A DNA stretch of 32,000 nt from Oscillospiraceae bacterium (GTDB lineage: Bacteria > Bacillota > Clostridia > Oscillospirales > Ruminococcaceae): assembly GCA_016291435.1 (NCBI GenBank), contig JAEEXH010000007.1, positions 25,207 to 57,206 of the forward strand, given 5' to 3'. The notes beneath the pieces were generated by a model, which was not told the origin of the DNA, searched no databases, and was given only the letters and a program-made list of their open reading frames with translations. How positions within the stretch are numbered: position 1 is the stretch's first letter; every line of letters begins with the position of its first letter. Shown one piece after another: positions 1-32,000 of the stretch. The translations under genes and the position numbers were made by a program.

Positions 1-9
1 CCTGAGAAT

Positions 10-978
10 GTGCGCATTTTCCGCAAGCCGCAGGATAACATCGAACGCCTGCGGGAAGCCTGTCCGAGCGGTCTGCACTTTGTTGTCGGCGACACGCACT
101 GTGCGGCGCAGACACTTTGTGATCTGCTCGAAAAGATCGCATTTGATCCGCAGAAGGATCATGTGTATTTTGTCGGCGATTACAATTCCGGCGGCGATCC
201 GACCCCGCTGCTGCGGGTTCTGGCGATGTTCTATGAACCCGATCTCAGTCTGCCGGGATTTCACCTGATCCGCGGCAATCACGAACGGGAGCTCGGTCCT
301 TCCTATCCGCTTCCGAATCTGCCGGATATGTTCGTGCTGCGCGGCAGGCAGCTGACCTATTACATCACGCACTCGGGCATGGTGACAGACGCCTTCGATG
401 CTGTCAATGCGGACATGGCGGAGTCGCCGGAGCAGCGGCATTTCGCCTATCGGTTCGATGAGGCATGCGTCCGGAGGGAGGGCGGCCCGCTGCGTGAGGT
501 GATCTGGTCACGCGGCGGCCTGTTCCATCAGAATTCGGGCGGCAGACGCTGGCCGACCGAGCAGAACCTGTATGCACACGGTGCGCTCATTCTGCACGGG
601 CATGCACCCTACAGCTATTTCTGCGAGAAAAACGGGTACGGCGAGGAAAATGTGTTTTTTGAAGAGGCACATGTCTGGTTCAGCGAGGCGCTTTTTTCGT
701 TCAATCTCGATTCCGATGTGAAGGGCAGGAACAAAAACGGCGAGACCTATCGCGGGCTCACTGCGCTTTGCCTGGAGGTCTGCGAAGAGATCGCGGCACA
801 GTGTGAGGGGCGGCTGACACGCGAGGGCGTTCTGGCTGCGCAGAATCCTGTTTTCTCTGTCCCGTACCGATGGCAGAGTGAAGCGCTGCCGGGCGGCGAC
901 CTGAACCGCATTCTGGAGGCGGCGCCGGAGCAAAAGACAATCTGGCTCGGGCAGGACAGGTGCATCTATATATATTAA
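10..978 (+). CDS. Calcineurin-like metallophosphoesterase (PPP-type phosphatase fold)
   Basis: 322-aa ORF with GTG at 10. The frame stays open to the window edge, so the true start may lie upstream. The translation shows the ordered metallophosphoesterase motifs VVGDTHC (GDxH), VGDYNSGGD (GDxxDxG-like), IRGNHE (GNHE) and ILHGHAP (HGH). Confidence 0.7.
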   Translation: MRIFRKPQDNIERLREACPSGLHFVVGDTHCAAQTLCDLLEKIAFDPQKDHVYFVGDYNSGGDPTPLLRVLAMFYEPDLSLPGFHLIRGNHERELGPSYPLPNLPDMFVLRGRQLTYYITHSGMVTDAFDAVNADMAESPEQRHFAYRFDEACVRREGGPLREVIWSRGGLFHQNSGGRRWPTEQNLYAHGALILHGHAPYSYFCEKNGYGEENVFFEEAHVWFSEALFSFNLDSDVKGRNKNGETYRGLTALCLEVCEEIAAQCEGRLTREGVLAAQNPVFSVPYRWQSEALPGGDLNRILEAAPEQKTIWLGQDRCIYIY

Positions 979-999
979 CCGATAAAGGAGAATTCCACT

Positions 1000-1695
1000 A
1001 TGTATCAGCCGAAGAAAATCATCGTTGTGACCGGGCATTTCGGCTCCGGCAAGACCAATTTCTCGACCGCACTGGCGCTCAGCCTTGCGAAGACCGGAGC
1101 GCCGGTCACCGTTGTCGATTTCGACCTCGTGAATCCCTATTTCCGCACTGCCGATTTCAAGGAGGCATTCGCAAAGCGCGGCATCACGCTCCGTGCGCCG
1201 GACTATGCGAACACGAATGTTGACATTCCGAGCGTGCAGTTTGACCTCGGCGGTCTCGCGGCGGCGGAGGGCTATCTCATCATCGACGTCGGCGGCGACG
1301 AGGACGGCGCAATCGCACTCGGGCGTTATTCCCATGTGCTGAACAGCTATGCGGAGACGAATGAGCTCGATATGCTCGCGGTTGTCTCCTTCCGCCGCTA
1401 TCTCACCCGCACGGCAGAGGAAACGGTCGCCTATCTGCGGGGCATCGAGCGTGCAAGCCGCATGAAGCTGACGCATATCGTCAACAATACCAATCTCGGC
1501 ATGGAGACGACCGCAGAGATGATCCGTGAGAGCATGCCGCAGTGCGAAGCGCTCTCCGAAGCGATGGGTCTGCCGGTTGCCTGCGTGACAGTGCCGGAAT
1601 TCGTCGAGCCCTTTGAGCTCCCGGGCTATGATGTGATGCAGGTGCCGGTCGCGGTGCGCCTGCCGTGGATGCCGAAATCGGAAGCGGTGCAGTGA
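1000..1695 (+). CDS. P-loop NTPase, ParA/MinD/CooC-like
   Basis: 231-aa ORF with an AAGGAG RBS (aaaggagaattccactATG). It has an N-terminal Walker A (VVTGHFGSGKTN) and a Walker-B-like hydrophobic strand plus acidic residues (YLIIDVGGDED). I cannot assign a finer family by eye. Confidence 0.6.
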   Translation: MYQPKKIIVVTGHFGSGKTNFSTALALSLAKTGAPVTVVDFDLVNPYFRTADFKEAFAKRGITLRAPDYANTNVDIPSVQFDLGGLAAAEGYLIIDVGGDEDGAIALGRYSHVLNSYAETNELDMLAVVSFRRYLTRTAEETVAYLRGIERASRMKLTHIVNNTNLGMETTAEMIRESMPQCEALSEAMGLPVACVTVPEFVEPFELPGYDVMQVPVAVRLPWMPKSEAVQ

Positions 1696-1696
1696 G

Positions 1697-2050
1697 ATGA
1701 AGGGCAAGGCAAAGGACTATGCCCTGCTGCACATTCTGCTGGCGGTCTATTCGTTCGGCGGCGTCTGCGGAAAGCTGGCGGCAGGCTATCCCTTTCTGAG
1801 CATCGGCTTCTGTGTCTGCTACGGCGCAGAGCTGCTGCTGCTCGCGGGATACGCCTTCGGCTGGCAGCAGATCCTCAAGCGACTGCCGCTGACGGCAGCC
1901 TATTCGCAGAAGGGCGTGACGCTTCTCTGGGGGCTTCTCTGGGGCGTGCTGTTCTTCTCTGAGCCTGTGACACCGCAGAAGCTCGCCGGCATTTTGCTGG
2001 TGCTCTGCGGCATTGTGCTTTATGCAAAGGCGGGTGATGAAAATGGATAA
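1697..2050 (+). CDS. Half-size DMT/EamA-like membrane protein (about 4 TM), first of a pair
   Basis: 117 aa and almost entirely hydrophobic helices. The C-terminal segment (PQKLAGILLVLCGIVLY) is typical of EamA/ArnE-ArnF-type small DMT proteins. The start is 1 nt after the stop of the ATPase gene. Confidence 0.55.
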   Translation: MKGKAKDYALLHILLAVYSFGGVCGKLAAGYPFLSIGFCVCYGAELLLLAGYAFGWQQILKRLPLTAAYSQKGVTLLWGLLWGVLFFSEPVTPQKLAGILLVLCGIVLYAKAGDENG

Positions 2051-2390
2051 GCAGGTGATGCTCTACGCGGGCATTGCGCTTGCCGGCGTGTTCATCAGCG
2101 CGGTCTCGCAGGTGATCCTCAAAAAGGCAGCGGGGAAAAAGCGGGAATCCGTGTTCCGCGAATATCTCAATCTGCCTGTGATCCTTGCTTACGGCATGTT
2201 TTTCGGCGCGACGCTGCTCTCGGTCTTTGCGCTCCGCGTGATCCCGGTCTCGATGGGCGGCATTCTCGACAGCGCCGGCTATATTTTTATCACCCTGTTC
2301 GGCGTGTTCATTTTCAAGGAGAAAATCACGCCGAAAAAGGCGGCAGCGCTCCTGCTGATCCTTGCGGGGATCATCGTCTATTCACTTTGA
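2037..2390 (+). CDS. Half-size DMT/EamA-like membrane protein, second of a pair
   Basis: I chose the ATG at 2037 (MKMDKQ), which overlaps the upstream gene by 14 nt. The track start at 2013 is also possible. It has four predicted helices, an ISAVSQVILKKA motif and an EamA-like C-terminal helix (LLLILAGIIVYSL). Confidence 0.55.
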   Translation: MKMDKQVMLYAGIALAGVFISAVSQVILKKAAGKKRESVFREYLNLPVILAYGMFFGATLLSVFALRVIPVSMGGILDSAGYIFITLFGVFIFKEKITPKKAAALLLILAGIIVYSL

Positions 2391-2414
2391 CCGCGCATTT
2401 TTCACGAAAATCTA

Positions 2415-2443
2415 TTGACAGAAAAACAAATTGTTGGTATAAT
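2415..2443 (+). promoter_or_regulatory. Sigma-A type promoter for the GGDEF-EAL gene
   Basis: TTGACA (2415-2420), a 17-nt spacer, then TATAAT (2438-2443) preceded by TGg (extended -10). It lies 66 nt upstream of the ATG at 2509. Confidence 0.65.
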
Positions 2444-2508
2444 AGAGAGTGGCTAACCATATACAGAGAAAAATCGGGGGGTAAGTAAGGACGAAAGGAT
2501 GTGACGGA

Positions 2509-4803
2509 ATGAAGCGTAAGACGATCACCTCGATCGCATTTTCAGTTTTTGTCGCTTTTGCAATCATCACGGCATATATCATGGTGTATGCCTACCATCA
2601 CCGCGAGGTATCCGAGCTGGTATATCTCATCTTCAATTCCTATGCGATCGCGGCTCTGATCCTGGGGCTTGTCTTTGTGCTACACTGGCAGTATTCCAGC
2701 GCAAAGCGCAGAGAACAGGCGCAGCAGTCTCTCCGGCAGCTTGTCGAGAGCCTTGCCTCTCCCGCGATGCTCTGGAACGATGCACTCGACACAGTCATCA
2801 TGAATGACACGCTGCGGGAGCTCTCTGAGCTGACAAAATCCGGCGAGGGAGTTGATGCGAAATATATTGTGCCGTGGCTCTTCGGGCAGAAGCTCCTGAC
2901 GGAAACGCAGATCCGGGAGATCGTCCGTGCGAGAGACCGGGAGTATTCCTTCACAACGAAGAACGGCACAAAGCACGATATGATCTGGAACACCGCCGGC
3001 ATCGAGCAGGATGAGAACGGCGTCACATGGTATCTTTCCATCGGTCTGGATCTTGCGGATATCCGCCGGATGCAGTCGGAGCTGACGGATTATTCCCGCC
3101 GCCTTGCTGCCTCTGAGGGCAGACATATGCTGACGATGGAGCTCACGGATATCGGCATTCTGCTGATCGAGCAGGGCAACCCAAATATGTTCCCCTCTGA
3201 GAAGCTCCGCACGATGCTCGGGCTCAAGGGCGAGACCATTACGCTTCAGGATGTGCGTGCGAAAATCTATCCGCTTGACCTCACGATCTTTGACAACCAT
3301 GTGCAGACCATGCGCCTCCGTATGCGCGACTATCTCACGCAGACCGGCAGGCTTGAGCTGCGCATCGGCTCGGCAGACGGGCAGTACCGCTGGTATTCCT
3401 ACCGCTTCAAGGCGACACAGCGCACCGACACCGGCCGTCTGGTCGTCGGCGGCTCCCTGATCGACATTACACCTGAGAAGGAGAAGGATCAGCGCATCGA
3501 GCGGCTGGCATATGAGGATGAGGTCACGGGCATCCCGAACCGCAACGGACTGATGAAGATGGGACGCGACCTCTATCAATGTACCGTGGAGCTCGGCGCA
3601 GTCTACTGGGTCATTGCGCTGGATATCGACCGCTTCCACCTGATCAACGACACCTGCGGCTATGAAAACGGCAATCAGCTCCTGCGCGGCTTTGCGGAGA
3701 CGCTGAAAAAGCAGCTCAATCTCGGCGGCTTCGGTGCACGCATTTCGGGCGACAATTTTGCGCTGATCCTCCGTGATTCCGGCGATGAGGATCTCCCCGC
3801 AAAGGTCGTCGGGCGCATTCAGCGCAGCCTTGCGACGCTTGCCGTCGGTCCCTTTGCGAACCGTGCGCTGACCTGCTCTGCGGGCTATGCGCGGATGCCT
3901 GCGGACGGCGAGAGCTTTGAGCAGGTGCTGGAGCGTGCGGAGTTTGCACTCTCCTCCGGCAAGGCGATCCTCGGCAGCATCGACCGCTATACATCGGCTA
4001 TGCATGACAGCATCGTCACGGAGAGCGTGCTGGAGAAGGAGCTCACCGACGCTGTGATGAACCGGCAGCTTGAGGTGTATTATCAGCCGAAGGTTTCGCT
4101 CGATACAGGCAGAGTGGTCGGCATGGAAGCGCTGATCCGCTGGCATCATCCGGACGGGCGCCTGATTCCGCCGAGTGTGTTCATCCCGATTGCGGAACGG
4201 TCGGCGCTCATCACGCAGATCACACGCTTTGCGCTCTATGAAGCCTGCCGCCAGACACGGCTCTGGCAGAAGCTCGGGCTCCCGGAGATTGTCATTTCCG
4301 TCAATATGAGCAGCACCGATTTCTATCAGGAAAATGTCTGCGCGATGGTGCAGAGGGCGCTCGAAAAGAACGATTTGCAGCCGCAGTATCTTGAAATTGA
4401 GCTGACGGAGTCGCTGGCGCTCAAGGATATTGACACAACGATCACGCGCATGAAGGAGCTCCGCGAAGCTGGCATCGGCATCGCGATGGACGATTTCGGC
4501 ACCGGCTATTCCTCGCTGAGCTATATTCAGATGCTTCCCTTTACGATGGTCAAGCTCGACAGCTCGTTTATCTTCAATATGGATCAGGATAAGGTGATTG
4601 AGGAGATTGTCAAGTCTGTCATTCACATTGCGAATACAAAGGGCATCGGCACGATCGCAGAGGGCGTCGAGACTGAGGCGCAGGAGAAATTGCTGCGTGC
4701 GTTCGGCTGCGGACAGGTGCAGGGCTTCCATTACGGCAAACCGATGCCGGCGAAGGAAGCAGAAGCCTTTATGCGCGAGAACATGAAGCAGCACGGGGTC
4801 TGA
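2509..4803 (+). CDS. Membrane-anchored PAS / degenerate-GGDEF / EAL protein (probable c-di-GMP phosphodiesterase)
   Basis: 764 aa with two N-terminal TM helices and PAS-like repeats. The GGDEF-domain core reads GIPNRNG...DIDRFHLINDTCGY...RISGDNFALIL, so the signature is SGDNF rather than GG(D/E)EF. The EAL-domain motif set is complete: EALIRW, SVNMS, EIELTES, DDFGTGYSSL, KLD, EGVE and QGFHYGKP. Confidence 0.85.
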   Translation: MKRKTITSIAFSVFVAFAIITAYIMVYAYHHREVSELVYLIFNSYAIAALILGLVFVLHWQYSSAKRREQAQQSLRQLVESLASPAMLWNDALDTVIMNDTLRELSELTKSGEGVDAKYIVPWLFGQKLLTETQIREIVRARDREYSFTTKNGTKHDMIWNTAGIEQDENGVTWYLSIGLDLADIRRMQSELTDYSRRLAASEGRHMLTMELTDIGILLIEQGNPNMFPSEKLRTMLGLKGETITLQDVRAKIYPLDLTIFDNHVQTMRLRMRDYLTQTGRLELRIGSADGQYRWYSYRFKATQRTDTGRLVVGGSLIDITPEKEKDQRIERLAYEDEVTGIPNRNGLMKMGRDLYQCTVELGAVYWVIALDIDRFHLINDTCGYENGNQLLRGFAETLKKQLNLGGFGARISGDNFALILRDSGDEDLPAKVVGRIQRSLATLAVGPFANRALTCSAGYARMPADGESFEQVLERAEFALSSGKAILGSIDRYTSAMHDSIVTESVLEKELTDAVMNRQLEVYYQPKVSLDTGRVVGMEALIRWHHPDGRLIPPSVFIPIAERSALITQITRFALYEACRQTRLWQKLGLPEIVISVNMSSTDFYQENVCAMVQRALEKNDLQPQYLEIELTESLALKDIDTTITRMKELREAGIGIAMDDFGTGYSSLSYIQMLPFTMVKLDSSFIFNMDQDKVIEEIVKSVIHIANTKGIGTIAEGVETEAQEKLLRAFGCGQVQGFHYGKPMPAKEAEAFMRENMKQHGV

Positions 4804-4867
4804 ACATAATCCTGTAAAACAGGGGTATTTACCCAAAGTCAACGAATACAGAAAGGAAAGAAAACAC

Positions 4868-5950
4868 ATGAAAAAAAGAATTGGTATTTTAACATCCGGC
4901 GGCGACTGCCCCGGCCTGAACGCGACCATCCGCGGCGTTGCAAAGGCATGCTTTGAACTGATGGGCGAGGACAATGTCGAGATCATCGGCATCTCCAACG
5001 GCTACTACGGCCTCATCCATAACCTCTGCAAGCCGATGGCACCCGCCGATTTCTCCGGCATCCTCACACAGGGCGGCACCATCCTCGGCACCAAGCGGCA
5101 GCCGTTCAAGATGATGACCGTCATCGGCGACGACAACGTCGATAAAGTGAAGAATATGCGCGAGACCTACCAGAAGCAGAAGCTCGACTGCCTGCTCACG
5201 CTCGGCGGCAACGGCACCCACAAGACCTCCTATCTGCTCCAGCAGGAGGGGCTCAATGTCATCGGTCTGCCGAAGACCATCGACAATGATATCTACGGCA
5301 CCGATGTCACCTTCGGCTTCCATACCGCCGTCGATACCGCAACGGATGCCATCGACCGCCTGCACACGACCGCTGCCTCTCACAGCCGTATTCTCGTCTG
5401 CGAGATCATGGGCAACAAGGCGGGCTGGCTTACACTCAATGCGGGCATCGCGGGCGGCGCGGATATCATCCTGATCCCTGAGATCCCCTACGACATCGAC
5501 AAGGTCTGCGAGGCTGTCATGAAGCGCGCCGCAAACGGCAAGACCTTCTCGATCCTTGCGGTCGCAGAGGGCGCCTTCGACAAGGACGAGGCGAAGATGA
5601 AGAAGAAGGAGCGCGCAAAGAAGCGCGAGGAAGCCGGCATCCTGACCGCGACCTCCCGCATTGCCGCGCAGATTCAGGCGGGCACCGGCATCGACACGCG
5701 TGTCTGCGTGCCGGGTCATATGCTCCGCGGCGGCTCCCCGAGCGCCTATGACCGCATCCTCGCGACAAAGTTCGGCGTGCATGCGGCAAAGCTCATTGAG
5801 AGCGAAAAATACGGCAGAACGGTCGCAATGGTCGCAGGAAAGGTCACATCGAACAAGCTCGAGGACATTGCCGGTCTGACGAAGTTTGTCAGCCCGAAGG
5901 ATCAGCTTGTCGTGACCGCAAAGCGCATCGGCGTGTCGTTCGGCGACTGA
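4868..5950 (+). CDS. pfkA: 6-phosphofructokinase
   Basis: 360 aa with RBS gaaaggaaag. PFK motifs are present: GILTSGGDCPGLN, TLGGNGT, GLPKTIDNDI, EIMGNKAGWL and PGHMLRGG. Confidence 0.85.
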   Translation: MKKRIGILTSGGDCPGLNATIRGVAKACFELMGEDNVEIIGISNGYYGLIHNLCKPMAPADFSGILTQGGTILGTKRQPFKMMTVIGDDNVDKVKNMRETYQKQKLDCLLTLGGNGTHKTSYLLQQEGLNVIGLPKTIDNDIYGTDVTFGFHTAVDTATDAIDRLHTTAASHSRILVCEIMGNKAGWLTLNAGIAGGADIILIPEIPYDIDKVCEAVMKRAANGKTFSILAVAEGAFDKDEAKMKKKERAKKREEAGILTATSRIAAQIQAGTGIDTRVCVPGHMLRGGSPSAYDRILATKFGVHAAKLIESEKYGRTVAMVAGKVTSNKLEDIAGLTKFVSPKDQLVVTAKRIGVSFGD

Positions 5951-5971
5951 TGCAGGAGATACGGAAGCTGC

Positions 5972-7084
5972 ATGAACGATAGAATCAACGAAAGCAGGAC
6001 CGCGGAAATTGCGGAGATTGTACGGGAGGGCGGCGCGGATGCTGTGCTCCTCACAAGCGAGGTCTCGCTCATTTACGCGGCAGGCGTCACGGCGATGGAG
6101 GGCGCATGCGTCATCACCGCGGACGGCACGGCGTATTTCATCACCGACGGACGCTATATCGAGGTCGCAGAGCAGCGGATCGCACCGCAGGGCTTTACGG
6201 TCATCTGCCGCAGGAATGCAGAGGCGCTTTCTGCCTTCCTGACGCAGATCTTCGAGGAACACGCCGTCCGCAGGCTCCTCTATGAGGACGCCTATCTGAC
6301 CGTGCAGGAATTTGCAGGCCTGCGCGACAATCTCGGCACTGTCAAGGAATTCCTGCCCGCGAGCCGTCAGCTTGCGGCGCTGCGTGCCTGCAAGTCTCAG
6401 CGCGAGATCGGCTGCATCATCCGCGCACAGCGCATCGCAGAGCAGGCGCTTTCCCGTCTGCTGCCGGAGCTTTACACCGGCATCACCGAGCGCGAGGCGG
6501 CAGCGCGGCTCAATTATTACATGGCACTCGGCGGCAGCGAAAAGCCGTCGTTCGACACGATCATGCTGTTCGGCGAAAACACGAGCAAGCCGCACGGCAC
6601 GCCCTCCGACCGCGCACTGCGTCCGGGTGATTTCATCACGATGGATTTCGGCGCGGTGTATGAGGGCTATCATTCCGACATGACGCGCACGGTCGCCTAC
6701 GGCAGCGCGACCGACAAAATGCGTGAGGTCTATGAGACCGTGCTGCGGGCACAGTCTGCTGCGGCGACGGTCGCGCAGGCAGGGCTCCGCTGCTGCGATA
6801 TGCACAATGCCGCGATGAATGTGATTGAGCGTGCAGGATACGGACAGTATTTCACGCATGCGCTCGGGCACACCGTCGGGCTGGAGATCCATGAATACCC
6901 GATCGCGGCGCCGCGCTGCGAGGTGCTCCTCAGAGACGGCATGGTCATGACGGACGAGCCGGGCATCTATATCGCAGGGGAATTCGGCGTGCGGATCGAG
7001 GACATGCTTGTGATCTGCGGCGGGACACCGCAGAATCTGACGGAGGCACCGAAGGAATTTACGGTCTTGCCGGAACGGAGGTAA
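5972..7084 (+). CDS. M24B family Xaa-Pro aminopeptidase/dipeptidase
   Basis: 370 aa with a creatinase-like N-domain. The pita-bread metal-ligand pattern is present: DFGAVYEGYHSDMTRT, HALGHTVGLEIHE, EPGIY and VRIEDM. Confidence 0.85.
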   Translation: MNDRINESRTAEIAEIVREGGADAVLLTSEVSLIYAAGVTAMEGACVITADGTAYFITDGRYIEVAEQRIAPQGFTVICRRNAEALSAFLTQIFEEHAVRRLLYEDAYLTVQEFAGLRDNLGTVKEFLPASRQLAALRACKSQREIGCIIRAQRIAEQALSRLLPELYTGITEREAAARLNYYMALGGSEKPSFDTIMLFGENTSKPHGTPSDRALRPGDFITMDFGAVYEGYHSDMTRTVAYGSATDKMREVYETVLRAQSAAATVAQAGLRCCDMHNAAMNVIERAGYGQYFTHALGHTVGLEIHEYPIAAPRCEVLLRDGMVMTDEPGIYIAGEFGVRIEDMLVICGGTPQNLTEAPKEFTVLPERR

Positions 7085-7599
7085 TGCGGATGCATTCTTT
7101 TGCGGGATTTGTGATCGTACTCTTTAGCGCTCTGTATGTGTTTGCGTTTGTCTACTTGCAGTATACAAAGAAGAAAATGCTTGCGCACGGTGATTTTGTC
7201 AAGCGGACGCAGGATTTTGCCGATTATGCGGAGATCTTCATGGTCGCAGATCCGACCGCCACGCTGCGCGGCATTGCGCTGGAGCTGAAGGAAGCTGCGG
7301 AGAACGGTGCGTTTTTCCGTCAGAACATTTCCTTCGGCATAAAGAACAATATCCTGCTTGTGAGAAACCCGAACTGGACGGCACAGTTTTTCCAGGTTGA
7401 GCCGCCTGCCGAGCGTCCGGATGTGACGATGTTTGTGTTCACTTTCACTTCATTCACAACTTCTTACGGCACTCCGAAGGGGGCGGTATCCATGAACCGT
7501 TTTCTGACGGCACTGGAAAAGGCACTTCTCCGCCGTGACCCGAACGCGCTGGTGCGTTGTTCCCTTGAGGAGATGGAAGAACAAAGGAGAAGCATATGA
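7084..7599 (+). CDS. Cassette 1, gene A: single-pass membrane protein with an unassigned roughly 130-aa domain
   Basis: 171 aa. Its ATG shares one nucleotide with the TAA stop of the peptidase gene. One N-terminal TM helix (FAGFVIVLFSALYVFAFVYL). It is a clear paralog of 8296..8802, with shared blocks DYAEIF, W-TA, (E/A)RP(D/E)V, GTP and MNRFLT-(L/I)EK-L-R-DP-LVR. Confidence 0.7.
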   Translation: MRMHSFAGFVIVLFSALYVFAFVYLQYTKKKMLAHGDFVKRTQDFADYAEIFMVADPTATLRGIALELKEAAENGAFFRQNISFGIKNNILLVRNPNWTAQFFQVEPPAERPDVTMFVFTFTSFTTSYGTPKGAVSMNRFLTALEKALLRRDPNALVRCSLEEMEEQRRSI

Positions 7600-7835
7600 A
7601 CGAAACGATGATTGTACCGATTGCGCTGTTTGCCGGTGGGCTGGCGGCAGCATGGATTGTTTACCGGCTGCTTGACCGTGCGGAATCTTCCATCCGGACC
7701 GGGCATAACAAAAAGCGGGCTGAGCGTTATGTCAGAAAGCAGCAGCAACAGGCTGTGAATGCGTTATGTCCGCGCTGCGGCAAGCCGATGACAGTCGAAG
7801 AAGAGTTTTGTCAGCACTGCGGCACGCATCGCTGA
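7596..7835 (+). CDS. Cassette 1, gene B: small TM protein with C-terminal zinc ribbon
   Basis: 79 aa with an ATGA start/stop overlap onto gene A. It has an N-terminal TM helix, a Lys/Arg-rich linker and the zinc ribbon CPRCG-x10-CQHCG. It is a paralog of 8823..9074 (shared CPxCGKP...E(F/Y)CxxCGT). Confidence 0.7.
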   Translation: MNETMIVPIALFAGGLAAAWIVYRLLDRAESSIRTGHNKKRAERYVRKQQQQAVNALCPRCGKPMTVEEEFCQHCGTHR

Positions 7836-7855
7836 CGGTTTGAAAGGGTGCAGGA

Positions 7856-8266
7856 ATGAGTATGTGTTTTGCAGATTTCACGGGGGCAGATCTGATCCTT
7901 CTGATTATCAGCGTTGTGTTCATAGCCGTTATTCTGCTGGTGCACAGTGTGCTCGACAGACTGATCTCGGCATTGCTCGAAAAGATGGGGCTGGAGATCA
8001 GCCGTACCTCTGCCATTCCGAATTCGCCGCAGTTTGTTCGTCTCTCAACGCATTTCAAGGATGCTGAGCATGGACTCCGCTGCATCTGGTTCAAGCCAAT
8101 CGGCTACGGACTCGGAGCGGAAAAGCGCGTTGCGGAGATTCAGGCAAAGCGGGCAGCTGAAAAAGCAAAGAAGCCGCAGGGCGATGCGCCGGCATTTTGC
8201 CCGAGCTGCGGCGGCAGCATTTCCCCGGAGGATCATTTCTGCAAATCCTGCGGGACAAGGCTTTGA
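7856..8266 (+). CDS. Cassette 1, gene C: TM protein with C-terminal zinc ribbon
   Basis: 136 aa. It has an N-terminal TM helix, then LDRL and FxRLxxHF blocks, a charged AEKxxAE-type linker and the zinc ribbon CPSCG-x10-CKSCG. It is a paralog of 9071..9619. Confidence 0.7.
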   Translation: MSMCFADFTGADLILLIISVVFIAVILLVHSVLDRLISALLEKMGLEISRTSAIPNSPQFVRLSTHFKDAEHGLRCIWFKPIGYGLGAEKRVAEIQAKRAAEKAKKPQGDAPAFCPSCGGSISPEDHFCKSCGTRL

Positions 8267-8295
8267 ATACATTCACATAGAAAGGGTGGATTTGT

Positions 8296-8802
8296 GTGAA
8301 ACCGTGGGCTGTTGTTTTATTTATTGTGCTCGGCATCGCCTTCGTGTTCATTGCCGTCTGGTACAGCAAATACAAGCGGCGGGCACGCGCAGTCGGACTG
8401 CTTGTGAACCGCAAGGGCGGCTTCTATGATTACGCGGAGATCTTTCTGCTCCGCAAGGTGTCGATCAATGACGTCTGGGAGAGCCTGAATCAGCTGATCA
8501 AGGCAAATGCGGTCCGCGACTGCATGAAGACCGCGGAGCTCAAGGGCTATCAGATCACTGTGAAGCATGAAAATATGGGGTATACATGGACGGCGTTCAT
8601 CCAGGAGATGGAGGAGCCGAAGGCGCGCCCGGAGGTCTCTGTGTTCCGTGTGATGTTCCCGCAGTATTTCGTCAAGAACGGCACGCCGGATACGGCTACG
8701 ATGAACCGCTTTCTGACGGAAATCGAAAAGCTGTTCCTGCGCCTTGACCCGGATACCCTTGTGCGTTCGCAGCGCCCGAACGACACATTGACCGAGAACT
8801 GA
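8296..8802 (+). CDS. Cassette 2, gene A': paralog of 7084..7599
   Basis: 168 aa with a GTG start and RBS aaagggtgga 6 nt upstream. It has one N-terminal TM helix. By eye, the C-terminal roughly 60 aa are about half identical to gene A. Confidence 0.7.
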   Translation: MKPWAVVLFIVLGIAFVFIAVWYSKYKRRARAVGLLVNRKGGFYDYAEIFLLRKVSINDVWESLNQLIKANAVRDCMKTAELKGYQITVKHENMGYTWTAFIQEMEEPKARPEVSVFRVMFPQYFVKNGTPDTATMNRFLTEIEKLFLRLDPDTLVRSQRPNDTLTEN

Positions 8803-8822
8803 TCGAACGGAGGCAGCGTGTT

Positions 8823-9074
8823 ATGAAAGAAGCATTGTTTTTGATCATCCTGTTTGTGATCGCTTACTTTGTGATGAAGTTTGTACGCAAAACAGGTGCC
8901 AAAGGGGAAAATGCGGTCCGCAGAAAGCTTGAACGCAGCAGACGGCAGCGGGAAGCGGAGAATCAGCTCCCCTATGCGTGGAACTGTCCGCTGTGCGGAA
9001 AGCCGCAGACAACCGCTGCGGAATATTGCCGGAGCTGCGGAACGAAGCGGAGTGAAACGGGGGTGCAGCAATGA
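8823..9074 (+). CDS. Cassette 2, gene B': small TM protein with C-terminal zinc ribbon
   Basis: 83 aa with an N-terminal TM helix, a basic linker and the zinc ribbon CPLCG-x10-CRSCG. Confidence 0.7.
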   Translation: MKEALFLIILFVIAYFVMKFVRKTGAKGENAVRRKLERSRRQREAENQLPYAWNCPLCGKPQTTAAEYCRSCGTKRSETGVQQ

Positions 9075-9619
9075 TGTATGTTGCAATGGCAGAATCCGCA
9101 GCCGGCAATGTGATTATTCTTGTGCTTGCCGTTGTGATTGTCGGCGCGGTCTTTCTGTTCTATGATGCCCTGGACCGCTTGCTCGACGGCATCATTGAGT
9201 CGATCTCGAAGAATCTCGGCGGCGCGGATGCCGTGGTGAACGATATTGAATTCCGGCGTCTGGATTCGCATTTCAGAGCGGTTATCATCCCGATGGCGCA
9301 GATGCTCGAGATCCGCGATTTCAAGGAAACAGAGAAGCTCGGCGCAGCCGTGATTGCAGCGCAGAAGGAAGCGGAGATCACAGGCGCAGCCCCCGCCGCG
9401 CCGATGAGACCCGCAGCACCGGCGGCACAGCAGCAGCCGGCAGCGCCCGCATCAGCGCAGGAGCAGCAGCCCGCAGCACCGGCAGCGGAGCCTGCCTATT
9501 CAGAGCTTCCCTGCCCTTCCTGCGGTACGATGAACAATGCGCGTGCGCGGTTCTGCAAGGCGTGCGGCGGCAGAATGCAGCCCGATCAGCCGCCCGTCGA
9601 TCCGCCCGCAGAGCAGTAA
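9071..9619 (+). CDS. Cassette 2, gene C': TM protein with Pro/Ala/Gln-rich linker and C-terminal zinc ribbon
   Basis: 182 aa with an ATGA overlap onto B'. It has a TM helix and the LDRLLDGII and FRRLDSHF blocks shared with gene C. A low-complexity linker (AAPAAPMRPAAPAAQQQPAAPASAQEQQPAAPAAEPA) precedes the zinc ribbon CPSCG-x10-CKACG. Confidence 0.7.
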   Translation: MMYVAMAESAAGNVIILVLAVVIVGAVFLFYDALDRLLDGIIESISKNLGGADAVVNDIEFRRLDSHFRAVIIPMAQMLEIRDFKETEKLGAAVIAAQKEAEITGAAPAAPMRPAAPAAQQQPAAPASAQEQQPAAPAAEPAYSELPCPSCGTMNNARARFCKACGGRMQPDQPPVDPPAEQ

Positions 9620-9643
9620 ACGGCAATTTCATGCGCGGCACTA

Positions 9644-9672
9644 TTGAAAAAATTACTCCGATGTGGTATAAT
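9644..9672 (+). promoter_or_regulatory. Sigma-A type promoter for metG
   Basis: TTGAAA (9644-9649), a 17-nt spacer, then TGgTATAAT (TATAAT at 9667-9672). It lies 37 nt upstream of the ATG. Confidence 0.6.
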
Positions 9673-9708
9673 AAGCAGACAAAGATATTACCGAAAGGAC
9701 CGAATTGA

Positions 9709-11760
9709 ATGGCAAGACACAGAGGCGCTGCGGGCGATAAGCCGCAGTTTGAGATTCCGAGACCGCAGTTTCCGAAGCGCGCGGTCGTCACGGGCGGCAT
9801 GCCCTACGGCAATAAGGAGCTGCATTTCGGGCATGTCGGCGGCATGCTCGTGTTCGCCGATACCTATGCGCGGTTTCTGCGCGACCGCATCGGCAGCGAG
9901 AACGTGATCTTCGTTTCCGGCACCGACTGCTATGGCTCCCCGATCGCGGAGGGCTGGCGCAAGAAGGTCGAGAGCGGCGAGTTTGAAGGCACGCTTGAGG
10001 AATTTGTGCAGCGCAATCATGAGAAGCAGAAGGCGACCCTCGCCGCATACGGCATCGCACCCAATCTCTTCGGCGCATCCGGGCTCGGCCGCACAAAGGA
10101 GATTCACGCGGAGTATACGCTGGAATTTTTGCAGGCGCTCTATGACAAGGGGCAGCTTGAGCAGATCTCCACCATGCAGTTTTTCGATGAGAAGGCCGGC
10201 GTCTTCCTGAACGGCAGGCAGGTGACGGGCAAGTGTCCCGTGGCAGGCTGCCAGTCCGAGAAGGGCTATGCCGACGAATGCGATCTCGGGCATCAGTATA
10301 TGCCGGAGAACCTCATCGACCCGGTCTCTGCGCTGACCGGCGAGAAGCCGACCATGCGCCCTGTCACCAACTGGTATTTCAAGCTGCGCGACTATGAAGC
10401 ACTCATGCGCGAGTGGGTCGAAAAGATGCAGAAGGACAAGACAATCCGTCCGGTCGTCTGGAAGACCATCGCGGAATTCTTAAAGCCGCCTGCCATTTAC
10501 ATCAAGCGCGAGTTCGAGGAGAAGTATCTTTCGCTGAAAGACAGCATGCCCGCGCATACCTATCTTGAGGAGCCGAAAAAGCCCTCGTTCACGATCGAGT
10601 TCACCGCGCTTTCCGACTGCGATGACGCCTGCCGCATCCTCACGGAGAACGGCATCCGCTACCGCACCGGCAAGACGCTGGTGCCCTTCCGCCTGACCGG
10701 CAACATCGAGTGGGGCGTTCCCGCGCCGGTGCTGGAGGGCGCAGAGGGTCTGACCGTCTGGGTCTGGCCGGAATCGCTCTGGGCACCGATCTCCTTCACG
10801 CAGGCATATCTCGAGCAGTCGGGGAAGCCCCGTGCAGCGTGGAAGGACTACTGGTGCAGCCGCGATGCGAAGGTCTATCAGTTCATCGGGCAGGATAATA
10901 TCTATTTCTACGGCATCGCCGAGCCCGCCATGTGGATGGCGCAGCAGGCATCTGCCGAGAAGACCTGTGACCCGCCCGAGGGCGAGCTGCAAATGCCGAC
11001 CATCGTCGCGAATTATCATATTCTGTTCCTTGACAAGAAGGCGTCGAGCTCCGGCGCGGTCAAGCCCCCGATGGCAGACGATCTGCTGAACTACTACACC
11101 CCGGAGCAGCTCCGCATGCACTGGCTGGAGCTGGGTCTCGGGCAGCAGTCCGTGAGCTTCATGCCCAAGCCCTTCAATCAGCCGCTGCTTGAGGAAGAAG
11201 CACGCGCAAAGGAAGCGGGCACCGGCGAGAAGTTCCCCGACCCTGTCGTCAAGAATGCGCTGCTCTCGAATGTCTATAACCGCATCATCCGCACGGCGTT
11301 CTATACTGCGCAGAAGCTCTATGACGGTGTGCTCCCGGCTGTGCAGCCCGAAGAAGATGTGCTGGCAGAGGCAAAGAAGGCTGTGCTCGAATATGAACGC
11401 CACATGGCAAAGTTCGCGTTCCATCAGTGTACCTATGTGCTCGACGGCTATATCCGCAGCGCAAGCAAATATATGAGCCGCGTGCTGAAGGCGGATTCCG
11501 AGGCAAATGCTGAGACCGCACAGGCGCTCGCAAACCTCTTCCACATGATCCGCACGGCGGCGGTGCTCCTGCATCCGATGGCACCCTTCGGCACAGAGAA
11601 GGTGCGGGAATATTTGCAGGTTGACGAGCGCATCTGGTCCTGGGATCACATCTTTGAGCCGCTGACGGCGTTCACCGGCGAGAACCACAAGCTGAAATTC
11701 CTCCCGCCGCGCACGGATTTCTTCACGCGGCATGAGTCGCAGTTTGCAGAGGAAGCATGA
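9709..11760 (+). CDS. metG: Methionine--tRNA ligase (long, atypical form)
   Basis: 683 aa. The class I aaRS/MetRS pattern is GGMPYGNKELHFGHVGG...ADTYARFLRDRIG..V.FVSGTDCYGSPI. It has a connective-peptide knuckle (CPVAGC...ECDLGH) and the MetRS block FIGQDNIYFYGIAEPAMWMA. The KMSKS position reads KASSS. Confidence 0.8.
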   Translation: MARHRGAAGDKPQFEIPRPQFPKRAVVTGGMPYGNKELHFGHVGGMLVFADTYARFLRDRIGSENVIFVSGTDCYGSPIAEGWRKKVESGEFEGTLEEFVQRNHEKQKATLAAYGIAPNLFGASGLGRTKEIHAEYTLEFLQALYDKGQLEQISTMQFFDEKAGVFLNGRQVTGKCPVAGCQSEKGYADECDLGHQYMPENLIDPVSALTGEKPTMRPVTNWYFKLRDYEALMREWVEKMQKDKTIRPVVWKTIAEFLKPPAIYIKREFEEKYLSLKDSMPAHTYLEEPKKPSFTIEFTALSDCDDACRILTENGIRYRTGKTLVPFRLTGNIEWGVPAPVLEGAEGLTVWVWPESLWAPISFTQAYLEQSGKPRAAWKDYWCSRDAKVYQFIGQDNIYFYGIAEPAMWMAQQASAEKTCDPPEGELQMPTIVANYHILFLDKKASSSGAVKPPMADDLLNYYTPEQLRMHWLELGLGQQSVSFMPKPFNQPLLEEEARAKEAGTGEKFPDPVVKNALLSNVYNRIIRTAFYTAQKLYDGVLPAVQPEEDVLAEAKKAVLEYERHMAKFAFHQCTYVLDGYIRSASKYMSRVLKADSEANAETAQALANLFHMIRTAAVLLHPMAPFGTEKVREYLQVDERIWSWDHIFEPLTAFTGENHKLKFLPPRTDFFTRHESQFAEEA

Positions 11761-11948
11761 ATCAGATCCTATCGAGCCTTGTGAAGCTCGGCGTGACGGT
11801 CTACCTGCTCTTCGGCGGCTACACGCTTTTCTGCGGATTTCTTGAGAAAAGCCGAAAGAAAAAGATCGCAGGCGCGCTGATTCTTCTGATCCCGACTGTA
11901 ATCCTGATCACGCTGATCGTGATCCTCTCGAAAAAATACGGCGCATAA
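11757..11948 (+). CDS. Small hydrophobic protein (2 TM), unknown function
   Basis: 63 aa with an ATGA overlap onto the metG stop. It has two hydrophobic helices separated by KSRKKK and is followed directly by a terminator hairpin. Confidence 0.45.
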   Translation: MNQILSSLVKLGVTVYLLFGGYTLFCGFLEKSRKKKIAGALILLIPTVILITLIVILSKKYGA

Positions 11949-11952
11949 AAAA

Positions 11953-11977
11953 CCGCCCCCTCTGTCTGAGGGGACGG
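11953..11977. terminator. Hairpin between convergent genes (probable bidirectional terminator)
   Basis: CCGCCCCCTC-tgtct-GAGGGGACGG, a 10-bp stem with one mismatch. An A-run lies upstream on the plus strand. It sits between the stop at 11948 (+) and the stop at 11985 (-). Confidence 0.55.
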
Positions 11978-11984
11978 CTGCCTG

Positions 11985-12458
11985 TCAGTCCTGTAAGGCT
12001 ATGGCATGCTGCACGCTGTCGGCTTCTTCCTCGTAAGAAACGATGCCCTGCTGCTCCTGCGGACCGCCTGCGCTTTTGACCCCGGCAAGCAGGAAATATC
12101 CGACGGTGACGGCGATCAGGAACAGAACGGCGAGCGCGCCGATCGCGATGAAGACCGTGCGCACGGCTTTCCAGACGCGGTCGCTTCTGCGGTTGCGGAT
12201 GACGAGCTGCTCATTGAGCCGCGAGAGCTGCACGGCAAGCTCATTCTGATCCTGCGGCTGTTCGACGGGTGCGCCCAGCAGCCGGCTGACGGGTACCTCG
12301 AGCACCTCGGCGAGCTTTTGCAGCGCGTCCGCATCGGGGACAGAGAGCCCCTTTTCCCACTTGGAGACAGTCTGCCGCACGACGAATACGCGCGATGCAA
12401 GCTCCTCCTGCGACATGCCCTTTTCCTTGCGCAGGGCTTTCAGATTATCCTGTAACAT
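11985..12458 (-). CDS. XRE-family HTH regulator with C-terminal TM anchor
   Basis: I chose the start at 12458 (MLQDNLKALRKEKGMSQEELA) because an AAAGGAG RBS lies upstream of it. The track start at 12542 lacks one. It has the HTH_3 pattern SQEELA...RQTVSKWEKG and a C-terminal hydrophobic helix (VFIAIGALAVLFLIAVTVGYFLL). Confidence 0.8.
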   Translation of the reverse strand: MLQDNLKALRKEKGMSQEELASRVFVVRQTVSKWEKGLSVPDADALQKLAEVLEVPVSRLLGAPVEQPQDQNELAVQLSRLNEQLVIRNRRSDRVWKAVRTVFIAIGALAVLFLIAVTVGYFLLAGVKSAGGPQEQQGIVSYEEEADSVQHAIALQD

Positions 12459-12509
12459 GATGCACAGCTCCTTTCTGCGGAGGGGATCTTTGCCCTTCCC
12501 TTTGTGCTC

Positions 12510-12538
12510 AGTATAGCATACCGCGGGCTGTTGCGCAA
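12510..12538 (-). promoter_or_regulatory. Candidate promoter of the XRE regulator
   Basis: The minus strand reads TTGCGC (12538-12533), a 17-nt spacer, then TGcTATACT (-10 at 12515-12510). It lies about 50 nt upstream of the ATG. Confidence 0.45.
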
Positions 12539-12592
12539 GCAACGCAGATTAACATGTACGCAGATGCGTGGGTTTTCTGTGTCCGGGATGCA

Positions 12593-12937
12593 TTACGCAT
12601 TTTTCTTTGCTGTGTTCACAGAGGCGATCAGCATGCGCCGCATGGCACCGCAGGTTTTCAGAAGCGGCATTGCAGTATCATCTGCAATGAGTTCTGCACG
12701 CAGAAAAAGCTCCAGCCAGTATTCTGTTTCATAGCATTCTTTCAGGGAGATTTGCAGGCGGGCAACAAAATCCGCTTTGCTGTGCGCATATTTTGCTTCA
12801 CGGATATTAGCGCCGATGGAAGTAGCAGACCGTTCTAGCTGATTCCTGAGCGAATAGTGTCCGTGTATGGCGTCGCAGAGCTTCAAAATCGCTACGGCAA
12901 AGTCCATCGACATATCGGCGAGTTTATTATCTGGCAT
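12593..12937 (-). CDS. Four-helix-bundle protein (23S rRNA intervening-sequence protein / Avd-like family)
   Basis: I chose the start at 12937 (MPDNKLADMS) because an AAGGAG RBS sits 8 nt upstream. The family hallmarks are LRNQLERSATSIGANIREA, SKADFVARLQISLKECYETEYWLEL. GC content looks lower than in the flanks. Confidence 0.8.
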   Translation of the reverse strand: MPDNKLADMSMDFAVAILKLCDAIHGHYSLRNQLERSATSIGANIREAKYAHSKADFVARLQISLKECYETEYWLELFLRAELIADDTAMPLLKTCGAMRRMLIASVNTAKKNA

Positions 12938-12958
12938 TTTTCTCACTCCTTAAAGAAC

Positions 12959-13290
12959 GAAATCATTTGCCTTGCAAAAGATGAAGCCTGCAAGCAGATG
13001 AAATTCGCAGCGGAGCTGCGAAAGAAATAAATCCGCTCCACTCGCCTGCAGGCGATTTCATCCCGAAGGGATTTCACTGCGCGAAGGCAATATCTCCCGC
13101 GGAACGCGGATTGAAATGGAACGCAGGCTGAAAATGAAATCATTTGCTGCGCAAAAGATGAAACCTGCAAGCAGATGAAATTCGCAGCAGAGCTGCGAAA
13201 GCAATAAATCCGCTCCATTCGCCCGCAGGCGATTTCATCCCGAAGGGATTTCGCTGCGCGAAGCGCAATTTCTCCCGCGGAACGCGGATT
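12959..13290. repeat. Tandem direct repeat, two units of about 154 bp with a 177-bp period
   Basis: Unit 1 (12959-13112) and unit 2 (13136-13290) align with about 11 differences, including a 1-nt indel. Each unit contains four short palindromic hairpins: TTCGCAGC-gga-GCTGCGAA, TCGCCTGCAGGCGA, ATCCC-gaa-GGGAT and CCGCG-gaa-CGCGG. Confidence 0.9.
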
Positions 13291-13295
13291 TAATT

Positions 13296-13324
13296 GAAGC
13301 CCCATGCCTGGGGCATGGGGCTTC
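13296..13324 (-). terminator. Hairpin immediately 3' of tRNA-Arg
   Basis: GAAGCCCCATGCC-tgg-GGCATGGGGCTTC, a perfect 13-bp stem. It lies 4 nt after the tRNA 3' end and is followed on the minus strand by AATTAAAT. Confidence 0.7.
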
Positions 13325-13328
13325 AAAG

Positions 13329-13402
13329 TACGCCTGATGCGATTCGAACGCACGACCTTCAGAGTCGGAGTCTGACACTCTATCCAGCTGAGCTACAGGC
13401 GC
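13329..13402 (-). tRNA. tRNA-Arg (anticodon CCG)
   Basis: The reverse complement folds by hand into a 74-nt cloverleaf. The arms are acceptor GCGCCTG/CAGGCGT, D arm GCTC-AGCTGGATA-GAGT, anticodon arm TCAGA-CTCCGAC-TCTGA (anticodon CCG), variable loop AGGTC and T arm GTGCG-TTCGAAT-CGCAT. The discriminator is A and no CCA is encoded. Confidence 0.9.
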
Positions 13403-13434
13403 ATATATACCGTGCCGGAACCGGCACACCTACT

Positions 13435-13463
13435 ATTATACCAGATGGGAAGCATTTTTGCAA
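13435..13463 (-). promoter_or_regulatory. Promoter of tRNA-Arg
   Basis: The minus strand reads TTGCAA (13463-13458), a 17-nt spacer, then TGgTATAAT (-10 at 13440-13435). It lies about 32 nt upstream of the mature tRNA 5' end. A small hairpin (GTGCCGG-aa-CCGGCAC, 13412-13427) sits in the leader. Confidence 0.65.
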
Positions 13464-13523
13464 GCCCTTTTTCAAATTTTCTATGCGGAAAGAGAAAAAC
13501 ATCCGCAGGAAAGGAACAGGACA

Positions 13524-14111
13524 ATGAGCGATCAGGAAAAAAAGAAACCGTGTACCATCTATGTGGTCGTGACATGTACGGGAACGGGTATCGCAAAGGC
13601 GATCCGTGTTGTGACGCGCATGCCCTATTCGCATGCGTCGATCTCGCTGGATCAGACCCTCGATGTGCTTTACAGCTTCTGCCGCAGCTATCGCCTCTCG
13701 CCCCTGCCCGCAACCTTTAACCCGGAGATCGTCGGCACAGGCACCCTCGGCCGGTTCGACAACATCCCCTGCGAGATCTATGCGATCCCCGTGACAGAGG
13801 AGCAGTATCTCCGCATGAAGGGCATGATTGCCTATTTCTGTGCTTTCCGCCGCGATTTCTCTTACAGCCTGATGGGACTCATCTGGGTGAAGCTGCAAAA
13901 GGAGCGCGAGCTGAACCGCAAGTTTGTCTGCTCGCAGTTTGTCGCCTATCTGCTGGAGGAATGCGGCATCCAGCTCGACAAGGATCCGAGCCTCTATTCA
14001 CCCGATGATCTGCGCTATATTCCGGGCGCAAATCTTGTCTACCGCGGCGAGCTGAACCAATACTATCATGCGCTTCACACACTGCCGCCCCTGAGCTTTT
14101 CAGCCGTCTGA
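13524..14111 (+). CDS. Hypothetical protein, possible permuted papain-fold (YiiX/C92-like) hydrolase
   Basis: I chose the start at 13524 (MSDQEKKKP), which has RBS aggaaaggaa. A His-containing block (RMPYSHASISLD) comes before a Cys block (KFVCSQFVAYLLEECGI). That His-before-Cys order is the one seen in permuted NlpC/P60-like amidases. The assignment rests on motif resemblance only. Confidence 0.4.
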   Translation: MSDQEKKKPCTIYVVVTCTGTGIAKAIRVVTRMPYSHASISLDQTLDVLYSFCRSYRLSPLPATFNPEIVGTGTLGRFDNIPCEIYAIPVTEEQYLRMKGMIAYFCAFRRDFSYSLMGLIWVKLQKERELNRKFVCSQFVAYLLEECGIQLDKDPSLYSPDDLRYIPGANLVYRGELNQYYHALHTLPPLSFSAV

Positions 14112-14410
14112 TCGGCAAGCGTTTCGCAGTATGCGAGCGCCCGCAGCACGCATTTTGCCGTGCAGGGCGGGAGCTTGCTGCCGAGTGCATCTGCCTGCTC
14201 TGCGAGATCGGGCAGCTCCGGCGTGAGCGTCCATTCCCCGCCGCCGAGCGAGACGCTGCCCGCTTCCGTATATTGCGCCATGACCGGCTGTCCGCCGTAG
14301 AGCGTGCGGCGGGTCTGCTGTGCTGCGCGGAGCATCCCGAAGAGGAGCCCCGCTCCCGAGCAATAGATCAGTGCCGCATAGCATGCGGCTTTTTTTATGC
14401 GCTGCTGCAT
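14075..14410 (-). CDS. Small membrane protein co-transcribed with spoIIP (occupies the position of B. subtilis yqxA)
   Basis: 111 aa. The ATG is 5 nt after the spoIIP stop, and a GGAAGGAG RBS lies inside the spoIIP 3' end. It has one N-terminal hydrophobic helix. Any homology to YqxA/DUF3679 is inferred from position only. Confidence 0.5.
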   Translation of the reverse strand: MQQRIKKAACYAALIYCSGAGLLFGMLRAAQQTRRTLYGGQPVMAQYTEAGSVSLGGGEWTLTPELPDLAEQADALGSKLPPCTAKCVLRALAYCETLADQTAEKLRGGSV

Positions 14411-14415
14411 GTAAT

Positions 14416-15558
14416 TCAGTCTCCTTCCTGCTGCGCTGCAAGCTGCCGGATCGTTTCGGCGAGTGCCTTGCCGAGCAGCTCCCCGGCATATGTCGCCTCG
14501 TCGAGCGTGTTGCCCTGCGAGCCGACCTCGATGAGCAGGCTTGCGCCCCGTTCGCCGGTCAGATCCTGATTGTATTTGCGGTAATCGAACATGATCGGGC
14601 GGGTGAATCCGCTATACATTGTTTCCGCAGTCTGCTGCAATATACTCGCAAAATGAAAATTTGCGCGGTAATTCGGCAGATTCATTGTGCCGTCGTCGCA
14701 GCCGGAGATAATCATGATCTGCGCGGACTGCCGCCCGCCGATTTCGCAGACCGGCGCGGTGACGGTTGTGCCGGACGCGATCGCATCGCGGTGAATATCA
14801 AGCGAAATGCAGACACCCGGGTATTGCTCCTTCACGGCGCGCACGGTCTCCGCACTGCGGGTGTAGCTCTTGTTCCAGACGGGATAATCGTGAATCTCGC
14901 CCGCATGCACCACGCCGATGCCCGCTGCGGTGAGCTGTGCCGCAATCGCATCCCCGACGGCGACCATATTTTTGTCGGGCTCGGTCGTGCGGAAGTTATA
15001 CTGCGCATCGTAGATGCCCGCGTCGGTGAGCTGATAGCTTTCGGTGGTGTGCGTGTGATAGAGCAGCACCAGCGGTTTGCCGTCGATGTGCAGCGGGAGA
15101 TCGGGCAGAATGCGGCTTTCCGCGGCGAGATCGCTGTTCTGCCAGAAGGTCGTGTTGCGGACCTGTCCGCCGCCGTCCAGATCGAAGAACAGCTTGCCGG
15201 ACTGCCTGCCGAAATGCTTTTTGACGATCTGACCGGCAATGTCGGTGAGCGGGTTCAGATAGGGGCGGGCATTGTGCATCGCGGCGGAGGCGTCCGATTC
15301 AAAGGGCACCGCGCCGCTTTCGGGGGCAGACGCCAGCACCCGCGGCATCGTGACGGTCTGCGTTTCGGCGGGCGCGGCGGCGGTGACGGCAGCGGTGCTG
15401 CCCTCCGGCGGGGATGCCTCGCTGAGCTCGGCGGCGGCAGTTTCCCGCCCGACCTGCACCGACCGCATGACCGGGATGATCCGCATGCCCGCGGCGGCGC
15501 ATCCTGCGGCACCGAGCAGCACGGCAGTGATCTTCAAAGCACGCATTCTGAGACGCAT
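14416..15558 (-). CDS. spoIIP: Stage II sporulation protein P
   Basis: I chose the start at 15558 (MRLRMRALKITAVLLGAAGC), which has an AAAGGAG RBS 8 nt upstream. It has a signal/anchor helix and the SpoIIP hallmarks VLLYHTHTTESY, ISLDIHRDA and LLIEVGSQGNT. Confidence 0.85.
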   Translation of the reverse strand: MRLRMRALKITAVLLGAAGCAAAGMRIIPVMRSVQVGRETAAAELSEASPPEGSTAAVTAAAPAETQTVTMPRVLASAPESGAVPFESDASAAMHNARPYLNPLTDIAGQIVKKHFGRQSGKLFFDLDGGGQVRNTTFWQNSDLAAESRILPDLPLHIDGKPLVLLYHTHTTESYQLTDAGIYDAQYNFRTTEPDKNMVAVGDAIAAQLTAAGIGVVHAGEIHDYPVWNKSYTRSAETVRAVKEQYPGVCISLDIHRDAIASGTTVTAPVCEIGGRQSAQIMIISGCDDGTMNLPNYRANFHFASILQQTAETMYSGFTRPIMFDYRKYNQDLTGERGASLLIEVGSQGNTLDEATYAGELLGKALAETIRQLAAQQEGD

Positions 15559-15636
15559 GAGCAGCACTCCTTTCGCATGGAAGTATATGCGGCGCAGGCG
15601 GCGGTCATGCACCGGCTGCGGCAAACTATCGCGAAT

Positions 15637-15670
15637 CGTTCACAGTCCGTTCACAAATATCTGTTATACT
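15637..15670 (+). promoter_or_regulatory. Direct-repeat operator plus extended -10 promoter upstream of the two-component operon
   Basis: CGTTCACA occurs at 15637-15644 and again at 15648-15655, an 11-bp period. TGtTATACT follows (-10 at 15665-15670). No good -35 hexamer is present. It lies 42 nt upstream of the response-regulator ATG. Confidence 0.5.
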
Positions 15671-15711
15671 GAAATTATCTAAAATCCGGTGACGGGGAAA
15701 GGAATCCGCCT

Positions 15712-16380
15712 ATGAAATTACTGGTTGTTGACGATGAAATGAATATCCGCCGCGTTGTGCGCGAATATGCGGAGTTCGAGGGCTACACGGTCGATGAAGC
15801 CGCCGACGGCATGGAAGCTGTCGCAAAGGTGCGCGATACCGACTATGACATCATCATCATGGACATCATGATGCCGCGTCTTGACGGCTTTTCCGCCTGC
15901 AAGGAGATCCGCAAGACAAAGAACACGCCGGTCATCATGCTTTCTGCACGCGGCGAGGAGTATGACAAGCTCTTCGGCTTTGAGCTCGGCATCGACGACT
16001 ATGTCGTCAAGCCCTTCTCGCCGAAGGAGCTGATGGCGCGTGTCAAGGCAGTCTGTGCACGCAGGAGCGCGCCGGCGCAGCAGACGCCCGCACGCATTGC
16101 CTTTGAGGGGCTTGAGATCGACATGGCGGGCAGAGAGGTCTATGTCAACGGCGAAAAGGCAAACATGACGCCGAAGGAATATGACCTGCTCTTCTACCTT
16201 GTCAAGAACCGCAACCTCGCCCTCACGCGCAATAAGCTGCTGGAGGAGGTCTGGGGCTATGACTTCTTCGGTGATGACCGCACGGTGGATACCCACATCA
16301 AGATGCTCCGCAACAGTCTCGGGGAATACCGCAAGTTTATCGTCACGCTGAGAGGAATGGGATATAAGTTTGAAGCATAA
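15712..16380 (+). CDS. OmpR/PhoB-family response regulator
   Basis: 222 aa. The receiver domain shows LVVDDE, IIIMDIMMPRLDG and VVKPF. The winged-helix output domain shows LTPKEYDLLFYL, VDTHIKMLR and RGMGYKF. Confidence 0.9.
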   Translation: MKLLVVDDEMNIRRVVREYAEFEGYTVDEAADGMEAVAKVRDTDYDIIIMDIMMPRLDGFSACKEIRKTKNTPVIMLSARGEEYDKLFGFELGIDDYVVKPFSPKELMARVKAVCARRSAPAQQTPARIAFEGLEIDMAGREVYVNGEKANMTPKEYDLLFYLVKNRNLALTRNKLLEEVWGYDFFGDDRTVDTHIKMLRNSLGEYRKFIVTLRGMGYKFEA

Positions 16381-17797
16381 GCATGCCGCCCGTCTGCGCA
16401 TGCGCACGCATATCTTCCTCTGGTTCATGGTGTTCGTCTGCGCGGTCTTTATTTTGCTCTGGGTCTGCCAGATCCTCTTTTTGCAGAATTTCTATGACCG
16501 CATGAAGACCAAGGACATCATCCGCACCGCGGATTCCATGCTGGAGATCTACGAGACCGGGCGCTATGCCGAGGCGTTCAATGCACTCGCGCTCGAAAAC
16601 GACATGTGCATTGAGGTGCGTGACCGCTACGAGCGATCGGTCTTCTCCTCGCGTGAGGTGCTGGGCGCAAACTGCTTTCTGCACGGGCTCAATAACCACT
16701 CCCGCCAGATCATCGACGATCTGGTGCTGAAAAGCGAAAACGGCGTTGCCTACGGAAAGGTGAAGAATCCCATCACGCAGGAGGATATCCTGATCTATGC
16801 CTGTGTGATCGGCTCGCCGGAGGACCCGGAGGGCTTCCTGCTGCTGAATACCCGTCTGGCGCCTGTCTCCTCGACCGTCAGCATTCTGGAGCGGCAGCTC
16901 ATCATCATCACGGTGATCCTTGTGCTGATCGGCGTTGCGATCTCCTTTGCCGTCTCGAAGCGCCTTGCAAAGCCGATCGTGCAGGTCACGGAGGATGCGC
17001 AGCAGCTCGCCCACGGCAGATATGACATCGCCTTCCGCGGCGGCGGCTATGTCGAGGCGGAGCGCCTTGCCGAAACGCTGACCTACGCGAGCGGCGAGAT
17101 CAACCGCATCGACACGATGCAGCGCGACCTCATCGCGAATGCCTCCCATGATCTGCGCACGCCCCTCACGATGCTGAAGGCATACGCCGAGATGATCCGT
17201 GACCTTTCCGGCGACAATCCCGTGAAGCGTGCCGAGCATTTGCAGGTCATCATCGAGGAGACTGACCGACTGACTGCGCTTGTCAATGACATCCTTGACC
17301 TCTCGAAGCTCGAGAACGGCAAGATGACGCTCGACCGCACGGCCTTCGATATGGAACAGCGCCTGCGCGAGATCGTGGACCGCTACCGCGGGCTCAGCAC
17401 CGTTTCAGGCTACAACTTCTCTCTGGAGACCGACGGCGAAGCGATTGTGAACTGTGACGCGGGCAAGATCGAGCAGGTCATCTGCAATCTGGTCAACAAC
17501 GCGATGAACTACACCGGCGAGGATAAGCAGATCTTCGTGAAAATGGCGCATACCGCGGAGGGTATCCGCATTTCCGTGCGCGATACCGGCAAGGGCATGG
17601 ATCAGGAGACGCTCTCCCGTATCTTCGATAAATATTACCGCAGCGAGAATTACCGCCGCGAGGTCGTCGGCACCGGGCTCGGGCTTTCGATCGTGAAGGC
17701 GATCCTGCGCCTGCATGACTACGCATTCGGTGTGGACAGCAAGGTCGGCGAGGGCTCAACCTTCTGGTTCGTGATGCACAGCGAAGCGCAGAGCTGA
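16370..17797 (+). CDS. Sensor histidine kinase (2 TM, HAMP, HisKA, HATPase_c)
   Basis: 475 aa from a TTG at 16370 that overlaps the regulator stop. An ATG at 16400 is an alternative start. It has H-box SHDLRTPLT, N-box NLVNNAMNYT and G-boxes RDTGKGM and GTGLGLSIV. Confidence 0.85.
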   Translation: MKHKHAARLRMRTHIFLWFMVFVCAVFILLWVCQILFLQNFYDRMKTKDIIRTADSMLEIYETGRYAEAFNALALENDMCIEVRDRYERSVFSSREVLGANCFLHGLNNHSRQIIDDLVLKSENGVAYGKVKNPITQEDILIYACVIGSPEDPEGFLLLNTRLAPVSSTVSILERQLIIITVILVLIGVAISFAVSKRLAKPIVQVTEDAQQLAHGRYDIAFRGGGYVEAERLAETLTYASGEINRIDTMQRDLIANASHDLRTPLTMLKAYAEMIRDLSGDNPVKRAEHLQVIIEETDRLTALVNDILDLSKLENGKMTLDRTAFDMEQRLREIVDRYRGLSTVSGYNFSLETDGEAIVNCDAGKIEQVICNLVNNAMNYTGEDKQIFVKMAHTAEGIRISVRDTGKGMDQETLSRIFDKYYRSENYRREVVGTGLGLSIVKAILRLHDYAFGVDSKVGEGSTFWFVMHSEAQS

Positions 17798-17837
17798 TCT
17801 TCCGTTTTGCCCGCAGAGACCCGTACTTGTATAGAAC

Positions 17838-17872
17838 GCCCGAATTTCCACAGAGATTCGGGCTGTTTTTTC
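17838..17872 (+). terminator. Intrinsic terminator of the two-component operon
   Basis: GCCCGAAT-ttccacagag-ATTCGGGC followed by TGTTTTTTCT. Confidence 0.8.
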
Positions 17873-17920
17873 TCCGCTCGGAATTCCCTGCCATGCGGCG
17901 GAATATAACCTGTTACCCCT

Positions 17921-17948
17921 TTACAATTTCATGCGGATATGCTATAAT
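17921..17948 (+). promoter_or_regulatory. Promoter of parA-parB
   Basis: TTACAA (17921-17926), a 16-nt spacer, then TGcTATAAT (TATAAT at 17943-17948). Confidence 0.6.
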
Positions 17949-18019
17949 ATAAGGTAATACAAAGAATGCGCGGCGAAACGTCGCCGCCGAAGCAGAAAAG
18001 AAACGGAGGCGCAGACAGT

Positions 18020-18829
18020 ATGGGTAAAATCATCGCTGTTGCGAACCAGAAGGGCGGCGTCGGCAAATCGACGACAGTCGTCAGCCTTGCGGCATATCTC
18101 GGCATGCGCGGCAAGAAAGTGCTGTGTGTCGATACGGATTCTCAGGGCAACACCACCACAGGGCTCGGCATCGTGAAAAAAAAGCTGGAATGCTCCTGCT
18201 ATGATGTCCTGACCGGCAATGCCCGCATCCAGGATGCCATCATCGAAACGGAATTTGAAAATGTCAGCCTTGTGCCGGCAGTTTCGGCGCTCGCGGGCGC
18301 GGAGCTCGATCTTGTGGAGCTCGACAACCGCCTCCAGCGCGTGAAGGCAGCGCTCATGACCTGCCGCACATCCTATGACTACATCTTTCTTGACTGCCCG
18401 CCGTCGCTCAGCCTCATCACGCTGAACTGCCTTGTCGCAGCGGATACCGTGATGATCCCGATGCAGGCAGAATACCTTGCGCTGGAGGGTCTCGCGCAGC
18501 TCAATGAGACCATCCGCATCGTGCGCACGAAATACAACGCGGGGCTGCATCTCGAGGGCATCCTCTTTACGATGTTTGACCCGCGCCTGAATCTCTCGCT
18601 GCAAGTGGTCGAGGAGGTGCAGAAGCACTTCCCGGATCAGGTGTTCGAGACGAAGATTCCGCGCAATGTGCGTCTTTCGGAGGCGCCGAGCTACGGCAAG
18701 CCCGTTTTTTATTACGACCGCAGCTCGAAGGGCGCGGAGGCCTATGAGATGCTGGCACATGAGATGCTCGGAGAGCCGCTTGTTCCCGACCGGAAGCCGC
18801 GGCATTCTATTTTCAGCAAGAGAAAATAA
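18020..18829 (+). CDS. parA: ParA/Soj chromosome-partitioning ATPase
   Basis: I chose the start at 18020 (MGKIIAVANQKGGVGKSTT), which has RBS ACGGAGG upstream. It has the deviant Walker A KGGVGKST, and also DCPPSL and the NVRLSEAPSYGKP motif. Confidence 0.9.
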   Translation: MGKIIAVANQKGGVGKSTTVVSLAAYLGMRGKKVLCVDTDSQGNTTTGLGIVKKKLECSCYDVLTGNARIQDAIIETEFENVSLVPAVSALAGAELDLVELDNRLQRVKAALMTCRTSYDYIFLDCPPSLSLITLNCLVAADTVMIPMQAEYLALEGLAQLNETIRIVRTKYNAGLHLEGILFTMFDPRLNLSLQVVEEVQKHFPDQVFETKIPRNVRLSEAPSYGKPVFYYDRSSKGAEAYEMLAHEMLGEPLVPDRKPRHSIFSKRK

Positions 18830-18866
18830 GGCGGAAACAGATATATCAGAAAGGAGCGCACCAGTT

Positions 18867-19718
18867 ATGGCAAAGGCAAAGGGCGGGCTCGGCGGCAGAG
18901 GTTTTGACTCGCTGTTTGAGGATAATTCCGTCGATATGCAGACCGGCGTGCAGACGCTCCGGCTCACGGAGATCGAGCCGAACCGCAGTCAGCCGCGCAA
19001 GCGCTTCGATGACGATGCGCTGACAGAGCTTGCGGAGTCGATCCAGACGCACGGCATGGTTCAGCCGATCGTGGTCAGACCCGTCGGGGATCAGCGCTAC
19101 CAGATCGTTGCGGGCGAGCGCAGATGGCGTGCCGCAAAGCGCATCGGGCTCTCGGAGGTGCCGGTCATCATCCGCGATCTCTCCGACAGCGAAGCGAGCC
19201 AGATCGCACTGATCGAGAATTTGCAGCGCGAGAACCTGAACCCCATCGAAGAAGCGCTCGGCTATCAGACGCTGATGCAGCAGTTTTCGATGACGCAGGA
19301 GGAGGTCGCACGGACAGTCGGGCGTTCGAGACCCGCTGTTGCAAATGCGCTGCGGCTCTTAAATCTCCCCGCTGCGGTGCAGGATCTGCTTGAGAAGGGC
19401 AGGATCACCGTCGGTCACGCAAAGGCACTCGCCGCGATCCGCGATGAGGAGCTGCTGATCCAGTGCGCACAGCGCGCTGCGGAGGATAAGATCACCGTGC
19501 GCGAGATCGAACAGATCGCACAGCGGCAGGGTGCAGAGGCACCCGCACCGAAGCAGAAAACGGCAGATCAGATCTATTTTGAGGAGACGGAGATCTCGCT
19601 CGGCAATCTGCTCGGCCGCAAGGTCAAGGTGCAGGGCGGCAGGAAAAAAGGCACACTGACACTGGAGTTTTACGACAGAGAGGATTTGCAGGCGCTGTGC
19701 CGTCTGCTCGAAAAGTAA
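18867..19718 (+). CDS. parB: ParB/Spo0J partition protein
   Basis: I chose the start at 18867 (MAKAKGGLGGRGFDSLF), which has an AAAGGAG RBS. It has the ParB box IVAGERRWRAAK, LIENLQRENLNPIEEA and the HTH TQEEVARTVGRSRPAVANALRLL. Confidence 0.9.
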   Translation: MAKAKGGLGGRGFDSLFEDNSVDMQTGVQTLRLTEIEPNRSQPRKRFDDDALTELAESIQTHGMVQPIVVRPVGDQRYQIVAGERRWRAAKRIGLSEVPVIIRDLSDSEASQIALIENLQRENLNPIEEALGYQTLMQQFSMTQEEVARTVGRSRPAVANALRLLNLPAAVQDLLEKGRITVGHAKALAAIRDEELLIQCAQRAAEDKITVREIEQIAQRQGAEAPAPKQKTADQIYFEETEISLGNLLGRKVKVQGGRKKGTLTLEFYDREDLQALCRLLEK

Positions 19719-21275
<1,557 letters not shown>

Positions 21276-21329
21276 TTGCAAAGAACAATCCCACGGTACA
21301 TAAGAAAGATACTCATATAGAAGTTTTAA

Positions 21330-21375
21330 GCCATAGTATTTCTGATTTACAGTCAGAAGTACTATGGCGTTTTTA
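21330..21375 (+). terminator. Intrinsic terminator after guaB
   Basis: GCCATAGTATTTCTGA-tttacag-TCAGAAGTACTATGGC, a 16-bp stem with one G.U pair, followed by GTTTTTATT. Confidence 0.85.
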
Positions 21376-21404
21376 TTGACAATGCAGCAATGTTATGCTA
21401 TAAT
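21376..21404 (+). promoter_or_regulatory. Consensus promoter of the GNAT gene
   Basis: TTGACA (21376-21381), a 17-nt spacer, then TGcTATAAT (TATAAT at 21399-21404). It abuts the guaB terminator. Confidence 0.7.
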
Positions 21405-21442
21405 TGTAACAAACATAAATCGAAATTTATTGAGGGAGCAAA

Positions 21443-22195
21443 ATGCTAAAGCTGAATCAAACATCATACAAAAGTATCATACAACAAATAGAAAAAACGC
21501 CGTGCGGAACAGTTTATCCGCTGTCAATCGCTGAAATGAATCAGTATGGAGATATTTATAAAGAGCGTGACTCCATCTTACTTTGGCACTATTGTGGATT
21601 TGCTTTCCTCTACGGCGCTTGTGATGACTGCTTTCTCGAAACAATCTATAATATGTTTGTAAGTGCGGATAGCAGTTTGTCAAGACGTTTTATACTGTTT
21701 TCAGCAAACCCAAAGGTGATAGCATTCTTCCAAAATAAGCAGGATATTGTGTTGGGAAAACGGTATAATTTTGAATATCCGTTAGAAAATACCGGTTCAA
21801 GGAGTGAAATACCCCCTGATTATCAGATATGTCAATTCAATCAGAAATTGTTTGATAACATACCGGGACGAATTACACCTCGTTTTTCTTGGAGAGATGC
21901 TTCTGAATTCCTGAATCATGGAATGGGATATTGTGTCATGTATAAGGAAAAAACTGTGTCATGGGCGTTCTCGGCTGCTGTGAGCAATGATGAACTTGAC
22001 ATCGGGATAGAAACGGTTTCAGATCATCGCCACATGGGACTGGGGTTTGCAGTGGCAGAAAAAATGATACAGTATTGTTTTGAACAGCGCAAACGCCCTA
22101 TCTGGTCATGTGATGCAAATAATACTGCATCACAAAAAATAGCCGAAAAATTAGGGTTTGTCAAATCCTCGGAGTATATAACTATCAGACGTTAA
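21443..22195 (+). CDS. GNAT-family N-acetyltransferase (about 250-aa two-lobed type)
   Basis: 250 aa with RBS GAGGGAG. The C-terminal acetyl-CoA-binding-like block is HRHMGLGFAVAEKMIQYCFEQRKRPIWSCDANNTASQKIAEKLGF. The coding region is strikingly AT-rich compared with its neighbours. Confidence 0.65.
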   Translation: MLKLNQTSYKSIIQQIEKTPCGTVYPLSIAEMNQYGDIYKERDSILLWHYCGFAFLYGACDDCFLETIYNMFVSADSSLSRRFILFSANPKVIAFFQNKQDIVLGKRYNFEYPLENTGSRSEIPPDYQICQFNQKLFDNIPGRITPRFSWRDASEFLNHGMGYCVMYKEKTVSWAFSAAVSNDELDIGIETVSDHRHMGLGFAVAEKMIQYCFEQRKRPIWSCDANNTASQKIAEKLGFVKSSEYITIRR

Positions 22196-22220
22196 ATTCT
22201 AATTTATCTTATCAGCCATA

Positions 22221-22261
22221 CAAAAAACAATGCCCCGAAGCATTTCAAAGTGCTTCGGGGC
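22221..22261 (-). terminator. Intrinsic terminator, oriented for the minus-strand VanY-like transcript
   Basis: GCCCCGAAGCA-tttcaaag-TGCTTCGGGGC, an 11-bp stem. The U-tract (TTGTTTTTTG) is present only in the minus-strand reading. The plus-strand side is followed by AAAAC. Confidence 0.6.
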
Positions 22262-22338
22262 AAAACTTCTATATGGGTATCCGTCTCACCGTACCGGGGG
22301 ATTTCAGTTTGTCGAAAAGGATGTACCGCGGATGGCTT

Positions 22339-22372
22339 AATAACGGTGTCCGGGGTTCGCTGACCCCGTTCA
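22339..22372 (+). repeat. Partial copy (hairpin 1 only) of the GC-hairpin repeat element
   Basis: The sequence is aataacggtgtCCGGGGTtcgctGACCCCGttcagg. It shares the aataacgg leader and the 8-bp hairpin with the copy at 22450. A C-to-T change gives a G.U pair. Confidence 0.7.
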
Positions 22373-22449
22373 GGCATTTTGCTGTCCGGGCAACTGACAG
22401 AGAGTGCTCGCAGCTTTTGAGAGTATCTCTTCGATTATCTCCATTCCAT

Positions 22450-22537
22450 AATAACGGGGTCCGGGGTCCGCTGACCCCGGCGGGAGTTTGAGGGCAGAGC
22501 CCTCATTATAAATCATCGCGTCAGCGATACTATATTG
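22450..22537 (+). repeat. Full copy B of a roughly 85-nt three-hairpin repeat element
   Basis: The three hairpins are CCGGGGTC-cgct-GACCCCGG, TGAGGGC-aga-GCCCTCA and ATCGC-gtca-GCGAT. It ends 7 nt from the stop codon of the VanY-like gene. Confidence 0.8.
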
Positions 22538-22543
22538 CCGCGC

Positions 22544-23953
22544 TCAGTTCGCATACTGCGATGTAATGCCGAAATATTCCTCCAGCGTCAGCCCGCTGTC
22601 ATAGACCTTCTTCGCGAGATCCTTGCCGAGATAGCGCACATGCCACGACTCATACATATAGCCGGTGACGCTCTCCTTGCCCTTCGGGTAACGCAGGATA
22701 AAGCCGTATTTCCAGCAGTTTTCCGCGAGCCACTTCGCTTCGGGCGTGTTCGTGAAGGCGTCGCTTGCATTGTTGATGTCTGCGGCGAGACCGGTCTGAT
22801 GCTCGGAGTGACCCGCACGCGCGGAATAGCGGTCTGCTGCTGCCTGCCCGTCACTTTTGCAGTAGTTACTGTAAAGCCCTGCCTGAGTATCATAGCTGCG
22901 GAAGCCGGATACGATCGCGATGGAGCGTCCGTCGCGTGACGCCGCTGCCTGCATCTCATTGAAGGCGGCCTGCATGGTGGGATCCAGCCCCGGGTTATAG
23001 GTCGAAGGGAGCGAATAGGTCTTGTTCGCGATCATCACGCCGTCCACATAGGTGATGCCGTTTTTGACCTCAATCGGGAAGCCCTTGGAGGTGACGCCGG
23101 CACTGCTGTTTCCGGCAGAGGCGGTGCCGGCTGCGGTGGTGCCGGCTGCTGCGGAGGAGGAAGCCTCTGTGGAGACGGCGCCTGCATCCGTAGAGACTGC
23201 GCCGTTTGCATCGGTGGATGCCGCAGTGCCGTCAGTGGTGCTTTCACCGGTCGTGGTTTCCGCGGGGAGCACTTTGACGTTGATATCCGCAAAGACACGC
23301 GGATTGTTCGCGGAGGTCACGCGGATAACGGCTTCGCCCTCCGCGACGCCGGTGATGTTGCCGTTCTTGTCAACGGTCGCGACGGCGGTATCGGAGGAGG
23401 TCCAGAGCTCAGACTTGTCGGTTGCATCCTTCGGCTGCATCTCGACCATTGCATAGGGGTAAAGCTCGCCTGCCTTGACCTCTGCGCGGTAGTAGCTGAG
23501 CGTGATGCCCGTGACAGTGCCGGGCGGGAGCGTGGTATCGGTTGTGCCTGCAATTTCCGTAGTGGTCGCCTCCGTGGTGGTGGTCTGTGCGGCGGGCGCG
23601 CTGCCGGTGCCGACGACGGTGACGAGATAGAGCTCGCTGTCCCCGGTCACATCGTCCTTTGCGACGAGCGTTGCCTTGCCTGCGGTGTTGGCGGTCAGCA
23701 GCTTCGAGTCGGCGTCATAGGAGACAACACCGTTTTCGGAGCTGGTGCAGGTGTAGGCGTTTTTGAAGGGCACCTCAAGGGTCTTCTGCTCGCCGACCTG
23801 CATCGTGAATTCATGCTGCTTGTTGCTGTCTTTGCTGCTGAACACATCAAAATGCGACAGCAGGAGCCAGGCACCGACCGCGAGGAGCGCCAGGCTGACA
23901 AGGATCAGCAGGAGCGGCGCGACCGGCGAGGCGGCTTTCTTTTTCGCTGCCAT
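22544..23953 (-). CDS. Membrane-anchored Big_2-repeat / VanY-type (M15B) D-alanyl-D-alanine carboxypeptidase
   Basis: I chose the start at 23953 (MAAKKKAASP), which has RBS GAAAGGA. It has an N-terminal TM helix, two Ig-like (Big_2-type) modules and a Thr/Ala/Ser-rich linker. The C-terminal M15B motifs are VSGFRSYDTQ, AGHSEHQTGLAADI and ESWHVRYLG. Confidence 0.85.
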   Translation of the reverse strand: MAAKKKAASPVAPLLLILVSLALLAVGAWLLLSHFDVFSSKDSNKQHEFTMQVGEQKTLEVPFKNAYTCTSSENGVVSYDADSKLLTANTAGKATLVAKDDVTGDSELYLVTVVGTGSAPAAQTTTTEATTTEIAGTTDTTLPPGTVTGITLSYYRAEVKAGELYPYAMVEMQPKDATDKSELWTSSDTAVATVDKNGNITGVAEGEAVIRVTSANNPRVFADINVKVLPAETTTGESTTDGTAASTDANGAVSTDAGAVSTEASSSAAAGTTAAGTASAGNSSAGVTSKGFPIEVKNGITYVDGVMIANKTYSLPSTYNPGLDPTMQAAFNEMQAAASRDGRSIAIVSGFRSYDTQAGLYSNYCKSDGQAAADRYSARAGHSEHQTGLAADINNASDAFTNTPEAKWLAENCWKYGFILRYPKGKESVTGYMYESWHVRYLGKDLAKKVYDSGLTLEEYFGITSQYAN

Positions 23954-24157
23954 AATACGATCATCCTTTCTTTTTGAATACATGCTGCTGCATTGCGCAT
24001 CTGCGCGCTTTCGTCTGCCGATAAAGATATATCTCCGATGAATTTATCATGGGGCGATGCTGTGTCCCCGCCGGAAGAGCAGTGCCTGCTGTGCAAGTGA
24101 GCTGCCTTTGCAGCCCTGTTCACGGATAGTGCGCGGACATATTTGCATTTTACATAC

Positions 24158-24242
24158 AGCGGGGTCCGGGGTCCGCTGACCCCGGCAGGGGTTTGGGGAC
24201 GGAGCCCCCATTCAAAATCATCGCGGGGCGATACTTTATTGA
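24158..24242 (+). repeat. Full copy C of the three-hairpin repeat element
   Basis: By eye it is about 85% identical to copy B and lies in the same orientation. Hairpin 1 is identical. Hairpin 2 reads TGGGGAC-gga-GCCCCCA. Hairpin 3 reads ATCGC-ggg-GCGAT. Confidence 0.8.
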
Positions 24243-24285
24243 CATGCTTCGCTGCGCATCTGCGCGCTTTTTTGCTTATGATAGT

Positions 24286-24314
24286 ATTATAGCATATTTT
24301 TTGCGGTTTGTCAC
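24286..24314 (-). promoter_or_regulatory. Candidate promoter driving the VanY-like gene through repeat copy C
   Basis: The minus strand reads GTGACA (24314-24309), a 17-nt spacer, then TGcTATAAT (-10 at 24291-24286). It would give a 5' leader of about 320 nt. Confidence 0.45.
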
Positions 24315-24353
24315 TAGCAAACGTGAAATTTCATAAAGAATTCAGCAGCCGGT

Positions 24354-24824
24354 TTACCCTGCGAGCCAGAGGATCACGCCGTAGACCGCAGCGGCAGCGG
24401 TGCCGTAGAGCAGCACGGGTCCTGCGATCGTGAAGATCTTTGCGCCGACACCGAGGATCAGCCCCTCTGTCTGTGCTTCGACCGCTGCCGAGGAGACCGC
24501 GTTTGCAAAGCCGGTGATCGGGACGAGCGTGCCTGCGCCGCCGTGCTTCGCGATCTTTTCATAGAGCCCGAGCCCCGTGAGGAGCGCCGAGCAGAAGACA
24601 AGGATCACAGAGACCCATGTGCCCGCGGCGGTTTCATCGCCGAGAACGCGGAGCAGCATCTGCCGCAGGATCTCCCCGATCAGGCAGATGCTCCCGCCGA
24701 TCAGAAACGCCTTTGCCGTTGTCGCGGCGACATTTGTTTTCCGCGAGACTGCCCGCACCATCCGGCTGTATTCCTGCTTCCCGGGGAGGGTCGCGCCTTT
24801 TGCGAAAATCTTGCGTGTGTGCAT
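24354..24824 (-). CDS. spoVAC: Stage V sporulation protein AC
   Basis: I chose the start at 24824 (MHTRKIFAKG), which has an AAAGGAG RBS 9 nt upstream. SpoVAC hallmarks are AFLIGGSICLIGE, GAGTLVPITGFANAV and EGLILGVGAKIFTIAGPVLLYG. Confidence 0.85.
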   Translation of the reverse strand: MHTRKIFAKGATLPGKQEYSRMVRAVSRKTNVAATTAKAFLIGGSICLIGEILRQMLLRVLGDETAAGTWVSVILVFCSALLTGLGLYEKIAKHGGAGTLVPITGFANAVSSAAVEAQTEGLILGVGAKIFTIAGPVLLYGTAAAAVYGVILWLAG

Positions 24825-25173
24825 GAGATTGAACTCCTTTCGGTGCAAAATCGTCTGAATTCAGTATGTGCGAAAATCGCGAGTTTATGTGCGATTGTCA
24901 TATTATCCCCCTGCACGGCACATTCTCGCATGAAACAATATTGCTCCAGTGCGCCGCGCTGATGATCCGGTCGAAAGGAAAGCAATGACGCGCAGGGCTC
25001 CTGATGTCTGGATCCTGCTTGCGCAGGATTAGAGAGTGCTTCAGAAAACTATAACGATATTGCTACAAAATATAAGTTAAAGATAATGGCATATCTCAAA
25101 AAATAATGCAAATGCAACAAAAATGCGGCGCGAAATTTGTATGGATAAAATTGCTCTCACCGTCTCAAATTGC

Positions 25174-25202
25174 TTGACTTTTCGGCGGAGATATGGTAAA
25201 TT
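25174..25202 (+). promoter_or_regulatory. Candidate promoter of the GH5 gene
   Basis: TTGACT (25174-25179), a 17-nt spacer, then TGgTAAATT (-10 at 25197-25202). Confidence 0.5.
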
Positions 25203-25247
25203 GAGGGTGTCAGCAAACCCGTGAAATACCGAAAGGAGATGCTTTTT

Positions 25248-27209
25248 ATGAAACTGTTCAAGCAGATGGTCTCCGGCGTGCTCGCCCTCTCGATGGCGTT
25301 CGGCGCAGCGACCTTCACCACAGCAGATGATTCCGTGCAGGCAGCCTCCGATGCCGTCGCGCTCGTGGAGCAGATGGGCATGGGCTGGAACCTCGGCAAC
25401 ACCTTCGACAGCGCACCTGTCAAGTCCTGGGTCTCGAATGATCCCTATGTGGATACCGAGGTCGGCTGGGGCAACCCCACCACCACCAAGGCGATGATCG
25501 CCGCGATCAAGAACGCCGGCTTCAACACCGTCCGTATCCCGGTCACCTGGTTCGAGAACATGGACAGCTCCGGCAAGGTCGATGAGGACTATCTCGCACG
25601 CATCAAGGCGGTCGTGGATTACTGCATCGACCAGGGCATGTACGCGATCATCAATGTGCACCATGACGGCGCTTCCGCCGCAAACGGCAACAGCGCGACC
25701 GCCGGCGCAACGAATGCGACCATCAACGGCGCATGGCTCTGGCAGGGCACTTCCCAGATGAGCAAGTTCGAGAGCCTCTGGGCACAGATCGCAAACTACT
25801 TCAAGGCGTATGACAACCATCTCGCATTCGCGGGCTGGAACGAGATCAGCCTCTCCTATGCAAATGAGCTGACCTTCGCCAACACCTTCGTCAAGGCAGT
25901 CCGTGCGACCGGCGGCAACAACGCAAACCGCCTGCTCATCATCCCGGCAAACAACACGAACCTCGACGCAGCACTGAACAGCGGCTTCCAGATGCCGACA
26001 GACAGCGCAAATATGACCGCAGTCGAGATCCACTACTATGCACCGCCCGCATTCTCCATCGCAGAGGCGAATGTCACATGGTGCACCCCTGCAACCACTT
26101 GGGGCACTGCCGCTGACGTGCAGGAGATGAAGAACGACATCAACACGCTCTATCAGAAGTTCTCTGCAAACGGCACGCCGGTCATCATCGGTGAGTGCGG
26201 CGTTCTGACGAATGAGGGCAAGAACAAGGAAGACATCCGCGACTGGCTCCAGACGCTCTTCTCCGCATCGCTCGGCTACGACGGCATCTGCCCGGTGCTC
26301 TGGGACAGCTCCGACTGCGGCGACATGCAGTATTTCAGCCGCAAGAATATGAAGTGGAACGACAGCGCGGTCGAGACCATGTTCAAGAACATGACCGGCA
26401 CCGCAACCAACACCACCACGACCTACACCTTCGATGCTTCCAAGTATCAGGCGGAGGACGGCTCCTTTGAGTATCTCTTCGATCTCAAGCCCTTCAAGGG
26501 TCTTGCGCAGATCACCGGCTTCAATATCAAGGGTCACGGCACCTCTACCGGCGCGGATTCCTGCTTCGGCGTCGCCGTGCAGTTCAACGGCTACTACACC
26601 GAGGAGGAGACCGGCAAGGAAGAGGATTATCACTGGCTCGTCAAGCAGATCAGCTACGGCTACAACGCAGAGAGCTATGCCTTCATGCTCGACACCGAGG
26701 TCATGAGCGACGGCGAAAATGACATCGGCACCGACGGCAGCGGCTATCACCTCTCCTATGATTACCTCAAGCTCAACAGCTGGTGGGATAACAACTGCTC
26801 CGACTACGCGATCGACTCTGTCACCCTGATGTTCGATCAGCCGGTCGTGCTCGATGACCAGGGCGATATCGTCACAACACCTTCCGAGACCACCACTACT
26901 ACAACTACGACCACGACCACCACGACCACCACGACCACCACTACGACCACAACCACTACCACCACTTCGACAGAGCCGCAGAAGGTGATCGTCTGGGGTG
27001 ATGCAGACTGCAGCGGTACCTTCGAGATGAGCGATCTCGTGCTGCTCGCAAAGGCTTCTGCCGGCGTGGAAGGCGCGACGCTCTCCGTGGACGGCGTCTC
27101 GAACTGCAACTTGAATGCCAACAGCGGCATCGACAACGGCGATATGACCATTGCACTGAAGCTGATGGCAGGCTTCTATTCCGAGAGCGATATGCCGATC
27201 ACAGGCTGA
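25248..27209 (+). CDS. Secreted GH5 glycoside hydrolase (endoglucanase-like) with unassigned beta-rich module, poly-Thr linker and type I dockerin
   Basis: I chose the start at 25248 (MKLFKQMVSGVLALSMAFG, a signal peptide), which has an AAAGGAG RBS. GH5 motifs are GWNLGNTFD, VRIPVTW, NVHHDG, AGWNE (acid/base) and IGECG (nucleophile). A run of 26 consecutive Thr codons spans 26889-26966. The dockerin Ca-binding loops are GDADCSGTFEMSD and NANSGIDNGD. Confidence 0.85.
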   Translation: MKLFKQMVSGVLALSMAFGAATFTTADDSVQAASDAVALVEQMGMGWNLGNTFDSAPVKSWVSNDPYVDTEVGWGNPTTTKAMIAAIKNAGFNTVRIPVTWFENMDSSGKVDEDYLARIKAVVDYCIDQGMYAIINVHHDGASAANGNSATAGATNATINGAWLWQGTSQMSKFESLWAQIANYFKAYDNHLAFAGWNEISLSYANELTFANTFVKAVRATGGNNANRLLIIPANNTNLDAALNSGFQMPTDSANMTAVEIHYYAPPAFSIAEANVTWCTPATTWGTAADVQEMKNDINTLYQKFSANGTPVIIGECGVLTNEGKNKEDIRDWLQTLFSASLGYDGICPVLWDSSDCGDMQYFSRKNMKWNDSAVETMFKNMTGTATNTTTTYTFDASKYQAEDGSFEYLFDLKPFKGLAQITGFNIKGHGTSTGADSCFGVAVQFNGYYTEEETGKEEDYHWLVKQISYGYNAESYAFMLDTEVMSDGENDIGTDGSGYHLSYDYLKLNSWWDNNCSDYAIDSVTLMFDQPVVLDDQGDIVTTPSETTTTTTTTTTTTTTTTTTTTTTTTTTSTEPQKVIVWGDADCSGTFEMSDLVLLAKASAGVEGATLSVDGVSNCNLNANSGIDNGDMTIALKLMAGFYSESDMPITG

Positions 27210-27231
27210 TCGCCGTTCATAAACCCGAAGT

Positions 27232-27270
27232 GCACACCGTGTCAGAAATGACGCGGTGTGCGCTTTTTTT
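27232..27270 (+). terminator. Intrinsic terminator after the GH5 gene
   Basis: GCACACCG-tgtcagaaatgacg-CGGTGTGC followed by GCTTTTTTT. Confidence 0.8.
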
Positions 27271-27281
27271 GCGGGGAGTGC

Positions 27282-27310
27282 TTGCAATCCTGTGCGAAAA
27301 GTAGTATAAT
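27282..27310 (+). promoter_or_regulatory. Promoter of asnB
   Basis: TTGCAA (27282-27287), a 17-nt spacer, then TATAAT (27305-27310). Confidence 0.6.
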
Positions 27311-27362
27311 AAACATGTGCCGCGTCTCAAATCCCATCCGGCACAGCACAGGAGGCAAATCT

Positions 27363-29255
27363 ATGTGTGGCATTATCGGCTTTACCAACCGCATTGACAA
27401 CGCAGACTCTGTCCTTGAGGAAATGATGGAGCGTATTCGTCACCGCGGACCGGATGCCGGCGGCAAGTATCTCAATGGGGAGATCGCACTCGGACACCGC
27501 CGGCTTTCTATCATCGACATCACGGAATCGGGCAATCAGCCCATTTTCAATGAAGACAGATCACTCGTATTGATCTTCAACGGCGAGATTTATAACTATA
27601 AGGAGCTGCGCGGGGAGCTGCGTACAAAGGGGTACCGCTTCCGCACAGAGACCGATTCGGAGGTGCTGATCCACGGCTACGCGGAATACGGCACCGGGCT
27701 TCTGAACAGGCTGCGCGGCATGTTCTCGTTCGTCATCTGGGATGTAAACCGGAAGCGCCTTTTCGGTGCACGCGATTTCTTCGGCATCAAGCCGATGTAT
27801 TATGCGGAGATGAACGGCACATTCATGTTCGGCAGCGAGATCAAGGCATTTCTCCCGCATCCGCATTTCAAAAAGGAGCTCAACACCGATGTGCTGGAGC
27901 AGTATCTCACGTTCCAGTATTCCCCGACGGAGGAGACATTCTTCAAGGGCGTGAAAAAGCTCCTGCCCGCGCATTATTTCATCTATGAGGACGGCAAGCT
28001 CACCGTTGAGCGCTACTGGGATGTGAAATTCCGGCCTGACGAGCACCCGTTGCTCGGCGACTGGGTGAAGTCCATCTCCGAGACCTTCAAGGATTCCGTC
28101 CGTGCGCACAAGATCGCAGACGTCGAGGTCGGCAGCTTCCTTTCCTCCGGCGTCGATTCGAGCTATGTCGCCGCTGCTGCGAATGTTGACAAGACCTTCA
28201 CGGTCGGCTTCGGCACCGATGAAAAATACAACGAGATCGGCTACGCAAAGCGCTTCTCCCGTGCGATCGGCAAGGAGAATTTCAGCCATGTCATCACGCA
28301 GGAGGAATACTGGGGCGCGCTCCCGATGATCCAGTATCACATGGATGAGCCGCTCGCAGACCCTTCCTGCATCGCGCTCTACTTTGTGTGCAAACTTGCA
28401 GCAGAGCAGGTCAAGGTTGTGCTCTCGGGCGAGGGCGCAGACGAAATTTTCGGCGGCTACAATGTATACAGCGAGCCGAACGCAACATGGTATGACAAGG
28501 TGCCGATGGGCGTGCGCCGTGCGGTCGGCAAGGCGGCAGGTGCGCTCGGTGCCCGCAGAGGCGTCAATTTCCTTGTGCGCAAGGGCAAGACGCTTGAGGA
28601 GTGGTTCATCGGCAATGCGTATATGTTCACGCCGGAGGAACGCAAGGCACTCCTGAAAATCACAACAAACGCGCCCGACCCCACCGCTGTCACGAAGCCG
28701 TTTTATGATCAGGTGCAGGGCTGCGACCCTGTGACGAAAATGCAGTATCTCGATCTGCATCTCTGGATGGCGGGCGATATTCTGCTGAAAGCGGATAAGA
28801 TGAGCATGGCGAATTCGCTTGAGCTGCGCGTGCCCTTCCTCGATAAGGAGGTCATGGCGCTGGCGGAGCAGATCCCCGACCGCTTCCGCGTGACGCGGGT
28901 CACGAAGACGGACGATGACACGCCCTATGTGACGAAATATGCGATGCGCCTTGCGGCAAAGCGCGACACACCGAAGGACACCGCGGAGACCTCGGCAAAG
29001 AAGAAGCTCGGCTTCCCCGTGCCGATCCGCGTCTGGCTGAAACAGGATGACTGCTATGCGACCGTCAAGGCTGCCTTCACCGGGGAGACTGCGGAGCAGT
29101 TCTTCCATACGGAATCGCTGGTGAAACTGCTTGACGATCACAAAAACGGCAAGGCGGACAACTCCCGCAAGATCTGGACGGTCTATATGTTCCTTGTGTG
29201 GTATAAGGTGTATTTTGAGGAAGATGCAGCGTGCGGGGTGCGGAATACCGTTTGA
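27363..29255 (+). CDS. asnB: Asparagine synthase (glutamine-hydrolysing)
   Basis: I chose the start at 27363 (MCGIIGF, with the Cys2 nucleophile), which has an AGGAGG RBS. It has the GATase-2 block HRGPDAGG...LGHRRLSIID and the PP-loop SFLSSGVDSS. Confidence 0.9.
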   Translation: MCGIIGFTNRIDNADSVLEEMMERIRHRGPDAGGKYLNGEIALGHRRLSIIDITESGNQPIFNEDRSLVLIFNGEIYNYKELRGELRTKGYRFRTETDSEVLIHGYAEYGTGLLNRLRGMFSFVIWDVNRKRLFGARDFFGIKPMYYAEMNGTFMFGSEIKAFLPHPHFKKELNTDVLEQYLTFQYSPTEETFFKGVKKLLPAHYFIYEDGKLTVERYWDVKFRPDEHPLLGDWVKSISETFKDSVRAHKIADVEVGSFLSSGVDSSYVAAAANVDKTFTVGFGTDEKYNEIGYAKRFSRAIGKENFSHVITQEEYWGALPMIQYHMDEPLADPSCIALYFVCKLAAEQVKVVLSGEGADEIFGGYNVYSEPNATWYDKVPMGVRRAVGKAAGALGARRGVNFLVRKGKTLEEWFIGNAYMFTPEERKALLKITTNAPDPTAVTKPFYDQVQGCDPVTKMQYLDLHLWMAGDILLKADKMSMANSLELRVPFLDKEVMALAEQIPDRFRVTRVTKTDDDTPYVTKYAMRLAAKRDTPKDTAETSAKKKLGFPVPIRVWLKQDDCYATVKAAFTGETAEQFFHTESLVKLLDDHKNGKADNSRKIWTVYMFLVWYKVYFEEDAACGVRNTV

Positions 29256-29305
29256 TGCGGTATCCGCAGCAGAGCACACAGGGTACCGCCGAAAGGAGGA
29301 TTCCA

Positions 29306-30340
29306 ATGGATGTGTTTATCAGCTACCGGCGCGATGTCGGCTCCCTGCTGGCACATCAGATTCGGGAAATGCTCACGGCTGACGGCATCACTGTCTTCTG
29401 GGATAAGGCGGAGCTGAGCCGTCACACCGGCTTCTTCGATGACGAAATTGTGCAGGCACTCGACAGCGCAGCGTATGTTCTGCTGATTCTGACAGCAGGC
29501 AGCTTTGATGATCTGCGGTCGCATCCGGTGTTTCTGAATGAGATCAATCATGCAATCGCAGCGCGGAAACGCATCATTCCGATCTGCGGAGCGCGGTTTC
29601 AGTTCCCGGAAAACCTTGCGGACTGCGGGGAAGATCTTGTGCAGCTCCCGCGATTGCAGTCGCTCTTTGTGCAGCAGTTCGACGATGCCTTTCATTTTGC
29701 CCTGCTCGGCATGATGACAGAGCTGCCGCGTGCGGCGGAGCTCTACCGGAAGCATACGGTGCAGACGGTTCTTATGTCAAAAAGCGAGGCGGAGCGGGCG
29801 TTTCCGCTGGAGGATCGGCTGTGCGGCGATGTGATCGCCGTGGATTCCGTGTCCTTTTCCGGGCAGACCCTGCTCAGCGTGCAGCGGAGAATGACGGAGC
29901 AGCTGATCCGGAACGGCTGCAACTTCCGCTTTGTGATCTGCGATCCGGATTGCCCGGCAGCAGAGGAAGCATTCCGCTACCGGCTGGAGGGCGGCACGGA
30001 GCGGCAGCGGAGAAGGATGCTGCGCTGCTCCTACGAGGATATGCTGGAGTGGGCAGAATCTGCTCCTGCACAGTTCAAAGGCAGAGTGTTCCGCCTTTCT
30101 ATGCTGTGCTCAATTCTGATTGTGCGGCACAAGGATCCTGCGAAAGATACGATCCGCGTGGTGTATTACGGCTACGGCGAAACTGAGTACGGGCTGCGGC
30201 GTGTGAATCTCACCCGGGCGGATGCTGCCAATTTTGCTTATTATGAGCAGCAGTTTGCGTGGATCTGGGCGCATGCCGTTCCGCCGGAGGACACTGAGAC
30301 CGAATCAAGCTCCCGGCAAACAGACTCAATTCGGAGGTAA
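29306..30340 (+). CDS. TIR-domain protein with unassigned roughly 200-aa C-terminal domain
   Basis: I chose the start at 29306 (MDVFISYRRD), which has an AAAGGAGG RBS 6 nt upstream. The TIR pattern is DVFISYRR..G...A..I...L...GI.VFWD...L..G..F..EI..AL..(S/A).YVLLILT, then VFLNEINHAI (candidate catalytic Glu at about residue 79) and IIPI. The C-terminal half (IAVDSVSFSGQTLL, FRFVICDPDCPAAEEAF, ILIVRHKD, IRVVYYGYG, FAWIWAHA) matches no family I can assign with confidence. Confidence 0.75.
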   Translation: MDVFISYRRDVGSLLAHQIREMLTADGITVFWDKAELSRHTGFFDDEIVQALDSAAYVLLILTAGSFDDLRSHPVFLNEINHAIAARKRIIPICGARFQFPENLADCGEDLVQLPRLQSLFVQQFDDAFHFALLGMMTELPRAAELYRKHTVQTVLMSKSEAERAFPLEDRLCGDVIAVDSVSFSGQTLLSVQRRMTEQLIRNGCNFRFVICDPDCPAAEEAFRYRLEGGTERQRRRMLRCSYEDMLEWAESAPAQFKGRVFRLSMLCSILIVRHKDPAKDTIRVVYYGYGETEYGLRRVNLTRADAANFAYYEQQFAWIWAHAVPPEDTETESSSRQTDSIRR

Positions 30341-30343
30341 AAT

Positions 30344-31426
30344 ATGAGCGAACCGAACTATTCCCACCTGATCGACCTGAACGACTACCCCGTGGAGTGG
30401 TGGAACAAGGTCATCAATCTCGGTGCAACGATCTATCATCACCCGCAGCGCTATGTGCAGGCGTGCGCCGGAAAGATCATGGCGACGCTCTTCTATGAGC
30501 CCTCGACCCGCACGCAGATGAGCTTTCAGTCTGCGATGATCCGGCTCGGCGGCAGCATCATCGGCTTTGATAACCCGATGAGCTCCTCTGTCTCAAAGGG
30601 CGAGAATCTCAAGGACACGACAAAGGTCGTCAGCTCCTATTCGGATATTCTGATCATCCGGCACCCGCTGGCGGGCAGCGCGAAGGCGGCGGCAATGACC
30701 GCAGACTGCTGCGTTGTCAATGCGGGCGACGGCGGGCATCTCCACCCGACACAGACGCTCACCGATCTGCTGACGCTGAAAATGGAGAAGGGACGCCTTG
30801 AACATCTCACCGTGGGTCTCTGCGGCGACCTGCTCTACGGCAGAACCGTGCATTCGCTCTGCAAGGCACTCTCCTGCTATGCGGGCAACAAATTTGTGCT
30901 GATCTCGACGCCTGAGCTGCGTGCGCCGGAGTATATCCGCAAGCTGCTGCGCGATTCGGGCTGTGAATACCGCGAGGAGACCTCGCTCGATGCGGCAATC
31001 GGCGAGCTCGATGTGCTCTATATGACGCGCATTCAGCGGGAGCGCTTTGCATCGCAGGCGGATTATCTCGCGCAGAAGGATATTTACTGTCTCACGCCGG
31101 AGAAGATGGCGCATGCAAAGCCCGATCTCGCGGTGCTGCATCCGCTGCCGCGTGTCGATGAAATCGCGGTGCCGGTCGATGAAGACCCCCGTGCACTCTA
31201 TTTCAAGCAGGCGCAGTACGGCATGTATGTCCGCATGGCGCTGATCCTGAAGCTGCTCGAAAGCGAGAATCATCTGCCTGTGCTGCACGGCGAGGCGAAT
31301 GCCGAGCGGCAGTGCGTCAACCCGAAGTGTATTCTGGCGCAGGAGCACTATCTCCCGCCGCGTTTTGTGCAGGAGGGCGGTCACACGCTCTGTGAGTATT
31401 GCGAGGAGCGGGCGCTGAAGAAATGA
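30344..31426 (+). CDS. pyrB: Aspartate carbamoyltransferase catalytic chain fused to a PyrI-type zinc domain
   Basis: 360 aa. The ATG is 3 nt after the TIR stop, and its GGAGG RBS lies inside the end of the TIR gene. ATCase motifs are LFYEPSTRTQMSF, HPTQ and HPLPRVDEI. The extra C-terminal roughly 45 aa read CVNPKCI-x20-CEYCEE, the same Cys pattern as the PyrI zinc domain. Confidence 0.85.
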   Translation: MSEPNYSHLIDLNDYPVEWWNKVINLGATIYHHPQRYVQACAGKIMATLFYEPSTRTQMSFQSAMIRLGGSIIGFDNPMSSSVSKGENLKDTTKVVSSYSDILIIRHPLAGSAKAAAMTADCCVVNAGDGGHLHPTQTLTDLLTLKMEKGRLEHLTVGLCGDLLYGRTVHSLCKALSCYAGNKFVLISTPELRAPEYIRKLLRDSGCEYREETSLDAAIGELDVLYMTRIQRERFASQADYLAQKDIYCLTPEKMAHAKPDLAVLHPLPRVDEIAVPVDEDPRALYFKQAQYGMYVRMALILKLLESENHLPVLHGEANAERQCVNPKCILAQEHYLPPRFVQEGGHTLCEYCEERALKK

Positions 31427-31462
31427 ATGCGGAATTACGCGCGTTTTCAGATATGTAAAAGC

Positions 31463-31500
31463 AGCAGCACTGTCATTCCCGGCAGTGCTGCTTTTCTTTC
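31463..31500 (+). terminator. Intrinsic terminator after pyrB
   Basis: AGCAGCACTG-tcattcccgg-CAGTGCTGCT followed by TTTCTTTC. Confidence 0.8.
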
Positions 31501-31599
31501 TGCTGAAAAATGTCAATCCCCTGTCAGAAAATCCCCCTCCCGCCTGACTGTATATTATGAAAGCGCTTTTCAAACAGCCTATGAAATGAGGTGACACCT

Positions 31600-32000
31600 A
31601 TGCAGGACAGTGAACTCATCGCCATGCTCCGCGAGACGCCGGAAAAAGGCTTCGCGGCGGTCGTGAAGCAATACGGCGGCTATGTGTATACCATTGCGGC
31701 AAATCAGCTCCGCGGCACCGGCACGGCAGAGGACATCGAGGAGACCGTCAGCGATGTGTTTGTGATGCTCTATCAGTGGATGCAGACGCATGACACCGCG
31801 GGCGCAAATCTCCGCGCACTGCTCGCCGTGATGGCAAAGCGGCACAGCATCAACCGCTTCTATGCACTCACCCGGCAGCCGGTCACAGACAACATCGACG
31901 CATTGCTCGCAGAGCCGCAGAGCAGCACCCCGCCCGATGAACAGGTCGCCCTCATGGAGACCGTGCGCTCGCTCGGGGAGCCTGACAGCGAGATCATTCT
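31600..32000 (+). CDS. Sigma-70 family (ECF-like) RNA polymerase sigma factor, 3'-truncated by the window edge
   Basis: This ORF is absent from the track because it runs off the window. I translated it by hand from the ATG at 31600 (RBS GAGGTGA). It reads MQDSELIAMLRETPEKGFAAVVKQYGGYVYTIAANQL...AEDIEETVSDVFVMLYQW...LRALLAVMAKRHSINRFY...LGEPDSEII with no stop codon. The region-2-like blocks are typical of ECF sigma factors. Confidence 0.65.
   Translation, partial: MQDSELIAMLRETPEKGFAAVVKQYGGYVYTIAANQLRGTGTAEDIEETVSDVFVMLYQWMQTHDTAGANLRALLAVMAKRHSINRFYALTRQPVTDNIDALLAEPQSSTPPDEQVALMETVRSLGEPDSEII

Follow-up and report, generated by a model that had tools for sequence, protein, structure and literature searches.

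We analysed a window of 32,000 nucleotides (the whole stretch of DNA under study) from an Oscillospiraceae bacterium, and describe six ORFs lying in one direction between an M24 aminopeptidase P gene and metG (Table 1). All six products are named "hypothetical protein" in NCBI. The ORFs were correctly placed by the first-pass annotation, which had read them as two copies of an ordered triplet, A-B-C and A'-B'-C'; the ATGA overlaps it reported at 7596 and 9071 agree with the ORF coordinates, and the motifs it quoted for A/A', B/B' and C/C' are present. Only the beginning of A has to be moved. It had been set at 7084, sharing a nucleotide with the peptidase stop codon, but a GGAGG sequence lies 8 nt upstream of 7090 and just 2 nt upstream of 7084, and A has 169 aa in public gene calls. 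Hence the ATG at 7090 is the most likely start, the shared nucleotide is probably not real, and the peptidase gene ends 5 nt upstream of A. The start of C is called at 7862 in most assemblies.

Table 1. Features of the duplicated cassette and its flanks (window positions).
Feature	Coordinates	Strand	Details
M24 aminopeptidase P gene	5972..7084	+	ORF; Pfam annotation in L001; NCBI name
A	7090..7599	+	169 aa (171 aa if start = 7084); ORF; RBS favours 7090; A-family HMM E=7e-39; AF2 pLDDT 91.2, pTM 0.80
B	7596..7835	+	79 aa; ORF, ATGA overlap with A
Zinc ribbon of B	7767..7820	+	CPRC-x10-CQHC; direct reading
C	7862..8266	+	134 aa (136 aa if start = 7856)
Zinc ribbon of C	8198..8251	+	CPSC-x10-CKSC; direct reading
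A'	8296..8802	+	168 aa, GTG start; paralog of A
B'	8823..9074	+	83 aa; ORF
Zinc ribbon of B'	8985..9038	+	CPLC-x10-CRSC; direct reading
C'	9071..9619	+	182 aa; ORF, ATGA overlap with B'
Zinc ribbon of C'	9512..9565	+	CPSC-x10-CKAC; direct reading
Putative sigma-70-like promoter	9644..9672	+	TTGAAA-17-TATAAT with TG; 11/12, consensus match only

Tight spacing, SD-like sequences ahead of all six ORFs and the lack of an internal terminator are signs of co-expression within the cassettes. We found no plus-strand terminator from 4868 to 9619, and the peptidase gene and A are probably in one transcription unit. The putative promoter in the 89-nt gap ahead of metG suggests that the latter is transcribed apart from the cassette. 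The neighbours are housekeeping genes (PFK, aminopeptidase P, MetG), and the locus has neither mobile-element signs nor a GC anomaly. Linkage to the M24 peptidase is retained solely in the sister locus L024, where an upstream fragment matches the peptidase C-terminus, whereas the neighbourhood with metG is not conserved. Genes for exported proteins or lipoproteins recur beside the module in other loci, but the wider gene context is not conserved and therefore gives no clue to a pathway.

The paralogy of the two triplets is far beyond chance: pairwise comparisons gave 31% identity for A and A' (E=2e-22), 33% for B and B' (E=3e-12), and 24% for C and C' (E=6e-14). The duplication is lineage-specific, yet old, because A' and C' are nearer to genes of a sister organism than to A and C. 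A' is 41% identical to P0004, closer than it is to A, and C' is 37% identical to the C-type protein of L024. At the strain level, the A' protein is identical in three public metagenome contigs, and C (14 variants) and C' (11 variants) keep intact frames and invariant cysteines, with changes limited to the tails and linkers. Estimates of dN/dS among strains rest on just 3-4 substitutions each in B and C. Many species share conserved A and B-type proteins.

A has a single TM helix at residues 5-23, oriented N-out, followed by a cytoplasmic alpha+beta domain of about 130 residues (the A domain), which AF2 modelled confidently (pLDDT 91). Its family comprises 205 representatives at 50% identity (E<=1e-3), nearly all of them full-length proteins of about 160 aa in which the conserved blocks are present; A', likewise with an N-terminal TM helix, matches the family HMM with E=1.8e-40. 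Searches of Pfam, NCBIfam, PADLOC, PHROGs and PDB sequences returned no match for A or A', and the fold matches are weak (best Foldseek E=4.6e-3, TM 0.40/0.60). Together with six NCBI hypotheticals, this bears out the earlier view of an undescribed module, and sequence comparison shows that the cytoplasmic domain of A forms a new family. Within it, helix alpha2 (132-149) carries N136, T140 and E143, all 100% conserved, and K144 (96%); R39 is invariant. We recognised no catalytic or ligand-binding motif in the module proteins.

The best fold matches of the A domain are the KA1 domains of MARK/SAD kinases (4yom, 1v5s). Both are beta-alpha-beta4-alpha two-layer sandwiches of about 100-130 residues at the cytoplasmic membrane face, and KA1 binds phospholipid. 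However, the matches (Foldseek E=4.6e-3 to 1.5e-2, TM 0.36-0.60) come with 9-15% identity, the Pfam KA1 profile is unmatched, and the A domain differs by additional beta-alpha elements at its C-terminus and by a TM anchor of its own. The relation is one of resemblance rather than membership, and a KA1-like lipid-binding role is speculative because the fold matches are weak. Secondary matches to helix-grip/SRPBCC proteins (Bet v 1, AHSA1) and to the N-terminal domain of BamC (E=0.02-0.06, TM about 0.3-0.4) share an antiparallel sheet packed on long helices, but carry no sequence signal, and we saw no evidence of a ligand cavity.

Comparison between species shows that the conserved unit is A with a B-type partner. 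The latter has a TM helix, an amphipathic juxtamembrane helix (VVDKGxDA; pattern (V/L)(V/L)D(K/R)xxDA) and a C-terminal NLADR[YF] tail. Its gene directly follows A on the same strand, at a few to about 40 nt, in 18 of 19 GTDB species loci, and lies 18 nt upstream of A in the remaining one; the adjacency is repeated in the independently retrieved loci L026-L032. There are one to three B-type genes per A. A second one occurs in about 12 of the 19 loci, and in many genomes it precedes A; L014 has a fused double unit. The functional linkage proposed in the first-pass annotation is therefore upheld, and adjacency of A and B-type genes holds across species. A strict A-B-C order does not, given the upstream second B-type genes and the closest sister locus, where A is directly followed by a C-type gene without B.

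The B family has two forms, one of about 60 aa without a ribbon and one of 107-132 aa with a PF13240 ribbon. B, with its TM helix, "LLDRAESSIR" juxtamembrane helix, basic linker and C-terminal zinc ribbon, holds the place of the conserved partner without a clear NLADRY tail; it can be aligned with the B family, but its HMM match is marginal (5e-3 for the L003 variant). B' has the same layout, with a "GAKGENAVRRK" helix, and matches the HMM with E=1.7e-6. A convincing NLADRY motif is absent from both B and B' in the B-family alignment and HMM.

C consists of a TM helix, an "LDRLISALLEK" helix, an "FVRLSTHF" motif, a charged linker and a zinc ribbon. C' has a TM and juxtamembrane helix, an "FRRLDSHF" motif, a disordered Pro/Ala/Gln-rich tether and a ribbon; in its AF2 model the helix 3-49 has a pLDDT of about 75, the tether (about 105-142) is below 40, and the ribbon (145-170) reaches 64-75. 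B and C had been taken for separate parts. Untrimmed, they align by the ribbon alone, but when the ribbon is removed hhalign matches the C/C' core to the B family collinearly (87.8%, E=3.3e-6) and aligns F.RL..HF on NLADRY, a result from small profiles and mostly from the TM helix. C matches the B-family HMM with E=1.7e-3, and a partner protein in L026 is matched by both HMMs. Hence C and C' appear to be divergent B-type proteins, and B and C to come from one B-type superfamily. In this reading, each cassette of the window consists of A and two B-type proteins: a short one (B), which carries a ribbon and whose motif is lost or degenerate, and a long one (C) with the motif as F.RL..HF, a tether and a ribbon.

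All four ribbons of the window are CxxC-x10-CxxC (regex spans of 18 residues). The identical spacing noted earlier is real, but it is the plain PF13240/PF13248 (zinc_ribbon_2-type) consensus, shared by all the other ribbons of related loci. B scores 26.9 bits against PF13240 (cut-off 25), and several ribbon matches fall under the Pfam gathering scores. These entries cover just the ribbon of about 23 residues, which is joined to TM segments in many Firmicutes proteins, and imply no function. In B, C, B' and C' it forms the C-terminal end, carried on a tether, and their conserved partner A is ribbonless. Ribbons occur in a minority of loci, most B-type partners ending in NLADR[YF] instead, so they do not define the module. 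In L022, L026, L014, L010 and L030, a linker and then a ribbon come after NLADRY. The ribbons are generic PF13240-type modules on flexible tethers, optional tails added to a B-type scaffold whose ends vary between an NLADR[YF]-type motif, a tethered ribbon, or both.

Natural fusions tie the ribbons to A. P0053 and P0126 join a ribbon, two TM helices and an A domain; P0131 a ribbon, a TM helix, a SecDF-P1-like domain, a second TM helix and an A domain; and P0039 a lipoprotein-like domain, a TM helix and an A domain. P0104 may have a B-like helix after its A domain. Both the Cys4 ribbons and the ribbon/two-TM/A-domain fusions place ribbon and A domain on one side of the membrane. The cytoplasmic side claimed at first agrees with the strong K/R bias around the TM helices of A, A', B and B' (0-1 before, 3-6 after); the bias is weak for C and C'.

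Could the module be an accessory of the envelope-stress response, Psp- or Lia-like, whose small TM proteins and membrane-tethered ribbons detect or cushion damage to the membrane? Among the fold matches of the A domain the best, if weak, is KA1, which binds phospholipid; amphipathic juxtamembrane helices would be typical of membrane-surface binders; and in L030 the module is followed, 2-4 kb downstream, by a PadR-HAAS-...-PspC cluster. Zinc ribbons on membrane proteins turn up repeatedly in Psp contexts; examples are Bacillus subtilis YdjG, from the pspA-ydjGHI operon, and fusions of ZnR with PspC, whose genes likewise share operons with those of other small membrane proteins (PMC9239133, PMC11237479). 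Yet the ribbons of YdjG are N-terminal and precede a YpeB/NTF2-like domain, the PspA, PspC, band-7 and TPM partners are absent here, and profile searches detected no sequence similarity of the six proteins to YdjG or ZnR-PspC. None of the six matches PspA, PspB, PspC, LiaI/F or Toastrack, the window neighbourhood has no Psp gene, the nearness to PspC is restricted to one lineage and is not adjacency, and the KA1 similarity is under any safe threshold. We regard this explanation as unlikely. Slightly less probable is a transmembrane signalling or anti-sigma-like device, in which extracytoplasmic partner domains or lipoproteins would sense a signal and the cytoplasmic A domain and ribbon tails would hold or release a regulator. 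Zinc ribbons can bind DNA or proteins, P0039 and P0131 combine extracytoplasmic domains with a TM helix and an A domain in one protein, several loci have adjacent lipoprotein or exported-protein genes, and in L021 the gene after A is an ECF-sigma fusion. But links to transcription or sigma factors are not consistent across loci and are missing near the cassette of the window, most modules lack an extracytoplasmic component, and the ribbon is a plain CxxC-x10-CxxC rather than the HxxxCxxC zinc-binding anti-sigma motif.

Small single-pass membrane proteins, tandem duplication with fast paralog divergence, variable C-terminal tails and a patchy spread over two phyla sharing the gut/rumen habitat would fit a conflict system (membrane toxin/antidote, abortive infection or superinfection exclusion) duplicated under an arms race. 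We consider this very improbable: PADLOC and PHROG searches with all components gave nothing significant, the surroundings are housekeeping genes without mobile-element signs or GC anomaly, M24 synteny is retained in the sister lineage, and the variants found among strains are highly conserved. One might instead suspect that generic ribbon and small membrane ORFs, some of them spurious, have clustered by chance, since PF13240-type ribbons are ubiquitous on Firmicutes membrane proteins, several here score below Pfam gathering, and the B of the window is poorly matched by its family HMM. The comparative data effectively refute it, through the highly significant order-preserving paralogy, the adjacency of A and B-type genes in 18 of 19 species, the ribbon/A-domain fusions, and ORFs that stay intact in many strains and all have an RBS.

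We therefore favour, with a probability of roughly 55%, the reading of the locus as an old tandem pair of paralogous cassettes, each a copy of a conserved membrane module with a scaffold mechanism. By sequence comparison, this previously unannotated module is conserved in gut and rumen Clostridia and Coriobacteriia. For its role, a membrane scaffold or adaptor complex that faces the cytoplasm is our best guess. A would join its B-type partners through TM and juxtamembrane segments, forming a hetero-oligomer at the cytoplasmic membrane face. The likely docking surface on A is the polar stripe of alpha2 (N136-T140-E143/K144) with R39, which may bind either the juxtamembrane helix of the partners or their NLADRY/RLxxHF tail. 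As interchangeable "hooks", the tethered tails could keep a protein or nucleic acid ligand from the cytoplasm at the membrane. Coupling of the complex to the cell envelope is probable, given the extracytoplasmic domains fused to A in some species and the neighbouring genes for exported proteins and lipoproteins, and the two cassettes of this bacterium may be sub-functionalised isoforms of it.

All six co-directional ORFs described by the first-pass annotation were recovered at the positions claimed (Table). Pairwise comparisons confirmed the order-preserving paralogy of the two cassettes: A and A' share 31% identity (E=2e-22), B and B' 33% (E=3e-12), and C and C' 24% (E=6e-14). The two reported ATGA overlaps (7596 and 9071) agree with the ORF coordinates. 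We revised only the start of A, which had been thought to share a nucleotide with the stop codon of the preceding peptidase gene. A GGAGG sequence lies 8 nt 5' of the ATG at 7090 versus only 2 nt 5' of 7084, and public gene calls start A at 7090, giving a protein of 169 aa. A therefore probably begins 5 nt past the peptidase stop, without overlap. Each of the six ORFs is preceded by a Shine-Dalgarno-like sequence.

Table. Coordinates of the cassette genes in the window and of recurrent genes beside the module in the compared loci.
Feature	Sequence	Coordinates	Strand	Remark
A	window	7084-7599	+	ORF; start probably 7090
B	window	7596-7835	+	ORF
C	window	7856-8266	+	ORF
A'	window	8296-8802	+	ORF; GTG start
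B'	window	8823-9074	+	ORF
C'	window	9071-9619	+	ORF
Two-TM M(R/G)KTYAYNSIIIG family	L006	5388-5675		
Two-TM M(R/G)KTYAYNSIIIG family	L011	5690-5917		
Two-TM M(R/G)KTYAYNSIIIG family	L015	2392-2622		
Two-TM M(R/G)KTYAYNSIIIG family	L016	5400-5774		
Two-TM M(R/G)KTYAYNSIIIG family	L017	5321-5560		
Two-TM M(R/G)KTYAYNSIIIG family	L019	5526-5978		
Two-TM M(R/G)KTYAYNSIIIG family	L021	4251-4559		
Two-TM M(R/G)KTYAYNSIIIG family	L022	4609-5082		
Two-TM M(R/G)KTYAYNSIIIG family	L010	6674-7057		
Two-TM M(R/G)KTYAYNSIIIG family	L030	6001-6384		
Recurrent ~370-470-aa protein	L009	6720-8141		
Recurrent ~370-470-aa protein	L013	6950-8068		
Recurrent ~370-470-aa protein	L027	6390-7619		

We found no terminator-like site on the + strand between the PFK gene (4868) and the end of C' (9619). 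A near-consensus sigma-70-like promoter (9644-9672, +; TTGAAA-17-TATAAT with an extended -10 TG) lies in the 89 nt between C' and metG. Hence, as judged from consensus scans, the cassettes probably share a transcript with the PFK and M24 aminopeptidase genes, and metG is probably transcribed on its own. A link with metG was rejected: it is not conserved, and metG is preceded by its own promoter-like site. An apparent 683-aa neighbour in L021, one of the compared loci, is an ECF-sigma fusion.

The window has other features beyond metG. The start of a 63-aa two-TM ORF (11757-11948, +) has a 4-nt overlap with the metG stop. Gene calls of a public metagenome contig include this ORF too, and it matched neither the A nor the B-type HMMs. 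Convergent with the metG unit, and separated from it by a strong terminator-like hairpin (11951-11979), lies an ORF (11985-12542, -) for which a public contig calls a 157-aa protein carrying an HTH domain of the XRE type; the longer 185-aa ORF has a TM segment near residue 123 in a crude hydropathy scan. A Gut-1 RNA (RF01706; 55.1 bits, gathering score 50) adjoins a tRNA gene (13227-13296 and 13329-13402, both -). Gut-1 is a family of sRNAs of unknown function from gut metagenomes.

A and A' had no match in Pfam, NCBIfam, PADLOC, PHROGs or the PDB sequences, and the A-domain family, which has no database entry, is defined in this analysis. A word-index search proved too insensitive for this family (a single match, at 96% identity, with A; 10 with the family profile) and HMMER was required. 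An exhaustive HMMER search with the A+A' profile retrieved 205 representatives (50%-identity clusters, E≤1e-3), nearly all of 150-170 aa and aligned end to end. The family signature, carried by both A and A' (E=7e-39 and 1.8e-40 against the family HMM), is an N-terminal TM helix and a domain of ~130 aa with G-x4-R, (A)E(I)F, W-x-A and MN-x2-LT-x2-EK-x5-D(P). In the alignment, the blocks after the TM helix read G-x4-R, AEIF(T), W-x-A, Y-F-x-FT-x-W and MN-x-LLT-x2-EK-x-FL-x-LDP-x-T-x-V, and the invariant columns R39, N136, T140, E143 and D150 are all present in both proteins.

The AlphaFold2 model of A (pLDDT 91.2, pTM 0.80) shows a TM helix (2-32) followed by a beta-alpha-beta4-alpha-beta-alpha domain. 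Foldseek searches with this model found nothing at E≤1e-3 in the PDB and no convincing homolog in BFVD. The top matches were KA1 domains (4yom, 4.6e-3; 1v5s), PA4090, the N-terminal domain of BamC and SRPBCC folds. We rejected membership in KA1, which had no Pfam match and whose best Foldseek E-value stayed above 1e-3. In the model, N136, T140, E143 and K144 fall at positions i, i+4, i+7 and i+8 along helix alpha2. This conserved stripe of polar residues resembles an interaction surface.

An initial genome scan with motifs of A and A' found nothing. The 46-sequence alignment of the A family lacked a usable stretch; a tighter sub-alignment gave the motif with which one genome per GTDB species was scanned. 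This resulted in 19 loci spanning Lachnospiraceae, Oscillospiraceae, Ruminococcus, other Clostridia and Coriobacteriaceae, with the isolate Olsenella uli An820 as a cultured carrier. A is single-copy in each locus. The co-occurrence of A with a partner gene outside this genome was borne out, since a B-type gene lies beside A in all 19: on the same strand and 3' of A in 18, and 18 nt 5' of A, as a related gene, in L021. A discrete ORF for the following B-type gene could be resolved in 15 loci, with a gap of 1-40 nt after A; in L013, L015 and L016 the B-type match falls inside an ORF whose listed start overlaps A. Loci fetched independently via members of the B family show the arrangement A(155)-B(56-59)-third gene.

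We define the B-type proteins here as a superfamily of small membrane proteins, and none of the members retrieved by profile was annotated. Their typical product has a TM helix, a juxtamembrane helix of the type (G)NKVVDKGxDAxRNK, a basic spacer and a C-terminal ENLADR[YF]K. Around 12 of the 19 loci have a second B-type-related gene, either a two-TM form (M(R/G)KTYAYNSIIIG...E(K/N)A..KG.DKA.DA, with or without NLADRF and a ribbon) or a minimal form (TM-GNVV..IGDRA..A.ADA), and L014 has a fused double unit. The two-TM family starting with M(R/G)KTYAYNSIIIG is distinct and unannotated, has Pfam matches confined to its ribbon, and flanks A on either side in many genomes (Table). The profile search split the B family into members of ~60-70 aa without a ribbon and members of 107-132 aa with PF13240, so ribbons are present in a minority of loci. 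In L022, L026, L014, L010 and L030 the ribbon is placed past NLADRY via a low-complexity linker. The Lachnospiraceae locus L014 (364-5374) encodes five consecutive zinc-ribbon proteins around the A gene, including multi-TM proteins with an N-terminal ribbon and one protein with three ribbons.

The B and B' genes of the window occupy the canonical partner position, their products having the TM helix and juxtamembrane helix of the B type, and a ribbon in place of a clear NLADRY tail. Scores against the B-family HMM were 1.7e-6 for B', 1.7e-3 for C, and a marginal ~5e-3 or weaker for B. The juxtamembrane (V/L)(V/L)D(K/R)xxDA-like helix of all four proteins (LLDRAESSIR in B, GAKGENAVRR in B', VLDRLISALLE in C, ALDRLLDGIIE in C') aligns with the B-type family. 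As for the tail ([NR]L[AS][DE][RH][YF]), RLSTHF of C and RLDSHF of C' align with NLADRY; B shows at most a remnant (RAERY), B' none. A ribbon-trimmed profile of C, C' and the C-type protein of L024 aligned collinearly with the B-family core (probability 87.8%, E=3.3e-6), with F.RL..HF placed on NLADRY. Homology between C-type and B-type proteins outside the ribbon is probable from these sequence comparisons, and short of proven because the untrimmed B and C profiles aligned over the ribbon alone. Given the position of B and B' and the match of the C-type profile to the B core, each window cassette is an A gene with two B-type partners, a composition common elsewhere in varying gene order. In the AlphaFold2 model of C', a long TM and juxtamembrane helix is followed by helices of low confidence, a disordered tether of Pro/Ala/Gln and, lastly, a compact ribbon.

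The identical spacing of the four predicted ribbons was confirmed (CPRC-x10-CQHC in B, CPLC-x10-CRSC in B', CPSC-x10-CKSC in C, CPSC-x10-CKAC in C'). It is the generic spacing of PF13240 (Zn_Ribbon_1) and PF13248 (Zn_ribbon_3), the Pfam models used, and is common to all other ribbons in the related loci. Only B passed a gathering cut-off (26.9 versus 25). The matches of C (26.1 versus 27, 24.8 versus 25), C' (26.1 versus 27) and B' (17.9 versus 25) fell below it, with E-values of 5e-6 to 3e-3. Searches of Pfam, NCBIfam, PADLOC, PHROGs and the PDB with A, B and C types gave generic ribbon matches alone.

The duplication had been judged old, and comparison with a sister organism agrees. A' and C' are closer to genes of that organism than to A and C, which rules out a recent duplication in situ: A' shares 41% identity (109 bits) with its retrieved relative P0004, against 31% (75 bits) with A, and C' shares 37% with the C-type protein of L024, against 26.5% with C. 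Because of these affinities, and because A, A' and P0004 form one clade, the duplication is, on sequence grounds, limited to this lineage yet older than its divergence from the organism of L024. There, an A'-like gene comes after the 3' end of an M24 aminopeptidase gene and is directly followed by a C'-like gene, without B. This gene order shows that the link with the M24 peptidase is conserved locally and that the triplet is not obligatory; order also varies elsewhere.

Identical or near-identical proteins, all labelled 'hypothetical protein', occur in several metagenome assemblies and in one Oscillospiraceae MAG (MBR6421025-29). Reading frames are intact and the cysteines invariant in 11 variants of C' and 14 of C, whose changes, among them an in-frame 4-aa indel, lie solely in the N-tail, at a handful of positions in the helices, in the low-complexity linker and at the very C-terminus. 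Against L003, a 97.8%-identical strain, A is under mildly purifying selection (pN/pS ~0.35), and B and C show very few changes, too few for dN/dS. JGI names B' (P0262) 'rubrerythrin' and a 62-aa member of the B family (P0163) 'type VI secretion system component VasK', two names that seem to have been transferred in error.

Natural fusions bear on topology. Three members of the A family (P0053, P0126, P0131) have an N-terminal ribbon, then TM helices, then the A domain, and the two-TM fusions put ribbon and A domain on the same side of the membrane. A, A', B and B' show a strong K/R bias, C and C' a weak one. Together with the Cys4 sites, these data back the earlier cytoplasmic placement of the ribbons and place all soluble parts in the cytoplasm. 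In P0104 the A domain is followed by a TM-less segment, 'ISGAIDNIGASVQRKKQEE', resembling the B-type juxtamembrane helix. P0039 joins a lipoprotein-like domain, a TM helix and an A domain, and the middle domain of P0131 resembles a SecDF-P1-head lipoprotein encoded beside the module in L008. Genes for exported proteins or lipoproteins are found repeatedly next to the module (L005, L008, L009/L013/L027, and DUF5640 in L030); beyond these, no neighbour is conserved across the compared loci. In three loci, two of them from Coriobacteriaceae (L009 and L013), a protein of ~370-470 aa without a Pfam match is encoded downstream (Table); its copy in L027 bears a lipobox as well as a Tat-like signal. 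This protein may be a fourth component in that lineage. In L030, the region 2-6 kb downstream of the A-B-ribbon triplet (8208-12176) contains a PadR-HAAS pair, a gene with a PspC domain and the beginning of a spoIIIA operon, an arrangement that may be coincidental.

What these proteins do can be weighed against several known kinds of system. That the genes merely stand together by chance is excluded. A Psp-like role in stress is possible; the six proteins gave no match to PspA, PspB, PspC, LiaI-LiaF-TM or Toastrack in Pfam and NCBIfam, and their neighbours in the window are PFK, the M24 peptidase and MetG. A role in signalling or as an anti-sigma factor is likewise possible. Direct reading of the window proteins revealed no HxxxCxxC motif of the zinc-binding anti-sigma factors, and no sigma gene lies near the window cassettes, such a gene adjoining the module only in L021. 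The same housekeeping context speaks against a conflict system, a reading we disfavour: PADLOC and PHROGs gave no match better than E ~1e-3, and all were confined to the ribbon.

The analysis demonstrates a conserved, unannotated gene pair or triplet with a new domain family of confidently modelled fold, optional tethered ribbons and a cytoplasmic orientation. We propose that A and the B-type proteins would associate as a hetero-oligomer on the cytoplasmic face of the membrane, in which the alpha2 stripe of A could dock a partner helix or tail. The tethered tails would recruit cytoplasmic clients, and the complex might be coupled to some extent with envelope proteins. Taken further, the module could be a membrane-tethered adaptor of a new kind, to which we give a probability of roughly 0.2. 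Its KA1-like domain would sense the inner leaflet or dock an NLADRY-type peptide, swappable heads (peptide or ribbon) would recruit clients, extracytoplasmic lipoproteins would relay input from the envelope, and the two cassettes would be specialised isoforms.

The first-pass annotation had singled out an undescribed module, and this stands: we found no matching family or system in the libraries tested, and a literature search returned no description of the A-domain or B-type families. The module is new by its distance from known systems, a label given by exclusion. Gut Clostridia commonly have uncharacterised membrane modules, and gut and rumen Clostridia encode very many small membrane and zinc-ribbon proteins without known role. 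The present analysis makes one such cluster tractable by defining the A domain, with ~205 clusters at 50% identity, and the B-type proteins as linked families. Both come with diagnostic motifs, natural fusions and a conserved gene pair, and the fold of A is modelled with confidence. Should the complex prove real, it would be a new cytoplasm-facing membrane scaffold and would give a functional context to a subset of the ubiquitous PF13240 ribbons.

Follow-up and report, generated by a model that had tools for sequence, protein, structure and literature searches.

A TIR domain joined to a predicted non-catalytic PLD-fold domain is encoded by an accessory gene between asnB and pyrB in a gut/rumen Oscillospiraceae bacterium

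In a gut/rumen Oscillospiraceae bacterium, a gene for a TIR protein is found between two housekeeping genes, asnB and pyrB. Within the 32-kb stretch of DNA analysed here (hereafter the window), this gene encodes a SARM1-type TIR domain followed by a domain predicted to have a phospholipase D (PLD) fold and to lack PLD chemistry. On balance, the evidence leans towards a two-domain immune or abortive-infection conflict protein, in which a TIR NADase is the output and the dead-PLD domain is the regulatory part.

Immunity in bacteria, plants and animals relies centrally on TIR NADases, and each known TIR NADase is controlled by a specific sensor. The literature searched held no description of a PLD-fold pseudo-enzyme controlling a TIR enzyme, nor of a TIR/PLD-like fusion, and nothing on DUF5919 or on Thoeris with a cupin. 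A 2026 preprint on PucsarTIR, picked up as a PLD lead, was discarded, the matched word being 'plDDT'. The TIR plus dead-PLD pairing is rare, and undescribed in the searched literature.

Results

The TIR gene and its transcription unit

The following features were mapped, all on the + strand.

27282..27310, +, sigma-70-like promoter candidate upstream of asnB (TTGCAA, 17-nt spacer, TATAAT; 10/12, consensus match only)
27360..29255, +, asnB, glutamine-hydrolysing asparagine synthase (Pfam Asn_synthase E 3.9e-80, GATase_7 E 3.6e-45)
29293..29299, +, ribosome-binding site AAGGAGG of the TIR gene, ending 6 nt before the ATG (sequence reading)
29306..30340, +, gene for the TIR plus dead-PLD protein, 344 aa, stop included (ORF, Pfam, homologue, dN/dS)
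30333..30337, +, pyrB ribosome-binding site GGAGG, within the last TIR codons
30344..31426, +, pyrB, aspartate carbamoyltransferase (Pfam OTCace_N E 1.3e-40, OTCace E 2.2e-26)
31463..31492, +, intrinsic terminator candidate after pyrB (12-bp stem, 7 GC pairs, T-rich tail)

The probable start of AsnB is MCGIIGF, and PyrB ends in a fused PyrI_C-like zinc domain (Pfam PyrI_C, residues 323-356, E 5.5e-5). The TIR ATG begins 51 nt after the asnB stop codon (29253-29255), the product starts with MDVFISYRRD, and the stop TAA (30338-30340) is followed by the pyrB ATG at 30344. A sequence-only reading of this DNA had described the 344-aa ORF and its opening signature, the identities of both flanking genes, the tight spacing, the pyrB ribosome-binding site inside the TIR gene, and the lack of a promoter or terminator belonging to the TIR gene itself. 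The coordinates, the Pfam matches and a signal scan agree with it on each of these points.

Indeed, the scan found neither a + strand promoter-like site nor a convincing terminator in the asnB-pyrB interval, and no + strand promoter-like site other than the candidate upstream of asnB precedes pyrB. Having no promoter or terminator of its own, the TIR gene is therefore probably transcribed with the asnB-pyrB unit, and the candidate terminator after pyrB would end the asnB-TIR-pyrB transcript. Rfam gave no RNA element near the TIR gene, whose GC content (0.55-0.61) is the same as that of its flanks. The gene is real rather than a chance ORF, because its product matches Pfam TIR_2, a 60%-identical full-length homologue exists, and dN/dS between the two copies is 0.26.

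A SARM1-type TIR domain with a predicted catalytic glutamate

29306..29725, +, SARM1-type TIR domain and following helical region, residues 1-140 (TIR_2; SARM1/TIR-1 match)
29540..29542, +, E79 codon GAG, predicted catalytic glutamate (aligned to the Glu of SARM1 'WVHKEIV')

Pfam TIR_2 (PF13676) matched residues 3-96 with E 1.9e-10 and 41.7 bits, above its gathering cut-off of 28, and a phmmer search of the PDB gave the SARM1/TIR-1 TIR as the closest solved relative (E 1.5e-10 over residues 1-130). In SARM1, the catalytic E642 is the Glu of the 'WVHKEIV' motif. E79 occupies the equivalent position and is predicted to be catalytic; together with F4, S6, Y7 and D33, it is invariant in 19 relatives. 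A TIR fold carrying the catalytic Glu, first proposed from the letters alone, is thereby confirmed at the level of profile and alignment.

Against NCBIfam and PADLOC, only partial matches to the TIR domain were obtained, those of PADLOC being confined to residues 2-81, and no known defence-system model covered the whole protein. The weak best matches include Thoeris TIR proteins (ThcB4, E 3e-7; ThsB1, E 7e-4), but the NCBIfam ThcB4 score was 29.6 bits versus a cut-off of 220.

A C-terminal domain predicted to be a dead PLD

29768..30280, +, non-catalytic PLD-fold (DUF5919-like) domain, residues 155-325 (model, Foldseek, DUF5919 matches of relatives)
30281..30337, +, low-complexity C-terminal tail, residues 326-344, reading through the pyrB ribosome-binding site; conservation ends after W321-H323

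The C-terminal domain of the window protein has no Pfam match of its own. An AlphaFold model of this domain, built from a 48-sequence alignment, reached a pLDDT of 94.9 (the full-length model, from a 2-sequence alignment, had a pLDDT of 38 and was unusable). When the model of residues 155-325 was submitted to Foldseek, a check that the earlier reading had proposed for residues 150-344, all significant matches were PLD-superfamily folds, and the top 39 PDB matches were all PLD-fold proteins: TrmBL2, FAM83B, F13, PssA, Nuc, Zucchini and NucT. The best were TrmBL2 (5bpd, E 6e-4, TM 0.55) and FAM83B (5lzk, E 1.2e-3), and the top 3 matches in a viral-library structure search were PLD or NucT-like proteins. 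At the sequence level, a profile search of the PDB gave only non-significant Zucchini/MitoPLD matches (E 1.4-6). The model thus assigns the domain to the PLD fold, which consists of a beta-alpha-beta-alpha unit and, after it, a beta-sheet core.

No conserved His and no HKD motif (HxK(x)4D) was present at any shared column of the 48 aligned domains, and the motif is absent from the window protein as well. Having lost the HKD catalytic motif, the domain is predicted to be catalytically dead. The PLD folds of TrmBL2 and FAM83B are likewise non-enzymatic, and serve in regulation, oligomerisation or partner binding.

A resemblance to PLD-like/DUF5919-type domains had been suggested by the sequence-only reading. 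DUF5919 (PF19319) is a PLD-clan domain at the C-termini of some XRE regulators, its typical partner being an XRE-type HTH. The window protein itself did not match PF19319 even at E up to 1 (gathering score 23.5 bits), but 6 of 42 HMMER relatives did, among them P0044 with 25.6 bits, above the gathering score. Family members fused to transmembrane (TM) helices matched nearly the whole PF19319 model, and others matched PLDc_2 weakly. The suggested resemblance therefore stands through the relatives and the model, and the link between the window protein and DUF5919 is transitive and structural.

A small family with exchangeable N-terminal domains and, in some lineages, a cupin partner

An exhaustive HMMER search of 1.8 billion representatives delimited the family at 58 clusters at 50% identity. 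Only HMMER recovered it: a word-indexed search returned 3 proteins with a single protein as query and 4 with the 48-sequence profile. Genome contigs scanned with the 11 closest sequences gave 5 loci, the window genome not being among them. Family members with a readable source organism come from Clostridia of the gut and rumen.

A SARM1-like TIR precedes the C-terminal PLD-fold domain in about 20 of the 58 clusters. Elsewhere this domain is fused to transmembrane helices, to HTH or to winged-HTH domains and, in P0018, to a Cap12/PycTIR-type TIR (PADLOC E 4e-29; NCBIfam Cap12 E 2e-21). Such swapping of N-terminal domains is what is usually seen when one sensor domain serves interchangeable outputs. 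The window gene, P0018 and P0046 all lack a neighbouring CD-NTase or cyclase gene. Some homologues have transposases, recombinases or another large TIR protein as neighbours.

The TIR-PLD gene of the sister clade is followed by a conserved cupin gene that overlaps its stop codon. Cupins are coupled to TIR-PLD genes in four lineages differing by more than 50% in sequence, and also to a TM-PLD-like gene and to a TM-ThsA_Macro gene. A homologue of the sister-clade cupin adjoins a TM plus ThsA_Macro protein, the architecture of type II Thoeris effectors. Within the 32-kb window, there is no cupin and no effector gene. Given the cupin coupling in the sister clade, the single-gene state of the window protein may not be ancestral. 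Cupin-free lineages (L004, L007 and L011) nevertheless keep the family consensus residues, and the cupin is therefore not obligatory. The window protein and its closest relative differ in this respect, with family-conserved polar residues replaced (T262F, D286V/G and R297L; the consensus T, D/E and R is found at these positions in 67-85% of family members). These three replacements, with the missing cupin partner, mean that the sensing function may be altered or lost in the window clade.

These data bear on a reading in which the TIR produces a signal, as in Thoeris ThsB: having sensed infection, it would not deplete NAD+ but make an ADP-ribose-derived messenger for an effector encoded elsewhere in the genome, and the sister-clade partner could be the adjacent cupin. 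The ThcB4 and ThsB1 matches, the cupin gene overlapping the TIR stop codon and the cupin homologue beside a ThsA_Macro protein all speak for it. We consider it unlikely, because the window holds neither effector nor cupin, the Thoeris scores are far under their cut-offs and the TIR is closest to the NAD-depleting SARM1 type. Moreover, the PLD-fold domain also occurs behind a Cap12/PycTIR effector TIR and behind TM domains, a pattern suggesting that the N-terminal part serves as an output rather than a signal source. Pfam scanning of the 23 larger window ORFs also bore out the earlier remark that the usual partners are missing nearby: it found no SIR2/SLOG ThsA, CD-NTase, Pycsar cyclase or Argonaute. 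None of the ORFs has a SIR2, SLOG or Macro domain, as either form of the ThsA effector (SIR2-SLOG or TM-Macro) would.

The gene is accessory at the asnB-pyrB locus

29237..30331, +, strain-variable segment carrying the TIR gene, 1095 bp (116 bp instead in a same-species contig)

In metagenome contig L012, which belongs to the same species, asnB and pyrB are adjacent, and 116 bp are found where the window has 29237-30331. This contig has 97.2% nucleotide identity to 27886-29236 and 97.5% to 30332-31435, and nothing aligns between. The segment had no match in any of 80 pyrB loci, and the TIR gene was absent from all 14 other related asnB-pyrB loci. In relatives, the gap holds other, unrelated small cargo. 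When the 60 nt upstream of pyrB were compared, only the ribosome-binding region GCCGGAGGTA was widely common; its GGAGG, which adjoins the right-hand breakpoint of the variable segment, is shared with relatives lacking the TIR gene. Another species has a 60%-identical full-length copy in this very position, and the ORF is intact in 8 sequence variants, all of 344 aa, on about 20 contigs. The gene is accessory, strain-variable and dispensable.

The sequence-only reading had suspected an insertion between asnB and pyrB and had pointed to this junction in relatives as the place to look. The gene does vary there, and since it is missing from L012 and the 14 loci, the objection that it might be a conserved core gene fails. 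With parAB, guaB, MetRS and a two-component system, the window is a core region and not a defence island. A phage or plasmid origin was considered and rejected, because searches of phage records, plasmid records and viral contigs gave no homologue; nothing therefore ties the window gene to mobile elements.

Might the protein regulate the metabolism of its own operon, the PLD fold sensing a metabolite (a nucleotide or an aspartate-pathway intermediate) and the TIR adjusting NAD+ or nucleotide pools? Its probable co-transcription with two aspartate-consuming enzymes, the intact pyrB ribosome-binding site, the placement kept by a second species at 60% identity with a dS similar to that of the flanks, and the closest structural matches being ligand-regulated or chromatin TrmB-family proteins would fit. 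We find this very unlikely, because the gene is absent from the same-species contig and the 14 related loci, the gap carries unrelated cargo in other relatives, and the more distant homologues have unrelated neighbours (cupin, rimP-nusA, MFS transporter, IS3).

Both domains are under purifying selection

Compared with the 60%-identical copy, dN/dS was 0.26 for the TIR part, as for the whole gene, and 0.19 for the PLD part. The dS of the TIR gene, 1.17, indicates a divergence similar to that of the flanks (0.92 and 0.77). Low dN/dS in both domains at a dS of about 1.2 points to long-term purifying selection on the window gene after its split from that copy.

It is accordingly hard to see the gene as a decaying or orphaned relic, derived from a cupin/TIR-PLD two-gene system, that has lost its partner, its pocket residues and its original function: the window/P0002 clade does lack the cupin and carries F262, V/G286 and L297, gene loss is frequent (same-species contig, related loci) and an unconserved tail runs through the pyrB ribosome-binding site, but the selection on both domains, the intact ORFs in all variants, the retention of the catalytic Glu and of most other conserved positions, and the consensus residues of the cupin-free lineages make it highly doubtful.

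Discussion

For the window protein, we infer NADase activity, a sensor role of the PLD-fold domain and a defence phenotype. In the two-domain conflict protein that we favour, the SARM1-type TIR would be the output, an NAD+-cleaving enzyme using E79, and the dead-PLD domain would be the regulatory part. TIR enzymes need self-association to become active. The PLD-fold domain may bind a trigger, either a phosphate-bearing small molecule or a nucleic acid, and/or may drive the self-association by which the TIR is activated. The gene is an accessory cassette that occupies the gap between asnB and pyrB, in a core region of the chromosome, with the pyrB ribosome-binding site left intact.

A wider reading, bolder and somewhat unlikely as it stands, is that dead-PLD (DUF5919-like) domains are a previously unrecognised immune ligand-sensing module, driving SARM1-type TIR, Cap12-type TIR, membrane-spanning or HTH outputs. 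The full system would then include a small metal-binding cupin that makes, modifies or destroys the ligand, and the window gene would descend from it as a rewired form that needs no cupin and has a changed pocket.

If the PLD-fold domain is a sensor, DUF5919-type domains gain a role and the repertoire of sensor-effector pairs gains a module. A family of 58 clusters, with known sources in Clostridia of the gut and rumen, has a narrow practical reach unless the link between cupin and PLD generalises. The gene also illustrates an accessory, immune-like function inside a housekeeping operon, outside defence islands, which scans based on such islands would miss.

Comparison with known systems

For the TIR part, the nearest known systems are the NAD+ hydrolases SARM1 and TIR-1 and bacterial SARM1-like TIR NADases. 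With SARM1 and TIR-1, the window protein shares the FISYRR start, D33, G42, F44 and the catalytic Glu. It differs from SARM1 in being bacterial and 344 aa long, in having no ARM or SAM domains, and in placing its regulatory domain, of PLD fold, at the C-terminus. The likeness to Thoeris is that of one bacterial TIR protein to another, the profile resemblance to ThsB and ThcB4 being weak, and extends to the homologue of the sister clade's cupin beside a ThsA_Macro protein; the differences are a window without a ThsA gene, scores far under the cut-offs and the extra PLD-fold domain.

The CBASS Cap12, Pycsar PycTIR and TIR-SAVED effectors are TIR NADases fused to a ligand-sensing domain. They resemble the window protein in joining a TIR output to a separate regulatory domain, and P0018, with its Cap12/PycTIR-type TIR, brings the two closer. 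The partner domain in the window is nevertheless of PLD fold, not SAVED or cNMP-binding, and the window has no CD-NTase- or Pycsar-type cyclase gene, in contrast with CBASS and Pycsar.

With DUF5919 proteins, the order of strands and helices and the DP, R.T, KVD.Y and F..QFE.IW motifs are held in common, but the N-terminal partner of the window protein is a TIR and not an HTH, and the family comes from Clostridia MAGs. The C-terminal domains of TrmB and TrmBL2 and the DUF1669 domains of FAM83 proteins have, like the window protein, a PLD fold without HKD chemistry; their identity to the window domain is just 7-12%, and their partners differ (a winged HTH in TrmB, none in FAM83). In its ligand-sensing reading, the dead-PLD module would be analogous to SAVED, CARF, SLOG and the ThsA Macro domain.

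Gene and operon setting

The TIR gene lies between genes that Pfam identifies as asparagine synthase (asnB) and aspartate carbamoyltransferase (pyrB). It starts 51 nt on from the asnB stop codon (29253-29255), and its TAA stop (30338-30340) precedes the pyrB ATG at 30344 by 3 nt, with the pyrB ribosome binding site, GGAGG, inside the final TIR gene codons. This layout, first described by the sequence-only reading, was confirmed in the sequence. The asnB-pyrB interval contains no plus-strand promoter-like site and no convincing terminator. The features of the unit are:

27282-27310, + strand: promoter-like site 5' of asnB
29306-30340, + strand: TIR gene, ORF of 344 aa, N-terminus MDVFISYRRD
6 nt 5' of the TIR gene start: ribosome binding site, AAGGAGG
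31463-31492: terminator candidate 3' of pyrB, strong hairpin with T-rich tail

The GC content of the gene is like that of its flanks, Rfam gave no match near it, and NCBI labels the product, from an Oscillospiraceae MAG, 'toll/interleukin-1 receptor domain-containing protein'. The remaining window consists of core chromosomal genes (two-component system, parAB, guaB, VanY, SpoVAC, GH5 cellulase, MetRS, PFK, GGDEF-EAL protein).

Other features were recorded alongside. PyrB (30344-31426) matches the PyrI_C domain at residues 323-356 (E 5.5e-5; 23.4 bits, exactly the cut-off). PyrI_C is the domain with which the regulatory chain binds zinc; no separate pyrI gene is present between pyrB and the terminator, and from its sequence PyrB looks like a PyrB-PyrI(C) fusion. 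A Gut-1 RNA (Rfam RF01706, 13227-13402, minus strand), scoring 55.1 bits where the gathering score is 50, adjoins a tRNA gene. In the GH5 cellulase (25221-27209, plus strand), about 27 consecutive Thr residues form a linker, and the C-terminal module resembles a dockerin by eye, consistent with a fibre-degrading rumen or gut Oscillospiraceae host.

A SARM1-like TIR domain

Pfam TIR_2 matched residues 3-96 of the window protein at 41.7 bits (gathering score 28), and among solved structures TIR-1 of C. elegans and SARM1 of humans, both NAD+ hydrolases, came closest by sequence (E 1.5e-10 to 4e-10), which bears out the original TIR assignment. The FISYRR start, D33, G42 and F44 align with SARM1 residues, and E79, the glutamate first noticed at about residue 79, aligns with the Glu of SARM1 'WVHKEIV', established as the catalytic E642. 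F4, S6, Y7, D33 and E79 are invariant in 19 family members with a SARM1-like TIR. In PADLOC and NCBIfam, only the TIR part was matched, partially and far under all family cut-offs (TIR-SAVED, CBASS TIR effectors, ThsB, ThcB4, retron TIR). That the protein is a ThsB-like signal producer, with its effector encoded elsewhere, we consider unlikely.

A PLD fold without catalytic motif

The C-terminal domain of the window protein has no Pfam match of its own. A word-indexed protein search returned the identical protein, one 60%-identical homologue, one TIR-only match and nothing else; a two-sequence profile of residues 141-344, run exhaustively with HMMER against 1.84 billion representatives, retrieved 58 clusters. 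The domain was modelled with AlphaFold from a 48-sequence alignment (A5) at a mean pLDDT of 94.9, and its good Foldseek matches in the PDB were PLD-superfamily folds only: TrmBL2 (E 6e-4, TM 0.55) and FAM83B DUF1669, the two best and both non-catalytic PLD-like domains, then vaccinia F13, phosphatidylserine synthase, Nuc, Zucchini, NucT and PPK1. The top three matches in a viral structure library were PLD or NucT-like proteins. Neither the HxK(x)4D motif nor a conserved His occupies any shared column of the family alignment, and we refer to the domain as dead-PLD. Pfam DUF5919 matched 6 of 42 family members, several over nearly the whole model and one (cluster P0044) above the gathering score; three further members gave weak PLDc_2 matches. 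The C-terminus had been likened to PLD-like/DUF5919-type domains, and on these structural and family matches the likeness is right at the level of fold and superfamily, although the window protein itself is not DUF5919 by score. In the clade of the window protein and P0002, its 60%-identical copy from another species, three family-conserved polar residues of the domain are swapped (T262F, D/E286V or G, R297L).

Some 20 clusters (roughly 330 aa) pair the dead-PLD domain with an N-terminal SARM1-like TIR and about a dozen with two to four transmembrane (TM) helices; elsewhere the N-terminal partner is an HTH or winged-HTH domain or a region without domain assignment. In cluster P0018 it is a Cap12/PycTIR-type effector TIR (PADLOC E 4e-29; NCBIfam Cap12 E 2e-21). 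In conflict systems, a single C-terminal module whose outputs are swapped typically marks a sensor or regulatory domain. No cyclase gene was found near P0018 or near cluster P0046, whose neighbours are an integrase fragment and a serine recombinase.

A cupin gene beside distant homologues

Full-length homologues of 27-40% identity were found in five species-level genomes and several metagenome contigs, the host genomes being Oscillospiraceae, Ruminococcaceae, Eubacteriales and Clostridia MAGs. Four lineages (proteins P0005, P0006, P0008 and P0010) have a cupin gene of 142-169 aa 3' of the TIR-PLD gene, with a 4-bp stop/start overlap in the contigs with gene calls (L006, L008, L009). At 55-67% conservation, the cupin keeps its HxH...E metal motif; it has no PADLOC or NCBIfam match. 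In L003 and L008 the pair is directly followed by a 785-788-aa N-terminal-TIR protein and a 962-aa Sel1-repeat protein, a stretch that is possibly one larger conflict locus of several genes. The positions on each contig are:

L003 (P0005), 2599-3057: cupin gene
L003, 3054-8349: large TIR protein and Sel1-repeat protein
L008 (P0005), 2641-3099: cupin gene
L008, 3105-8391: large TIR protein and Sel1-repeat protein
L009 (P0006), 1185-1613: cupin gene
L006 (P0008), 8534-8962: cupin gene
L005 (P0010), 3428-3874: cupin gene

The cupin gene is absent from the L004, L007 and L011 lineages, and the window has no cupin homologue. The TIR-PLD gene of L004 lies between an upstream MFS transporter and a downstream phosphoesterase and IS3; that of L007 is followed by rimP-nusA-infB.

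Homologues of the cupin form 19 clusters, with these neighbours:

L098, 5001-6363: locus of a cupin homologue and a 314-aa TM protein, the N-terminal half of the latter matched by the profile of the PLD domain (25 bits in hmmsearch; probability 88.5% and E 2.8e-6 in hhalign)
L100, 2142-3547, and L101, 1833-3238: TM plus ThsA_Macro locus of Ornithinibacillus halophilus (45 bits, gathering score 25)

Other neighbours are a 1008-aa STAND-TPR NTPase and, in Paeniglutamicibacter, small unknown proteins. The TM-ThsA_Macro protein has the effector architecture of type II Thoeris; its 6.4-kb contig carries no TIR gene. With either TM protein, the cupin may form an undescribed cupin-plus-effector module. 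These few loci are suggestive of a cupin that partners effectors bearing a ligand-binding domain, and this supports the idea that the dead-PLD domain is one.

Presence, absence and selection at asnB-pyrB

A metagenome scan with PyrB as query returned 80 loci, 14 of which carry both asnB and pyrB, none with the TIR gene. On L012, a contig of the same species, 116 bp stand in place of window positions 29237-30331 (1095 bp), with the right-hand breakpoint at a common 'CGGAGGTAAAATATG'. Since identity on both sides of this segment is 97.2-97.5%, the gene is polymorphic in presence within the species, and its description as an insertion between asnB and pyrB is supported by L012 and the 14 loci. 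An imperfect inverted repeat without T-rich tail (29243-29270, GCGGAATACCG ... CGGTATCCGC) covers the asnB stop codon at the left-hand end of this segment. L012 also has, 3' of pyrB, an extra 221-aa ORF (2621-3286; by appearance a zinc ribbon, then membrane helices) in about 690 bp missing from the window (at ~31430-31435), a second strain-level indel in the same operon.

In other relatives the asnB-pyrB gap carries different cargo: membrane proteins (an ORF of 67 aa, a protein of 272 aa) or proteins of 193 and 222 aa. The gap is a variable spot in the clade (L014, L015, L022, L026-L030), with several genes in L026 and L027; the 67-aa ORF also occurs 5' of the TIR gene in contigs L001 and L002. 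The presence/absence polymorphism of the TIR gene, and homologues in unrelated contexts, disfavour a metabolic regulator of the asnB-pyrB operon, which we regard as very unlikely.

P0002, the only close homologue, comes from another species, where it too lies between asnB and pyrB (AsnB 78-81%, PyrB 85-87% identical to the window proteins), its stop codon likewise between the pyrB ribosome binding site and ATG; the gene is missing from that species' closest relatives. Between the two copies, dN/dS (Nei-Gojobori) is 0.26 for the whole gene, 0.26 for the TIR part and 0.19 for the PLD part, and dS is 1.17 for the TIR gene, 0.92 for asnB and 0.77 for pyrB, all rough figures because dS is near saturation. 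Together with the L012 polymorphism and the same-site copy, the dN/dS indicates that the gene is under purifying selection and has probably long resided at this site; it follows that it was repeatedly lost, or exchanged by recombination via the conserved flanks. The dN/dS also disfavours the reading of the gene as an orphan left over from a cupin-dependent system, which we regard as no more likely than the metabolic regulator.

Interpretation

We favour, with modest confidence, a self-contained conflict protein on a dispensable cassette, a predicted SARM1-type TIR NADase under the control of a non-catalytic PLD fold. The PLD-fold domain would act as sensor or oligomerisation domain, and the cassette would rely on asnB-pyrB transcription. 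PADLOC, NCBIfam and the papers open to searching yielded neither the PLD-fold partner nor the small Clostridia-only family nor the cupin link, all of which may still be published; effectors that join a TIR to a sensor are of a kind already known.
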